A stretch of 64,000 bases of DNA from a bacterium (GTDB lineage: Bacteria > Krumholzibacteriota > Krumholzibacteriia > LZORAL124-64-63), in the NCBI GenBank assembly GCA_031441465.1, contig JANOEP010000039.1, positions 32,001 through 96,000 on the forward strand. The letters are read 5' to 3'. The number at the start of each line of letters is the position of its first letter. Within the stretch, counting starts at the first letter, position 1. This document shows, piece after piece, positions 1-64,000 of this stretch. Below the pieces are notes generated by a model. That model saw only the letters and a program-made list of their open reading frames with translations. It was not told where the DNA came from and searched no databases. The position numbers and the translations under genes were made by a program.

Positions 1-2
1 AA

Positions 3-347
3 TCCTTCAACACCATCTACCTGCAGGAGAGCGGCGCCGTGCTGGCCACCGACGCGGCCGGTTCCGCCGGTGTCGTCGGCCATTACGAGATCGGCCGCGT
101 CATCGAGCTGCACATCGTCCACGATCTGGACGCCCGCACGTACGACCTCTGGTGGGACGGCGTGCTGGTCGTGAACGACCGCGCCCACGGCGTCGTCGAC
201 CGGGGCATCGGCGGCGTCTACACGGGCATCGACCACGATGCCGACCTCGACGGGATCTTCTCGTTGGACGACCTGTTGGTCACGACGGGGCCGATCACCG
301 CGAACGAGGCCGGGTCCTGGGGCGGCGTCAAGGCCGCCTGGCGCTGA
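3..347 (+). CDS. 5'-truncated hypothetical protein ending in the C-terminal motif NEAGSWGGVKAAWR
   Basis: Frame open from the window edge (SFNTIYLQESGAVLATDAAG...) to TGA at 345-347; GC3-rich codons; followed by a hairpin. Confidence 0.8.
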   Translation, partial: SFNTIYLQESGAVLATDAAGSAGVVGHYEIGRVIELHIVHDLDARTYDLWWDGVLVVNDRAHGVVDRGIGGVYTGIDHDADLDGIFSLDDLLVTTGPITANEAGSWGGVKAAWR

Positions 348-373
348 CCTCGCGTCGGATCGGACAGCACGAG

Positions 374-406
374 GAAGGCCCCCGCGCACCGGACGCGGGG
401 GCCTTC
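374..406. terminator. Hairpin between convergent genes (probable bidirectional terminator)
   Basis: Perfect 13-bp inverted repeat GAAGGCCCCCGCG / CGCGGGGGCCTTC with a 7-nt loop. Confidence 0.7.
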
Positions 407-465
407 GCTGTTCCTGCCGGCCGCCTCGGCGCCGCAGGCGCCGCGGCGAGCCGGATCACGGGGTC

Positions 466-3400
466 TCAGCGCACGAGCACCATCTTTCGGCTAGCGCCCA
501 GTTGCCTGCCGTCCTGGTACAGGCGGTACAGGTAGACGCCGCTGGCGACCTGGCGGCCGCGCTGGTCGGTCCCGTTCCAGTCCAGGGTCGCCGGACCCGC
601 CGGCAGACGGCCGGCGCGGATCCGCAGCACGAGGATGCCGCGCGAGTCGTAGATCGCGACTTCGGTGTCGCCGTCGTGCTGCAGGTTGAACTGGAGCCGG
701 GTGCTCGGGTTGAAGGGATTGGGCTGGTTGCTCAGCTGCAGTCCTTCGGCCGGCCGCGCGGGCCGGGTCGGGTCCGCGGTGGCGAATTCCAATGCCGGCG
801 GCGAGTTGCCCACGGTCAGGGACGCCGGCACCAGAACCAGCGGCGCGGTCGGGTCGTCGCTCCGGAAGATGATCGTGGCGCGGTGCTCGCCGGCGTCGAC
901 GCCCGTCGCGTCGAAGGTCGCCGTCACGTCCTGCGTCCCGCCGGACGGTACCGTGCCCGTCTGGGGCGCGACCGTCAGCCAGGTCGCGCGCAGGCCGATC
1001 AGGGCGATCTCGTTCTCCGCCAATTCGATCGCGTCCCTCAGGCCGTCGCCGTCGTCGTCGGCCGTGTAGTTCGCCATCTGGAAGGCGTTGAAGATCGCGC
1101 GGCCGGTCGCGTCGGCGACGATCGCGCCGGAGTTCGGGAAGCCCTGGAACGCGGCCAGCTGCCGGGCGCCGGGCAGCGTCGCGACGAGCTGGCCGTCGCG
1201 CGTCAACGGGTTCGCGTTCCAGTGGAGGTTCCGGATCGCGTTGGGCCACAGGAAGCAGGCGTGATCCTCCTGCACGGCCGCGACGTCCAGCGGGGTGGTG
1301 ATGGTGGACTGGTAGGACACGCCTAGGCGCCCCATCAGGCTGTGGTTGGAGACGAGGTACACCGACCAGTCGGCGTAGATCAGGGAGCCGCCGGCGTCGA
1401 GGTGCGACGTCAGGGCGTTGAGGGCCGTGAACGACGTCACTTGCGAGTAGTTGCTCACGATCATCAGGTCCCAGGGGCCGTCGTTCGCGGCGGCGCCGAG
1501 GAATTCCGGCCAGGTGGTCGCCAGGGTGTGCCCGAGGCCCAGGCGCTGCAGCGCCAGGCTGAAGGCGTCGTTCACCGGCTCGTAGGGGGCCAGCAGCAGC
1601 GTGCGGGGGGCGTCGCGAGTCGCGCTCTCGCGGCTGTAGATGCGTCGACCGAAGGGAGCGGGCGACTTCGCCCCGCCGTTGTCGACGGCGTCGGCGGGAG
1701 CGGAGGGGCCCACCGGCAGGTCGCGGAACGTGAAGGCGGAGTCCTCCGGTTTCTCCCCGGACGAGGCCGTCAGGTGGGTGGACGCCGACCAGATCAGCTG
1801 GCCCGGGCCCAGGTTGCCGATCGTCAACTGGAACGCGGCGGTGCCGCCGGGCGACAGCGTCGCCGACAGCGAATCCGGAGCGACCACGATCGCCGGCGGG
1901 GCCAGTCCGGTACCGGACAGCGGCAGCGTGATCACCGGTTCGTCCCTGTCGCCGCTGATGATCGTCAGCGTGCCGGTGACCGGGCCGAGCGTCGCCGGGG
2001 CGTAGGTCAGGGTCACGTATTGCCGGTCGCCGGGCGCCAGCGTGATCGGCCCGACGGGTGCGACCGTGAAGTCGGCGTGGCTCGATGACAGGGTTCCGAT
2101 CGTCAACGGCTCGCAGCCGTCGTTGGCGACGGGGATCGACCTCGCGGCCGGGTTCCCGACGTGCTGCGCCCCGAAGGCGAGGTCCGTGGGCGTCACCGCG
2201 ATGTCCGGCTCGCCGATCAGCGCGAGCGTGACGCCCACCGGGACGACGGGCGTGTGCGGGTCGTCGCTGGCCACGTCGATCCGGGCGCCGAATATGGCGT
2301 TGCAGAGGTCCGTCGTGCTGTGCGTCACCGTCGCGTCGATCGACACCGCCACGTCCTGCGAGAGTCCCGGCGGGACGGTGCCCGAGGTCGGCTGCACCGT
2401 CAGCCAGGGCGCCACGCCGGCGACCAGCACGATCTCGTTCTCCGCGAGTTCGACGATGTCGCGCCGGCCGTCGCCGTCGTCGTCGCCGGTGTAGAGGTTG
2501 GTCAAGAACGCGTTGAAGATGGCGCGGCCGGTCCCGTTCAGGACGATCGCGGCGGAAGTCGCGAGGCCCTGGAACGACGCCAGCGTGCGCGCACCCTCGT
2601 GGACGGTGATGATCTGGGCCTTGATGCCGGCCGGATTCAGGTCCCAGCGGAGCTGGTGCACGGCGTTGGGCATCCGGAAGCAACGGTGGTCCGGGTCGGT
2701 CGCCGCGAAATCCAGCGGCGTGTAGGTGAACTCCCGGTAGGTGAAGCCCAGGCGGTCCAGGAGTTCGTGATCGCGGTCGTAGTGGATCGTGTGGTCGGCG
2801 AAGATCAGGGCGCCGCCCGCGTCGAGATGGTCCACGAGGTCGTCGAACGCGTACTCGTCGGAGGATTCCTGGTTGTTGTTGACGATCACGAGATCCCAGG
2901 GTCCGCCGGCGGCAAGGAGAGCCCGAAGGTCGGCATAGTCCGACGCCGCGGTGTAGCTCCAGCCCAGACGCTGCAGCGCCAAGAGGTAGACGTCGGTCGC
3001 GATGTCGTCGGAGGGCAGCAGCAGGACGCTCGGCGTGCCGCGCTCCGCGGCGGCGGAAACGTCCAGGGGGGTCACCGACAACGACCAGTGCAGGTCGATC
3101 TGCCCCGGGTTGGCGATCTTCAGGTAGCGCAGGTCGACGCCGTCGGTGAAAAGCGCCGAAGCCAGAGTGTCCGGCGTCACGGTGATCAGGGCCGACGGCA
3201 GGCCGGTCCCGGAGAGCGGGACCGTGATCGTCGGCTCGTCCAGGTCGTCGCTCGCGATCGTCAAGGCGCCCGCGACCGGGCCCTCGGTGACCGGAGCGTA
3301 GGTGACCAGCACGATCCGCGTCGAGTCCGGCGCCACGGTGAACGGGCCGGTCGGCGAGACGGAGAATTCGGCGTGGTTCGAGGTCACGGCCGACACCGAC

Positions 3401-6400
3401 AGCAGATCGCAGCCGGTGTTGGCGACGGTCAGCGTCGCGACCGCCCGGCCGCCGAGGTACTGCTGCCCGAAGGCGACGACCGCCGGCGCGGCCGAGATGT
3501 CCGGCTCGCCGTGGATGTCGAGCGCCACCGGCAGGACGGCCACGGGCGTGACCGGGTCGTTGCTCGCCACGCAGATGCGCGTCGCGAAGGAGCCGCCGCA
3601 GATGCCCGCCGCGCTGAACCAGACCTTCGCCTCCTGCTTCTCTCCGGCCGGAATCACGCCCGCCTCGGGGTCGATCTGCACCCAGCCCGCGCCGGCCAGC
3701 CAATCGAACGCCTGGTTGCCGAAGAGGCGGTTGTCGTCGGCGTTCAGGCCGTACACGCTGAACATCTCGTCGCTCAGCGCGATGACGCGGCCGCCGCCCA
3801 CTTGGCTCCACGCGCCCGTCATGACGCCAGAAGCGTCCCGGACCAGGATCCGGGCCGGCATGGCGACCCTCGACAGACGGGCGCCCGGGCTGTCCAGGAA
3901 GAGGCCGTCGACGCCGGCCGTGGTCGCGTGTTCGGTGATCCGGATCGTCGTCCCGCTGTGGGCGTCCGTGCTGGAGTAGGTGATGCCGGCGCCCGCGGCG
4001 GACAGGATCGCGTTGAAGGAGGATGCGGACGCGTTGTAGTCGCCTTCCAGGAGCATGCCGCCGCCTTCGTTCACCCAGGCCGCCAGCGCCGACCTCTCCG
4101 CAGTCGTGAAGGACCAACTGCAGTTGATGGACCAGAAGATGTCGTAGCCGGACAGGAGGTCCGGGGTGATCGCGGCCGAGTTGTACGAAATCTCCGCACC
4201 GCGCAGCTCGAGGTCGCCGACCATGCCGGTCCAGTTCGAGGAGGTGGCCTGTCCGTGGCGCCGGTCCCACATGATGCGCACGCCGGTCAGGTCGCGCAGG
4301 TCGGCCGTCAGTTCTCCGTCGGACGTCGCTGCCGGCGTCGCCTGCACCGGCATCGCGTCGGCTGCTGGCGCCAGGTGCGGCAGGGTGTACCGGCGTCGGG
4401 CGGCGATCTCTTCGACCGTGGCCGACCAGACCAGGTCGCTCCGTCCGGAGTTCTTGATCGTCAGGGGTCGCGCAGTTTCGTCTTCGTAGGGCTCGAGGAC
4501 GACCGACATCGAGGCAGGTGACAGCGCGATCACCGGCGGCGCCACGCAGGCGCCCGTCAACGCCACGGCGACCGCGGGTTCGTCCGGGTCGTCGCTGACG
4601 ATCGTCAGCGTGGCGGCGTGCGTGCCGACGGCGGCCGGCGCGTAGCCGACCGTCACGGCCAGCGCGCCGCGCGGCGCCAGGGTGGCCGGCCCGGCGGGGG
4701 CGACCGTGAACGCGCTGTCGTCGGACGTCAAACTGGAGATCGTCAGGGGGGCGCAGCCGTCGTTGACCAGGGTCAGCGTGTCGGCGACCACGGCGCCGGG
4801 GTAGAGGGTCGCGAAGGCCAGGGCCGCCGACGTGACGGTGAGGTTCGCTTCGCCGAGCAGTGCGAGGGAGACCGGCACCGCGATCTCGGGCGTCAGGGGA
4901 TCGTTGCTCGCCACGGTGATGCGCGCCGTCAGCGTCGTGCCGCAGCGGCCGGTCGCGTCGAACGCCACCGCGAGGTCCTGCGCGCTTCCGGGCGGGATCA
5001 CGCCCGAGAGCGGTGCGATCCGCAGCCAGTTATCCGTCGCCAGCCAGTCGAACACCTGGTTGCCGAACCGGCGGTTGTCGTCGACGTCGAGGTCCGTGTC
5101 GCGGAAGAGTTCTTCGCTCAGGGCGATCACGCGGCCCTTGCCCACCTCGCTCCAGGCGCCCACGATGTGGCCGGTCGCATCCCGGAACAGGACCCGCGCC
5201 GGGTAGACGACCGTCGCCAGCGTGGCGTTCGGCTGGTCGAGACGGAGGCGCGAAACGCCCGCCGTGGTCTCGTGCGGCGCGATGTCCGTCGTCGTCCCGG
5301 CCTGCGCGTTGTCGGTGGAGTAGCCGATGCCGGCCCCCGCCGCGGTCAGGATCGCGTCGAACGCGGCTTGGAACGTGTCGTTGTCGCCTTCCAGGAGCAT
5401 CCCGCCGCCGTCCCGCAGCCAGGAGCCCAGCAGGTGCGTCTCCGCCGCCGACCAGCCCGTCGCGCAGTTGACGGTCCACACGAGGTCGAATCCGTCCAGG
5501 AGGTCCGAGGTGACCGGCATGGTGTTGACGACGACCTCGGCGCCGCGCTGCGCGAGGTCGTCGATCATCTGCGACCAGGCGGCCGGTTGGACCTGCCCGT
5601 GGTGCGCGGCCCACATGATGCGCAGGCCGGTCAGGTCGCGCAGGTCGGCCGTCGGCTCCCCGCCTCGCGCCGGCGAGACTCCCGCGTCCGGGGCGTCGTA
5701 CCCGATCCGCGCGCTCCAGATGAGGTCGCTCAGGCCGGTGTTCTCGATGCTCAGGGACTGCACCGATTCGCCGCCGGAAATGAGTCCGACCGCCAGCGAG
5801 TCGGGATACACGGAGACCACGGGTGCCGGCACTCCCGTGCCGGACATCGGCAGCGAGATCGTCGGTTCGTCGGGGTCGTCGCTCGTGATCGTCAGCATGG
5901 CGGTGACCCGGCCGACGGTGGTCGGGCGGTAGGTCGCTTCCACGGTGTGCGGCTGGTCCGGGGCGACCGTGGCCGGGAACGGCGTGGGTGACGTGAACTG
6001 GTCGCTGTCCGAGGACGTGGCGACGAGCGTCAGATTTCCGCAGCCGTCGTTGAAGAGGCTCAGCGACCTGGTCGCCGCGGCGCCGATGAGGACGGGTCCG
6101 AAGTTCAGATCGGCCGACGTGACGGTGACGTCCGGCCCCTCGCTCACGCGCAGCGACACCGGCGTGGCGATCGCGGGCGCGAGAGGGTCGTTGCTCGTGA
6201 GATTGATGTGCGCCGCGTGGTCGTTGCCGCACATGTTCGTGGCGTCGAAGGTCACCGTCAGGTCCACGGACTCGCCCTCGCGCACGACGCCCGTGTCCGG
6301 CGCAACCGACAGCCAGGTCGGGCCGAAGCCGACGAGCATGATCTCGTTCTCCGCCAGTTCGACGGCGTCCTGCACGCCGTCGCCGTCGTCGTCGGCCGTG

Positions 6401-8739
6401 AAGTTCGCCCACTGGAATCCGTTGAAGACGGTGCGGCCCGACGCGGCGAGGACGACCGCGCCGGAGCCGGGGTAGCCGTCGAACGCCGCCAGCTGCACGG
6501 CGTCGGGTCGCACCGCGACGATCTGGCCGTCGCGCGTGGATTGGTTCAGATTCCAGCGCAGGGCGCTGATCTGGTTGGGATGGCGGAAACAGAGGTGGTC
6601 GGGGTCGACCGCCGCGACGTCCAGGGGCGTCGTGAACGACGACTGGTAGTCGACGCCGAGGCGTGCCAGCAATTCGTGCTCGTTGTAGCTGTAGACCGCC
6701 CAGTCGGCGAAGATCAGGGAGCCGCCCCGGTCGAGGTGGTCGACGAGCGCGCCGAGACCGGTCGCCGTCGTGGGGGCGTAGTAGTTGTTCACGATCACCA
6801 GATCCCAGGGTCCGTCGGCGGTGAGCGCCGCTTCCAGTTCCCCCCAGTCCGGCACCATGGTGAATCCGAAGCCCAGCCGCTGCAGCGCCAGGTTGAAGGT
6901 GTTGGTCGACCCGCCGATGGAGCTGAGCAGCAGGATGTGCGGTTCGTAGTCGGCCCGGCGGTCGCCGGTGTAGACGCGCCGCCCGGACCAGGGTTCATCC
7001 GGCGGCAGGCCGTTGGTCTCGCCGGACTGCGGCGCGGTCGAGCGCGGCGGCAGATCGCTGACCGCGAAGGCGGCGCCGCGCGTCTGTGCGGCGAGGGCGG
7101 CAGCGGCGCTCACGTGCGCCGACCAGACCAGGTCGATCTCCCCGGAGTTGCTGATCGTCAGCCGCGCGGTTCCGATCTGGCCGGGATGGAACGACATCGC
7201 GAGCGAATCGGGCGCGACGCCGATCACCGGCGCCGTCGCGGCCGTTCCCGACAGGGGCACCGCGAGCGACGGCAGGTGCGGGTCGTCGCTCAGGATCGTC
7301 AAGACGCCGAGGTCGGTGCCGGATCCCGTCGGCGTGTAGGCCGCCAGGACGGTCTGCGTCGTTCCGGGCGCCAGCGTGAACGGGCCGGCCGGAGAGACCG
7401 TGAACACGGTCTGATCAGTCGTCAGGGAGGCGATCGTCAGCGGCGCGCACCCGTCGTTGGACAGGTCCAGCGACGCGAACGCGGCGTGCCCGACCGGCCG
7501 CAGGCCGAAGTCGAGGCGCTCCGGATCGATCCCGATGACCGGAACGGCCGGCACGCCGAACGACACCGGCACCTCGACCGGCGGCACGAACGGGTCGTCG
7601 CATTCCACGACGATCAGCGCCGAGCGCTCGTCGCCGCAGAGCGCGGCCGCGTCGAAGGCCACCGACACGGTCTGGGTGCCGCCGGCCGGCAACGTGCCGG
7701 TCTGCGGAGCGATCGACAGCCAGCGGGCGCCGGCGGCGACCAGGACGATCTCGTTCTCGGCCAGTTCGACCATGTCGCGCACGCCGTTGCCGTTGTCGTC
7801 GGCCCCGTAGTTCGCCACTTGGAAGGCGTTGAAGATGGCGTGCCGCGACGCGTTGATGACGATCGCACCGGAATCCGGATGGTCCGGGAACTCGGCCAAC
7901 CGCAGTGCGCCGGCGAGGGCCGCGACGACCTGGCCGTCGACCGGAAGCTGATCCAGGTCCCAGTGCAGGTCGGTGACCACGTTCGGTTGCCGGAAGCAGC
8001 GGTGCCGGGGATCGAGCGCCGAGAAATCCTGCGGCTGGGTGAAGAACGACCGGTAGGAAACGCCCAGGCGCGCCAGCAGGCTGTGGTTGGCGTAGTCCGC
8101 GACCGACCAGTCGGCGTAGATCAGCCGGCCGCCGGTGTCGAGATGCCCGACCAGCGCCGCGAGGGTCGCTGCCGGCGCGGTCAGGGAGTAGTTGTTGACC
8201 ACGACCAGATCCCAGGGGCCGTCGTCCGTGAGCGCCGCGGTCAGCGTCGCCCAGTCCGTCACCACGGTGTGACCCCAGCCCAGGCGCTGCAGCGCCAGCG
8301 AGTGGGCGTCGTTCACGGGGTCGAAGGTGGCGAGGAGCAGGACGCGGGGCCCGCCGCTCGGCAGGCGGTCGTTGCTGTAGATGCGCCGGCTGAACGGGGG
8401 CGGGGCCGCGTCGCCGTTGTCGGTGCGCGCGGGCAGGTCGGACCGGTCCGCCGGGTCGTCGCGGTAGGTGAGGCCGGCGCCGCGCGTCTGCGCAGGGAAC
8501 GTCCCGGGCATGGAGATGTAGGCGGTCCAGGCCAGGGGGGTCTTGCCCGTGTTGCTGATCAGCAGGGAACTCGTCGTGGCGCCGTCGGGCGGGAGTTCGG
8601 CCGACAGCGAATCCGGTTCCACGACGAGGGCGGCGGCGGCTGTTTCGGGATACGACGCGGCCAGGATGAGTCCGCCCAGAGCGAGCGGGATCAGCGAGAC
8701 GGCGAACGCGGACAGGGAGGTGCAACGCCAGCGGGACAT
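466..8739 (-). CDS. Giant secreted repeat protein (2757 aa): six Ig/ASH (choice-of-anchor D-like) plus alpha/beta modules and a C-terminal FlgD-Ig/T9SS type A-like domain
   Basis: N-terminal signal peptide (...PETAAA); recurrent LxFG...NDGCxxLxI...LTIxSDDPDEP motifs; C-terminal NQPNPFNPST...IYDSRG...WNGTDQRGRQVASGVYLYRL; GGAGG upstream of the ATG. Confidence 0.85.
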   Translation of the reverse strand: MSRWRCTSLSAFAVSLIPLALGGLILAASYPETAAAALVVEPDSLSAELPPDGATTSSLLISNTGKTPLAWTAYISMPGTFPAQTRGAGLTYRDDPADRSDLPARTDNGDAAPPPFSRRIYSNDRLPSGGPRVLLLATFDPVNDAHSLALQRLGWGHTVVTDWATLTAALTDDGPWDLVVVNNYSLTAPAATLAALVGHLDTGGRLIYADWSVADYANHSLLARLGVSYRSFFTQPQDFSALDPRHRCFRQPNVVTDLHWDLDQLPVDGQVVAALAGALRLAEFPDHPDSGAIVINASRHAIFNAFQVANYGADDNGNGVRDMVELAENEIVLVAAGARWLSIAPQTGTLPAGGTQTVSVAFDAAALCGDERSALIVVECDDPFVPPVEVPVSFGVPAVPVIGIDPERLDFGLRPVGHAAFASLDLSNDGCAPLTIASLTTDQTVFTVSPAGPFTLAPGTTQTVLAAYTPTGSGTDLGVLTILSDDPHLPSLAVPLSGTAATAPVIGVAPDSLAMSFHPGQIGTARLTISNSGEIDLVWSAHVSAAAALAAQTRGAAFAVSDLPPRSTAPQSGETNGLPPDEPWSGRRVYTGDRRADYEPHILLLSSIGGSTNTFNLALQRLGFGFTMVPDWGELEAALTADGPWDLVIVNNYYAPTTATGLGALVDHLDRGGSLIFADWAVYSYNEHELLARLGVDYQSSFTTPLDVAAVDPDHLCFRHPNQISALRWNLNQSTRDGQIVAVRPDAVQLAAFDGYPGSGAVVLAASGRTVFNGFQWANFTADDDGDGVQDAVELAENEIMLVGFGPTWLSVAPDTGVVREGESVDLTVTFDATNMCGNDHAAHINLTSNDPLAPAIATPVSLRVSEGPDVTVTSADLNFGPVLIGAAATRSLSLFNDGCGNLTLVATSSDSDQFTSPTPFPATVAPDQPHTVEATYRPTTVGRVTAMLTITSDDPDEPTISLPMSGTGVPAPVVSVYPDSLAVGLISGGESVQSLSIENTGLSDLIWSARIGYDAPDAGVSPARGGEPTADLRDLTGLRIMWAAHHGQVQPAAWSQMIDDLAQRGAEVVVNTMPVTSDLLDGFDLVWTVNCATGWSAAETHLLGSWLRDGGGMLLEGDNDTFQAAFDAILTAAGAGIGYSTDNAQAGTTTDIAPHETTAGVSRLRLDQPNATLATVVYPARVLFRDATGHIVGAWSEVGKGRVIALSEELFRDTDLDVDDNRRFGNQVFDWLATDNWLRIAPLSGVIPPGSAQDLAVAFDATGRCGTTLTARITVASNDPLTPEIAVPVSLALLGEANLTVTSAALAFATLYPGAVVADTLTLVNDGCAPLTISSLTSDDSAFTVAPAGPATLAPRGALAVTVGYAPAAVGTHAATLTIVSDDPDEPAVAVALTGACVAPPVIALSPASMSVVLEPYEDETARPLTIKNSGRSDLVWSATVEEIAARRRYTLPHLAPAADAMPVQATPAATSDGELTADLRDLTGVRIMWDRRHGQATSSNWTGMVGDLELRGAEISYNSAAITPDLLSGYDIFWSINCSWSFTTAERSALAAWVNEGGGMLLEGDYNASASSFNAILSAAGAGITYSSTDAHSGTTIRITEHATTAGVDGLFLDSPGARLSRVAMPARILVRDASGVMTGAWSQVGGGRVIALSDEMFSVYGLNADDNRLFGNQAFDWLAGAGWVQIDPEAGVIPAGEKQEAKVWFSAAGICGGSFATRICVASNDPVTPVAVLPVALDIHGEPDISAAPAVVAFGQQYLGGRAVATLTVANTGCDLLSVSAVTSNHAEFSVSPTGPFTVAPDSTRIVLVTYAPVTEGPVAGALTIASDDLDEPTITVPLSGTGLPSALITVTPDTLASALFTDGVDLRYLKIANPGQIDLHWSLSVTPLDVSAAAERGTPSVLLLPSDDIATDVYLLALQRLGWSYTAASDYADLRALLAAGGPWDLVIVNNNQESSDEYAFDDLVDHLDAGGALIFADHTIHYDRDHELLDRLGFTYREFTYTPLDFAATDPDHRCFRMPNAVHQLRWDLNPAGIKAQIITVHEGARTLASFQGLATSAAIVLNGTGRAIFNAFLTNLYTGDDDGDGRRDIVELAENEIVLVAGVAPWLTVQPTSGTVPPGLSQDVAVSIDATVTHSTTDLCNAIFGARIDVASDDPHTPVVPVGVTLALIGEPDIAVTPTDLAFGAQHVGNPAARSIPVANDGCEPLTIGTLSSSHADFTVAPVGPITLAPGDRQYVTLTYAPATLGPVTGTLTIISGDRDEPVITLPLSGTGLAPPAIVVAPDSLSATLSPGGTAAFQLTIGNLGPGQLIWSASTHLTASSGEKPEDSAFTFRDLPVGPSAPADAVDNGGAKSPAPFGRRIYSRESATRDAPRTLLLAPYEPVNDAFSLALQRLGLGHTLATTWPEFLGAAANDGPWDLMIVSNYSQVTSFTALNALTSHLDAGGSLIYADWSVYLVSNHSLMGRLGVSYQSTITTPLDVAAVQEDHACFLWPNAIRNLHWNANPLTRDGQLVATLPGARQLAAFQGFPNSGAIVADATGRAIFNAFQMANYTADDDGDGLRDAIELAENEIALIGLRATWLTVAPQTGTVPSGGTQDVTATFDATGVDAGEHRATIIFRSDDPTAPLVLVPASLTVGNSPPALEFATADPTRPARPAEGLQLSNQPNPFNPSTRLQFNLQHDGDTEVAIYDSRGILVLRIRAGRLPAGPATLDWNGTDQRGRQVASGVYLYRLYQDGRQLGASRKMVLVR

Positions 8740-8807
8740 GGGTGCCTCCTGCTCTGGACGGAGATCGTGCGGTCATGGATGAAAAGCTTGGAAGATGGCA
8801 TGTCGTG

Positions 8808-8837
8808 ATGATACCGCCGGGCGGGAGGCGGTGTCAA
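8808..8837 (-). promoter_or_regulatory. Sigma70-like promoter for the giant protein gene
   Basis: Minus strand TTGACA-18 nt-TATCAT, about 70 nt upstream of the ATG at 8739. Confidence 0.55.
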
Positions 8838-8950
8838 ACGCCTGGGGGCGGATCGTGCCGGTTCAGCAGTCGGGGGAGCGACCGTGCGGGTCCCATCGGC
8901 GCTTCACGACCCATCGAGCACGGAGTCACTCCTGTTTCCGCGGGGTCGGA

Positions 8951-9874
8951 CTACGGCCAAGGCACTTCCAGCTGCCAGCCCGCGAGCTTCGCCTCGAACT
9001 CCGCCCGCTCCCGGTGCCGCTTCAGCCCCTCGGATCCCGGCTCCAGCCAGCCCGCCGCACGCGCGACGGCGCAGGCCCGCGCCGCGTCCCCGCCCCCGAT
9101 CGCGCCGAGGATCTCCTGCTCGATCCGCGACAGCGACGCCGCGCCGAGCCGGAAGTCCATGAACGCCTCCCAGACCAGCGGCACCCACGGCGCCACGATC
9201 CGCTCGCCGATCACCGTGGCGTACTCGCGGATCTCCTGCTGCGCGTGGGCGTCCATGCGCAGCGACAGGAAGTGCAGCAGGTTGTGCAGGTCGATCTTCC
9301 AGTAAGCCTCGGTATAGGTGCACAGGGGGAGGTCCTTGCGGGCCTGTTCGCGGGCGACGCCGCGGGCGAGCTTGTCCTCGTACACCTTGCGCGTCAGGAT
9401 GTGGACTTCGTGTTCGCCGGCGGTGAACGCCGCGCCATCCGCGTCGGCGAAATAGCCCGCGCTGCCCTGCCGGTTGTCGTCCGCCTGGCGCCGCCACTTG
9501 TCCGGGTCCGTGCGCTGTGCCGAATCGGTCACGATGGAGTAGCGTGAACTCACCTCATTCACCGAGGCCGACCGGTGCCGTATCCACTGTCGCCACGCGT
9601 CCATCGGCACGCGCACGTGCAGCTTCAGCTCACACATCTCGAACGGCGTGGTGTGACGGTGGCGCAGGAGGTAGCGGATCAGGCCGCGGTCCTCGCTCAC
9701 CTTCTTGGTGCCGTCCCCGTAGGACACGCGGGCCGCCTGCACGACGGCGCGGTCGTCGCCCATGTAGTCCACGACGCGCACGAAGCCGTCGTCCAGCACG
9801 GGCAGCGCCACGCCCAGGATCTCGTCCAGGGCGGGCACGACGGCTCGGGTCACGCGTTCGGACTGCGGCTGCAT
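8951..9874 (-). CDS. thyX: FAD-dependent thymidylate synthase
   Basis: ThyX motif RHRSASVNEVSSRY; AARVSY, HTTPFE, REQAR and HAQQEIR segments. Confidence 0.95.
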   Translation of the reverse strand: MQPQSERVTRAVVPALDEILGVALPVLDDGFVRVVDYMGDDRAVVQAARVSYGDGTKKVSEDRGLIRYLLRHRHTTPFEMCELKLHVRVPMDAWRQWIRHRSASVNEVSSRYSIVTDSAQRTDPDKWRRQADDNRQGSAGYFADADGAAFTAGEHEVHILTRKVYEDKLARGVAREQARKDLPLCTYTEAYWKIDLHNLLHFLSLRMDAHAQQEIREYATVIGERIVAPWVPLVWEAFMDFRLGAASLSRIEQEILGAIGGGDAARACAVARAAGWLEPGSEGLKRHRERAEFEAKLAGWQLEVPWP

Positions 9875-9890
9875 CGGCGTCTCCTGCGGA

Positions 9891-11930
9891 CTAGTCGTGG
9901 AAGGTCTCCCGGGCGGTGCGTTCGATCAGCTCGTCGTCGGCGTGTTCGCCCACGGTCACCCGCAGCAGCGGGTCGCGGGACATCGCCGCGCGGATGGCGA
10001 ACTCGGCGCCCGCGTTGCGCGCCCACGCGCGCCGCGCGATGCCGTTGTTGACGTCCCAGTTCAGCATCAGGTCCAGGCGGCGGTCGGCGTCGGCGGTGCC
10101 GTCGAGCACCAGGCCGAAGCCGCCGTTGATCACTTCGCCCCAGCCCACGCCGCCGCCGTTGTGCAGCGAGACCCAGGTGGCGCCGCGGCAGGCGTCGCCG
10201 GCGAAGTTCTGCACGGCCATGTCGGCGCACCACTGCGAACCGTCGCGGATGTTGGCCGTCTCGCGGTAGGGGCTGTCGGTGCCCGAGACGTCGTGGTGGT
10301 CGCGGCCGATGACCACCGGCGCCGACAGGCGGCCGTCGCGGATCGCCGCGTTGAAGGCGGCCGCGAGGCGGCGGCGACCCTGGTCGTCGCTGTAGAGGAT
10401 GCGGGCCTGGCTGCCCACCACCAGGTGGTTGTCCCCGGCCTGGCGGATCCAGAGCAGGTTGTCCAGGTACTGCTGGCGCGTCTCGGGCGGGGCCGCGGCG
10501 GCCAGTTCGGCGATGACCTCGGCGGCGATCCCGTCGGTCGTGGCGAGGTCGCGCGGGTCGGCGCTGGTGCAGACCCAGCGGAAGGGCCCGAAGCCGTAGT
10601 CGAAGCACATCGGTCCCATGATGTCCTCGACGTACGACGGGTAGCGGAAGGAGCCGTCGGGCTGCACGACGTCCGCCCCGGCGCGGCTCGCCTCCAGCAG
10701 GAAGGCGTTGCCGTAGTCCCAGAACCTCATGCCGCGGTCGCTGAGCGCGTTGACCGCCGCCACGTGGCGGCGCAGCGAGGCCTGCACGGCCGCCTTGAAG
10801 GCCGGCGGGTCGTCGGCCAGCAGACGGTTCCCCGCCGCGAGCGTCATCCCGGCGGGGTAGTAGCCCCCGGCGAAGGGGAGGTGCAGGCTGGTCTGGTCGC
10901 TGCCCAGTTCCACGTCGATCCCGTCGCGCACCAGGCGCTCCCAGAGATCCACGACGTTGCCCAGGTAGGCGATCGACACGGGCTGCTTCGCGGCGCGGGC
11001 CTCCGCGAGCCGGCGCAGCACGGTGTCGAGGTCCTCGTACAGCTCGTCGACCCAGCCCTGGGCGTGGCGCTTGCGCGCCGCCTCGGGGTTGACTTCCGCC
11101 ACCAGGCAGACCGCGCCGGCGATGACCGCAGCCTTGGCCTGGGCGCCGCTCATGCCGCCGAGGCCGGCCGTCACGAAGACCTTGCCGCGCAGGCCGTCCC
11201 GCCCGTCGCAGCCCAGGTACAACCGCCCGGCGTTCAGGACCGTGATCGCCGTGCCGTGCACGATGCCCTGAGGGCCGATGTACATGTAGCTGCCGGCGGT
11301 CATCTGCCCGTAGCTGGTGACGCCCAGCGCGGCCAGGCGCGCGTAGTCGTCGGGGGAGGAGTGGTTCGGGATCACCATGCCGTTGGTGACGATGACGCGC
11401 GGCGCGTCGGCGTGCGAAGGGAACAGCCCGAGCGGGTGGCCCGAGTACATGACCAGGGTCTGGTCCTCGGACATCTCGCTGAGGTACTTCATCGCGAGCA
11501 GGTACTGGGCCCAGTTCTGGAAGACGGCGCCGTTGCCGCCGTAGGTGATCAGCTCGTAGGGGTGCTGGGCGACGGCCGGGTCCAGGTTGTTCTGGATCAT
11601 GTGCATGACGGCCGCGGCCTGGCGGGTCCGGGCGGGGTACTCGTCCAGGGGCCGGGCCCGCATCGCGTAGGCGGGGCGCAGGCGGTGCATGTAGATGCGG
11701 CCGAGTTCGGCCAGCTCGCGGGCGAATTCGGGGGCCAGTTCGCCGTGCCAGGCGGCGGGGACGTAGCGCAGGGCGTTGCGCAGGGCCAGGCGTTTCCCGG
11801 CGGCGTCCAGCGGCAGCGGGCGGCGCGGCGCGCGGCTGACCGCGGGATCGACCGGCGGCGGCGGCGGCGGGGCGGTTGGCAGGCCGCGGCGGATCTGGGC
11901 CTGGAAATCCGCGGGGATCGTGGTGGCCAA
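9891..11930 (-). CDS. hutU: Urocanate hydratase (long form, 679 aa)
   Basis: YGQMTAGSYMYIGPQGIVHGT, GLGGMSGAQ, SDQTSLH, IGRDHHDVSG and HNGGGVGWG motifs; TTG start at 11930 after AGGAG. Confidence 0.93.
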   Translation of the reverse strand: MATTIPADFQAQIRRGLPTAPPPPPPVDPAVSRAPRRPLPLDAAGKRLALRNALRYVPAAWHGELAPEFARELAELGRIYMHRLRPAYAMRARPLDEYPARTRQAAAVMHMIQNNLDPAVAQHPYELITYGGNGAVFQNWAQYLLAMKYLSEMSEDQTLVMYSGHPLGLFPSHADAPRVIVTNGMVIPNHSSPDDYARLAALGVTSYGQMTAGSYMYIGPQGIVHGTAITVLNAGRLYLGCDGRDGLRGKVFVTAGLGGMSGAQAKAAVIAGAVCLVAEVNPEAARKRHAQGWVDELYEDLDTVLRRLAEARAAKQPVSIAYLGNVVDLWERLVRDGIDVELGSDQTSLHLPFAGGYYPAGMTLAAGNRLLADDPPAFKAAVQASLRRHVAAVNALSDRGMRFWDYGNAFLLEASRAGADVVQPDGSFRYPSYVEDIMGPMCFDYGFGPFRWVCTSADPRDLATTDGIAAEVIAELAAAAPPETRQQYLDNLLWIRQAGDNHLVVGSQARILYSDDQGRRRLAAAFNAAIRDGRLSAPVVIGRDHHDVSGTDSPYRETANIRDGSQWCADMAVQNFAGDACRGATWVSLHNGGGVGWGEVINGGFGLVLDGTADADRRLDLMLNWDVNNGIARRAWARNAGAEFAIRAAMSRDPLLRVTVGEHADDELIERTARETFHD

Positions 11931-12099
11931 GGCGACTCCTGCTGGTTCGGGCCGCGGGATCCGGACCGGCGGACGATAACACACGGCTGCCCCGGAGCCA
12001 ACCCGCGGCCACCCGCCCGCAGCCGTGACCGGCGGTGCTTGACCCGCGCCGTCGTCGGTGCCATCCTGCGCCGGAATCCCAACCCAACGGAGGTGGACC

Positions 12100-12645
12100 G
12101 TGAATGTCCTGATCCAACGGATGATCCGCGCCGCGCGGCTCGATCCGGCGCTGTACGAGGAAGTCGAGCACGACGGCGGCGCCACCATGCAGGCCTTGTT
12201 CGTGGTGCTGCTGACGAGCGTGGCCGCGGGCGTCGGCAACCTCGGTCTCGGCGGCGTGAACGGCCTGTTCAGCGGTCTGGTCTCCTCGGTCGTGGGCTGG
12301 GTGGTCTGGTCGGGCGTCGTCTACGTGCTGGGCACGCGGGTGCTGCCGGAGACGGGGACCGAGGCCAACCTCGGCCAGCTGCTGCGCACCCTGGGCTTCG
12401 CCTCCTCGCCCGGCCTGATCCGCGTGTTGGGCTCCATCCCCGTGCTGGGCTGGCTGGTCAGCCTGGTCGCCTTCTTCTGGATGCTCGCCGCCACCGTCGT
12501 CGCGGTGCGCCAGGCCCTGGACTACACGAGCACCGCCCGGGCCGTGCTGGTGTGCGTGCTGGGCTGGTTGGCGATGATCGCCGTCACGGTGGTGATCGGG
12601 ATGCTGTTCGGCGGGATGCCGAACCTGTCGGGCGCCGCCAACTGA
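12100..12645 (+). CDS. YIP1-family membrane protein
   Basis: LYEEVEHD...QALFVV, LLRTLGFASSP and AVRQALDY pattern; about 5 TM segments; GGAGG then GTG at 12100. Confidence 0.75.
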   Translation: MNVLIQRMIRAARLDPALYEEVEHDGGATMQALFVVLLTSVAAGVGNLGLGGVNGLFSGLVSSVVGWVVWSGVVYVLGTRVLPETGTEANLGQLLRTLGFASSPGLIRVLGSIPVLGWLVSLVAFFWMLAATVVAVRQALDYTSTARAVLVCVLGWLAMIAVTVVIGMLFGGMPNLSGAAN

Positions 12646-12659
12646 AAGGAGGGATCGCC

Positions 12660-13928
12660 GTGAAACGCTTACTCGTGATCTGCCTGCTGGCCGTGTGCGC
12701 GACGTCCGCCGCCGCCCAGCCGCCGGTCTACAAGGCCAAGTACAAGTTCCCGGTCCTGGACCAGATCGAGGCCCGCCGCGACTCCCTCAAGGCGCTGGTG
12801 TCCGAAGCGAAGGCCGCCGCCGACGCGCAGTACGCCGAGCAGGAGAAGGCCAAGAAGGACGCCGGGATGTCCCTGCGCCCGGACTGGACGGGCGTCGAGA
12901 TTCCCGCCGGCCCCGACGCCTTCAAGATCCGCCTGGCCCACCTGCCGCCCGTGGCGCAGTTCAACACCGGCTCGTGCTGGGCCTTCTCGGCGACCTCGTT
13001 CATGGAGTCGGAAGTCATCCGGCAGACCAAGCGCAACGTGAAGCTGTCGGAGATGTGGCTGGTCTACTGGGAGTACGTGGAGAAGGTGCGCCGCTGGGTG
13101 CGCGAGTACGGCCACAGCGAGGTGCAGGAGGGTTCGCAGGGTGATGCGGTCCTCGACATCTACGCCAAGTACGGGATCGTCCCCGGGGAGATCTACACCG
13201 GGGTGCCCTTCGCCGACGGCCGCCACGACCACACCGTGCTCATGGACGAGCTGACGTCCTGGCTGAAGTGGGCCGAGGACAACGGCGTCTGGGACGAGAC
13301 GCGCGTCGTGGACGGCGCCCGCGCCATCCTCGATCGCCACATGGGCCGACCGCCGGAGACCTTCTCCTGGCAGGGCCGCACGTTCAGCCCGCGCTCGTTC
13401 CTGCTGGAGGCCCTGCGGCTGGATCCCGGCGCCTACGTCACCTGCGTGTCGCGGCTGGAACAGCCGGGCGTCGCTTTCTACCAGCCCTGCCTGCTGGACG
13501 TGCGCGACAACTGGCGGCGCAAGGCCGACTACCTGAACCTGCCCCTGGACGTCTTCCGCGCCACGATCGACAAGGCGCTGCGCGCGGGCTACACCGTGGC
13601 CTTCGGCGGCGACAACTCCGAACCCGGGGTCGACGGCATGGTGAACGCGGCGATCGTCCCGCGCTGGGACATCCCCGGCGAGCTGATCGACCAGGGCAGC
13701 CGCGAATTCCGCATCGCCAACGGGCAGACCGGCGACGACCACGGCATCCACGCCGTCGGCCTGACCAGCGTGGGCGGCCGCGACTGGTACCTCGTCAAGG
13801 ACAGCAACCGCAGCTCGCGCCTGGGGGTCTACCAGGGCTACTACATGTTCGACGCGGACTACGTCGCGCTGAAGATGCTGACCGTGATGGTGCACCGCGA
13901 CATGCTCAAGGGCGTGGGGCCGCAGTAA
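12660..13928 (+). CDS. Secreted peptidase C1 (PepC/bleomycin hydrolase-like aminopeptidase)
   Basis: Signal peptide; catalytic QFNTGSCWAFS, DDHGIHAVG and WYLVKDS motifs; AGGAGG then GTG. Confidence 0.88.
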   Translation: MKRLLVICLLAVCATSAAAQPPVYKAKYKFPVLDQIEARRDSLKALVSEAKAAADAQYAEQEKAKKDAGMSLRPDWTGVEIPAGPDAFKIRLAHLPPVAQFNTGSCWAFSATSFMESEVIRQTKRNVKLSEMWLVYWEYVEKVRRWVREYGHSEVQEGSQGDAVLDIYAKYGIVPGEIYTGVPFADGRHDHTVLMDELTSWLKWAEDNGVWDETRVVDGARAILDRHMGRPPETFSWQGRTFSPRSFLLEALRLDPGAYVTCVSRLEQPGVAFYQPCLLDVRDNWRRKADYLNLPLDVFRATIDKALRAGYTVAFGGDNSEPGVDGMVNAAIVPRWDIPGELIDQGSREFRIANGQTGDDHGIHAVGLTSVGGRDWYLVKDSNRSSRLGVYQGYYMFDADYVALKMLTVMVHRDMLKGVGPQ

Positions 13929-13961
13929 TCCCCGCGCGTCCGCTCCGGGGATCCGAGAAGT

Positions 13962-13987
13962 GAGGGGGAGCCGTCGGGCTCCCCCTC
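13962..13987. terminator. Hairpin between convergent genes
   Basis: GAGGGGGAGCC-gtcg-GGCTCCCCCTC, perfect 11-bp stem. Confidence 0.65.
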
Positions 13988-14009
13988 CTCGCATCGGGGC
14001 GGGCCGGGA

Positions 14010-15170
14010 TCAGTCCAGCGGCGTCTCGACGAGCGGGGCGCCGATCCCACGCCGGGCCAGCTCCGCCAGCACACGGTCGGCGGGGATCACCAGCTCCTGG
14101 GGCTGGGCGCCGGTCGGCACCCCGCCCCGCGCCAGCAGCGCGGCGACGATCGCCGCCGGGAAGCCGGTCATCCGCATCATGGCCGTCAGGCCGGTCGCTG
14201 CGTCCTCGTGGTCGATGATCGTCATGGTGCGCCGCACGCGCCGGCCGCCGGCGACACCGTCGGCTTCCACGCGCAGCAGCACGACGTCGGGGCCGTCTTT
14301 GGGACAGGCCTGTTCGAGGCAGGTCGCCAGCACGTCGCGCGGCCGCACTTCGCCGCCGACGCCGGCCGGGCGCAGCGGCAGCGAGGAGGTCAGGCCCAGC
14401 TCGTGCAGGGGCAGGATGCGGTCGCGGTGGCCCGGGTAGCGGATCGTCTTGTAGTCGAGATCGCGCACGCGGCCGCGCAGGGTGCGCGTGAGCGTCGAGG
14501 CGCCGCCGCTGGTCTGGAAGGCTTCCAGGCGCCCGAAAGGCGGGGGGAAATCGAGGCCCTCCAGCTCCGAGAGGCCGGGCACGGTCCGCTCCTCGCCGTC
14601 CCGCAGCACCAGGCAGGGTTCGATGTACTCGTTGATCAGGCCCTGCACCGAGAACACGATCATGTAGTCGAGCGGCGGTCGGGGGCGCAGAGGCAGGCCG
14701 CCGACGCGCAGCCGCAACGCGTCGCACGCGTCCAGACCGACGGCCAGGTGGTGGCCGAGCAGGCCGGCCAGCCCCGGCGCCAGGCCGCAGTCGGGCACCA
14801 CGGAGACTCCCGAGGCGCGGGCGTCCCGGTCGCGCGCGAACTGGGACGCGACGACGTCGTTGTTGCCGCCGAGGTCCACGAAATGGGCGTGGTGCGCGAT
14901 CGCCAGGGCCGTGAGCCCGTCGTTGAACCAGTAGTTCACGGCGCTGGTGCAGACGGCCGCCTCGTCGAGCAGCGGGGCGAGCAGCACGGGGTCGGTGACG
15001 TCGCCGGCCACGGTGCGCAGGCGCGGATCGTCGAGCCAGTCCGCCAGCGCGGCCAGCGCGTCGCGATCGCGGTCCACGACGGTCAGGCCCGTCACGCCCT
15101 CGGCGTGGCGCAGCAGGTCCCAGGCGATGGCGCGGCCCTGCAGGCCGGCGCCGAGCAACAGGTGGCGCAT
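14010..15170 (-). CDS. Saccharopine dehydrogenase / lysine 6-dehydrogenase family protein
   Basis: LLGAGLQG Rossmann motif; HFVDLGGN, PDCGLAPG, GLINEY and YKTIRYPGH. Confidence 0.88.
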   Translation of the reverse strand: MRHLLLGAGLQGRAIAWDLLRHAEGVTGLTVVDRDRDALAALADWLDDPRLRTVAGDVTDPVLLAPLLDEAAVCTSAVNYWFNDGLTALAIAHHAHFVDLGGNNDVVASQFARDRDARASGVSVVPDCGLAPGLAGLLGHHLAVGLDACDALRLRVGGLPLRPRPPLDYMIVFSVQGLINEYIEPCLVLRDGEERTVPGLSELEGLDFPPPFGRLEAFQTSGGASTLTRTLRGRVRDLDYKTIRYPGHRDRILPLHELGLTSSLPLRPAGVGGEVRPRDVLATCLEQACPKDGPDVVLLRVEADGVAGGRRVRRTMTIIDHEDAATGLTAMMRMTGFPAAIVAALLARGGVPTGAQPQELVIPADRVLAELARRGIGAPLVETPLD

Positions 15171-15277
15171 GTTCGATCCTTCCGAAGGTGGGTGGGCACC
15201 GTAACACCCGGCACCGCGCCCGGCAACGCCCTGGAAATGTCGGCCCGAAAATGTCGGCGCGAGCCGCGATCCGGCCT

Positions 15278-15306
15278 TTGACGCCGACGGGGGGCGGGGT
15301 TAGACT
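15278..15306 (+). promoter_or_regulatory. Sigma70-like promoter of the fumarase genes
   Basis: TTGACG-17 nt-TAGACT; AAAGGAG RBS downstream. Confidence 0.55.
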
Positions 15307-15363
15307 CCCGGCAGCGCCCCCGGGACGGCCCGGGCGACGCCATCCAGCCGAAAAGGAGAATTC

Positions 15364-16251
15364 ATGGATGCCAAGATGCTGCAGGCGCGGCTGCTGGAAC
15401 TGATCAGACGAACCTCCTGCGATCTGCCGCCCGACGTCATCCGCGCGGTGGACAAGGGCTGGCGCCGCGAGAAGCCCGGCACCAACGCCAAGTACGCGTT
15501 CGGGGTCATCCGCGACAACATCAAGCTCGCGACCGGCAAGTCGCAGCCCCTCTGCCAGGACACCGGCACCATCATCTGCGACGTGGCGCGCCCCGACTGG
15601 GTGAGCGAGCGCGCCTTCCGCGCCGCCTTCGAGAAGGCCGTGGACGAGGCGACGCGCATCGGCTACCTGCGCCAGAACTCCGTCGACTCCATCACCGGCC
15701 GCAACTCGGGCAACAACCTCGGGCCCGGCAGCCCGGTCATCCACTTCCACGAGACGACCGCCCGGGCGCTCACGGCCAGGCTGATGCTCAAGGGCGGCGG
15801 CTGCGAGAACGTGGGCGCGCAGTACAGCCTGCCCGACACGGGCCTCGGCGCCGGCCGCGACCTCGAGGGCGTGCGCCGCTGCGTGCTGGACGCGGTCAAC
15901 AAGGCCCAGGGCAAGGGCTGCGGCCCCGGCGTGCTCGGCGTCTGCATCGGCGGCGACCGCGCGACCGGCTACGTGTCCTCGAAGGAGACGCTCCTGCGCT
16001 CCCTGGACGACGTCAACGAAGACCCCGTGCTGGCGAAACTGGAGCGCCGCCTGCTGGACGAGGCGAACACCCTGGGCATCGGCCCGATGGGTTTCGGCGG
16101 CGCCACGACCCTGCTCGGCGTCAAGATCACCGCGCGCAACCGCGTGCCGGCCTCGTTCTTCGTCTCGGTGTCCTACATGTGCTGGGCGTACCGGCGCGAC
16201 GGCTTCCAGCTGTCCGCCGCGGGCAAGATCGCCAAATGGTTGTACGACTAG
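15364..16251 (+). CDS. Class I Fe-S hydro-lyase (fumarate hydratase/tartrate dehydratase) alpha subunit
   Basis: PLCQDTG, YLRQNSV, KGGGCEN and LGIGPMGFGG motifs; C-terminal CWA. Confidence 0.9.
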   Translation: MDAKMLQARLLELIRRTSCDLPPDVIRAVDKGWRREKPGTNAKYAFGVIRDNIKLATGKSQPLCQDTGTIICDVARPDWVSERAFRAAFEKAVDEATRIGYLRQNSVDSITGRNSGNNLGPGSPVIHFHETTARALTARLMLKGGGCENVGAQYSLPDTGLGAGRDLEGVRRCVLDAVNKAQGKGCGPGVLGVCIGGDRATGYVSSKETLLRSLDDVNEDPVLAKLERRLLDEANTLGIGPMGFGGATTLLGVKITARNRVPASFFVSVSYMCWAYRRDGFQLSAAGKIAKWLYD

Positions 16252-16268
16252 CCGTCGAAAGGAACGCC

Positions 16269-16838
16269 ATGCTGCTGGAAGCCCCGTTCACCGAAGCGAA
16301 GATGCGCGCACTGAAGGTGGGCGACCTGGTGGAGATCACGGGCGTGGTCTACACCGGTCGCGACGCGGTCCACAAGTACCTGCACGAGGGCGGCAAACCC
16401 CCGGTCGACCTGCGCGACGCCATCATCTACCACTGCGGTCCCGTGGTGGTGAAGGAGGGCGGCCGCTGGGTCGTGAAGGCCGCCGGACCGACGACCTCGA
16501 TCCGCGAGGAACCCTACCAGGGTCCGCTGATGGAGCAGTACGGCCTGCGCGGGGTCATCGGCAAGGGAGGCATGGGTCCCAAGACGCTGGCCGCCTGCCA
16601 GAAGGTCGGCGCCTGCTACCTCCACGCCATCGGCGGCGCCGCGCAGGTGCTGGCCGAGTGCGTCACGGCGGTCGAAGGCGTGCACCTGATGGAGGAGTTC
16701 GGCTCGCCGGAGGCGATCTGGGTGTTCCGGGTCGTGCGCTTCCCGGCCGTGGTGACCATGGATTCCCACGGCAAGTCCCTGCACGCGAACGTGGCGTCGG
16801 CGTCGGCGGAGGCTCTGGCCCGCCTGCTGAAGCCCTAA
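16269..16838 (+). CDS. Class I Fe-S hydro-lyase beta subunit
   Basis: TGRDAVH, YHCGP, AGPTTSIR, IGKGG and EAIW...FPAVVTMDSHG motifs; adjacent to the alpha subunit. Confidence 0.9.
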   Translation: MLLEAPFTEAKMRALKVGDLVEITGVVYTGRDAVHKYLHEGGKPPVDLRDAIIYHCGPVVVKEGGRWVVKAAGPTTSIREEPYQGPLMEQYGLRGVIGKGGMGPKTLAACQKVGACYLHAIGGAAQVLAECVTAVEGVHLMEEFGSPEAIWVFRVVRFPAVVTMDSHGKSLHANVASASAEALARLLKP

Positions 16839-16881
16839 TCCCGGTACGGCAATGGCGCGGCCGACGCGCGAGGAGTGCGCC

Positions 16882-18216
16882 TTGTCCCACGACGACCCGA
16901 ACCTGCATCGATCCGCGGCGCCCGACGCCGGCGTCTTCTCCCTGGCGAGCCTGCTCGGCGTGGTGTGGCACCGCCGCTGGCTGGTGCTGGTGGTGACCGC
17001 CGCCGGCCTGGCCGTCGCCTTGCTCTACTTGGTGATCACCCGCCCGCTCTACCAGGCCTCGGCCACCGTGCGCCCCGGCATCACCAACTACACGGCCGCC
17101 TGGCAGCCGGAGCGCGGCTGGCAGCTCAAGGACCTCGTCCGCTGGTACAGCCGCGGCATGTACGGGTCGGGCGTCAAGGCGAAGCTCGGCCTGCCCGAGC
17201 GCTCGTACCGGCCCGACATCATGGCCGACTTCATCCCGCGCGGCGTCGGCACCCAGGGCGGCGACGTGGTGACCCTGACCACGCTGAGCCCGTCGCGGCA
17301 GCAGGCGAGTGCGATCCTGGAAACGTCGATCGCCCTGTTCAACGAGTACGCCGAGATCAACTCCGTGGGCAACAGCCTGTCGCTGGCCCGCAAGAGTCTG
17401 CAGAACGAGATCGACAAGCTGCAGAACGAGCGCGCCAACGTCACCATCAAGCGCGACCTGCTCAACCTGATGATCGATCGCAAGCGCCAGGAACTCGAGG
17501 GCGTGGCGATGGAACAGAAGAAGCTCGAGCTGCGGATCCAGGAGTTCCTGATCGAGGCCGACCTGCGCCAGGACAAGGCCGCCAGCCTCGACGCCCGCAT
17601 CGACGCCATGGAGAACGGCCTGCAGGAAATGGCCTACTACCTCGAGCGCATGAAGGAGAAGGAACGACTCCAGGACAGCCGCGACACGCTGCTGGTCGAG
17701 GCGCCCCCGCCCGACGCCGAGACGCCCTGGCTCCCGGACCTCATCCAGGACAAGACCTCGCTCGCGGGCCGGCTGCTGCTGAGCACGCTGGAAGCCGAGT
17801 CCTCCGTCTACGAGGACCGGCTCGAGGCCCTCGACCTGCGCTCCGCCAACCGCGTGGAGGACCTCAAGCGCCGCCAGTTGCTGCTGGAGGAGACCTACAC
17901 CCTGCGCAAGAAGGCGACCCTGCTCGAGTCCGAGATCAAGGAGATGGAGATCAACCGCGACCGCTCCCTGGAGCAGGAGCTGGTGAAGCTCGTCGACGAG
18001 GTGCGCGTCTTCCAGTCGCGGCTCGAGGTGCTGACGCCGCTGGAGCAGATCGGCACGATCATGGTCAGCGAACGGCCCGTGCGCCCGCGCAAGCTGCGCG
18101 TGCTGGGCCTGCTGACCGCCGCCGGCCTGCTGGCCGGCCTGACCCTGGCCGTCGGCTGGGACTACTTGTCGCGGCACCGCGAAGAGATCCTGCGGAACCC
18201 GGCCGCGCGGCCGTGA
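16882..18216 (+). CDS. Wzz-like polysaccharide chain-length determinant with a long coiled coil
   Basis: N-terminal TM then TRPLYQASA; central E/K/L heptad-rich region; C-terminal PVRPRK followed by a TM helix; GAGGAG then TTG start. Confidence 0.7.
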   Translation: MSHDDPNLHRSAAPDAGVFSLASLLGVVWHRRWLVLVVTAAGLAVALLYLVITRPLYQASATVRPGITNYTAAWQPERGWQLKDLVRWYSRGMYGSGVKAKLGLPERSYRPDIMADFIPRGVGTQGGDVVTLTTLSPSRQQASAILETSIALFNEYAEINSVGNSLSLARKSLQNEIDKLQNERANVTIKRDLLNLMIDRKRQELEGVAMEQKKLELRIQEFLIEADLRQDKAASLDARIDAMENGLQEMAYYLERMKEKERLQDSRDTLLVEAPPPDAETPWLPDLIQDKTSLAGRLLLSTLEAESSVYEDRLEALDLRSANRVEDLKRRQLLLEETYTLRKKATLLESEIKEMEINRDRSLEQELVKLVDEVRVFQSRLEVLTPLEQIGTIMVSERPVRPRKLRVLGLLTAAGLLAGLTLAVGWDYLSRHREEILRNPAARP

Positions 18217-19511
18217 CCCGCGGCGCCGGCCTCTGGCGCGACCTGGGTGTGCTGGCGGCCGGTCAGGGGGCGGCCCAGCTGCTGAACCTGGCGGCCCTGA
18301 TCGTGGTCGCCCGCGCCCTCGGCGGCCATTGGTTCGGCGTCCTGCAGGTGGCGGCCGCCGTTTCCGCCTACGTCCTGCTGGCCGCCGAAGCCGGTCTGTT
18401 CACCTTGGGCGTGCGGGACCTCGCCCGTCTCGATCCCCGCGATCATGCCGATCCCCGCGACCATGCCGAAGCGCGCGAACTCGTCGCGCGACGGACCGGG
18501 CTGCTGCTGCTGCTGGCGCTGGCCGCCGGCCTGCTCGGCGCCTGCCTGCTGCCCTGGTTCGGGGCCCCGCGGCAGGATCCCCGTCTGCTCTGGCTCTACC
18601 TCGCCGGCGTCCTGCCACAAGCGTTGATGACCGACTGGGTCGTGCTGGGTCTGGGCCGTCCCGCCTGGGCGGCCGCCGCCCGGACCGTCCGCAGCCTGGT
18701 GGCCGCCCTGCTCGTGCTGCTGCTCTTTGGCGGGATGGGTGAGGGGACCGGCGCCGGACTGCGCCTCTGGGCGCCGATCACCTACCTGGCGGGCTTCTTC
18801 GCCGGAAATCTGGTGGCTGCCGCAGGCGCGGCGCGCGCGCTCGGGGCGCGTCCCGTCTGGCGGCGGCCGAGTCTGCCCGGTCTGCGGCGCGATCTGGCCG
18901 CCGCCACGCCCCTCGGCGCCGCGAACCTGTTGCGCCGCGTCCTGTTCAACGTCGATCTGGTCGTCCTGGGCTTGCTGGCGACACCGGTCGAGGCCGGCCG
19001 CTACGCCGCGGCCAGCCGGCTGGCCTTCGTCCTGGTGACGGTCACCGAGTCGTCGCTGGGCGCGGTCCTGCCCAGGCTGGCTCGGCTGCACCGGCAGGGG
19101 CTGCCGGCCTATCGCCGGGGTGTGCGCCGCGTCGTGGCGAGGACCGCCCTGGCGTTCGGGATTCTCGCCGCCGCGGGGGCCCTGTTCGGCGGACCCCTGG
19201 TGCGCCGGCTGTTCGGTGCGGCGTTCGCGGGTTCGGCGTCCGTCTTCGCCGTGCTGGTGGTCGGCTACGCCGCCCTGGCTCTGGCCCTGCTGCTGCACGA
19301 GACGCTGGTGGCCGAGGATCGCCAGGCTGCCGGATTGCCGCCCCTGGTGGCCTGCGCCGTGTTGGCCGTGCTGGGGGCCGCCGTTGCCGTGCCGCTGGGG
19401 GGGGCCGTGGGCGTGGCGTGGGCCATGGCCGGCTCGCACCTGGCTTACGCGCTCTGGCTCTCGGCGTTGGCACTGGTTCCACGACGGGCGCCGCGGTGGG
19501 ATCTGCCCTAG
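18213..19511 (+). CDS. Oligosaccharide flippase (Wzx/MATE-like)
   Basis: Many TM helices; VARALG..FG, DLVVLG...GRYAAASR and LLPRL-like motifs; GTGA overlap with the upstream stop. Confidence 0.8.
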   Translation: MTRGAGLWRDLGVLAAGQGAAQLLNLAALIVVARALGGHWFGVLQVAAAVSAYVLLAAEAGLFTLGVRDLARLDPRDHADPRDHAEARELVARRTGLLLLLALAAGLLGACLLPWFGAPRQDPRLLWLYLAGVLPQALMTDWVVLGLGRPAWAAAARTVRSLVAALLVLLLFGGMGEGTGAGLRLWAPITYLAGFFAGNLVAAAGAARALGARPVWRRPSLPGLRRDLAAATPLGAANLLRRVLFNVDLVVLGLLATPVEAGRYAAASRLAFVLVTVTESSLGAVLPRLARLHRQGLPAYRRGVRRVVARTALAFGILAAAGALFGGPLVRRLFGAAFAGSASVFAVLVVGYAALALALLLHETLVAEDRQAAGLPPLVACAVLAVLGAAVAVPLGGAVGVAWAMAGSHLAYALWLSALALVPRRAPRWDLP

Positions 19512-19598
19512 CGTCCCCGGCCCGAGGCGGGTATATTCACCCCTTCGCGCGCCGCCTCGGGCGTCGCCCCCCGACCGGTCAGAAAAGGAGAGAGGCCT

Positions 19599-20417
19599 AT
19601 GCAGCGCACAACCACGGTGGTCATCGCAGCGATCCTGATCCTGGCGACCTTGCTCGCCGGTTGCAAGGACGGCGGCGGCGCCGGCAAGGATTCCTCGGAC
19701 ACGAAGGGCGTGGTCCAGGTGCCGGGAATGAAAATCAAGGATCTGACGGTCGGCAACGGTCGTGCGGCGGCCAAAGGCGACTTCGTGACCGTGCACTACA
19801 CGGGTTGGGTGCTGACCGACGGCCAGAAGGCCGCCGAACCCTTCGACAGTTCGGTGCCCCGCGGCGTGCCGGCGACCTTCCCGATCGGGACCGGCCGGCT
19901 GATCAAGGGCTGGGACGAAGGCATCCCCGGCATGAAGGTCGGCGGCAAGCGCGAGCTGATCCTCGAGCCGGCCATGGGCTACGGCGAGCGCGAAACGCCG
20001 AAGATCCCGGCCAACTCCACGCTGATCTTCGAGGTCGAGATGGTCGCCATCCCCGACGTGCAGAAGACCGACGTGACGGTCGGCGCCGGCGCCCCCGCCG
20101 AGTCCGGCGACATCGTGCAGGTGCATTACACCGGCTGGCTGATGAAGGACGGCGTCAAGGGCGAGAAGTTCGACAGCTCGCTCGACCGCGGCTCCCCCTT
20201 CGAGTTCCAGCTCGACGCCGGCCGCGTGATCCCGGGCTGGGACCTCGGCGTCAAGGGCATGAAGGTCGGCGGCAAGCGCACGCTGACCATCCCGCCCGAA
20301 CTCGGCTACGGCGACCGCGACCTGGGCGTCATCCCGCCCAACTCGACGCTGAACTTCGACGTGGAGCTGCTGGGCGTCCAGGGCAAGGCTGAACAGCCGG
20401 CCGCGCAGACCGAGTAG
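19599..20417 (+). CDS. Lipoprotein FKBP-type peptidyl-prolyl isomerase with two FKBP domains
   Basis: Lipobox LLAGC; two copies of VHYTGW...FDSS...IxGWDxG..GMKVGGKR...IPxNSTLxFxVE. Confidence 0.92.
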   Translation: MQRTTTVVIAAILILATLLAGCKDGGGAGKDSSDTKGVVQVPGMKIKDLTVGNGRAAAKGDFVTVHYTGWVLTDGQKAAEPFDSSVPRGVPATFPIGTGRLIKGWDEGIPGMKVGGKRELILEPAMGYGERETPKIPANSTLIFEVEMVAIPDVQKTDVTVGAGAPAESGDIVQVHYTGWLMKDGVKGEKFDSSLDRGSPFEFQLDAGRVIPGWDLGVKGMKVGGKRTLTIPPELGYGDRDLGVIPPNSTLNFDVELLGVQGKAEQPAAQTE

Positions 20418-20440
20418 TCTTCCAGCGTAGCGGTAGTGAA

Positions 20441-20470
20441 AGAGGGCGTCCCGCGGTCGGGACGCCCTCT
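20441..20470. terminator. Hairpin terminator between convergent genes
   Basis: AGAGGGCGTCCCG-cggt-CGGGACGCCCTCT, 13-bp stem followed by GCGTTTT. Confidence 0.7.
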
Positions 20471-20502
20471 GCGTTTTCTCCGGCCGTGAAGCGCCGCCGC
20501 CG

Positions 20503-22938
<2,436 letters not shown>

Positions 22939-23315
22939 GACAACCCCTCTTTCGAGATTGGCGAGATCGCGGCGGTCCGGGACCCGGGCGCGCCGGTCTG
23001 CCGACATGCGGCTGAATACTGTGGACTGTTATCCCCGCAGGGTGGGAAACTGTCAAGAAAGGATGCAATTGCGCGGGTCCGGCGGGCCACCGCACGATCG
23101 ATAACGAGATTCAATAATAATGTTACAGTGACGAACTGCCAGAAGATTGTGTCACCCGGCCGGGGTATCGTTCCGGGGCTGTGAAACGGGCCAGCTTCAT
23201 GCTCCGTAAGCCGATGATCCCTGTTTATTTCTTGACATAACATGTTCCGGAAAAAACATTTGAGGTGTCTTCCGGGGTCAACCCGGGCCGTACCACCACA
23301 GGGGAGAGTGCTCGC

Positions 23316-24329
23316 ATGGCTCGATTCTATCTGGAAAAGGGCAAGGTAGCGGCGTTCATCGCTCATCTGCAGTCGCAGAAGCCGGTGTACGCACCGCACC
23401 GCAAGGGCCGCAACGCGTTCGCGTTCGCGCCGGTCGAGCGGCCGCAGGACGTGGTGCTGGACTACCCGCGGACGGTCAGCTCGATCAAGAAGTACTTCAT
23501 GCCGGCGCGCGAGGAACTGCTCAGCTTCAACCTGGTCGAGAACACCTGCGCACAGCCCGCCGTCGCGCCGCTGGACGCCGTGTTCCTGGGCGTCCACAGC
23601 TACGACGTCCAGGCGGTGTTGAAGCTCGACCACAACTTCGTGACGGGCAACCCGGAGCGGAACTACCTGACGCGGCGCCAGGGCGCGCTGTTCGTCGGCG
23701 TCGGCTTCACGCCCGACCGGTTCCACTTCAGCGGCTCGGTGGGCATCCCGGCGGGGGACACCAGCGGCTGCGACCTGTTCCTGCACCATTGCGAGGGCGG
23801 CTACGCCCTCGAGACGCTGACCCCGGCCGGCGAAGGGCTGATCGCCGGGTTCAAGCTGCCCGCCCACACGGCGGGATTGCCGGCCGCCGCCGCCTTCCAG
23901 CAGCACATCTACGTGCCGCAGGCCAAGCTCAAGGACGTCCTCGCCCACGGCTACGACGCCGCGGTGTGGGAGGAAGAGGCGGAGAAGTGCGTGAGCTGCG
24001 GCACCTGCAACCTCGTCTGCCCCACCTGCTACTGCTTCGACGTCGAGGACGAGGTCGACATCACGGCGACCCGCGGCAGCCGCGAGCGCCACTGGGACGG
24101 CTGCCTGCTGCGCAGCTTCACCGAGGTGGCCGGCGGCGAGGTTTTCCGCGAGGAGCCGGCCGCGCGCCAGCGCCACCGCGTGTTCCGCAAGTTCAAGTAC
24201 ATCTCGGACGAGACGGGCGAACCCTGGTGCGTGGGCTGCGGCCGCTGCACGGCGGCCTGCACCGCGGGCATCAGCATCGTCTCGATCGTCAACCGTCTGG
24301 TGAACGACTACGACGCCGTCAAGGCGTAG
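23316..24329 (+). CDS. hydB: Group 3b [NiFe] hydrogenase (sulfhydrogenase) beta subunit, 4Fe-4S
   Basis: CVSCGTCNLVCPTCYCF and CVGCGRCTAAC; AsrA/HydB-type; first gene of the operon. Confidence 0.85.
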   Translation: MARFYLEKGKVAAFIAHLQSQKPVYAPHRKGRNAFAFAPVERPQDVVLDYPRTVSSIKKYFMPAREELLSFNLVENTCAQPAVAPLDAVFLGVHSYDVQAVLKLDHNFVTGNPERNYLTRRQGALFVGVGFTPDRFHFSGSVGIPAGDTSGCDLFLHHCEGGYALETLTPAGEGLIAGFKLPAHTAGLPAAAAFQQHIYVPQAKLKDVLAHGYDAAVWEEEAEKCVSCGTCNLVCPTCYCFDVEDEVDITATRGSRERHWDGCLLRSFTEVAGGEVFREEPAARQRHRVFRKFKYISDETGEPWCVGCGRCTAACTAGISIVSIVNRLVNDYDAVKA

Positions 24330-24350
24330 GTCCCGTCAAGGAGAGGCAAG

Positions 24351-25202
24351 ATGACCAAGCACGAACTCATCGCTCCCGCCGCGACGAAGGACCTGTACCT
24401 GCCGGTCATGGCGGAGATCACGGATGTGCGGCAGATGACGCCGCTGGAGAAGCTGTTCGAGATCAAGCTGCCGGGCGGCGTGGCTCTGGGCCACCGGCCG
24501 GGGCAGTTCGTCGAGGTGTCGCTGTTCGGCGTCGGCGAGGCGCCGATCTCGGTCTCCTCGTCGCCGACGAAGAAGGGCGCCTTCGAACTGGGCATCCGCA
24601 AGGTGGGCATGCTCACCGAGATGATCCACCGCATGCAGCCCGGCGAGCGCATCGGCATCCGCGGCCCCTTCGGCAACGGCTTCGACATGGCCAAGTTCAA
24701 GGGCAAGGACGTGCTGGTGGTCGCCGGCGGCATCGGCCTGGTGCCGCTGCGGTCGATGATCAACTACATCCTGGACAACCGCGGCGACTTCGGCCGGCTC
24801 ATCATCTGCTATGGCAGCAAGAGCGACACCGACCTGCTGTTCGAGGACGAGCGCCGGCTGTGGGAGCGGGACCCCCGCGTCGAGTTCCACCTCACCGTGG
24901 ACCACGGTTCGCCGGCCTGGCAGGGCCGCACCGGCGTCATCACGACCCTGATCCCCGGCCTGGACCTGGATCTGCCGAACACCCTGGCCTGCGTCTGCGG
25001 GCCGCCGGTCATGTACCGGTTCGTCGTGCTGGCCCTGAAATCCAAGCGCCTCGCGGAGGAGAACATCTACATGTCCCTCGAGCGCCGCATGAAGTGCGGC
25101 GTGGGCAAGTGCGGGCACTGCCAGATCAACGGCAGTTACGTCTGCCAGGACGGTCCGGTCTACCACTATCCCGACATCAAGGCACTCCGGGAGGCTCTGT
25201 GA
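24351..25202 (+). CDS. hydG: Sulfhydrogenase gamma subunit (FAD/NAD(P)-binding, 2Fe-2S)
   Basis: PGQFV, GEAPIS, RGPFGNGF, AGGIGLVP, CGPPVM and ERRMKCGVGKCGHC...CQDGPV. Confidence 0.88.
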   Translation: MTKHELIAPAATKDLYLPVMAEITDVRQMTPLEKLFEIKLPGGVALGHRPGQFVEVSLFGVGEAPISVSSSPTKKGAFELGIRKVGMLTEMIHRMQPGERIGIRGPFGNGFDMAKFKGKDVLVVAGGIGLVPLRSMINYILDNRGDFGRLIICYGSKSDTDLLFEDERRLWERDPRVEFHLTVDHGSPAWQGRTGVITTLIPGLDLDLPNTLACVCGPPVMYRFVVLALKSKRLAEENIYMSLERRMKCGVGKCGHCQINGSYVCQDGPVYHYPDIKALREAL

Positions 25203-25948
25203 TGGCGAACAAACCGAGAGTCGGCATCTTCGACTTCACCGGCTGCGAGGGTTGCGAGCTCAACCAGCTGAATTTCGAGGATCAGCTCCTGGACATCCTG
25301 GAGCACGTGGAGATCGTCGAATGGCGCGAGGCCATGGACGGTCAGGTGGAGGAACTGGACATCGCGTTCGTCGAAGGCTCGCTGTCCACACCCGACTGCA
25401 TCAAGCGGATCCACGAGGTCCGCCGCAAGTCCAAGGTCCTGGTGGCCCTGGGCGCCTGCGCGGTGCAGGGCGGGATGAACGCCCTGAAGAACATCCGGCC
25501 CATCGAGCAGGTGCGCGAGGAGGTCTACGGCCAGGACAAGTACCTGTTCCCGACCCTGCCCGCGCTGCCGATCAGTTCGGTGGTCAAGGTCGACGTGAAC
25601 ATCCGCGGGTGCCCCATGACCCAGAAGGAGTTCCTGAAGGTGTTCACCGCCCTGGTGATGGGCAAGATGCCGATCGAACCGGGTAACGCGGTGTGTACCG
25701 AGTGCAAGCTCAGGGACAACGAGTGCGTCTTCGAGAAGGGGATGATCTGCCTCGGACCCGTCACCCGCGCCGGCTGCGAAGCGCAGTGCCCGAGCTTCGG
25801 CCAGTACTGCATCGGCTGCCGCGGCCTGGTGCCGGAGCCGAACATCGAGGCGATGGAGGAAATCCTCACCGCGCACGGGCTGTCGATGGACGACGCGCGC
25901 AAGAAGCTCCAGTTGTTCAACGCCAACCAGCTCGAGGGGGTCTCCTGA
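25202..25948 (+). CDS. hydD: Sulfhydrogenase delta (small) subunit
   Basis: FTGCEGC, GACAVQGG, IRGCP, VCTEC, CLGPVTRAGC and CIGCRG; TGATG overlap with hydG. Confidence 0.88.
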   Translation: MANKPRVGIFDFTGCEGCELNQLNFEDQLLDILEHVEIVEWREAMDGQVEELDIAFVEGSLSTPDCIKRIHEVRRKSKVLVALGACAVQGGMNALKNIRPIEQVREEVYGQDKYLFPTLPALPISSVVKVDVNIRGCPMTQKEFLKVFTALVMGKMPIEPGNAVCTECKLRDNECVFEKGMICLGPVTRAGCEAQCPSFGQYCIGCRGLVPEPNIEAMEEILTAHGLSMDDARKKLQLFNANQLEGVS

Positions 25949-27252
25949 TGGGCACCAACCTGGACATCAAAGTCCACCACCTGACGCGGGTGGAGGGCCA
26001 CGGTGATATCGTCGTCAACATGCGCGACGGCGTGCTGGAGAAGGCGCGCCTGGAGATCGTCGAGGCGCCGCGCTACTTCGAGGCGATGCTCAAGGGCCGC
26101 AACTTCCACGAGGCCGCGATCATCACCTCACGCATCTGCGGCATCTGCTCGCTCGGCCACCAGATGACGTCGTTCAAGGCCACCGAGCAGGCGCTGGGCC
26201 TGGAGATCAGCGAGCAGACGCTGCTGCTGCGCAAGCTGCTGGTGCACGGCGCCACGATCCAGTCCAACGTGCTGCACGCGCTGTTCCTGGCCGCGCCCGA
26301 CTTCCTGAAGGTCGGCTCGGTCTTCCCGCTGGTGAGCACGCATCCCGAGGTCGTCCTGGCCGCCCTGCGCATGAAGCGCCTGGCCAACGACATCGGCGAG
26401 GTGGTCTCCGGCCGCGCCGTGCACCCGATCTCCTGCGTGCCCGGCGGCTTCACCCAGCTGCCCTCGGCGAAGTCCCTGGCCGTGCTGCGCGAGCGCCTCG
26501 AGAAGCAGATGCTGCCGGACCTGGTCTTCGCGGCCGACGTCGTGGCGACGCTGGCGGGCGAGATCCCGGACTTCACCCGCGAAACCGAGTTCATCTCCCT
26601 GCGCAGCGACGACGACTACGCGCTCTACGACGGCGACATCTGCTCGACGGACACCGGTCGCGTTCCGGACGGCGAGTACCGCCGCATGACCAACGAGTAC
26701 ATCGTGCACCACAGCACGTCGAAGCACTGCAAGGTCAACCGGTCGTCGTACATGGTGGGCGCCCTGGCCCGCTGGAACAACAACCACGACCGGCTCTGCC
26801 CCGAGGCCCTGGGCGTCGCGGCGAAGCTCGGCCTGAAGCCGAGCTGCCACAACCCCTACATGAACACCGTGGCCCAGGTCGTCGAGTCGGTCCACTGCTG
26901 CCTCGACGCCATGGCCATCCTGGACCGCCTGCTGGCGGCCGGGATCCGCGACGAGGTTCCCAACCAGGACCCGACGCGCTACGGGACGGGCGTCGGCGCC
27001 ACCGAGGTGCCGCGCGGCATCCTGTACCACGAGTACACCTACGACCGGCAGGGCCGCATCACGGCCGCGAACTGCATCATCCCGACGGGGCAGAACCTGG
27101 CCAACATCGACGACGACATGGTCAAGCTCGTGCCCGAGGTCGTGGACCGCGGCGAGGCCGCGATCGCGCACCTGCTGGAGATGCTGGTGCGGGCCTACGA
27201 CCCCTGCATCTCGTGCTCGGTGCACATGCTGGACGTCAAGTTCACGAGGTAG
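25948..27252 (+). CDS. hydA: [NiFe] hydrogenase large (alpha) subunit, group 3b
   Basis: RVEGH, L1 motif RICGIC, EVPRG, L2 motif DPCISCSVH plus a short cleavable tail; BGDA gene order. Confidence 0.93.
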   Translation: MGTNLDIKVHHLTRVEGHGDIVVNMRDGVLEKARLEIVEAPRYFEAMLKGRNFHEAAIITSRICGICSLGHQMTSFKATEQALGLEISEQTLLLRKLLVHGATIQSNVLHALFLAAPDFLKVGSVFPLVSTHPEVVLAALRMKRLANDIGEVVSGRAVHPISCVPGGFTQLPSAKSLAVLRERLEKQMLPDLVFAADVVATLAGEIPDFTRETEFISLRSDDDYALYDGDICSTDTGRVPDGEYRRMTNEYIVHHSTSKHCKVNRSSYMVGALARWNNNHDRLCPEALGVAAKLGLKPSCHNPYMNTVAQVVESVHCCLDAMAILDRLLAAGIRDEVPNQDPTRYGTGVGATEVPRGILYHEYTYDRQGRITAANCIIPTGQNLANIDDDMVKLVPEVVDRGEAAIAHLLEMLVRAYDPCISCSVHMLDVKFTR

Positions 27253-27259
27253 GAGCGGC

Positions 27260-27730
27260 GTGAAGCTCATCGCGGTCGGCAATCCGCTGTACGGCGACGA
27301 CGGGGTGGGGGCGGCCGTCCTGGAACGGGCCCGCGCCACGGACGCCTTCCCGGGCGCCGAACTGATCGACGCCGGGACCGACGCCCTGTCGCTGATCGAC
27401 CGCTTCGCGGACGACGAGCTGCACGTGATCGTGGACGCGGCCCGGATGGGCCTGGAACCGGGCCGCATCGCCCGCTTCACGCCGGGCGAGGTTTCCCTGG
27501 GCGTCGTCCGGGACCGCCTCTCACTGCACGGTTTCGGCCTGGCCGAGGCCTTCGTCCTGGCCGGGCGGATCGACCGCCTGCCGCGGCGCCTGGTGGTCGT
27601 GGGCGTGGAGCCGCAGACGCTGGAGATCGACCGGGGCCTTTCGGACGCGGTGGCGTCGGCGGTTCCCGAGGTGCTGGAGATCATCAAAGCGGAGGTTCAT
27701 TCCGATGAAGCGGACCATCCTGGTCATTGA
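27260..27730 (+). CDS. Hydrogenase maturation protease (HyaD/HycI family)
   Basis: VGNPLYGDDGVG, IDAGT, IVDA, SLH and VGVEP motifs; follows the large subunit. Confidence 0.9.
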   Translation: MKLIAVGNPLYGDDGVGAAVLERARATDAFPGAELIDAGTDALSLIDRFADDELHVIVDAARMGLEPGRIARFTPGEVSLGVVRDRLSLHGFGLAEAFVLAGRIDRLPRRLVVVGVEPQTLEIDRGLSDAVASAVPEVLEIIKAEVHSDEADHPGH

Positions 27731-28097
27731 CGACGACATCGACCTGGTCGAGATCATCCGGTTGACCCTCGAGAACGAGGGTTACGGCGTGATCGACGCC
27801 CAGAACGGCGCCCGGGGCCTGGAACTGGCCCGCGAGCGGAAGCCCGACCTGATCCTGCTCGACGTGATGATGGGCGAGATCGACGAGGGATTCCAGGTTG
27901 CCTACGAGCTGCGCAAGGGTGACAATACGCGGGACATCCCGATCATCATGCTGACCGCGGTGGCCGACCAGACGGGGTACGCCTTCGATCCGGAGAAGGA
28001 CTCGGACTTCCTGCCGGTGGACGAGTACCTCGAGAAACCCGTCAGCCCCCGGCGGCTCGTGGACCTGGTGCGCAAGCACCTGCCGCCGACGATCTAG
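27705..28097 (+). CDS. Single-domain response regulator (receiver only)
   Basis: LVIDDD, LILLDVMM, MLTA and EKP motifs; 130 aa with no output domain. Confidence 0.92.
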   Translation: MKRTILVIDDDIDLVEIIRLTLENEGYGVIDAQNGARGLELARERKPDLILLDVMMGEIDEGFQVAYELRKGDNTRDIPIIMLTAVADQTGYAFDPEKDSDFLPVDEYLEKPVSPRRLVDLVRKHLPPTI

Positions 28098-28103
28098 GAG
28101 GCC

Positions 28104-29459
28104 ATGGAGCGCAGGGCCGCGGGCGCCGTCGAACCGATCGCTCCCGAGTCGGCCCACTTCGTCTCGGCCGCGTCGCTGCGCGTTCGTTCCGACTGGTTCA
28201 ACCGCATGCGCTGGATCGCCGCCGTCGGCGTGGTGCTGGTCTCGCTGCTGGCGGTCGAGTTCGGCGGCGTCGACCTGCCGTTGCTGCCCATCATGTCGAC
28301 GGCCGCCGTCCTGCTGGCCATGAACGCCTCCTACACGCTGCGCAACCGCCGCGTGCCCGCGACCGACATCCGCGCCGAACTGGTCGTCGTCAAGCTCCAG
28401 ATGGTCCTGGATCTGCTGCTGCTGACGGTCCTGTTGAGCTTCAGCGGCGGGATCGAGAACCCCTTCCATTTCGTCTACATCATCCACGTGCTGCTGGCCG
28501 GGCTGCTGTTCAAGGGCGGCGAGATCCGCCGGATGGCCCTGCTGGCCGGCCTGCTGTTCACCGCCGAGGTGCTGGGGGAGGCGGCCGGGCTCGTGCCGCA
28601 CCACCACCTCGCCAGCGGTCCGGAGATGAGCCAGGACTGGCGCTTCGTGTCCTCGGGGCTGGCGGCCTTCTGGATCGTGCTGGTCTGCTGCGCGTACCTG
28701 AGCGCCTCGATCATGCGGCACAACCGGGTGATCAAGGACGACCTGGTGGTGCGGCAGCGCCAGCTCATGGCGGCGGACAAGGCCAAGATCGACTTCTTCC
28801 GCTACGTCTCGCACGAGGTCAAGACCCCGGTGATCACGGCCCAGAGCGCCGTGGAGGCCGTGCTGGCCGTCGCGGGCGCGGACATGGCCGCGAAACCGCG
28901 CGATCTGCTGCTGCGCACCGTCGAGCGGCTGCGCCAGGCGACCGAGATCGTGCAGGGCCTGAGCGACCTGACGCGCGGGCCGCTGCACCAGGGCCAGGAT
29001 GTGCGTGACGTGAACCTCAACCGGCTGGTCGCCTCCCTCCTGGACGGCCAGCAATCGCTGATCGAGACGCGCGGGCTGCGCGTCGAGGCCAGGCTGCCGG
29101 CCGAGGACGTGCTGCTGCGCGCCAGCGAGACCATGGTCGAGAAGGTCCTGGGCAACCTGATCAGCAACGCGGTGCGCTACAATCGCGACGGCGGCCGCCT
29201 GATCGTGGCGATGCAGGACCTGGGCGACGCCGTGCGCGTGGCCGTCACCGACGAGGGGATCGGCATCCGGCCCGAGGACCTCGGCCGCATTTTCGACGAA
29301 TTCTACCGCACCCCGGAGGCCAAGGCGGCCTCGTCTCTGGGGACGGGCCTGGGCCTGCCCATCGTCAAGCGCTTCCTCGAACAGATGGGCGGCGAGATCG
29401 CGGTCGAGAGCGAACCGGGCCGTGGCAGCACCTTCACGGCGACTCTGAGGAGAACCTGA
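28104..29459 (+). CDS. Membrane sensor histidine kinase
   Basis: About 5 TM helices including SGGIENPF; H-box SHEVKTP, N-box NLISNAVRY, DEGIGI, IFDEFYR and GTGLGL. Confidence 0.93.
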   Translation: MERRAAGAVEPIAPESAHFVSAASLRVRSDWFNRMRWIAAVGVVLVSLLAVEFGGVDLPLLPIMSTAAVLLAMNASYTLRNRRVPATDIRAELVVVKLQMVLDLLLLTVLLSFSGGIENPFHFVYIIHVLLAGLLFKGGEIRRMALLAGLLFTAEVLGEAAGLVPHHHLASGPEMSQDWRFVSSGLAAFWIVLVCCAYLSASIMRHNRVIKDDLVVRQRQLMAADKAKIDFFRYVSHEVKTPVITAQSAVEAVLAVAGADMAAKPRDLLLRTVERLRQATEIVQGLSDLTRGPLHQGQDVRDVNLNRLVASLLDGQQSLIETRGLRVEARLPAEDVLLRASETMVEKVLGNLISNAVRYNRDGGRLIVAMQDLGDAVRVAVTDEGIGIRPEDLGRIFDEFYRTPEAKAASSLGTGLGLPIVKRFLEQMGGEIAVESEPGRGSTFTATLRRT

Positions 29460-29461
29460 GC

Positions 29462-29935
29462 ATGCGTACCGAGTGCGGCGGCCTCATCGAGCGCAACGAC
29501 CTGTGCCTGGTCGAGGTCCTGGGCTACCGCTGGCAGCCGGGCCGCTCCTGCCTGATCCTGGGGCTGTTCGGCGACGCCGGCATCCCCCTGTGCTACCTGA
29601 CCATCGGCAACGGCGCCGACGGCCTGCGCAACCTGTCGCTGTGCGTCTCGCGCCAGCACTACGAGGCGACCAACGGACTGCTGGAGACGATCCGCACCGA
29701 CCACCAGCCGAAGGCGGTCGACGTGCGCGAGCCCGTCACGATCCTGACGCTCTACGGCCCCCACTTCTACGAGCGCATCGCGCTGGCCAGCGAGGTCTAC
29801 CACGCCTTGTGCCGGGACGGCATCGACACGCTCTCGCTCGGCTCCTCGGTCAACAGCATCTCGGTGGTGGTCGCCGAGGCGGACGCCGCCGCCGCCAAGG
29901 CCAGCTTCCGCAAACGCTTCATCTGGCCGGAGTGA
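29462..29935 (+). CDS. Stand-alone ACT-domain protein resembling the aspartokinase regulatory region
   Basis: C-terminal LYGPHF...ASEVYHAL...IDTLSLGSSVNSISVVV matches the aspartokinase ACT pattern; no kinase domain. Confidence 0.6.
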   Translation: MRTECGGLIERNDLCLVEVLGYRWQPGRSCLILGLFGDAGIPLCYLTIGNGADGLRNLSLCVSRQHYEATNGLLETIRTDHQPKAVDVREPVTILTLYGPHFYERIALASEVYHALCRDGIDTLSLGSSVNSISVVVAEADAAAAKASFRKRFIWPE

Positions 29936-30038
29936 CGGGCGGCGGCGCGCGCTCCGCGCACCCGACGATCGCGATCTGCTGGCGGTTCAGCGTCCGTTGT
30001 GGCATGATGAGGGGGAACCAAGGTTCCGGAGGTTTCCC

Positions 30039-30623
30039 GTGCGCGCCATCCGCATCGCCGCTTTCGTCGCCCTGATCGCGCTCCTGCCCGCCGCAGCCGC
30101 CGCCGATCGTCCGCCGCGCGCCCCGCACCGCCCCCGCGTGGTCGAGCGCGTCGACCTGCCGCGCTACTGCGGCACCTGGCACGAGATCGCCCACATCCCC
30201 AACCGCTTCCAGCAGGACTGCGGCTGCTGCGCCACAGCGACCTACGCCCTGCGCGCCGACGGCAAGCTGTCGGTGACCAACCGCTGCCGGAAGGCCGACG
30301 GCTCCCTGGACGAGTTCACGGCCGAGGCGGAGGTGGTCGACACCCGCACCAACGCCCGGCTGAAGCTGACGCCGTTCAAGATCCTCGGCCTCGCGCCCAT
30401 CAAGGCCGACTACTGGATCCTGGGCCTGGAGCCCGACTACCGCTGGGCCGTGGTCGGCGGTCCCGACCGCAAGTACGGCTGGATCCTGGCCCGCGAACCG
30501 CGGTTGACGCCGCCGCAGCGGGCGGAAATCGACGCCCTGCTCGAGCGTCAGGGCTACGACCCGGCGGCCTTCACCGCCGGCGAGCAGCCCTGGACACCCG
30601 CAGCGACGGAGGTGAAGCCATGA
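30039..30623 (+). CDS. Lipocalin family protein (Blc-like)
   Basis: VDLPRYCGTWHEIA..PNRFQ, ATY, DYWILGLEPDY and YGWILAREP; signal peptide. Confidence 0.88.
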   Translation: MRAIRIAAFVALIALLPAAAAADRPPRAPHRPRVVERVDLPRYCGTWHEIAHIPNRFQQDCGCCATATYALRADGKLSVTNRCRKADGSLDEFTAEAEVVDTRTNARLKLTPFKILGLAPIKADYWILGLEPDYRWAVVGGPDRKYGWILAREPRLTPPQRAEIDALLERQGYDPAAFTAGEQPWTPAATEVKP

Positions 30624-30868
30624 TCGACGGCATGAAGGTTCTGCGGACCTACGGCAGCGAGGTCGAGGCGGAGATGGCGGCCGCGATGCTCCAGGCCTAC
30701 GGCCTCGAGGCGCTGGTGTCCACCGACGACGCCGGCGGCATGTATCCGCAGATGGCGCAGCTGCGGGGCATCAAGCTGCTGGTCTGGGAGAAGGATCTCG
30801 AGGAGGCGCGGGCGCTGCTGGACGCCGAAGGGGTGGGGGACGAACCGGATGGCCCCACCAGTAGTTAG
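30620..30868 (+). CDS. DUF2007-like small protein
   Basis: EAEMAAAMLQAYGL...IKLLV.EKDLEEARALL pattern; 82 aa; ATGA overlap. Confidence 0.7.
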   Translation: MIDGMKVLRTYGSEVEAEMAAAMLQAYGLEALVSTDDAGGMYPQMAQLRGIKLLVWEKDLEEARALLDAEGVGDEPDGPTSS

Positions 30869-30917
30869 ATCATCGTTACTTGATGATACAGCAACAAGAT
30901 AGTATTTCTGCTCACAC

Positions 30918-30946
30918 TTGACGATTCTTCGAATATTGTATACAAT
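30918..30946 (+). promoter_or_regulatory. Sigma70 promoter upstream of the AAA ATPase
   Basis: TTGACG (30918-30923), 17 nt, TACAAT (30941-30946) in an AT-rich intergenic region. Confidence 0.7.
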
Positions 30947-30976
30947 GTCGTCATAATACGTCGATAAATGACGACA
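30946..30976. promoter_or_regulatory. Inverted repeat (putative operator) just downstream of the -10 box
   Basis: TGTCGTCAT-13 nt-ATGACGACA, perfect 9-bp arms. Confidence 0.45.
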
Positions 30977-32128
30977 AGGTGGTCAATAATGCACAGGCGA
31001 TGCTTGTCGGCTCCGAATCAGAGCTACTTCCTGTTGGGACCTCGTGGGACCGGCAAGTCCACCTGGTTGAGGGCGCAGATGCCCTCGGCCTACTTCGTGG
31101 ATCTGTTGGATGAAGTCAAGTTCCAGCGGCTGCTGGCCAACCCTGGATTGTTCGCCGACGAATTGAGGGCGCTTGCCGCCGACCGCTGGATCGTCATCGA
31201 CGAGGTCCAGCGATTGCCGTCGCTCCTGAACGAGGTTCACCGCGCCATCGAAGAGAGGAAGACCCGCTTCGTGCTCTGCGGGTCGAGTGCGCGCAAGCTG
31301 AAGCGGGAGGGCGTCAACCTGCTGGCCGGCCGTGCCCTGCAGCGGTCGATGCATCCTTTCGTCCCCGAAGAACTCGGCGGCAGCTTCGATCTCGAATCGG
31401 CGCTGAGGTACGGGCTCCTGCCGCTCGTCTGGGGTTCGCCGGAGCGGGAGGAAACGCTGGCGGCCTACGCGCAGTTGTACCTGAAGGAGGAGATCCAGGC
31501 GGAGGCCGTGGTGCGAAACCTCCCCGGGTTCGCTCGGTTCCTGCCGATCGCGGCGCTCTGCCACGGCCAGACCGTGAACATGTCGAACATCGCCCGCGAG
31601 GCGGGCGTTGCGCGGACAACGGTCGCCGGCTACCTGGAAGTCCTCGAGGAGACCCTGCTCTGCTTCCGCGTGCCGGGCTTCGAGGCGAAACAGCGTGTGC
31701 GTGAGCGCAAACACCCGAAGTGGTACTGGTGTGATCCCGGCATCGTCAGGGCGATGCGCCGTTCGCGCGGCGTTCCCGGGTCCGAGGAACGGGGTGCCCT
31801 GTTCGAAGGCCTGGTGGCGCAAATCTTGCGGGCCTACCGCGACTACGCAGGACTCTGCGACGACATCACCTACTGGTCGGCCGAAAGACGCAGCACGGAG
31901 GTCGACTTCGTCCTGTCCCGCGGCGACCGTTATGTCGCCGTCGAAGCCAAGGCCGGCACTACGTTCTCCGATAGCTGGTGCAAGGGTCTGCGGGCCATCG
32001 CTTCGCTGCCCGGCCTCGAACGACGTCTGATCGTCTACCCGGACGGTCCCAGATTGAGGACCTCGGACGGGATCGAGGTCCTGCCCTTCGCGATCTTCGC
32101 CGCACTTCTCGCCGAAGGTGGGTTGTGA
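30968..32128 (+). CDS. AAA+ ATPase, AAA_14 plus DUF4143 family
   Basis: Walker A GPRGTGKS, Walker B IIDEVQ-like (VIDEVQ), GSSARKL, LAGRA, KWYWCDPG and EVDFV...VEAK; the start may be the ATG at 30989. Confidence 0.88.
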   Translation: MTTRWSIMHRRCLSAPNQSYFLLGPRGTGKSTWLRAQMPSAYFVDLLDEVKFQRLLANPGLFADELRALAADRWIVIDEVQRLPSLLNEVHRAIEERKTRFVLCGSSARKLKREGVNLLAGRALQRSMHPFVPEELGGSFDLESALRYGLLPLVWGSPEREETLAAYAQLYLKEEIQAEAVVRNLPGFARFLPIAALCHGQTVNMSNIAREAGVARTTVAGYLEVLEETLLCFRVPGFEAKQRVRERKHPKWYWCDPGIVRAMRRSRGVPGSEERGALFEGLVAQILRAYRDYAGLCDDITYWSAERRSTEVDFVLSRGDRYVAVEAKAGTTFSDSWCKGLRAIASLPGLERRLIVYPDGPRLRTSDGIEVLPFAIFAALLAEGGL

Positions 32129-32179
32129 AGCCCGGACGGTTATCGTGAACGGTTTCCACAACAGGAGGTCCGAAGAGTC

Positions 32180-33041
32180 ATGAAGATTCTCATCGCCGGT
32201 TCGCCGAAGACCGGAACTACCGGACTTTACTACAAGTTACGAAATTCGTGGGGGGGGGGGCAGCCCTAGGCTGCTCTTCGAGGAACCCGAGCCCTACCAG
32301 CCCGAACTCGGTGACGACAAGCGTGGTGTTCTGGCCAAAGTCGTCATCAATCCCGACACCGAGGATCTGACGCCGTACCTGCACTTCGACCGCAAGATCG
32401 CCATCATCCGCGATCCCCGCGACACGCTGATCAGCCGCCTGATGTACGGCATCGGCTACCACAGCCCCTACGACCGCGACGACCACATGGTCGCCCGCAT
32501 GTACGCGTTCTTGAGACGGATGGAGGCGTCGGGCGGCGCGCTCGGCGTCCTGGACCTCATCCGCTTCGACTGGGCGCTGCGTGGGATCGCGCACGACGAT
32601 ACGTCCGTTCGCGCTCACTACGCGTCGGAGTGGGGCAGGATCGAGAGCTTCTACGCGCGCTACCCCGACTTCTTCCCGTTCAAGTACGAGGACTTCGTGG
32701 CGGGGCGGCTGGAGGCACTGTCGGAGTATCTCGGCATGGAACTCACGGGCTCGGCCGAGGTCGATCCGAAGCATCATCGGGTTGTCAGGACAAAGTCTTC
32801 TGGCGACTGGCGGCAGTGGTTCCAGGCCGAGGACGTGGCGCTCTTCAGGAATATCTACGAGGATTTCCTGGTCCGGTACGGCTACGACCCTGGGTGGACG
32901 TCGAGCGCGTCGCCGCGGATCGAGCCGCAGTTCGCGTCCGAGTACTTCTATCGGTTGGTATCCGAGAAGCGGGCCTTGATCCTGCGGCCGGTGACGCGAG
33001 AGACGCTGCTGCAGCTCGCTGCGCAGCAGGAAGCGTCCTGA
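32180..33041 (+). pseudogene. Sulfotransferase-family gene frameshifted at a G11 run (phase-variable, pseudogene or sequencing error)
   Basis: MKILIAGSPKTGTT (5'-PSB loop) stops at TAG 32267-32269; the +1 frame continues GSPRLLFEE...IIRDPRDTLIS (3'-PB)...KYEDF...GDWRQWF to 33041; deleting one G restores a 286-aa ORF. Confidence 0.8.
32250..32260 (+). repeat. G11 homopolymer
   Basis: Eleven consecutive G in the 5' part of the sulfotransferase gene. Confidence 0.95.
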
Positions 33042-33110
33042 GTCGGAGGTGAGGGAAGTACTCTGCGGATCGGCACGCCGGCGAGCATCGACACGTTTGA
33101 TGAATGAACA

Positions 33111-33138
33111 CGGTCATCCCTGATCCCAGGGATGGCCG
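33111..33138. terminator. Hairpin between the convergent sulfotransferase gene and hypE
   Basis: CGGTCATCCCTG-atcc-CAGGGATGGCCG with one G-U pair. Confidence 0.5.
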
Positions 33139-33185
33139 GCATGAAAGCACAAAACCCGCACCCGCCCGGCATCACCGCTCGGAAC

Positions 33186-34244
33186 TCAGCAGATCCGCGG
33201 CAACTGCAACCCCAGCGGCATGTCCACGATGCGCTCGATGCCCAACGCCGTGCGCACCGTGACCAGGCCAGGCTCTCCCGCGACGACCTCGCCGATCACG
33301 GCCGCGTAGCGGCCCAGGGGATGGGCCCGCAGGGCGGCCAGCGCGGCCGCCACCTCGGCGGCCGGCACCACCGCCACCAGTTTCCCCTCGTTCGCCACAT
33401 ACATCGGATCGATGCCCAGGATCTCGCAGGCGGCCTCCGTGTCGGATCGCACCGGCACGGCCCCGTCCTCGACGCGGATCCCGACACGCGAGGCGCGGGC
33501 GAACTCGTTCAGCGTGGTGGCCAGTCCGCCGCGGGTGGGATCGCGCAGCGCGCGCAGGCCCGGCGCCGCCGCCAGCAGGTCGGCGACCAGGCCGCCGAGG
33601 GCGGCGGTGTCGCTCGTGATCGTCGAGCGGAAGCTCAGTCCCTCGCGCACCGACATCACGGCCATGCCGTGGTCGGCGATCGTGCCCGAGATCAGCACCG
33701 CGTCGCCGGGTCGCAGCGAGGCGGCCGACAGCGCCACGCCCTCGGGCACGACCCCGATCCCCGAGGTGTTGACGAACATCCCGTCGCAGCTGCCGCGGTC
33801 GACGACCTTGGTGTCGCCGGTCACGACGCTCACGCCGGCGGCGCGGGCCGCCCGCTCCATCGAGCCCAGGATCCGGTCCAGCAGCGCCAGCGGCAGTCCC
33901 TCTTCCAGCACCAGACCCACGCTCAGGTACAGCGGGCGCGCCCCGCTCATGGCCACGTCGTTGACGGTGCCGTTGACGGCGAGGTCGCCGATGTCGCCGC
34001 CGGGGAATTCCAGCGGCGTGACCACAAAGGTGTCGGTGGAGAAGGCGACGCGGCCGGGCGGCAGCGTGAAGACGGCCTGGTCCTCGAGCTTCGCGAGTAG
34101 TTCGTGGCGGAAGTGCGGCAGCACGTGCGCGTCGATCAGCTCGGCCGACATCCGGCCGCCGGCGCCGTGAGCGAGCTGCACGGTGTCGTGGCCGGTCAGC
34201 GGCGCCGGGCAGGCCATCCGGTCGAATTCGGGGGCATCGCTCAC
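33186..34244 (-). CDS. hypE: Hydrogenase maturation protein HypE
   Basis: [29 protein letters not shown] and RDPTRGG; C-terminal PRIC. Confidence 0.95.
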
Positions 34245-35332
34245 GGGTTCCTCCGGTGGTACTTCCAGTAGGCGGCGCAGGCGCCCTCGCTCGAGACCAT
34301 GGTGGCGCCCAGGGGCGTCGCGGGCGTGCAGGCCTTGCCGAAGGCGGCGCACTGGTCGGGCTTCTTCACGCCCTGCAGGATCTCGCCGCTGATGCACTCG
34401 CGCGGCTCTTGCGGTGCGATGTCGCCCACGTCGAAGCGCCGCTCGGCGTCGAAGGCGGCGTAGGCGGCGCGCAGGCGCAGGCCGCTGCGCGGGATCGCGC
34501 CGATGCCGCGCCAGGGGCGGTCGCAGACCTCGAAAACCTCGTCCACCACGGCGCGCGCGGCGGGGTTGCCGTCGCGCTTCACGATGCGGGCGTAGCGGTT
34601 CTCGACGCCCGACTCGCCCCGCTCGAGCATCTCCACGCAGCAGAGGATCCCCTGCAGCAGGTCGACCGGTTCGAAGCCCGTCGGCACGATCGGCACGCCG
34701 AAGCGCGCGGCCAGCGGCTCGTACTCCCGCCAGCCCATCACGGCGCAGACGTGGCCCGCGGCCAGGAAACCCTGCACCCGGTTCGCGGGAGCGCCGAGGA
34801 TGGCGGCCATCGCCGGGGGCACCAGCACGTGGCTGACGAGTTCGCTGAAGTTGGCCAACCCCTCGCGCGCCGCCTGCCGGACGGCCAGGGCGTTGCCCGG
34901 GGCGGTCGTCTCGAAACCCACGGCCAGGAACACGACCTCGCGGTCGGGATGGCGGCGGGCCAGCTGGAGCGCCTCGAGTGGGGAGTCGACGAAGCGCACG
35001 TCGCCGCCGCGCGACTTGACCCGCAGCAGGTCGTCCCGCGAACCGGGCACGCGCAGCATGTCGCCGAAGGAGGTGAAGATCACGCCGGGGCGCGCGGCGA
35101 TCGCCAGCGCGCGGTCGATCGTCTCGAGCGGCGTCACGCACACCGGGCAGCCCGGGCCGTGGACCAGGGTCAGCCCGGGCGGCAGCAGCTGGTCGAGGCC
35201 GTGGCGCAGGATGGCGTGCGTCTGGCCGCCGCAGATCTCCATGAGCGTCCAGGGCCGCGTCGCCGTCGCGGCGATGCGCTCCAGCAGGGTGCGGCACGGA
35301 CCGGGGGCGCGGTACTCCTGCAGGAACTTCAC
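34241..35332 (-). CDS. hypD: Hydrogenase maturation protein HypD
   Basis: [29 protein letters not shown] and [10 protein letters not shown]. Confidence 0.95.
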
Positions 35333-35634
35333 GGGAGCTTGTCCGCGCCGTCGGTGTCGGCGTTGCCGGTGTTGCCGGCGTCGCCGTTCGGCAGGCTGTC
35401 GGCCTCGATCAGCGCGTTGAGGTCCGAGAGCGTGGCCAGGGAGGCCGCCGCCTCTTCCTCGTCGAGCACCTGCAGGGCGAACCCCGCGTGCACGATGACC
35501 CACGAGCCCTCGACGGCCTCGGGCGTGTAGGCCAGGCAGGCTGCGCCCACCACGCCGGCGTAGTCGATGCGGCCCATCGGTAGGCCGTTCTCCTGATAGA
35601 TCTCGATTACCTGGCCGGGAACGGCGAGGCACAT
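35329..35634 (-). CDS. hypC: Hydrogenase chaperone HypC
   Basis: MCLAVPG...[18 protein letters not shown]. Confidence 0.95.
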
Positions 35635-35708
35635 GGCGGTCCTCCCGGGTGTGGGATGTCGGGGCGAAGATAGACCACGGGGGCGGCCCCGTCCAACGCG
35701 GCGCGGGC

Positions 35709-37991
35709 TCACGCGAGCCCGGCCCGCGCGACGGCGGCCTGGCCGAAGGCCACCGCGCCGTCGTTGGGCGGCAGTTCCCGCGGCAGCAACGGCTGCAGCC
35801 CGGCTGCAGAGAGCAGCGGTGGCAACAGCGTGACCAGGATCTCGTTCTGGAAACTGCCGCCGCCCAGCGCGACCGTGCGCAGCCCGGTCGTCCGCGAGGC
35901 TCGTCGAGCCGCCTCGACCAGCAGTTCCAGCAGGGTGCGGTGGAAGCGCGCGCTGATCTCGGCCGCGCCCGCCCCGGCCAGCACGGCCGCGACGACGCCC
36001 CGGATGATCGGCGCGCAGGGCAGCTGCAGTCCACCATCGTGGTCGTCGATCTCCCAGGCGAAGGGCCGGGCCGCCTCGACGGCGGCGCAATTCGTCAGGG
36101 CCGTCAGCTCGATCGCGGCCTGCCCTTCGTAGCGCGCCTCGTCCCAGCCGCCGGTCAGCGCCGCCACGGCGTCGAACAGCCGGCCGCAGCTGCTGGTCGA
36201 CGGCGCGTTGATCCTGCGGTCGATCATCTGCAGCACGACCCCGACGTCCTTGCCCGCGAGGAAGGGCAGCGCTGGCAGCTCGTCGCCGTAGGCCGCGCGC
36301 AGGTGGCTCAAGGCGGTGCGCCAGGGGTGGCGGATCGCGGCGTCGCCGCCGGGCAGCGGCACGCACGACAGGTGGCCCACGCGGGTGAAGGCGGACGCGT
36401 TCCCGGCGAGGATCTCGCCGCCCCAGATCGTGCCGTCCGTGCCGTAGCCGGTGCCGTCGAGGATCAAGCCGAGAGCCGGTTCCTGGTGCCGGTGCTCGGC
36501 CAGGACGGCGGCCAGGTGGGCGTGGTGGTGCTGCACCGGAACCAGGCGCTTGCCGGCGCCGCGGGCCTGTTCCCGCGCCCACTGCGTGCTGAGGTAGCCG
36601 GGGTGCAGGTCGTGGGCGATCGTTTCCGGCTCGCACTCCAGCAGTTCCTGCAGCGTGCGGATCGATTCCTTGAAGTAGCCGTAGGCCGCCAGGTTCTGCA
36701 GGTCGCCGACGTGGGGCGACAGGAAGGCGCGGCTTTCCTTCAGCAGGCAGACGGTGTTCTTCAGTTCGGGGCCGACCGCGAGGACGGGTTCACCGCGCCC
36801 GCCCAGCGACACCGGCAGGGGCGCGTAGCCGCGGCTGCGGCGGTGCAGGAGCGGGCGGCCCGCCATGACCTGGGCCACCGAATCGTCCGCGCGGCGCAGG
36901 ATGCCGCGGTCGTGGAGCAGCCAGGCGTCGGCGATGCCCCGCAGGCGCGCGCGGGCCTCGTCGTCGTCGAGGCAGATGGGCTCGTCGCCGGCGTTGCCCG
37001 AGGTCATCACCAGCGCGGTCACGCCGCAGGCACACGCTTCTTCCAGCAGCAGCAGGTGCAGCGGCGTGTAGGCGAGCATCACGCCGAGCCGGCGGTGGCC
37101 GGGCGCGACGGCGGCGGCGATCGCGGCGTCCGCGCGGCGCTCCAGCAGGACGATCGGCGCCTGGGGCGAGTTCAGCAGCGCGGCTTCGTCGTCGCCGACG
37201 AGAGCCAGCGCCCGCGCCGCGTCGAGATCGGCGACCATCAACGCCAACGGCTTCGCCTCGCGGCCCTTGCGCGCGCGCAGCCGCAGCACGGCCGCCTCGT
37301 CGTCGGCGCGCACGGCCAGATGGAAGCCGCCGAGGCCCTTGACCGCGAGGATGCGGCCGGCGGCCAGCAGGCGCGCGGCTTCGCACAGCGGGTCGGCGCC
37401 GGGATCGACGCCATCGCCTGCCAACTCCAGGCGGGGCCCGCAGGCGGGGCAGGCGTTGGGCTGGGCGTGGAAGCGCCGGTCGCGCGGGTCGTGGTACTCG
37501 CGCGCGCAGTCGGGGCACATCGTGAACGGCGCCATGCTGGTGAAGGGGCGGTCGTAGGGGATGCGCCCGATGATCGTCCAGCGCGGGCCGCAGTTGGTGC
37601 AGTTGGTGAAGGCGTAGCGATGGCGGCGGTCTCGGGGGTCGCGGATCTCGCGGCGGCAGTCGGCGCAGACGGCGCTGTCGGCCGGCACGCAGGTCGAGGT
37701 GCCCGGCGAGTCGCGGCTCGGCAGGATGGCGAAGCCGACAACGCCGGTGGGGGCGATCGGCTCGACGGCGACCGACTCGATGCGGGACAGGGGCGGCGCT
37801 TCGGCCGCGAGCAGACGCCGGAAGGTCGCGACGTCGTCGCTGTCGCCCTCGATCTCGAGGAGCACGCCCTCGCTGTCGTTGGCGACGTGCCCGGCGAGCC
37901 CGAGCCTCTCGGCCAGGTTGAAGACGAAGGGGCGGAAACCGACTCCCTGGACGACGCCGTCGACGCGAAGCCGGTGCCGCAGCGGCGTCAT
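35709..37991 (-). CDS. hypF: Carbamoyltransferase HypF
   Basis: [10 protein letters not shown], two CxxC-x18-CxxC zinc fingers, [20 protein letters not shown] and PPNDG. Confidence 0.96.
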
Positions 37992-37992
37992 T

Positions 37993-38784
37993 TCAGCGGG
38001 CCGCCGCGGCGCGGCGCGCCCGCAGCCACCCGTACCAGCCCTCGAGCCCCTCGCCGCGGGTCGCCGACAGCTCCACGAAGGCCAGCGCCGGGTTCACGCG
38101 CCGCGCGGCGGCCTTGCAGGCCTCGACGTCGAAGTCGACGTGGGGCAGCAGGTCGGTCTTGTTGATCACGCACAGCTGCGCCGCGGCGAACATCGTGGGG
38201 TACTTCTGCGGTTTGTCGTCGCCCTCGGTCACCGAGATGATCACGACCTTGGCGTGCTCGCCCAGATCGAACAGGGCGGGGCAGACCAGGTTGCCCACGT
38301 TCTCGATCATCAGCACGCCGCCCGCCGGCACCTCCAGGTCGGTCAGCGCGCGGCGGATCATCTCGGCGTCCAGGTGGCAGCCGAAGCCGGTGTTGATCTG
38401 CACGACCGGAGCGCCGGCGGCCGCGATGCGCTCGGCGTCGTTGAGGGTCTGCTGGTCGCCCTCGATCACCGCCAGCGGCATCTCGCCCCGGAGGTCGCGG
38501 ATCGTGCGCTCGAGCAGCGAAGTCTTGCCGGACCCGGGCGACGAGACGAGGTTCAGCGCCAGCACGCCGCGGCCTTCGAACCAGCCCCGGTTGCGCTCGG
38601 CCACCAGGTCGTTGCGCCGCAGGATGTCCTGCTCCACGGACAGCCGGCGGCCGCCGCCGTGATCGTGATCATGATGATGGTCGTGAGGATGATCATGGGG
38701 ATGATCATGGGGATGATCGTGCTCGCCGGGTTTGCGGTAGGTCACCGCGTCGGGGGGCTGGTTGCAGCCGCACGTGTCGCACAT
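37993..38784 (-). CDS. hypB: Hydrogenase nickel incorporation GTPase HypB
   Basis: N-terminal MCDTCGC, His-rich tract, SPGSGKT, CHLDA, ENVGNLVCP and NKTDL. Confidence 0.95.
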   Translation of the reverse strand: MCDTCGCNQPPDAVTYRKPGEHDHPHDHPHDHPHDHHHDHDHGGGRRLSVEQDILRRNDLVAERNRGWFEGRGVLALNLVSSPGSGKTSLLERTIRDLRGEMPLAVIEGDQQTLNDAERIAAAGAPVVQINTGFGCHLDAEMIRRALTDLEVPAGGVLMIENVGNLVCPALFDLGEHAKVVIISVTEGDDKPQKYPTMFAAAQLCVINKTDLLPHVDFDVEACKAAARRVNPALAFVELSATRGEGLEGWYGWLRARRAAAAR

Positions 38785-38807
38785 GACGCCCTCCCGGGGC
38801 CTGGTGT

Positions 38808-39146
38808 TCAGTCGATGTCGAGGCAGGCGACGCGCAGCTCGCGTCCGCCCACGACCGCCAGGCACCCGCCGCAGGCGGGGCACAGGGCCGCATAGAAGTC
38901 GATCTCGGTTTCGGCGCCGCAGGCCGGGCAGAGGCCGCGGCCGGGGATCTCGCGGACGACCAGTTCGGCGCCGGCGGCCAACGTCCCGAGGCGGGCCGTC
39001 TCGAAGCAGAACACCAACGCGGACACTTCGACGCCGGCTAGGCGCCCGATCTCCACCGTGACGGTGTTGATGCGCGCGGCGCCCGCCTCGCGGGCCCGTT
39101 CCTCGGCGATCTCGAGGATGCCGGCGACCAGGGTCATCTCGTGCAT
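38808..39146 (-). CDS. hypA: Hydrogenase nickel chaperone HypA
   Basis: MHE start, CPAC twice, GGREL. Confidence 0.95.
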   Translation of the reverse strand: MHEMTLVAGILEIAEERAREAGAARINTVTVEIGRLAGVEVSALVFCFETARLGTLAAGAELVVREIPGRGLCPACGAETEIDFYAALCPACGGCLAVVGGRELRVACLDID

Positions 39147-39258
39147 GCCGCCTCCCGGATCCCAATATAACACTTGGGGTTGGGACCACAAGCCGACCTT
39201 GCGGCCGGAGGTTCCCCGTTGCACCTTGGAGGGGCCGCACACCCACAGGAGGGGTCCC

Positions 39259-40590
39259 ATGAACCAGCCCGCCTCACCGCCGCCCGTGATGTCCGCCCAG
39301 TTCGCCGGCCGCCAGCCCTCGGTCATCCGCATGGCCCAGATCCGCTTCGACGAGCGCCGCGACGGGACCGAGGCGATCAATGTGGCGATCGGCAACGTCT
39401 CGCTGCCGATGTACCCGGCCATGCAGGAACGCATGAAGCACCTCGACGCGCCTCGGAGCCCGTTCCGCGACGGCGTCGTGAAGTACTCGGCGACTGCCGG
39501 GACCCAGGAGTGCGTCGACGCCTTCATGAACGTGATCGCCAGCAGCGGTTTCGACACCGCAGGCCTGCACGCCCACATCACCGAGGGCGGCACCCAGGCG
39601 ATGGAGTTGCTGGTCGTGGGCGTCTGCGGCCCCGCCGGCACGGACGAGGCCCCGCTGCTCCTGATCGACGCCGCCTACACCAACTACAAGACGCTCTGCG
39701 AGCGGCTCGGCCGCGCCACCTGCTCGGTGCAGCGCCGGCTCGGCGATGACGGCAAGTTCAGCCTGCCCGATCCCGCGCGCCTGGAACAGGTCATCCGGGA
39801 GAAGAAGCCCCGCGCGATGGTCGTGATCCCCTACGACAACCCGACCGGCCAGTACTACGACCACGAGGCGCTGGTGGCGCTGGCCCGCCTCGCGGTGAAG
39901 CACAACCTGTGGCTGGTGAGCGACGAGGCCTACCGAGAGCTGTACTACACCGGCGGCCGCTGTGCGAGCCTCTGGGGCGTGACCGAGGCCGAAGCGCCCG
40001 GCATCACCGGCCGCCGCATCGGCATCGAGACCACCTCGAAGGTCTGGAACGCCTGCGGCCTGCGCATCGGCGCCCTGGTCACCGACAACGAGCAGTTCCA
40101 CCGCAAGGCCATCGCCGAGCACACCGTCAGCCTCTGCAGCAGCGTGATCGGCCAGTACATCTTCGGCGCGGTGGCCCACGAGGACCACGCGACGCTGCGC
40201 GCCTGGTACGACCGCCAGCGCGAGTACTACCGCGGCATGCTCTTCGACTTCACGTCGCGGATGCGCGCCGCCCTGCCCGGCGTGATCGTGTCGAGCCCCG
40301 ACGCCGCCATCTACTCGGTGCTGGACGTGCGCAACATCGTGGCCGACGGTTTCGACGCCCTGGACTTCGTCCTGTGGTGCGCTTCCGAAGGCCAGGTCGT
40401 CGCCGGCGGGAAGGCGCTCACCGTGCTGACCGCCCCGATGGCCGGTTTCTACAGCGTGCCCGAGGGCGTCCCCAACCCCGGCCGCACCCAGATGCGCGTG
40501 GCCTACGTCGAGACGCCCGAGCGCATGGCGATGATCCCGGAGCTGTTCGCGGACCTGCTGCGGCAGTACGAGAGGAAGCGGGCGGGCTGA
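39259..40590 (+). CDS. Aminotransferase class I/II (PLP-dependent)
   Basis: DNPTG, SDEAY and TSKVWNACGLRIG (PLP lysine); AGGAGG RBS. Confidence 0.9.
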   Translation: MNQPASPPPVMSAQFAGRQPSVIRMAQIRFDERRDGTEAINVAIGNVSLPMYPAMQERMKHLDAPRSPFRDGVVKYSATAGTQECVDAFMNVIASSGFDTAGLHAHITEGGTQAMELLVVGVCGPAGTDEAPLLLIDAAYTNYKTLCERLGRATCSVQRRLGDDGKFSLPDPARLEQVIREKKPRAMVVIPYDNPTGQYYDHEALVALARLAVKHNLWLVSDEAYRELYYTGGRCASLWGVTEAEAPGITGRRIGIETTSKVWNACGLRIGALVTDNEQFHRKAIAEHTVSLCSSVIGQYIFGAVAHEDHATLRAWYDRQREYYRGMLFDFTSRMRAALPGVIVSSPDAAIYSVLDVRNIVADGFDALDFVLWCASEGQVVAGGKALTVLTAPMAGFYSVPEGVPNPGRTQMRVAYVETPERMAMIPELFADLLRQYERKRAG

Positions 40591-40618
40591 GGCGCGGCCC
40601 GCCGGCCGGATCGCACGG

Positions 40619-40646
40619 GAAAGGGAGCCGCCGCCGGCTCCCTTTC
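40619..40646. terminator. Hairpin between convergent genes
   Basis: GAAAGGGAGCCG-ccgc-CGGCTCCCTTTC, 12-bp stem. Confidence 0.7.
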
Positions 40647-40666
40647 TGCGTCCCGGCACGGGAATC

Positions 40667-41110
40667 TCAGCGGTACAGGGCTTTCACGGCTCCCCAGGAT
40701 CCGCTCTCGTAGGGCACGATCTCCAGCATCTGGTAGTCGCAGTGCAGGATGTTGCCGGGGTCGATCGAGTTGCCGTTCAGTTCGACGCGGTACCAACCGA
40801 TCGGGTCGGGGATGGCGTCCTCCGCGGGGTCGTACGCGAAGGCGATCGTCTGCCCGACATTCAGCTCCCACATCTCGGGCAGCCCCACACAGCCGTACAC
40901 GCACTCCATGGTGCCGAGATGGTAGATGAAACAGGCGGGGAAGGAATTGAAGGAGGCCTGGTTCGGGCCCGCGTTGTGGATGGTGATCGGCACGATGTCG
41001 CCCTGGGAATACTGCGTCGCATCCGTGACGACGCTCAGCTGGGCGACGGCCGATGCGGCCGTCATGCACAAGACTGCCAAGACGATCAGGATGCGAATCG
41101 TTCTGCTCAT
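40667..41110 (-). CDS. Small secreted Ig-like protein ending in ESGSWGAVKALYR
   Basis: Signal peptide (..ASAVA-Q); beta-rich TDATQYSQGD..ITIHN; GGAGG RBS. Confidence 0.8.
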   Translation of the reverse strand: MSRTIRILIVLAVLCMTAASAVAQLSVVTDATQYSQGDIVPITIHNAGPNQASFNSFPACFIYHLGTMECVYGCVGLPEMWELNVGQTIAFAYDPAEDAIPDPIGWYRVELNGNSIDPGNILHCDYQMLEIVPYESGSWGAVKALYR

Positions 41111-41258
41111 CGCTCATCCCTCCCTGCGCGTTCCCGGAACGCGATGCGTGCGGACATTGGCGGGGAGAAGCAACGTCTTGATGATACGGTATTTCGGCGT
41201 CACCGACAATCGGCATTCAGGTTGCTGGTGGCGGGCAAGTCCTTGCCGAGCCTCATCG

Positions 41259-41783
41259 TCATTTGAGCGGCCGGCAGCCGCCCTCCACGTACGGCACATA
41301 CCGCTTCAGCAGGAAATGCTGCCAGGTCTGCTCCACCACGGCGGGCCAGCCCTCAAGGACCTCGCCGGCGGCGTGGACCTCGACCCGCACCAGCGTGCGC
41401 CCCTCGCCGGCGTCGGCGAAGGTCCAGGTCGTGACCATGTGGATGGCGTGTCCGGTCAGGCCCAGCGGTCCCTCGTAGCGCAGGATCTCGCCGCGGCGCG
41501 CGTAAGTCACGACGGCGTGGCGGATGCCGTCGCCCTGCTCGTCGAAGACCTCGAGGAAACCGCCGCCGGGCTTCGGTTCGACGACCAGGCGCACGGGGTG
41601 GTCGGACATGGTGTGGTCCCACCAGCCGGAGATGTCGCCGGTGGCGGCGTCGAAGGCCGCGGCCGGCGTCCCGGTCACCGTCGCCTCGACCGTGAAGGCG
41701 AACGAGCCGGTCGGCGGCGCCTCGGCGCGGGCGGACGCGGCGAGCAGCAGCGCGCAGCAGGCGAGGGTCGGGAAACATCGCAT
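41259..41783 (-). CDS. SRPBCC/START-like protein with a signal peptide
   Basis: AFDAAT..ISGWW, EPKPGG.F.E, EILRYEGPLG and terminal W..FL...VE helix. Confidence 0.65.
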   Translation of the reverse strand: MRCFPTLACCALLLAASARAEAPPTGSFAFTVEATVTGTPAAAFDAATGDISGWWDHTMSDHPVRLVVEPKPGGGFLEVFDEQGDGIRHAVVTYARRGEILRYEGPLGLTGHAIHMVTTWTFADAGEGRTLVRVEVHAAGEVLEGWPAVVEQTWQHFLLKRYVPYVEGGCRPLK

Positions 41784-41803
41784 GGAGGCACCTCCGGTGT
41801 TGA

Positions 41804-42607
41804 TCATTCGAGGACCGACACGGGATCGCCCGGGCGCAGGTCCCCCTCGCGCACCACGCGCGCGAACACGCCGAACATGACGCCGCCGCTGCATGTGCGG
41901 TAGTCGGTCAGCGTGCGCAACGGTTCCGGTCCGATCTCCCCGGTCAGCGGGTCGACCGTCGTGTTGGGGCAGCGCGGGCACGGGCGCAGGATCTCGAATT
42001 CGGCGCCGCCCGCACGCAGCCGACGCCACCCGTCCTCGGCGTAGGGTTCGCCGCCGCGGATCACCAGATTGGCCCGGAAGCGGTCCATGCCGACGCCGGC
42101 TTCGCCGCGCGCGGCGAGACGGCGGTTCAGGTCGGCGAGCGAGGCCTCGCAGCAGATCAGGTAGGGGGCCGATCCCGCCAGACCGTCGCTGAGCGTGGGG
42201 TCGTCGTCGGCGGAACCGGCGGCGGTTTCCACCAGGTGCGCGAGCCAGACCGTCTCGCCCAGCAGGTCGCTGAAGTAGCGGTTGGCCTCGGGCGCGGCGA
42301 CCCTGGCCGCGAGCGTGCGGCGCTTGACGGTGACCGGCAGGGGGGACGCGCTCGCGGGCGGCGGGTCGACGCGCAATATCGGGCCGTCGGTTCCCGAAAC
42401 GGTGAGGACGTCGCCGTCGAGGCCGATCGCCACGGTGGCGAGCCGGGGATGGGATTTGAGCATGACGGGTTCGCCCGACTGCGCGACCAGCAGCCACCGG
42501 CGGTCGCGGCGCAGGCCGCGGGCCAGCGCCGCGGCCTCTGTCAGGGGCACCGCGCGCGCGGCTTTGAGGGGGTAGGCGAAGAGGCTGCCGACGAGGAGGT
42601 CGCTCAC
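41804..42607 (-). CDS. MOSC domain protein
   Basis: YPLKAA, DRRW, SLADLN, RFRANLVI, YAEDGW, CPRC and FGV. Confidence 0.88.
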   Translation of the reverse strand: MSDLLVGSLFAYPLKAARAVPLTEAAALARGLRRDRRWLLVAQSGEPVMLKSHPRLATVAIGLDGDVLTVSGTDGPILRVDPPPASASPLPVTVKRRTLAARVAAPEANRYFSDLLGETVWLAHLVETAAGSADDDPTLSDGLAGSAPYLICCEASLADLNRRLAARGEAGVGMDRFRANLVIRGGEPYAEDGWRRLRAGGAEFEILRPCPRCPNTTVDPLTGEIGPEPLRTLTDYRTCSGGVMFGVFARVVREGDLRPGDPVSVLE

Positions 42608-42611
42608 ATCG

Positions 42612-44399
42612 TCATTCCCGCGGCAACAGCTTGGCCGGCACGTCCATCTCCATCTCCAGCAGGGCCTGCGACAGCGTCTTGCCCTGCGGGTCCAGCATGA
42701 GCGACACGGTGCCGCCGCCGCCCAGGGTCCGCTCCAGCAGGAAGTTCAGGGCCAGCAGGTTGGGCGCCTCGTGGCGCGTGACCCGGCCCAGCACGATGCC
42801 CTTGAAGAAACGCCGCACCACGGCCGGCTTCAGTTCCCGGCGCAGCCAGGCGTACAGTTCGGGGCTGCGGCACAGCACGCCGATGTTGCAGGTGTCGCCC
42901 TTGTCGCCGGAACGCGCGTAGGCCACCGCGCGCAGCTTCACGCGACGCGTGCGGCCGCCGGCGGCGGGCGGGGGCGGCGCCTTGACGGCGGCCACGGGGG
43001 TGCCGAGGCGCGGTGGCGCCGGATCCGCGAAGGCGATGGACTCGCTGCGTTCGAGGCCGTGGGTGTCGAGGGCGGTGACCCGGGCCGCGACGCTGCTGCG
43101 GCGGATCAGGGCGGGCCAGTAGGCCACGACCTCCGACGGCTTCGGCCGCCCTCCGGTCACCGCCAGCCCCGAGGGCCCCGACAGGATCATCGTCGGCAGC
43201 ACCATCCCGAAGTCGTGGACCTTGGCGCGGTCGTGGTCGCGGACGCCCAGGCGCAGCAGCACCTCGTCGGTCTCGCAACGGCCGAGGGTCTCCGGCCAGA
43301 TCGAGCCGGTGCCCACGACCGAGGTGTGGGTCGCGACGAATCGGTGCCCGACGCGGTTCCAGAAGGCGCGTGCGAGCGTCTCCGCCTTTTCCGTGGCGTC
43401 GGGCCCGCTGACCAGGATGGTGCCGGTCGCCTTCCAGCCGTCCTGGTAGGCCATCGAGACCTTGAAGTTCTCGGGCCGCGGCGTCCCGCGCACGCCCGAG
43501 ACGCGCACCCGGTCGCGGCCGAGGTCCTCCAGGCCGATGGTGTCGAAGCGGGCGATGACGTCGGGCGAGATGTAGCAGCGCGGGTCGCCCATCTCGTAGA
43601 CGAGCTGCTCCTTCACGGTCTTCTCGCTGACGAGCCCGCCGGTGCGGCGGTGCTTGGTCACGACGAAGGACCCGTCCGGCGACACTTCGACGATCGGGTA
43701 GCCGATGCGGTCGAAGGTGGGCACGTCGCGCCAGTCGGTCAGGTTGCCGCCGGTGGCCTGCGTGCCGCATTCGATGACGTGGCCGGCGACGATGCCCGCG
43801 GCGAGGCGGTCCCAGTCGTCCTCGTTCCAGCCGAACTCGTGCATCAGCGGCGCCAGCGTGATGCCGGTGTCGGTCACCCGACCGGTCACCACGACGCGGC
43901 AGCCCATCTCTAGCGCCCGCACGACGGGTTCGGCGCCGAGGTAGACGTTGGCGGCGGACACCCGCGACAGGTGCGGCGCCAGGGGTGCGCCCGTCTCCAT
44001 GTTGTCCAGGGGGTCGCCGCCGTCGCGCAGCTCCGTCAGCCGGCCCAGGATATCGTCGCCGGAGACCACGCCCACCTTCAGGCGCAGTCCCAGCTCGCGC
44101 GCGATCTCCACCAGCTTGCGGCCGAGCCCCTCGGGGTTCACGCCGCCGGCGTTGGTGATGACCGTCGCGCCGGTCTCCATCATCAAGGGCAGGCAGTCGC
44201 GCATCTGGTCGACGAAGTCCGTCGCGTAGCCCAGCGAGGGATCCTTGGCGCGCTGTCGCTGCAGGATGGACATGGTGACTTCGGCCAGGTAGTCCAGGGA
44301 GACGTAGTCCAGCGGTCCGCCTTCGAGTTGGCGGCGCAGCGCGCGGACGTCGTCGCCCCAGTACCCGCCGGCGTTGCCGATGCGGACGGTGCGCGTCAT
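42612..44399 (-). CDS. Acyclic terpene utilization AtuA-family protein (DUF1446 plus C-terminal domain)
   Basis: IGNAGGYWGD, DYLAEVT, NAGGVNP, GRVTD, GHVIECG, QLVYE, ARSGDKG and LDPQGK. Confidence 0.88.
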   Translation of the reverse strand: MTRTVRIGNAGGYWGDDVRALRRQLEGGPLDYVSLDYLAEVTMSILQRQRAKDPSLGYATDFVDQMRDCLPLMMETGATVITNAGGVNPEGLGRKLVEIARELGLRLKVGVVSGDDILGRLTELRDGGDPLDNMETGAPLAPHLSRVSAANVYLGAEPVVRALEMGCRVVVTGRVTDTGITLAPLMHEFGWNEDDWDRLAAGIVAGHVIECGTQATGGNLTDWRDVPTFDRIGYPIVEVSPDGSFVVTKHRRTGGLVSEKTVKEQLVYEMGDPRCYISPDVIARFDTIGLEDLGRDRVRVSGVRGTPRPENFKVSMAYQDGWKATGTILVSGPDATEKAETLARAFWNRVGHRFVATHTSVVGTGSIWPETLGRCETDEVLLRLGVRDHDRAKVHDFGMVLPTMILSGPSGLAVTGGRPKPSEVVAYWPALIRRSSVAARVTALDTHGLERSESIAFADPAPPRLGTPVAAVKAPPPPAAGGRTRRVKLRAVAYARSGDKGDTCNIGVLCRSPELYAWLRRELKPAVVRRFFKGIVLGRVTRHEAPNLLALNFLLERTLGGGGTVSLMLDPQGKTLSQALLEMEMDVPAKLLPRE

Positions 44400-44545
44400 G
44401 GATGGCTCCCGGTTGGCGTGGGCGGACGGCAAGGGATGCTATAGGCGACGCCGATCCGGAACAAGATGTGATTTCCGGCATCGCTCGGGTAAGGAGCCGG
44501 GATCGAGGGGTCCCCGATCCCGGCTCTGGACGTCCACGGGCGGGA

Positions 44546-44962
44546 TCAGCTCTGCAGATCGGCGTCGGCCTGCTTCAGCAGGGCGGCGAAGGCGGCCGCG
44601 TCACGGCCCTCGATCTCCATGCGATGGATGTACCGCACGGCCTTGCCGTCGCGCAGCAGCAGGACCGAAGGGCTGCTCGGGGCGAAGCTGCCGAACCGGG
44701 CGCGGACCTGGGAGGTGGCTTCGAGATCCATGCCGGCGAAGACCGTCCCGAGGTGGTCGGGGCGATTCGAATCGGCCAGGAACAGGCTTAAGCCGGGTCG
44801 GGCGCTGCCGGCGGCGCAACCGCAGACCGAGTTGAAAAACAGCAGGGAGGTGCCCGGGCGCGCCAGGAAAGCGTCCACTTCCGAGGCGGTGGTCAGCTCT
44901 TCCATCCCTAGGCGGGTCAATTCGGACCTCATGTGCTGGGTCATCACGGGATCGTACATCAT
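44546..44962 (-). CDS. BrxA/BrxB family bacilliredoxin (DUF1094)
   Basis: NSVCGCAAGSARP, TVFAGMD, PSSPS and HRMEIEG. Confidence 0.88.
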   Translation of the reverse strand: MMYDPVMTQHMRSELTRLGMEELTTASEVDAFLARPGTSLLFFNSVCGCAAGSARPGLSLFLADSNRPDHLGTVFAGMDLEATSQVRARFGSFAPSSPSVLLLRDGKAVRYIHRMEIEGRDAAAFAALLKQADADLQS

Positions 44963-45001
44963 CCACTCCAACCAATTGAGGGGAGGGCGAGTTTAGGGAG
45001 A

Positions 45002-45024
45002 ATGATTATGATATCTGTAATCAT
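45002..45024. promoter_or_regulatory. AT-rich palindrome (putative operator) in a divergent intergenic region
   Basis: ATGATTA-tGATATCtg-TAATCAT. Confidence 0.45.
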
Positions 45025-45129
45025 AAAATAGCGCCACGAATCAGGCTATTGTCGGTCCTGACTTGAAATCCCGGCGTCGCGGCCTATCCTTGGGGCAGGT
45101 TGAGCGACCCGAACCCCCGGAGGCACCCG

Positions 45130-45924
45130 GTGAAGACGACGACCCTGGCGATCCTCGCGATCGCGTTGTCCGTGGCCCTGATCGGCTGCGGCGAAAAGAA
45201 GAGCGATTCAGCCGCCGCCTGGAACCAGAAGGCCGCGGCCGCGGCCAAGGACTCCCCGAGCGAGGCCGCGCCGCCCGGCATGGCCGCCGGCGGCAATCTC
45301 GGCGGTGTAGTGGCCGAGACGTTCAATTCCGGCGGCTACACTTATGTCCGGCTCAAGACGGCCGGCGGCGAGCTGTGGGCGGCCGGTCCCGAGGGCCCGA
45401 TGCAGGTCGGGCAGAAGCTCGAACTGGTGGGCGCCATGGCCATGCAGAACTTCCACGCTGCGAGCCTCAACCGCGACTTCGCGGAGATCTGGTTCGCGGC
45501 CTCCTTCGCCGCGCCGGGCCAGGCCCCCCCGGTGGACATGCAGGCGGAGATCAAGAAGGCCCACGGCGGAGTGGCCGTCGGCAAAGCCGACGCCGACTTC
45601 AGCGGCCTGACGACCCCGTCGGGCGGTCTGAAGGTCGCCGAGGTGAACACGCGCCGCGCCGAGCTGGCGGGCCGGTCCGTCAAGGTGCGGGGCAAGGTCG
45701 TCAAGTCGCTGACCGGCATCATGGGCCACAACTGGCTGCACGTGCAGGACGGTTCGGGCGACGGCGAGACCGCCGACCTGACCGTGACCACCGACGCCGC
45801 CGCCAAGGTCGGCGATACGGTCCTGATCGAGGGCGTGCTCGCGGTCGACAAGGACTTCGGCAGCGGCTACTTCTACAAGGCGATCGTCGAGGACGCCGCC
45901 GTCCGCGTGGAGCAGTCCTCGTAG
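45130..45924 (+). CDS. Lipoprotein with two OB-fold-like domains
   Basis: Lipobox LIGC; GGYTYV..WAA; GKVVK...IMGHNWLHVQDG...KDFGSGYFY; upstream TTGAAA-16 nt-TATCCT. Confidence 0.75.
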   Translation: MKTTTLAILAIALSVALIGCGEKKSDSAAAWNQKAAAAAKDSPSEAAPPGMAAGGNLGGVVAETFNSGGYTYVRLKTAGGELWAAGPEGPMQVGQKLELVGAMAMQNFHAASLNRDFAEIWFAASFAAPGQAPPVDMQAEIKKAHGGVAVGKADADFSGLTTPSGGLKVAEVNTRRAELAGRSVKVRGKVVKSLTGIMGHNWLHVQDGSGDGETADLTVTTDAAAKVGDTVLIEGVLAVDKDFGSGYFYKAIVEDAAVRVEQSS

Positions 45925-46005
45925 GACCGGCCGTCACCGGCTGTGCGACGGACGGCGGCTGCGGTCGCCGTCCGTCTTGTTGGTCCCGGGGGATCCGGAG
46001 CCGAG

Positions 46006-47187
46006 ATGAGCGAGCGCACCATCCTGCACGTGGACATGGACGCCTTCTTCGCTTCGGTGGAGGTGCTCGACGACCCGCGCCTGCGGGGCAAGCCGGTGAT
46101 CGTCGGCGGCACGCCCGAGGGCCGCGGCGTGGTGTCGGCCGCCAGCTACGAGGCGCGCCGCTACGGCGTGCGCAGCGCCATGAGCGCGGCGCGCGCGGTC
46201 CGGCTCTGCCCCGACGGCGTGTTCCTGCGCGGGCGCATGGAGCGCTACGCCGAGGTCTCGGGCTGGATCTTCGACGTCTTCCACGAGATCTCCCCGCTGG
46301 TCGAACCGCTGTCGGTGGACGAGGCGTTCCTGGACGTCGGCGGCTGCCGGCGCCTGCTCGGAGACGGCCCCACCATCGGGCGCCTCGTGAAACGGCGCCT
46401 CCTCGACGAGATCGGGCTGGTCGCGTCGGTCGGCGTGGCGCCGAACAAGTTCCTGGCCAAGCTGGCGAGCGACCTGGAGAAGCCGGACGGCTTCGTGGTG
46501 GTCGATCCCGCGCGAATCCAGGAATTCCTCGACCCGCTCCCGGTGAGCCGGATGTGGGGCGTGGGGGAGAAGTCCGCCGCCGTCCTGGAGTCCCTCGGCA
46601 TCCGGACGGTTCGCGACCTGCGGCTCGCCGACGCAGTCCGCCTGGAGTCGCGCCTGGGTGCGGCCTTCACGCAGCACGTGAGGGAACTGGCGGTCGGCCA
46701 CGACGAGCGGCCGGTGACGACCGACCACGAGGCCCGCAGCATCGGCCACGAGATCACCTTCGCCGAGGACATCGGCGAGCGCGAGGCGCTGGTGGAGGTC
46801 CTCGACCAGCTCGCGCACAAGGTGGCCCGCCGGCTGCGCCGCGCCGGCAAGCTGGCGCGCACGGTGCAGCTCAAGGCCCGCTTCCCCGACTTCACGACCG
46901 TGACGCGCGCCGAGACCTTGCCCGAGCCCACCGACCGCACCGATGTGCTGCGCGACGCCGGCCGCCGCCTTTTCGACGGGCAGCTCGATCGGCAGGGCCG
47001 CCCCCTGCGGCTGATCGGCCTCTCGGGCCAGAACCTCGTCGATCACGAGGTGCGGCCGCCGACCCTGTTCCCGGATCCCGCCGAGGAACGCGGCCGCGCG
47101 CTCGACACGATCATGGACCGGGCCGCCGAGCGTTACGGCGGCCGGGCGATCACCCGCGGTTTGCCGCGCCGCAAGCCCAAGCCCTGA
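46006..47187 (+). CDS. dinB: DNA polymerase IV
   Basis: ILHVDMDAFFASVE, SYEARRYGV, SVDEAFLD and NKFLAKLASD..KPDG. Confidence 0.95.
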   Translation: MSERTILHVDMDAFFASVEVLDDPRLRGKPVIVGGTPEGRGVVSAASYEARRYGVRSAMSAARAVRLCPDGVFLRGRMERYAEVSGWIFDVFHEISPLVEPLSVDEAFLDVGGCRRLLGDGPTIGRLVKRRLLDEIGLVASVGVAPNKFLAKLASDLEKPDGFVVVDPARIQEFLDPLPVSRMWGVGEKSAAVLESLGIRTVRDLRLADAVRLESRLGAAFTQHVRELAVGHDERPVTTDHEARSIGHEITFAEDIGEREALVEVLDQLAHKVARRLRRAGKLARTVQLKARFPDFTTVTRAETLPEPTDRTDVLRDAGRRLFDGQLDRQGRPLRLIGLSGQNLVDHEVRPPTLFPDPAEERGRALDTIMDRAAERYGGRAITRGLPRRKPKP

Positions 47188-47260
47188 CCCGGCAGTCGCA
47201 GCTTGCGGGTCCGGGCGGCTTCTGCGATCCTGCCCGGGGCCCACGAACGGAAGGACACCC

Positions 47261-47755
47261 ATGCGCAGGACCGTCGTCGGAGTCATGGGCGGCTGCTCCG
47301 CCGAGCCCGCTACGCTGGAGCACGCGCGCGAACTGGGCCGGCTCATCGCCGCCGAGGGCTGGGTGCTGCTCAACGGGGGCCGGCCGACCGGTGTGATGGA
47401 CGCCTCGGCCCGCGGCGCCCGCGAGGCCGGCGGCCTGAGCGTCGGCGTGCTGTTCGACGACGACGTGTCCGCGGCCAGCGAGCACCTGGATATCGTCATC
47501 CCGACCGGCTTGGGCGCCGGCCGCAACATCATCAACGTGCTGGGCAGCGACGCGATCGTCGCCTGCCGCGGCAGCGGCGGCACCCTGAGCGAGGTCGCCA
47601 TGGCCCTGCGCTTCGGCAAGAGGGTCGTGCTGCTGGACTTCGATCCCGGCAGCCGGTTTTTGAACCTGTGCGGCGGCGGGCAATGGAGCCTGGCCGCGAC
47701 CCCCGCCGAGGCGGTGACCCAGGTCAAGACCTGGCTCGCCCGGCCGAAGGATTGA
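47261..47755 (+). CDS. LOG/SLOG family protein (TIGR00725-like)
   Basis: GVMGG, NGG..GVMDA, PTGLGAGRN and GGTLSE. Confidence 0.85.
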   Translation: MRRTVVGVMGGCSAEPATLEHARELGRLIAAEGWVLLNGGRPTGVMDASARGAREAGGLSVGVLFDDDVSAASEHLDIVIPTGLGAGRNIINVLGSDAIVACRGSGGTLSEVAMALRFGKRVVLLDFDPGSRFLNLCGGGQWSLAATPAEAVTQVKTWLARPKD

Positions 47756-47758
47756 CCC

Positions 47759-49777
47759 ATGTGCGGTATCTGCGGAGCAGTGGCGCTGGAGGGACGGCTC
47801 GACGTCCCCGACGGCGCGACCGAACGGATGATCGGCGTGATGCGCCACCGTGGGCCCGACGAGTTCGGGGCCTGGCGCGACGATCACGTCCTGCTCGGCC
47901 ACGCCCGCCTGAGCATCATCGACCTGGCGACCGGCCAGCAGCCGATGGGCGACGCCGCGGGCCGCCTCTGGCTGACCTACAACGGTGAGATCTTCAACTA
48001 CGTCGAGCTGCGCGAGGAACTGCGCGCGCTCGGGCACACCTTCCACACCGCCTCGGACACCGAGGTGCTCCTGGAATCCTACCGCTGCTGGGGCGACGCC
48101 TGCGTCGAACACTTCGTGGGCCAGTTCGCCTTCGCGCTCTGGGACAGCGAGCGCCGGCGCTTGCTGCTGGCCCGCGACCGTTTCGGCATCCGACCCCTGT
48201 TCTGGACCGTGCGCGCCGGCGTCCTGCTGTTCGCCTCGGAGATCAAGGCCCTGGGCGCTTGGAACGCCGAGGCTCCGATGCTGGACCCCGGCGCCCTGAG
48301 CGAGATCTTCACCTACTGGGTGAACATCCCGCCGGCGACGCCTTTCCGCGGCGTCCAGCAGCTGCCCGCCGGCCACACGGCCTCGCTCGAGCTGGGCCGA
48401 GGCGGCAACACCCGCCCCGAGCTGCGCCCGCACCGCTACTGGCACCCGACGTTCCTGCCCGCCCGCGAGGATCACCGCTTCGTGGCCCGCGACGAGTTGC
48501 CGGGCATGGCGCGCCGGATCCGCGAACTGCTGGCCGACGCGGCGGTCATCCGCCTGCGGGCCGACGTGCCGGTCGGCGCCTATCTGTCCGGCGGGTTGGA
48601 CTCTTCGGCGACCGCGGCGCTCATCCAGCACACGACCCAACGGCGGATGAAGACCTTCTCGGTGGGCTTCAAGGACGCGGCCTACGACGAAACGCGCTGG
48701 CAGACGATGATGGCCGAGCACCTGGGCACCGACCACGAGTCGATCTGCGTCGGCGACGCCGAGATCGCCGGCGCCTTCGAGCGCGTGGTGTGGCTGTGCG
48801 AGACGCCGCTGCTGCGCACCGCGCCGGCGCCGCTGTACGCGCTGTCCGGCCTGGTCCGCTCCCAGAACTACAAGGTCGTGCTCACCGGCGAGGGGGCCGA
48901 CGAGGTCTTCTGCGGCTACAACATCCTGCGCGAGGCCAAAGTGCGCGCCTTCTGGGCGCGCGACCCCCGCTCGCGCCGGCGGCCGCTGCTGCTGACGAAG
49001 CTCTACCCGTACCTCCAGCAATCGCCGCCGGGATTCCTGGCCCAGTTCTACGGCGCGGGCCTGGAGGAGGCGGCGACCGATCCCTACTTCTCGCACCGCC
49101 CGCGCTGGCGCAACACCGGGACGATCGGCGCCTTCCTGGCGGCCGACATCCAGGAGGCGGCCGTGGCCCGGGACAGCGAGGAGCGGCTGGGCGCTTCGCT
49201 GCCCCCCGAGTTCCGCCTCTGGGGGCCGGTCGCGCGCGCGCAGTACCTGGAGATGACCCTGTTCATGGCGGGCTACCTGCTCTCCTCGCAGGGCGACCGC
49301 ATGCTCATGGGCCACACGGTGGAGGGTCGCTTCCCGTTCCTGGACCATCGCCTGGCCGAGCTGGCGGGCACGCTGCCGGCCAGCGCCAAGCTGGCGGGCC
49401 TGAAGGAAAAGGCTTTACTCAAGCAGGCGGTGGCCGATCTGCTGCCTGCGGCCATCGTCGAGCGCCCCAAACAGCCCTACCGCGCCCCGGACAGCGCCAG
49501 CTTCTTCGTGGGGCCGGGCGCCGAACTGGTGCGCGAGGCGTTCGACACCGAGGCGCTGCTCGAGACCGGCCTGATCGACCCGCAGCGCACCGCGGGCCTG
49601 CTGCGCAAGTGGCAAGCCGGCAAGCTGACCAGCTCGCGGGACAACATGGCGTTCGTGGGTCTGCTCAGCCTGCAGCTGCTGGCCCGGCAATTCGGCCCCG
49701 GATTCGCGCCGCGGGTCCGCGAGGAAGCGCTGCGGCCCGAAGAATTGAACTGGCGCGGCGGTTCGGCCGCCGTCTGA
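47759..49777 (+). CDS. asnB: Asparagine synthase (glutamine-hydrolysing) family amidotransferase
   Basis: MCGICG, HRGPD, RLSIID, NGEIFN, LSGGLDS, TGEGADE and RFPFLD. Confidence 0.92.
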   Translation: MCGICGAVALEGRLDVPDGATERMIGVMRHRGPDEFGAWRDDHVLLGHARLSIIDLATGQQPMGDAAGRLWLTYNGEIFNYVELREELRALGHTFHTASDTEVLLESYRCWGDACVEHFVGQFAFALWDSERRRLLLARDRFGIRPLFWTVRAGVLLFASEIKALGAWNAEAPMLDPGALSEIFTYWVNIPPATPFRGVQQLPAGHTASLELGRGGNTRPELRPHRYWHPTFLPAREDHRFVARDELPGMARRIRELLADAAVIRLRADVPVGAYLSGGLDSSATAALIQHTTQRRMKTFSVGFKDAAYDETRWQTMMAEHLGTDHESICVGDAEIAGAFERVVWLCETPLLRTAPAPLYALSGLVRSQNYKVVLTGEGADEVFCGYNILREAKVRAFWARDPRSRRRPLLLTKLYPYLQQSPPGFLAQFYGAGLEEAATDPYFSHRPRWRNTGTIGAFLAADIQEAAVARDSEERLGASLPPEFRLWGPVARAQYLEMTLFMAGYLLSSQGDRMLMGHTVEGRFPFLDHRLAELAGTLPASAKLAGLKEKALLKQAVADLLPAAIVERPKQPYRAPDSASFFVGPGAELVREAFDTEALLETGLIDPQRTAGLLRKWQAGKLTSSRDNMAFVGLLSLQLLARQFGPGFAPRVREEALRPEELNWRGGSAAV

Positions 49778-49805
49778 CAACACGGTACAGAGAGGGAGAT
49801 GCAGG

Positions 49806-50051
49806 ATGGAATTGCGGCAGCAGATCCGCGGCTTCGTGGTGGAGAATTTCCTGTTCGGCGACGGCGTGCCGCTCAAGGACGACCAGATGTCGCTGTTGGA
49901 CAACGGCATCATGGACTCGGTCGGCGTGATGGAACTCGTCGCCTTCCTCGAGGGCGACCTGGGCCTGGGCATCGAGGACCAGGAACTCGTGCCGGAGAAC
50001 CTCGACTCGATCGACAACCTCGTCGGCTTCGTCACGCGCAAGCGGGGGTAG
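49806..50051 (+). CDS. Acyl carrier protein
   Basis: GIMDSVGVMELV (phosphopantetheine serine), ENLDSI; 81 aa, acidic. Confidence 0.92.
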   Translation: MELRQQIRGFVVENFLFGDGVPLKDDQMSLLDNGIMDSVGVMELVAFLEGDLGLGIEDQELVPENLDSIDNLVGFVTRKRG

Positions 50052-50055
50052 GACC

Positions 50056-51591
50056 TTGACCGTCCACGGCATGCTGCTGGAGACCGCGGCCCGCCGGCCG
50101 GAAGCCGTCGCGCTCACCCACGGCGAACGCCACGCCACCTTCGCGGCCGTCGCCGGTGAAGCCGGCCGCATCGCCCGCTTCCTGTGCGAGCGCGGCGTGC
50201 GGCGCGGCGACCGCGTGGCCGTGCTGGTCGAGAACTCCCCCGAGTACGTGGCCGCCTACTTCGGCATCCAGCAGGCCGGCGCCTGCTGCGTCGCCCTCAA
50301 CCACGCGAACAAGGAAGAGACACACCGGGCGCTGCTGCGCGACTCCGGCGCGGTCGGCCTGTGGACGCGCGCCCGTGAGGCGCGCGCCCTGCCGGAGATC
50401 GTCGAGGGCTGCCCCGACCTGCGTTTCGCCGTGGTCGATCGCGCCAACCCGACCTGGCGGCTGCCCGCGGGTCTGAGCCTGCACCGCGCCGACGAAGCGG
50501 CGGGCCTCGCGCCCCTGGACGGTGCCGGCGAGGCGGGCCCCGACGACCTCAGCACGATCCTCTACACCAGCGGCTCCACGGGCACGCCCCGCGGCGTCAC
50601 CCTGACGCACGGCAACCTCGTGGCGAACACCGAGCAGATCCTGGCCTACCTGAAGCTGCAGCCCGACGACAGCGTCTGCAGCGTGCTGCCCTTCCACTAC
50701 AGTTTCGGCAACTCGCTGCTGCTGACCCACGTGCGCTGCGGCGGCCGCACGGTCATCGACAACCGCTTCGCCTTCCCGCAGCAGGTGCTCGAGACCCTCG
50801 CGCGGGAGCGCTGCACCGGCTTTTCGGGCGTGCCGAGCCACTACGCGATCCTCTGCGCGCGGACCGACTTCCTCGAGCGGCCCCACCCGGACCTGCGCTA
50901 CGTCACGCAGGCCGGCGGCGCCATGGCCCCGGACCTGGTGCGGCGCCTCCGCGCGGCCCTGCCCGAGCGGATCAAGGTCTACATCATGTACGGGCAGACC
51001 GAGGCCTCCGCGCGGCTGTCCTGGGTGCCGCCGGAGCGCCTGCGCGAGAAGTTCGGCTCGATCGGGATGGGCATCCCCGGCGTCTCGCTGACCGTGCGCC
51101 GGCCCGACGGCGGCGAGTGCGGCCCGGGCGAGCAGGGGGAGATCGTGGCCGCCGGCCCGAACATCATGCGCGGCTACTGGAACGCCCCGCAGGAGACCGC
51201 CGAGGTGCTCTTCCCCGACGGGCTGCACACCGGCGACCTGGCCTACCGCGACCAGGACGGCTTCATCTTCATCGTCGACCGTGTGAAGAACATGATCAAG
51301 GCGGGCGCGAACCGGGTCAGTTCGAAGGAAGTCGAGGAGACGCTGTTGCAGCGGCCCGAGGTGGTCGAGGCCTGTGTGATCGGCGTGCCCGACGACCTGC
51401 TGGGCGAGGCCATCGAAGCCTGGATCGTGCCGGCCGACCCGGCGTCGTTCGACGAACAGGCCCTGCTGCGCCACTGCGCGTCGAAGCTGGCGACCTTCAA
51501 GATCCCCCGCCGCCTGCACCTCGTCGACGCTCTGCCCAAGAACTCCTCGGGCAAGGTGCTGAAGGCGGAGTTGCGCGCCTCGGTGCGCTGA
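50056..51591 (+). CDS. AMP-binding acyl/aminoacyl ligase (class I adenylate-forming)
   Basis: YTSGSTGTPRG, YGQTE, TGDL and LPKNSSGK. Confidence 0.9.
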   Translation: MTVHGMLLETAARRPEAVALTHGERHATFAAVAGEAGRIARFLCERGVRRGDRVAVLVENSPEYVAAYFGIQQAGACCVALNHANKEETHRALLRDSGAVGLWTRAREARALPEIVEGCPDLRFAVVDRANPTWRLPAGLSLHRADEAAGLAPLDGAGEAGPDDLSTILYTSGSTGTPRGVTLTHGNLVANTEQILAYLKLQPDDSVCSVLPFHYSFGNSLLLTHVRCGGRTVIDNRFAFPQQVLETLARERCTGFSGVPSHYAILCARTDFLERPHPDLRYVTQAGGAMAPDLVRRLRAALPERIKVYIMYGQTEASARLSWVPPERLREKFGSIGMGIPGVSLTVRRPDGGECGPGEQGEIVAAGPNIMRGYWNAPQETAEVLFPDGLHTGDLAYRDQDGFIFIVDRVKNMIKAGANRVSSKEVEETLLQRPEVVEACVIGVPDDLLGEAIEAWIVPADPASFDEQALLRHCASKLATFKIPRRLHLVDALPKNSSGKVLKAELRASVR

Positions 51592-51606
51592 GCCGGGCGC
51601 GGCCGC

Positions 51607-53409
51607 CTACTTCGCCAGCAGACCCCCGCGCTGGTAGATCTCCGTCTGCACCTGGCTGAAGGGTTCGCCCTGGACGGAGCCGCCGTCCCAGGTGATCGAG
51701 CCGCTCTTCAGGTCGACGGTGATCGCAACCCCGCTCTTCAGGCCGGCCTTCACCGCGTCGGCCGTCACGACCGGCAGCCCCGCGTTGATGGCGTTGCGCT
51801 CGTAGATCGCGCCGTAGCTGCGCGCGACCAGCGCCTGCACGCCCAGCGCCGCGAAGCAGTCCACGGCCTGCTGGCGCGAGGAGCCGCAGCCGAAGTTGCC
51901 GCCGGTGACGACGATGTCGCCGGGCTGCGCCTTCTGCGCGAAATCCTTCCAGCCTTCGAGGTTGTCGAACGCGTACTGGCCCATCTGCCGCAGGTCGGTG
52001 ATGGCCAGGTAGCGATTGTGGAAGATCATGTCGGTGTCGACGTTGTCGACGTCGACAACCCAGGCGCGGCCCGTCATCACGGTGGGCTTGCCGCCGCCGA
52101 CGGCGCCCGGGCCCGTCGACGCGACCTTCGCCGCGACGACCGGCGGCGCGAACAGCACCGGCTGCGCGGGCATCGTCGCCGCCGTGCAGATGACGCCGGA
52201 CACGGCCGTGGCCGCGGCGGTCGCGGGGCTCGCCAGGTAGACTTCGCCCTTGCCCTGCTTGCCGGCGAAGTTGCGGTTGCCCGTCGAGACGGTGACCTCG
52301 CCGGGGCCGTTCTGGCCGATCTGACCGGCGGCGCAGCCGCCGCAGCCCGCGTTGCCGATCAGGGCGCCGGCGTCGGTGAAGATCTTGACCAGCCCCTCGT
52401 CCAGGGCCTGCTGCCAGACCGTGCGCGTCGCCGGCACGATCTTCAGCACGACGCCGGGGGCGACGGCGCGCCCCTCGAGCACCCGCGCGGCCGCGCGCAG
52501 GTCCTCGATGCGGCCGTTGGTGCAGGAGCCCACGAACACCGAGTCGACCTTGCGGCCGGCGACCTCCGCGACGGGCACCGTGTCCTCGGGGTGGCCTGGG
52601 CGCGCGATCAGCGGCCCGAGGCCGGCGATGTCGACCTCGACCGTGAGGTCGTAACGCGCATCGGCGTCGGCGGCGACGGCCGGGAAGTCGCAACCGCCCG
52701 CGCGGCGGCAGTAGGCGAGGATCTCGGGGCTGGGCTCGAACAGGGCGATGATGCCGCCCATCTCGGTGGCCAGGCTCGCGATGGTGATGCGGTCGGGCAG
52801 GGGAAGTTCTGGCACGATCTCGCCCGTGATCTCGGCGGCGTAGCCCAGCAGGCCGTCCGCGCCGAGGACCTGCAACATCTTCAGGACGATGTCCTTGGCC
52901 GTGGCGTCGGGTCCGGGCCGGCCCTTCAGCACGATCCGTGCGGACTTCGGCACCTTGAACCAGACCTTGCCCGCGGCCCAGGCGTAGGCGATGTCCTGGT
53001 CGCCCATGCCCTGCCCGAAGGCGCCGACCGCACCCATGATGTTGGCGTGGCTGTCGGTGCTGACGAACGTCGAGCCCGGCCCGACCAGCCCGTCCTCGAG
53101 CGCGAGGTGGGTGCCGATGCCCTGGGTGATGTCGCGCAGGCCCACGCCGGTCTCGCGCGCGAAGGTGCGGCAGTACTGCTGGTTCGCGGCGTAGCCCTGG
53201 TCCGAGCCGCCGGGGTTGCAGTCGAAGGTGAACAGGGTCTTGGCCGGGTCGTCGATCGCCAGGCCGGCCTTCTGCAGGTTCTTGACCACGTTGGCGCCGC
53301 CGAAGTCGCGGGCGGCGCGCACGTCCACGCGCATGTCCACCGTGGCGCCGGGGAACACCGGCTGGTCGCAGTGCGCGGCGATGATCTTCTCGATGAGGGT
53401 CAGTCCCAC
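51607..53409 (-). CDS. Fused aconitase-family dehydratase (LeuC/HacA-like plus LeuD/HacB-like)
   Basis: TLIEKI, TDSH, GSCTNGR, GCGGC, STGNRNF and LASP, then a linker, then DNVDTD, NFGCGSSR and IYERN. Confidence 0.85.
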   Translation of the reverse strand: MGLTLIEKIIAAHCDQPVFPGATVDMRVDVRAARDFGGANVVKNLQKAGLAIDDPAKTLFTFDCNPGGSDQGYAANQQYCRTFARETGVGLRDITQGIGTHLALEDGLVGPGSTFVSTDSHANIMGAVGAFGQGMGDQDIAYAWAAGKVWFKVPKSARIVLKGRPGPDATAKDIVLKMLQVLGADGLLGYAAEITGEIVPELPLPDRITIASLATEMGGIIALFEPSPEILAYCRRAGGCDFPAVAADADARYDLTVEVDIAGLGPLIARPGHPEDTVPVAEVAGRKVDSVFVGSCTNGRIEDLRAAARVLEGRAVAPGVVLKIVPATRTVWQQALDEGLVKIFTDAGALIGNAGCGGCAAGQIGQNGPGEVTVSTGNRNFAGKQGKGEVYLASPATAAATAVSGVICTAATMPAQPVLFAPPVVAAKVASTGPGAVGGGKPTVMTGRAWVVDVDNVDTDMIFHNRYLAITDLRQMGQYAFDNLEGWKDFAQKAQPGDIVVTGGNFGCGSSRQQAVDCFAALGVQALVARSYGAIYERNAINAGLPVVTADAVKAGLKSGVAITVDLKSGSITWDGGSVQGEPFSQVQTEIYQRGGLLAK

Positions 53410-53450
53410 GATCCCACCTCCAGCCCGCCAGGGCTCCTGGTTCTTCGTTG

Positions 53451-54257
53451 TCAGTCGTCGTCCTCGCCGTCGGGGAAGCCGAAGTCGGGTGAGTCGCCGT
53501 CCAGGCCGGCCGCCAGGCCGGTCGTGGTCTCGCGCGAGTCCCAGCACTGCTGCTGCGCCTCGTACTCCAGCGACAGCATGGTGGTCAGGTCGAACTCGCT
53601 GGACTGCTGCACCGCCAGTTTGCAGAGGCGCAGCGCCGGCTGGGGGATGCTCGCCAAACGACGGCAGTACGCCTCGACCTCCTGCTCGAACTCCTGAGGC
53701 GAGAAGACGCGGTCCAGCAGACCCAGGCGCGAGGCCTCGTCGGCGGACAGCGTGCGGCTCGACCACAGGATGTCCAGGGCGCGGTTGGGTCCGATCGCGC
53801 GCGGGAGGGTCGAGGTCAGGCCCCAGTCGGGCAGCAGGCCCAGCCGCATGTCCTGGGAGGTGAGGGTGGCGGTGGTGGCGGCCAGGCGCACGTCGGCGGC
53901 CATGATCAGCCCGAAGCCGCTGTCGCGCACGTCGCCCGCCACGGCGGCGACGATCGGCTTGCCGAACTCCTGCATCAGGGTCACGACGCGGCGGATGGTG
54001 TCGAGGTCGGCGGCCACGGTGCCCATGCCGACGTCGCCGGCCTGCGCCTCGGCGGCGGCGCGCAGGTCCATGGCGGTGTCGAAGGGCCCGCCGGCGTCGG
54101 TCAGCAGGATCACGCGGGCGGCGCGGTCGACCTGCAGGCGCAGCAGGACGTCGACGAGTTCATCGCCGAGTTCCTGCAGCGACGGCGTCGCCGGTCCGAA
54201 CAGCGAGAGGGTCGCGACACCGTCGCGGACCTCGCAGTCGAAGAAATCGTAGGTCAT
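53451..54257 (-). CDS. Enoyl-CoA hydratase/isomerase (crotonase) family protein
   Basis: KPIVAAVAG, ADVRLA, LGLLPDWG, LPRAIG and ADEASRLGL. Confidence 0.8.
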   Translation of the reverse strand: MTYDFFDCEVRDGVATLSLFGPATPSLQELGDELVDVLLRLQVDRAARVILLTDAGGPFDTAMDLRAAAEAQAGDVGMGTVAADLDTIRRVVTLMQEFGKPIVAAVAGDVRDSGFGLIMAADVRLAATTATLTSQDMRLGLLPDWGLTSTLPRAIGPNRALDILWSSRTLSADEASRLGLLDRVFSPQEFEQEVEAYCRRLASIPQPALRLCKLAVQQSSEFDLTTMLSLEYEAQQQCWDSRETTTGLAAGLDGDSPDFGFPDGEDDD

Positions 54258-54318
54258 GACCCTCCCGGAGGTGGCCGCCGCGGGGTGCGGGGGCGGTGTG
54301 CGGCTGCCTTCAAGCACG

Positions 54319-54347
54319 ACGATAGGGGGCGGTCGCCACGGTGTCAA
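54319..54347 (-). promoter_or_regulatory. Sigma70-like promoter for the crotonase/dehydratase genes
   Basis: Minus strand TTGACA-17 nt-TATCGT. Confidence 0.5.
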
Positions 54348-54453
54348 CGCGGCCGGAGGGGGGAGCCGCCGCGACAGATCTGGACAGGTGCGGCGACGGC
54401 GGGTATCCTCCCGGGACTTCGCACCCGAAGGATTCCAGAGAGGACAACTCGGC

Positions 54454-55362
54454 ATGAAGGTGTTCCTGACCGGCGGCACGGGCTTGGTGGGGAGGGCGGT
54501 CGTCCGCGCGCTGATCGAGCGCGGCGACGACGTCGTTTGCGTCACCCGCGACCGCAAGCGCGCGTTGTCGCGCCTGACGCGGCCGGTGGAGATCGTCGAG
54601 GGGGATCCGACCGTTCCGGGGTCCTGGCAGCAGGCGCTGGGCGACTGCGACGCGGTCGTCAACCTGGCCGGCGAACCCGTCGCCGCCAAGCGCTGGACCC
54701 GCAAGCGCAAGGCCCTGTTGCGCCGCTCCCGGCTCGAATCCACACGCAACGTGGCGGCGGCGGTCAACGCGAGCGAGCGGGTGCGCGTGCTGGTCAGCGC
54801 CTCGGCCGTCGGCTATTATGGCGACGGCGGCGCCGAGCCCCTGTACGAGGAGAGCGGGGGCGGCCGCGACTTCCTGGGCCGGCTGGCCCACGAATGGGAA
54901 GGCTGCGCCATGGAGGCGGACAACGGGCGCACGCGCGTGGCATTGCTGCGCATCGGCCTGGTGCTCGACCGCGAGGACGGGGCCCTGCCCCGGTTGGCCC
55001 TGCCGTACAAGTTCGGCCTGGGCGGCCCGCTCGGCGACGGCCGCGCCTACGTGCCCTGGATCCACCGCCACGACCTGGTGCGCGCGATCCTGCACATCCT
55101 GGACCGCGAGTCGATCGCGGGTCCCGTCAACGCGGTGGTGCCCGACCCGCCGACCCGCCGCGAGTTCGCCCGGACGCTGGGCCGCGTGCTGGGCCGCCCC
55201 AGCTGGTTCACGACCCCTGGGTTCGTGCTGAACCTGGTGCTCGGCGAGATGTCCGCCATGCTCCTGCAGAGTTGCCGCGCCGTCCCCAAGGCATTGCGTG
55301 CCAACGAGTTTCAGTTCGAGTACCGGGAGCTGGAGCCGGCGTTGCGGCAATTGTTGTCCTGA
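54454..55362 (+). CDS. TIGR01777/YfcH-family NAD-dependent epimerase-like protein
   Basis: TGGTGLVG, VNLAGE...RW, SASAVGYYG, WE, GLGGPLGDG and PWIH. Confidence 0.9.
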   Translation: MKVFLTGGTGLVGRAVVRALIERGDDVVCVTRDRKRALSRLTRPVEIVEGDPTVPGSWQQALGDCDAVVNLAGEPVAAKRWTRKRKALLRRSRLESTRNVAAAVNASERVRVLVSASAVGYYGDGGAEPLYEESGGGRDFLGRLAHEWEGCAMEADNGRTRVALLRIGLVLDREDGALPRLALPYKFGLGGPLGDGRAYVPWIHRHDLVRAILHILDRESIAGPVNAVVPDPPTRREFARTLGRVLGRPSWFTTPGFVLNLVLGEMSAMLLQSCRAVPKALRANEFQFEYRELEPALRQLLS

Positions 55363-55419
55363 CGACGGCAGGTAGGGTAGGATGGGTTGATCGGTCCCTC
55401 ATGTTTGGGAGGTCACGAC

Positions 55420-56118
55420 ATGCGACACGCGGCGATGCTGACGTTGTGCCTGCTGACGACGGCCGGCGTGCTGCCGGCCTCGGCCCAAGTTCCCTTCCTG
55501 CCCCTTTCTCCGGGCTGCGCCTGGACCTACACCGACGGGGCGGGGCACGAACTCACCATCGAGGCGGCCGGGTACGCCGTGGTCCAGGGCGAGAACACCG
55601 TCGAACTGGTCTGGCGGGAGCCGGGAGACGTCTTCCACAATTTCTGGAGCCTGGGACCGACGGGCGCCGTGTTGCTGCACGGCGCCTACAACGAGGACGG
55701 TTTCGTGGCGAGCTACTCGCCGCCGATCCAGTGGCTGCCCGCGGTCTCGGCCACGGAACGCTGCTGGAGCACGACCTCGCGCGTCTACGGGAGCCTCGAT
55801 GCCTCCCAGCCCTTGGAAGAATTCACCTTCTCCTACTGTGTGGTCGGAGGCGGGATCTTGACCGTGCCGGCCGGCGAGTTCGACACCGTCGCGGTCTCGG
55901 ACGCCTCGCCGCCTCTGCTGACCGGCGCGGACGGCGGCGCGGCCTGCGATCTCCTCGGGCGCCGGCGCGACGGGGCGCCACGGCAGCAGGTTCCGCGCTC
56001 CTTCTCGGCGGGTGTCGGCCTGGTCAAGGAAGGCGACTGGGAACTCGCGAACTACGGCGGCCCGACACCGTTCGGGACGTCGAGCTGGAGCGAGGTCAAG
56101 GCGCTGTACAGCAGATAG
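55420..56118 (+). CDS. Secreted hypothetical protein (DUF3108-like motifs) ending in SSWSEVKALYSR
   Basis: Signal peptide (..PASA-Q); PLSPG..WTY, TVPAGEFD and GVGLVK; GGAGG RBS. Confidence 0.75.
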   Translation: MRHAAMLTLCLLTTAGVLPASAQVPFLPLSPGCAWTYTDGAGHELTIEAAGYAVVQGENTVELVWREPGDVFHNFWSLGPTGAVLLHGAYNEDGFVASYSPPIQWLPAVSATERCWSTTSRVYGSLDASQPLEEFTFSYCVVGGGILTVPAGEFDTVAVSDASPPLLTGADGGAACDLLGRRRDGAPRQQVPRSFSAGVGLVKEGDWELANYGGPTPFGTSSWSEVKALYSR

Positions 56119-56143
56119 GGAGCGAACCCCGCCGGAACGAACA

Positions 56144-56170
56144 GGGCCGTCCCCCTGAGGGAGACGGCCC
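56144..56170. terminator. Hairpin between convergent genes
   Basis: GGGCCGTCCCCC-tga-GGGAGACGGCCC with one mismatch. Confidence 0.6.
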
Positions 56171-56195
56171 CGTACTCGAAATCGATCCCCGCCGA

Positions 56196-56681
56196 TTACC
56201 GATAGAGCGTTTTGACGGCTCCGAACGTCATGGCCTCGTTGCCGACGATGTTGTCGAGCGTCATCTGGCCGCGGATTTCGCCGCCGGGAAAGGTCGTGCT
56301 GTGGACATTGAGGTAGATCGATCCCGCGACGAGGTTGGCGTATTGGGTCGCGGTCATGTTCCAGGTCCCGGCGACCGGCGAGCCGATCGGCAAGCCGAAG
56401 GCCACCGGACCGTTGACGCCGGCCACGGCGGTGTGGAAGTGAACGGCGGTTTGCGAACTCGATAGGCCGCTGAACTGCAACTGGTAGGTGGCGACCAGGG
56501 TCTCGGTGTTGACGGTGAGTGCGGCGATGCCGAGGGCGCTGCTGGCGTTGGGCGGGACTTCCGAAGCGCCGGTGAGCATCGTGGTGTAGATGGCCAGATC
56601 GGCGTAGGCGGCGCCGGCGCCGAGGCCGAGCACCAGGACGGCCGCTGCGGCGACCAAGGCGGACTTCTTGAGCAAACGCAT
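56196..56681 (-). CDS. Secreted CHRD-domain protein ending in NEAMTFGAVKTLYR
   Basis: LTGASEVPP, GLSS...HFH.A..G.NGPV and YLNVHSTTFPGGEIRGQ; signal peptide. Confidence 0.9.
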   Translation of the reverse strand: MRLLKKSALVAAAAVLVLGLGAGAAYADLAIYTTMLTGASEVPPNASSALGIAALTVNTETLVATYQLQFSGLSSSQTAVHFHTAVAGVNGPVAFGLPIGSPVAGTWNMTATQYANLVAGSIYLNVHSTTFPGGEIRGQMTLDNIVGNEAMTFGAVKTLYR

Positions 56682-56801
56682 CGTGGGAACCTCCGAATTT
56701 GAGGACGGGACACAGGTCCATAATAGATTACTAAATTAATCCGCTATTGCAAGCCGCTGAGATTTTGAGAGGCTGTGATCGTGATGGCCGACCTCCGCCG
56801 G

Positions 56802-57986
56802 TCAACCCACCACGAACGCGTCGGCCTCGATGTCCCCGCCCGCGAAGCGCGTCAGCGACAGCGAGTCGATGATCCCATCGGGTTCGCCGGTGGTGATCTG
56901 TTTCGCCAGCCGGGAGGCGGCCATCGGGGCCAGCATGAAGCCGTGGCCGCTGTAGCCGCAGGCCATCTGGTAGCCCTCGAGGCCGGGGACGCCGCCCAGG
57001 ATGGGGCGGTGGTCGGGAGTCACGTCGTACATGCCGGCCCACTGCCGCATCAGGCGCAGCCGGCGCGCCGGGGGCCAGTAAGCGGTCAGGGCGCGGGCGA
57101 AGCGCACTGCGAAACGCAGCTGGCTGCGTGTGTCGAACTGGGCGGGGCGGTCCCATTGCGGCTCTTGCGGGTCGCCGATGCCGCCGACGATCTCCCCGCG
57201 CATGCTCTGGCTGAAGTAGATGCCGTCGCTGATGGAGATGACCATCGGGTCCAGGAACGGCTTGCACGACTCGCTGACCATGATCTCGTGGCGTTCCTGG
57301 CGGTTGGGTAGCTGCACGCCGACCATCGCCGCCAGCGAGCGCGACCACGGCCCGGCGCAGTTGATCAGCAGCGGTGTGGCGATCTCGCCGCGGTCGGTGA
57401 CCACGCCGGTGATCCGGCCGCCGTCGTGCCGCACCTCGAGCAAGCGCGTGCGGATGAAGATCTTCACGCCGCGGCGGGACGCGGCCTTCGCGTAACCCCA
57501 CACCACGCTGAACGGGTAGGCGGTGCCGTCCTTCTGGCAGAACGTCGCGCCTTTCAGGCGCGAGATGTCCAGCTGGGGCACGATGTCCAGGCACTCGCGC
57601 GGCTCCAGGAAGCGGCTGGCCACCTGGCAGGAGTTCTGCAGGGCGACGGCCTTGCGCATGCTGTCGAGGTGGGATTCGTCCTCGGTCACCATCAGGTAGC
57701 CGCCCTGACGGAAGAACGTCTGCAGGCCGAGTTCGCCGGCCAGGTGCTCGTAGGCGGCGACGCTCTCCTGGGCCAGGCGGATGTTCTCCTCGGTCGTCCA
57801 CTGCTGGCGGATGCCGCCGCCGCAGCGCCCGGTGGCGCCGCTGCCCAGGTAGTCCCGCTCCAGCACCACGAGGCGCTTCATGCCGCGCCGCGCCAGCTCG
57901 TAGGCCATGGCCAGACCGTTGATGCCGCCGCCGACGATGACCGCGTCGGCCGTCGCGGGCACGGGCCCTTCGGGCAGGGGGATCAT
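56802..57986 (-). CDS. FAD-dependent oxidoreductase (DAO family; proline dehydrogenase/sarcosine oxidase beta-like)
   Basis: IVGGGING, GATGRCGGGIRQQW, WAGMYDVTPDHRPILG and GYSGHGFMLAP. Confidence 0.88.
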   Translation of the reverse strand: MIPLPEGPVPATADAVIVGGGINGLAMAYELARRGMKRLVVLERDYLGSGATGRCGGGIRQQWTTEENIRLAQESVAAYEHLAGELGLQTFFRQGGYLMVTEDESHLDSMRKAVALQNSCQVASRFLEPRECLDIVPQLDISRLKGATFCQKDGTAYPFSVVWGYAKAASRRGVKIFIRTRLLEVRHDGGRITGVVTDRGEIATPLLINCAGPWSRSLAAMVGVQLPNRQERHEIMVSESCKPFLDPMVISISDGIYFSQSMRGEIVGGIGDPQEPQWDRPAQFDTRSQLRFAVRFARALTAYWPPARRLRLMRQWAGMYDVTPDHRPILGGVPGLEGYQMACGYSGHGFMLAPMAASRLAKQITTGEPDGIIDSLSLTRFAGGDIEADAFVVG

Positions 57987-58309
57987 GAGCCCACCTCCGG
58001 GTCGGTGCGGGGCAGCGCGGTCTCCAGCTCGCCCATCAGGGGCGGCAGGTCCAGGCTCGCCAGCTCCTCGAAGGTCAGCGGCTCGATGGGCGGGCGGATG
58101 TTCGTCAGCGGGATCTGCGAGGGGTCGATGCCGCGCAGGCGCGCCAGCTCCAGCGCCGACTCGCAGAGGCAGCCCTTGCCCTGGCAGAAGCCGGTGCCCA
58201 CGCCGGTGAACCGCTTGAGCGCCTCCATCTCGGCAAAGCCGTCGCGGTAGGCCTTGCCGAACTCCTCGATGGTCACGTCCTCGCAGCGGCACAGGATGCG
58301 CTTGCTCAT
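57983..58309 (-). CDS. BFD-like [2Fe-2S] protein
   Basis: LCRCEDVT...LKRFT..GTGFCQGKGC...RPP. Confidence 0.85.
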   Translation of the reverse strand: MSKRILCRCEDVTIEEFGKAYRDGFAEMEALKRFTGVGTGFCQGKGCLCESALELARLRGIDPSQIPLTNIRPPIEPLTFEELASLDLPPLMGELETALPRTDPEVGS

Positions 58310-59733
58310 GCCGTCACCTCTTCCAGCAGGTCGGCGAGCGTGGCTCCGGCCGCCTCGCCGGCGATGGTCAGCTGCAGCCCGGCCGGGGTGCGGCCGTTCC
58401 AGCGGCCGGCGGCGACCCCGCGCGGCACGTAGCCGCCGCGCAGGGGATCGAGCACGAGGTCGGCGCCGAGCTGGTAGGCCCCGTCGTAGACGGGCTTGCC
58501 ACGGCCGCAGATCACGGCGATCTCGCAGGCGGTTTCGTGGCGGGTCCCGCCCTGCCCGTCGTCGAAGCGCAGCGCGGCCAGCGAGCCCGCGCGGCCGAGG
58601 GCGGCGAGGGGCCGCATGCCGGTCCGCAGACGCCAGCCGAGACGGCGGGCGGTCGCCAGGGCGTCCTCGTCGGGAGCGGCGGTGGGATCCAGGGCGAGGG
58701 TGACCTGGGCGCCGCGCGCGTGGAGCAGGGCGGCGCTCAGCCACTGGTCCGGACCGTGGCCCCAGACGACCGCGGCGCGCCCGCGCAGATCGATCCCGTC
58801 GCGTCCGGCCAGGCGGTACAGGGCGCGCGGCCCGATGATGCCGGGCAAGTCGTGGTCGTCGAACAGGCCCAACTGGTCCAGGGCTCCGGCCGCCCAGACG
58901 ATATGGTCGGCGCGCGCGACGGCCAGGCCCGTGCCGTCGCGGACCAGCAGCATGTCGGGCTGGTAGCAGCCCACGACTGCGGTCGCCGGCGCGCGGGTCA
59001 CGTGCGGCGCGGCCGCGACGAGCGCGTCGCGCTCGTGCAGGACAGCGCGCAATCGGCGCAGACGGTGCAGGCCGGCCAGGGGGTCGTCCACGCCCGCGGC
59101 GGCGAGGTCGAGGGCCTCGCGGCGCTGGCCGCCGCCGAGGGGCGCGTCGTCGATGAGCAGGGTGCGGCCTTCGGCGGCCAGGGCCGCGGCCAGCCCGGCG
59201 GCGCCGCCGCCGACCACGACCGTGTCCCAGCGGCCCAGGTCGCGGGAGCGCGGCGGGGGTGCCGCGCCGGGCCGGGCCACCGCTTCGAGAGAGGTCCCAT
59301 CCTGGCGCCAAGTCGTCTCGTCGGGCAGCCGGCCGATGCCGGTCATCGGGCGGATGGCCCGCATGAACAGCTTCGCCACGACCGCCGGCTTGGTGAACCA
59401 CTTGTAGTAGAAGCCGACCGGCAGCAGGTGGCCGGTGTTGGCCAGAGCGGCCTGCATGGGGCGGCCGTAAGCGGCGCCGGTATCCTGCCGGGCGACGCGC
59501 AGGCCCTCGTGGACCGGCGTGTGGCAGGAGCGGACGTTCGGGACGCCGTCGATGCGCATCAGGCAGCCCATGCAGTAGCCGCGCGCGCACGAGGCGCCGC
59601 GGGGGCGGCCGTACTTGGGGCTGTGGGAGAGAACCTTGACGCCGTGATCCCACAGCGCGGCCGCGACCGACTGGCCGGAACGGCAGGCGAGGGGCTTGCC
59701 CTCGAACAGGATGGTCACTGCAGGATCGGCCAC
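58306..59733 (-). CDS. 2Fe-2S/FAD oxidoreductase alpha-subunit-like protein
   Basis: GQSVAAAL, RPRGASCARGYCMGC...NVRSC, GFYYK and GGGAAGLAAA; AAAGGAG then GTG. Confidence 0.82.
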   Translation of the reverse strand: MADPAVTILFEGKPLACRSGQSVAAALWDHGVKVLSHSPKYGRPRGASCARGYCMGCLMRIDGVPNVRSCHTPVHEGLRVARQDTGAAYGRPMQAALANTGHLLPVGFYYKWFTKPAVVAKLFMRAIRPMTGIGRLPDETTWRQDGTSLEAVARPGAAPPPRSRDLGRWDTVVVGGGAAGLAAALAAEGRTLLIDDAPLGGGQRREALDLAAAGVDDPLAGLHRLRRLRAVLHERDALVAAAPHVTRAPATAVVGCYQPDMLLVRDGTGLAVARADHIVWAAGALDQLGLFDDHDLPGIIGPRALYRLAGRDGIDLRGRAAVVWGHGPDQWLSAALLHARGAQVTLALDPTAAPDEDALATARRLGWRLRTGMRPLAALGRAGSLAALRFDDGQGGTRHETACEIAVICGRGKPVYDGAYQLGADLVLDPLRGGYVPRGVAAGRWNGRTPAGLQLTIAGEAAGATLADLLEEVTA

Positions 59734-59916
59734 GGGCGGCTCCTTTCGCGCGTCGGCGCAGCGGAGCGAAACATAGGCCGGGCGGCGGGGGGGGGCAAGG
59801 AGCCACCCCTGAAATGAACAGTCGTTTTCTTCTCTTTGTTGGGGGCGTCCAAAGCATATATTTCGCTGGCCCGCCGCTTTCACGCGGGTTTCTTCGAGCC
59901 GTCCAAGGAGCCGTCA

Positions 59917-61290
59917 ATGTCGCAGCAGAACTTCGCCGCCGTGCGCATGGAAGCCATCGACAAGAAGATCGAGTTCGTGGACCTGAAGGTCCTGGACCTC
60001 GTCGGCCGCCTGCACCACATCACGTTCCCCTTCGACCGCTTCACGCCCGAGGTCATGGGGGAGGGCATCGGGTTCGACGGGTCCAGTTACGGCTTCCTCA
60101 AGGTCGAGGACAGCGACATGGTCCTGCTGCCGGACCTGGGCACCGCCCACCTCGACCCGTTCCGCAAGCGCCCCACGCTGACGATGTTCGCCGAGGTCAA
60201 GCACGTCGACGCCGGCCGCACCCCCTTCGCGCAGGACGGCCGGACCATCGTGCGCGCGGCCGAGGGGCTGCTGCGGGAGATGGGCGTCGCCGACACCACG
60301 CGGTGGATCCCGGAGTACGAGTTCCACATCTTCGAGGAGGCGGACTTCGACTCGGGCAACACCAGCGCCCACTACCGGATGGAGAGCCGCGAGCGCTTCT
60401 TCCAGAACGCCTACCACGCCTGCAATCCCCACGACCGCCACGACGACTTCCGCGACGAGGTCTGCGCGGTGATGCGGGACTTCGACATCCCGGTCCGCTA
60501 CCACCACCACGAGGTGGGGGCCAAGTCCCAGCAGGAGATCGAGGGCTGGTTCGCCGACCTGCCGACCACCTGCGACAACGCCGTGATGACGAAGTACATC
60601 CTGTTCAACCTCGCCGAACGGCACGGTCTGCGGGTGACCTTCATGCCCAAGCCCCTGTTCGACAACGCGGGCAGCGGCTGGCACCTGCACCAGTACCTGA
60701 TGAAGGACGGCCGCAACGTCTTCGACGACCCCGCCGGCTACGCATCCCTCAGCCGGACGGCCCTGAGCTACGTCGGCGGCGTGCTGCTGCACAGCCACGC
60801 CCTCTGCGCCTTCACCAACCCCAGCACGAACTCCTACAAGCGCCTGGTGCCGGGCTTCGAGGCGCCGACGGCGATCACCTTCGGGCGCAGCAACCGGGGC
60901 GCCGCCGTGCGCATCCCGAGCTACGTGGCCGACCCCCAGCACCGCCGCATGGAGTACCGCCCGCCCGACTTCACCTGCAATCCTTACCTGGCCGCCTCGG
61001 CCATCCTGATGGCCGGGCTCGACGGCATCGTCCGCGGGCTCGACCCGCTGGCCGCGGGCTACTGCCCCGAACACCCCCCGGCCGACGGCCAGCCCCACTC
61101 CGTGGAGTTCCTGCCGCGCTCCCTGGACGACGCCCTGGACGCTTTGGAAGCCGATCACGAGTTCCTGACGCGGGGCGGCGTGTTCCCCGAGGCCCTGATC
61201 ACGCGCTGGCTGTCGATCAAGCGCGCCGAGATCCAGGCCATCAACCGGCGGCCGCATCCCTACGAGTTCTCGATGTACTTCGATCTCTAG
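59917..61290 (+). CDS. glnA: Glutamine synthetase type I
   Basis: FDGSS, PEYEF, HHEV, TFMPKP...GSGWH, NSYKRLVPGFEAP, NR..VRIP, EYR.PD..NPY and PHPYEF. Confidence 0.92.
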   Translation: MSQQNFAAVRMEAIDKKIEFVDLKVLDLVGRLHHITFPFDRFTPEVMGEGIGFDGSSYGFLKVEDSDMVLLPDLGTAHLDPFRKRPTLTMFAEVKHVDAGRTPFAQDGRTIVRAAEGLLREMGVADTTRWIPEYEFHIFEEADFDSGNTSAHYRMESRERFFQNAYHACNPHDRHDDFRDEVCAVMRDFDIPVRYHHHEVGAKSQQEIEGWFADLPTTCDNAVMTKYILFNLAERHGLRVTFMPKPLFDNAGSGWHLHQYLMKDGRNVFDDPAGYASLSRTALSYVGGVLLHSHALCAFTNPSTNSYKRLVPGFEAPTAITFGRSNRGAAVRIPSYVADPQHRRMEYRPPDFTCNPYLAASAILMAGLDGIVRGLDPLAAGYCPEHPPADGQPHSVEFLPRSLDDALDALEADHEFLTRGGVFPEALITRWLSIKRAEIQAINRRPHPYEFSMYFDL

Positions 61291-61312
61291 GCCCTGACGG
61301 CGGAGGCGGGGG

Positions 61313-61702
61313 ATGGTCGAATTCGAGATCCGCACCGGCGCGCGCAGCTCCTTTGTCGATATTACGACTCAGGTTCAACACGCCGTGGACGAAATAGGGC
61401 TGGAAGAGGGGGCGGTCCTGGTCTGGGCGCCCCACACCACTGCGGGGGTCACGGTCAATGAAGGCGCCGATCCCGACGTGGTCCGTGATATGATCGACGC
61501 CCTGGACCGAGCCGTGCCCTGGGACGCCGGCTGGCGTCACGCCGAGGGCAACGCGGCGGCCCACGTCAAGAGCAGCCTGGTGGGCTGCGGCCAGCTGGTG
61601 CCGGTCGCCGGCGGCAGGCTGGGGCTGGGCGTCTGGCAGGCGGTCTGGTTCTGCGAATTCGACGGCCCGCGCCGACGCAGCGTGCGGGTGCACGCCGTCT
61701 GA
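61313..61702 (+). CDS. YjbQ/UPF0047 family protein
   Basis: HTTAGVTVNEGADPDV, HAEGNAAAHVK and LGVWQ...EFDGPR. Confidence 0.9.
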   Translation: MVEFEIRTGARSSFVDITTQVQHAVDEIGLEEGAVLVWAPHTTAGVTVNEGADPDVVRDMIDALDRAVPWDAGWRHAEGNAAAHVKSSLVGCGQLVPVAGGRLGLGVWQAVWFCEFDGPRRRSVRVHAV

Positions 61703-61728
61703 CCGCCGCAACCGGGAAAGCGCACCCT

Positions 61729-62502
61729 TTGAAGGATCGCATCCACTTCCATCGCGCCTACAAGCGGCTCGGGCCGGTGAACCGGCTGTCGCTGGCCGCG
61801 TTGCTGTTGCTGGTGCTCGCCCTCGACGCGGCGATCGCCTGGTTCCACGCCCCCCTGCTGGACGCCTTCGTCACCCGCGTGGCGGCGCTGGCGGCGTGGG
61901 TGGGGGTGCGGACCGACCTCACGCACTGGGAGTTCCTGCCGGTGTGGGTCACGCGCATGCCGGTCCTGGACGCGGTGGGCGCCTTCCCCTCGCGCCGGCT
62001 GGCCCTGATCACCTTCATCGCCTCGGTGTTGATCGTGGTGGTGCTGCCGCGCCTGCGCTTCGTGCCCAAGGTGCTGCGCGTCTACGCGGTGTTCCTGTCC
62101 CTGTTGAACCTGATCTCCGGCGCGTTCTTCGTGCTGGTGCCGCACCTGTTCCCCTACGACGTGCTCGACTTCTCGCTGCTGTACATGGGCACCCAGTTCG
62201 GCATGTGGCTGCTGATGCCCGTGGTGATGGGGGTCGCGCTCTCGCCGCTGCAGACCCCGGTCTGGGAGCGTTTCGCGGTGATCCTGGCGACGCTGGGCTA
62301 CGCCATCCTGTTCGGCGCCGTGCGCTACGCCTGCTTCCTGTACCTGCTGCAGAAGCTGACGGTGCTGCACATGGCGGCCATGTTCTTCGCCCTGGGTCCG
62401 CTGATCGACTTCGTCTACCTGGTGGCGATCTATTCCGTGTACATGAACGTCGTGGCCCTGCGGCTGCGCGAACGGCCGGAGACGTGGCGATGGTCGTTCT
62501 GA
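61729..62502 (+). CDS. Multi-TM membrane protein associated with a GT2 gene
   Basis: About 6 hydrophobic segments; FPY and GPLIDFVYLVAIYS; overlaps the GT2 start. Confidence 0.7.
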   Translation: MKDRIHFHRAYKRLGPVNRLSLAALLLLVLALDAAIAWFHAPLLDAFVTRVAALAAWVGVRTDLTHWEFLPVWVTRMPVLDAVGAFPSRRLALITFIASVLIVVVLPRLRFVPKVLRVYAVFLSLLNLISGAFFVLVPHLFPYDVLDFSLLYMGTQFGMWLLMPVVMGVALSPLQTPVWERFAVILATLGYAILFGAVRYACFLYLLQKLTVLHMAAMFFALGPLIDFVYLVAIYSVYMNVVALRLRERPETWRWSF

Positions 62503-63752
62503 TCCTCAAGCTGTACGTGCTGCTGGTGGTGCTGATCATGGCGATCTACGCCACGCGGCACTACCGGTTCACGGTCAACCGGCTCGTCGGGGAACAGCGG
62601 CTGTACTACCAGGACCTGATCGACTCGGAGCTGCCGCGCATCTCCGTGCTGGTGCCGATGCACGACGAGGAAAAGGTCGCCAGGCAGTCGCTCGAGGCGA
62701 TCCTGCGCTGCGAGTACCCGCGCGAGCTGCTCGAGATCATCCCCATCAACGACCACTCCACCGACCGCACCGCGGCGATCCTCGACGAGATGGCCGCCGG
62801 GCACGACGTGATCAAGCCGCTGCACCGCCACGAAGGCCAGCGCGGCAAGCCCGCCGCCCTGAACGACGCGCTGCTGGTGGCGTTCGCCGACGTGATCATC
62901 GTCTTCGACGCCGACTACCTGCCCGCCCGCGGCTCGCTGCGCGACCTCGCGATCTCGTTCAAGGATCCCGAGGTGGGGGCGGTCATGGGGCGCGTGGTGC
63001 CGGTCAACACGCGCGCGAACCTGCTGACGCGACTGCTCGACCTCGAGCGCAGCGGCGGCTACCAGGTGGACCAGCAGGCACGCCACAACCTGCACCTGAT
63101 GCCCCAGTACGGCGGCACCGTCGGCGGTTTCCGGCGCGACCTGGCGCTCTCGTTCGGCGGCTTCGACCAGCGCGTGCTGGCCGAGGACACCGACCTGACC
63201 TACCGCCTGTTCATCAACGGCTGGAAGGTGGTCTACGCCAACCGTGTGGAGTGCTTCGAGGAGGTGCCCGAGACCTGGGAGGTGCGCTCGCGCCAGATCC
63301 GTCGCTGGTCGCGCGGCCACAACTACGTCATGTTCAAGCACTTCGGCGGGTTGCTGCGCTCGCCCTACCTGACGCGCGCCGAGAAGCTGGACGGTCTGCT
63401 GCTGCTGACGATCTACCTGGTGCCGGTCTTCCTGCTGACCGGCATCCTCGACTCGGTGGCGCTGTTCTTCCTGGGCGAGATGCAGATCATCGACAGCGTG
63501 CTGGTCTTCCTGTTCGTGGCGACCTACAACTCCTTCGGCAACTTCGCGCCCTTCTACCAGATCGGCACCGCGTCGCTGCTCGACGGCGTCACCCACCGCA
63601 TCCGCCTGCTGCCCTTCCTGATGTTCTACTTCCTGATGAACATCTGGACGATCACGCACGGGTTCTTCCAGGCCCTCGGCGACCGTTTCTGGCGCCGCAA
63701 GCGCGCCGAGTGGGACAAAACCAAGCGCTTCCGCAAGGAGGCGCCGGTATGA
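62490..63752 (+). CDS. Processive GT2 glycosyltransferase (cellulose synthase/PgaC-like)
   Basis: INDHSTD, GKPAALN, FDAD, AEDTD and QIRRW (QxxRW); TM helices; WDKT tail. Confidence 0.9.
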   Translation: MVVLILKLYVLLVVLIMAIYATRHYRFTVNRLVGEQRLYYQDLIDSELPRISVLVPMHDEEKVARQSLEAILRCEYPRELLEIIPINDHSTDRTAAILDEMAAGHDVIKPLHRHEGQRGKPAALNDALLVAFADVIIVFDADYLPARGSLRDLAISFKDPEVGAVMGRVVPVNTRANLLTRLLDLERSGGYQVDQQARHNLHLMPQYGGTVGGFRRDLALSFGGFDQRVLAEDTDLTYRLFINGWKVVYANRVECFEEVPETWEVRSRQIRRWSRGHNYVMFKHFGGLLRSPYLTRAEKLDGLLLLTIYLVPVFLLTGILDSVALFFLGEMQIIDSVLVFLFVATYNSFGNFAPFYQIGTASLLDGVTHRIRLLPFLMFYFLMNIWTITHGFFQALGDRFWRRKRAEWDKTKRFRKEAPV

Positions 63753-64000
63753 AGCGACGCCTGGCCGGCCTGGCGCTGCTGCCCGCGACCGCCGTCACGG
63801 CGGGGGCCGCCACCCACACGTTGTCCGTCGAAGCCGCGCTGCTGCTCGTCGCCTTCGGCCTGCTGATCGTGTTGCCCTTCGTGCCGGGCCTGATCGAGGT
63901 CTGGCGTCCGCGCGATCGCTACCCGCTGCCCGTGGACATGAACTACACCAAGGACCCGCGCTACCTGGGCCGCTCGGCCCGCGCGCTGCTGGCCGCCGCC
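63749..64000 (+). CDS. 3'-truncated membrane-anchored hypothetical protein
   Basis: ATGA overlap with the GT2 stop; open to the window end (MKRRLAG...LPFVPGLIEVWRPRDRYPL...YTKDPRY). Confidence 0.7.
   Translation, partial: MKRRLAGLALLPATAVTAGAATHTLSVEAALLLVAFGLLIVLPFVPGLIEVWRPRDRYPLPVDMNYTKDPRYLGRSARALLAAA

Follow-up and report, generated by a model that had tools for sequence, protein, structure and literature searches.

Four genes within a 64-kb stretch of DNA (the window) from contig C39 of genome G000 encode proteins with unrelated bodies and nearly the same last residues, and the locus raises the question of what so short an ending does and what reads it. C-terminal sorting signals reveal the destination of surface and secreted proteins, and to our knowledge each known class of them has turned out to have machinery of its own – sortase, exosortase, rhombosortase, or T9SS. 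The tail on these four proteins fits none of these classes: it lacks a membrane helix and is not long enough for a T9SS domain. A preliminary description of the window, made from its sequence, proposed a portable amphipathic-helix tag on exported proteins that serves export, processing or surface attachment and is read by machinery encoded elsewhere.

Results

Four carrier genes in the window

The four tails lie where they were first described, at the ends of open reading frames 3–347 (+), 40667–41110 (−), 55420–56118 (+) and 56196–56681 (−). Carrier gene 1 enters the window as its 3′ part (1–347, + strand), ending ...NEAGSWGGVKAAWR before the stop. Its start is at G000:C39:31634, 366 nt ahead of the window, and the full form taken from the genome encodes 237 aa, begins with the signal peptide MRRIYGMIVVLCVCAFAATAGA... 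and has no family in Pfam or NCBIfam; the tag (ITANEAGSWGGVKAAWR, 294–344, + strand, stop at 345–347) scores 29.5 bits against the tag profile and ends 0 residues from the stop. Carrier gene 2 (40667–41110, − strand; 147 aa; a signal peptide is present, and no family matches) ends ...YESGSWGAVKALYR, its tag being the last 17 residues (EIVPYESGSWGAVKALYR, 40670–40720, − strand, stop at 40667–40669; 32.0 bits). Carrier gene 3 (55420–56118, + strand; 232 aa, again with a signal peptide but no family match) ends ...FGTSSWSEVKALYSR, and its tag (PTPFGTSSWSEVKALYSR, 56062–56115, + strand; 26.6 bits) has an additional Ser preceding the last Arg. Carrier gene 4 (56196–56681, − strand; 161 aa) combines a signal peptide, a CHRD domain (PF07452, residues 33–140, E 1e-28) and a tag; it ends ...NEAMTFGAVKTLYR, and its last 17 residues (NIVGNEAMTFGAVKTLYR, 56199–56249, − strand; 31.8 bits) are a Phe-for-Trp variant. 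The pair described as tail-to-tail, carriers 3 and 4, is convergent with 77 nt between the stops.

All four N termini show, on visual inspection and under a crude rule, a basic n-region followed by a hydrophobic core and an AxA-like site, so that the Sec-type signal peptides reported on the three complete genes are joined by one on full-length carrier 1. The bodies fall into separate BLASTP families, in agreement with their having been called unrelated. Contig C39 has five carriers, four of them inside the window, and no further segment of the window matches the tag profile, in line with the earlier remark that none of the cytoplasmic or membrane proteins there ends this way. By contrast, a 2,757-aa repeat protein without the tag (466–8739, − strand) ends in a T9SS type-A/FlgD-like C-terminal domain (CTD); its C terminus reads ...NPFNPSTRLQF...KMVLVR, and the PorU model matches it with its CTD portion at C39:32517–32738. 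The tag of carrier 3 is kept in 10/10 homologues of 59–68% identity, with W223, E225 and K227 invariant.

A strictly C-terminal tag across the genome

The tag consensus spans ~17 residues, V-x-N-E-x-x-[ST]-W-[GS]-x-[VI]-K-[AS]-[LM]-[YF]-[RK]-stop. A tail profile combined with BLASTP families yields 69 C-terminal carriers in 52 unrelated body families in the 3.49 Mb genome, and 68 of 68 profile hits of at least 9.1 bits end no more than 5 residues from a stop. Translated in all six frames, the complete genome gives 47,850 stop-to-stop segments (6.27 M residues). A scan of these with the regular expression [WFY][GSA].[VIL]K[ATSG][LAMIV][YWF] gave 59 matches, 56 of which lay 0–3 residues from the stop; reversed sequences gave 0 matches and shuffled sequences 1, not C-terminal, and chance is therefore excluded. 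The idea of a portable C-terminal tag with machinery outside the window is thus well borne out at the scale of the genome.

With each position freed in turn, Lys is found in 37/37 cases, Trp or Phe in 37 and 6, and Gly or Ser in 28 and 9, and the last residue is Arg or Lys in 43/56 carriers. The conserved V-x-N-E motif of the profile sits 8–11 residues upstream of the Trp, after which only ~9 residues follow, with the Lys in their middle; other lineages have a small P-V-E motif upstream of the Trp. In the match lists the codons of the tag vary among carriers, and the constraint falls on residues. A search of Pfam and NCBIfam returned no model covering the tail, 28-aa tails had no NCBIfam sorting-domain match at E up to 10, and no description of the tag was found in the main texts of the openly accessible literature.

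The carriers are small proteins with signal peptides

Signal peptides are strongly enriched among carriers, as had been anticipated: a Sec-type signal peptide was called by a crude rule, not SignalP, in 66/67 complete carriers and in 585/2,721 genes overall (Fisher 2e-44). The 2,721 genes are crude calls from a GC3-based caller that missed 6/69 carriers, and against them the 69 tagged genes make up about 2–2.5% of the gene set. Tag-bearing proteins have a median length of 227 aa vs 817 aa for CTD carriers (Mann-Whitney 1.5e-23), and a Cys content of 2.3% vs 1.2% genome-wide. Carrier domains include CBM_20, cohesin, LTD, DUF642 and PPC (Pfam), a repertoire which suggests that these proteins work outside the outer membrane. 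Some carrier families are expanded, with 5, 4 and 4 members in G000 and 6 and 6 in G101, and orthologues at 59–79% identity retain the tag.

Distribution among phyla and a lineage-specific variant

The tag is present in 138/155, 31/31 and 12/12 genomes of three phyla, as counted in GTDB groups, and in 1/41 genomes of a fourth phylum that also has T9SS. The three tag-positive phyla are uncultured and frequent in sediments and soils. RpoB identity was rejected as a separator of phyla, a family of the same class showing 64% and other phyla 46–67%. Matches to the tag pattern in viral contigs number 3 only, one of them doubtful.

Genus g33 has a distinct form of the tag, with 78 ends of the type ...W-[ST]-x-V-K-x-L-F-[DE]-stop vs 31 ending ...Y-R, while seven other tag-rich genomes together have 4 variant (F-[DE]) ends vs 210 Y-R ends. 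One g33 genome encodes 20 variant carriers, each with a signal peptide, which belong to 10 body families; 9 of the 20 share homologous bodies with carriers of G000, in 4 families. A concerted shift of the tag on unrelated proteins argues for one specific, dedicated reader that would co-evolve with it. A presence/absence contrast based on a strict DNA pattern was dropped, because 'pattern-poor' g33 carries the variant tag; the other pattern-poor clades (f6, f9 and part of f3) may have further variants or none.

The tag takes the place of other sorting signals

Paralogues of the carrier L062 in G000, with 67%, 56% and 39% body identity, have a T9SS CTD from the same junction instead of the tag, and the same swap occurs in two more families of this genome. 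A shared route would account for so exact an exchange more simply than T9SS-independent docking would. CHRD homologues continue after the conserved FPGGEIRGQ with the tag, with PEP-CTERM or with nothing, and two of them, P0021 and P0022, end ...SNGFE or have a near-terminal ...EDGFE.

The 'choice-of-anchor' domains are so named since they have differing C-terminal anchors in different lineages, and NCBIfam models of this kind match carrier bodies above cut-off, choice_anch_E at 77.5 bits (cut-off 23.8) and choice_anch_J at 38.5 bits (cut-off 30). The models cover cargo and leave out the tail, their best stretches stopping at least 20 residues before the C terminus. Below cut-off, bodies also match choice_anch_C, DNRLRE, the LTD part of ExeM (a GlyGly-CTERM family) and the repeats of MtsC (a MYXO-CTERM family).

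Relationship to T9SS

G000 encodes SprA, PorU and PorV. The phylogenetic profiling against T9SS suggested in the preliminary description gave a divided answer: SprA is above cut-off in 10/10 other tag-bearing genomes and 0/14 control genomes, but T9SS is not sufficient for the tag, since 1/41 genomes is tagged in a phylum with SprA and type-A CTDs. The co-occurrence with SprA may reflect shared ancestry only. TIGR03519 (PorP/SprF) has no match in G000, and none in any control genome either.

Like the tag, T9SS type-A CTDs (TIGR04183/PF18962 Por_Secre_tail; FlgD_ig-like) stand at the extreme C terminus of Sec-exported proteins, have no TM helix, and share with it both the genomes in which they are found and the junction at which they follow paralogous bodies. 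They too have a near-invariant Lys near the end (motif E) and an L-hydrophobic-basic terminus: CTDs in G000 end [KR]-h-x-L-h-[KR], with K/R at −6 in 66/80, and tags end K-[AS]-[LM]-[YF]-[RK], with the Lys at −5; the g33 variant has an acidic terminus in place of the basic one. Close to the C terminus of type-A CTDs, a Lys that is almost invariant and important for function is described as contacting PorV (PMC10994853). However, a type-A CTD has 60–100 residues vs 17 in the tag, and functional T9SS signals can be as small as the ~60-aa, three-stranded 'short CTDs' of Prevotella intermedia (PMC11969387). CTDs are beta-sandwiches defined by motifs B and D, motif D being the one reported in a 2018 preprint as required for PorM binding (10.1101/483123), whereas the tag lacks all of these, has no GxY-type motifs, and sits on small proteins only.

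No carrier (0/69) matches a CTD model in Pfam or NCBIfam, and tag and CTD are found on one protein in 0/80 cases; the tail is indeed, as first described, far shorter than a T9SS CTD, and without a TM helix plus basic tail. Among the best 150 candidates per genome, TIGR04183 has at least 53 matches in G000, and at least 76–146 per genome in tag-rich phyla vs at least 25–33 in the tag-negative phylum. The notion that tags replace CTDs in tag-rich phyla was rejected, as CTD matches are commoner there.

Structure of the tail and the search for a reader

In the AlphaFold2 model of the CHRD carrier, the body is a soluble sandwich (pLDDT 98) and residues 150–159 of the tail are drawn as a free helix at pLDDT 47–58, so the tail is predicted to be a free, flexible appendage. 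The hydrophobic moment does not discriminate between helix (0.38) and strand (0.37), and the amphipathic helix originally proposed is not upheld by either line of evidence. The model of carrier 3 (232 aa; 11 sequences) has a pLDDT of 43 and is unusable.

No reader emerged from the search. Among gene families adjoining 63 G000 carriers none was convincingly enriched, the best p being 0.018, uncorrected and based on crude gene calls. PorV/PorQ-family copy number is the same in pattern-poor and pattern-rich genomes (2–6 in 30/30), and PorV of 6 g33 vs 8 other orthologues has no acid-to-base change to match the tag's shift from R to D/E, M to E in one column being the only consistent change of charge class. 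A complex prediction of PorV residues 26–341 with CHRD carrier residues 28–161 scored 0.00, which we regard as neutral evidence.

Among other known systems, the tripartite signals and their cognate enzymes (PEP-CTERM/exosortase, LPXTG/sortase, GlyGly-CTERM/rhombosortase and MYXO-CTERM/myxosortase), presented as such in a preprint (10.1101/2023.06.07.544157), also come close to the tag. These are likewise short, portable and C-terminal on many unrelated exported proteins and have lineage-specific variants, and PEP-CTERM is interchangeable with the tag on CHRD bodies; they consist, however, of a motif, a TM helix and a basic cluster, and the tag has neither helix nor cluster. G000 (96.8% complete) has neither an exosortase (PF09721) nor a PEP-CTERM-like family of tails. 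The beta-signal of outer-membrane beta-barrels is a terminal aromatic on a barrel, as in G000 PorV (...GYDF), whereas the tag mostly ends in R/K and the CHRD body is soluble. Type I secretion substrates have a C-terminal signal and no Sec signal peptide, unlike the carriers, 66/67 of which have a signal-peptide-like N terminus. G000 has one secretin gene, and tag carriers might take a T2SS route instead.

Discussion

There is strong support for regarding the tail as a tag that is portable, confined to the C terminus and borne by unrelated Sec-exported proteins. We tentatively favor a role in sorting or anchoring after Sec export, as a signal dedicated to that purpose and most likely as a minimal one with a link to T9SS. 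A carrier would be exported by Sec and would fold in the periplasm, often with disulfides to judge from its Cys content. One specific protein reader, which the lineage-wide concerted change of the tag suggests, would then bind the flexible ~17-residue end and pass the small single-domain cargo to the T9SS surface route, or would itself belong to that route. The invariant Lys five from the end and the L-hydrophobic-basic terminus would act as motif E does in type-A domains. A weaker but still serious proposition is that the tag is the address label of an undescribed sorting pathway – a third T9SS signal class served by a shuttle of its own, or else a separate system for export and anchoring – with a co-evolving reader.

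It is rather unlikely, though deserving of consideration, that the tag works independently of T9SS as a docking or anchoring device, holding small binding proteins in the envelope region or on the surface, with any crossing of the outer membrane left to another route. The attachment could be to a dedicated envelope receptor (dockerin-cohesin-like or PDZ-like), or a cross-link of the invariant Lys (37/37) to peptidoglycan or glycolipid, much as the C-terminal Lys of the ...YRK end of Braun's lipoprotein is linked to peptidoglycan. Residue constraint and the g33 shift speak for a specific co-evolving reader here just as they do for a T9SS-linked signal, and several observations fit docking: T9SS alone does not predict the tag (1/41 genomes in the phylum with SprA and CTDs), PorV has no compensating change, G000 has one secretin, and homologous bodies elsewhere bear anchoring signals (members of PEP-CTERM, MYXO-CTERM and GlyGly-CTERM families). 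But no receptor or transpeptidase candidate emerged, an export route is still required because the carrier domains suggest work outside the outer membrane, and a shared route accounts more simply for the way tag and T9SS CTD replace each other exactly on paralogues.

Explanations that dispense with an addressing machinery fare worse. Lipids would be the only partner if the tail were a generic in-plane membrane anchor, a short amphipathic helix on the lipid surface with no protein reader; this seems improbable, even though AlphaFold2 draws a helix at residues 150–159 of the CHRD carrier and the consensus read as a helical wheel puts W, V/I, L/M and Y/F on one face with K and R flanking. That helix has a pLDDT of 47–58 only, the hydrophobic moment of the tail is no higher for a helix than for a strand (0.38 vs 0.37), only ~10 residues are at hand, and the near-invariant W, G/S and K are unneeded for lipid binding; the concerted changes of G to S/T, Y to F and R to D/E in g33 are likewise hard to explain by lipids. 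A role in processing or quality control would also suit the strictly C-terminal position, the predicted flexibility of the tail and V-x-N-E upstream of the Trp as a candidate cleavage site: the tail would be a C-terminal propeptide, or would be recognized by a periplasmic chaperone or tail-specific protease, and would be lost on maturation without serving as an address. Yet this is quite improbable, as it explains neither the restriction of the tag to small exported proteins nor its presence at the place where homologous bodies bear surface-sorting signals. Spread of a functionless cassette by paralogy or gene conversion, to which the expansion of some carrier families (5, 4, 4 in G000; 6, 6 in G101) might point, was already disfavored and is highly improbable: the tag is found on 52 body families in one genome and in three phyla, is retained in orthologues of 59–79% identity, and has constrained residues and varied codons, the tails not being near-identical at the nucleotide level in the pattern listings.

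If T9SS reads the tag, as in the T9SS-linked reading that we prefer, the minimal T9SS signal would drop from ~60 to ~17 residues. Should the tag instead belong to an undescribed pathway, that pathway would handle ~2% of G000 genes, and perhaps a severalfold larger share in a second phylum. The lineage variant in g33 is a direct handle on the reader, and a profile of the tag would annotate thousands of 'hypothetical' proteins as proteins of the envelope or surface.

Four tagged proteins in the window

ORF translation recovers all four C-terminal tails of the preliminary description, on carriers at 3-347 (+; ending ...NEAGSWGGVKAAWR), 40667-41110 (-; ...YESGSWGAVKALYR), 55420-56118 (+; ...FGTSSWSEVKALYSR) and 56196-56681 (-; ...NEAMTFGAVKTLYR), and the last two are convergent as claimed, with 77 nt from stop to stop. 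The carrier at 56196-56681 contains a CHRD domain (PF07452, E 1e-28), the sole known domain among the four; those at 3-347, 40667-41110 and 55420-56118 have no match in Pfam or NCBIfam. Directly adjoining the first carrier is a gene (466-8739, -) for a secreted 2,757-aa protein with four ~650-aa repeats and a C-terminal T9SS type-A/FlgD-like domain (CTD). The window also holds an ORF for a HypB-like GTPase (37993-39246, -), which probably acts in hydrogenase maturation and nickel storage and has an extended His-Asp/His-Pro repeat (HDHPHDHPHDHPHDHHHDHDH).

Extent and consensus of the tag

In the six-frame translation of the genome of the window (G000, in which it spans C39:32001-96000; 3.49 Mb, 69.6% GC, 74 contigs), a loose regular expression for the tag core has 59 matches, 56 of them within 0-3 residues of a stop, versus none in reversed sequences and one, not C-terminal, in shuffled sequences. 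A profile built from these 56 tails identifies 69 C-terminal carriers, and all 68 matches scoring at least 9.1 bits end no more than 5 residues from the stop, so that the strictly C-terminal position is borne out by both searches. The core first described is confirmed, but conservation extends further: numbered relative to the Trp, the 56 tails have V (39) at -7, A/P/G (49) at -6, N (29) at -5, E (39) at -4, S/T (43) at -1, W (50) or F (6) at 0, G (44) or S (12) at +1, V/I/L at +3, K at +4, A/S/T at +5, L/M at +6, Y (46) or F (7) at +7, and R (37) or K (6) at +8, the last residue. With key positions freed one at a time, K is found in 37 of 37 matches, W and F in 37 and 6, and G and S in 28 and 9.

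The carrier proteins

With tails removed, the 69 carriers form 52 BLASTP families, in keeping with the unrelated bodies originally reported. Complete carriers (n=67) are 121-381 aa long (median 227 aa), and 66 have a signal-peptide-like N terminus compared with 585 of 2,721 called genes (Fisher 2e-44), as scored by an ad hoc rule in place of SignalP and against crudely called genes; the expected enrichment of exported proteins is thus present. Cysteine makes up 2.3% of carrier residues versus 1.2% genome-wide, and lies 9-16 residues upstream of the Trp in 31 of the 69. Six carriers were overlooked by gene calling on third-position GC, indicating atypical composition of some carrier genes.

Only 12 of the 69 match Pfam, and the cargo is diverse, as anticipated: LTD (three), CBM_20, Temptin_C, CHRD, DUF642, Kre9_KNH, TSP_3 and Cohesin, with a weak PPC match. 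Among NCBIfam models, choice_anch_E and choice_anch_J match carrier bodies above cut-off, and choice_anch_C, DNRLRE, the LTD part of ExeM/NucH and MtsC repeats below it. No Pfam or NCBIfam model matching a carrier reaches the tail, and 28-residue tails alone match neither database at E up to 10; the tag is not covered by either. No description of it was found in open-access full text.

In an AlphaFold2 model of the CHRD carrier from a 60-sequence alignment, the body has a pLDDT of 98, whereas the tail is drawn as a separate helix at residues 150-159, with pLDDT 58 falling to 47. The tail is modelled as an appendage outside the CHRD fold, and its helicity is putative.

Alternation with known C-terminal signals

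Three carrier families have G000 paralogues that keep the body and continue from the same junction into a linker and CTD; one carrier (L062) has three of them, at 67%, 56% and 39% identity. G000 has about 80 CTD genes, none of which also encodes the tag, and their products (median 817 aa) are far longer than the carriers (Mann-Whitney 1.5e-23): the CTD is on large proteins and the tag on small ones. A 512-aa protein of a g33 genome (L228; G101:C2:15514-18885) combines three CHRD domains with a T9SS CTD, and single-domain CHRD proteins of that genome carry the short tag instead. Among 120 CHRD homologues listed, what comes after the conserved FPGGEIRGQ is either the tag or a PEP-CTERM tail, or else the protein stops within a few residues. 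Two homologues (P0021, P0022) have ...GFE motifs, one ending ...PVFSNGFE and the other having ...FFEDGFE near its end, and the CHRD family therefore has at least four alternative endings.

Distribution and lineage variants

A strict DNA pattern (W-G-x-[VIM]-K-x-h-Y-R-stop) was tallied by GTDB group, organism names in record titles being unreliable for phylum. It matches 138 of 155 genomes in the phylum of G000, all 31 in a second phylum (around G167, with RpoB 46-59% identical to that of G000; 6-56 matches per genome), all 12 in a third (around G158; 11-34 per genome), and one of 41 in a fourth (around G161), as a single match at a contig edge; the reversed pattern gives none in any genome of the four. 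Because the strict pattern recovers 15 of the 69 carriers in G000, true numbers elsewhere, by extrapolation, are probably several times higher. Across 185,579 species genomes, each of the 80 matches listed is closed by a genuine stop codon (TAG 42, TGA 21, TAA 17) and none by TGG, which the pattern also permits. IMG/VR contigs have three matches, including a metallophosphoesterase-like protein (L224) ending ...TPTEDSTWGQVKSLYR on an 8-kb 'viral' contig, which could be phage or a misclassified host fragment.

By the strict pattern the genus g33 is apparently tag-poor (one of six genomes). Its CHRD orthologues can nevertheless be aligned across the tail, where they have the endings ...TWSTLKSLFE or ...TLEDVKALFR, and with looser patterns the six g33 genomes have 78 ...W-x-x-h-K-x-h-F-[DE]-stop and 31 ...Y-R-stop matches, versus 4 and 210 in seven other tag-rich genomes. 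S or T predominates at position +1 in g33, as against G elsewhere, with D preferred in the genus g35; in one g35 genome (G126) W-D-S-[VL]-K-S-L-Y-R accounts for 5 of 10 matches, a third local flavour. One g33 genome has 20 variant carriers in 10 body families, all with signal peptides, and nine of these have body homologues, in four families, among the G000 Y-R/K carriers. The same three tail positions have changed in concert on unrelated proteins in one lineage, as a shared specific reader predicts.

Possible relationship to type IX secretion

A signal linked to the T9SS is a tentative reading, to which we give a little under an even chance. G000 encodes SprA and a PorU-PorV pair, and SprA is above cut-off in all 10 other tag-bearing genomes and none of 14 controls. 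The CTDs of G000 end [KR]-[MLV]-x-L-[VL]-[KR], resembling the K-[AS]-[LM]-[YF]-[RK] of the tag, although CTD motifs B and D are missing from it. Type-A CTDs have a single contact residue that is nearly invariant and matters for function, a Lys near the C terminus that touches PorV (PMC10994853), three-stranded 'short CTDs' of ~60 aa are functional (PMC11969387), and specialised shuttle proteins serve CTD classes (PMC12618676); these may bear on the tag as analogies. Between three carriers on another contig (G000:C37:8491-18747; L032-L034, L214) lies a C25 peptidase paralogue that is PorU-like, scoring 107 bits against the PorU model, and has a CTD itself.

Several observations speak against the link. 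The T9SS is insufficient for the tag, since the fourth phylum has SprA as well as 25-33 type-A CTDs per genome, yet a tag match in one of 41 genomes. Copy number of the PorV family is unrelated to tag abundance, no compensating charge change is seen in g33 PorV, and no gene family is enriched beside carriers in G000. G000 has one secretin gene, and no exosortase was found in it. As a side observation, PorV orthologues end ...GYRW or ...F[ST]W in g33 (L252-L257) and in F in other genera (L258-L264), a shift by lineage in the C-terminal signal of the barrel itself. A role in sorting or anchoring that does not depend on the T9SS is somewhat unlikely. The remaining probability is divided among a processing tag, a generic lipid anchor and the absence of any function; neither a generic lipid anchor nor chance easily explains the concerted g33 shift.

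Of the initial reading, the portable tag on Sec-exported proteins stands and the amphipathic helix is putative. The tag is real, abundant, strictly C-terminal and shared by several phyla, it sits on small proteins exported by Sec, and our reading is that it serves for sorting or anchoring and has a dedicated reader.
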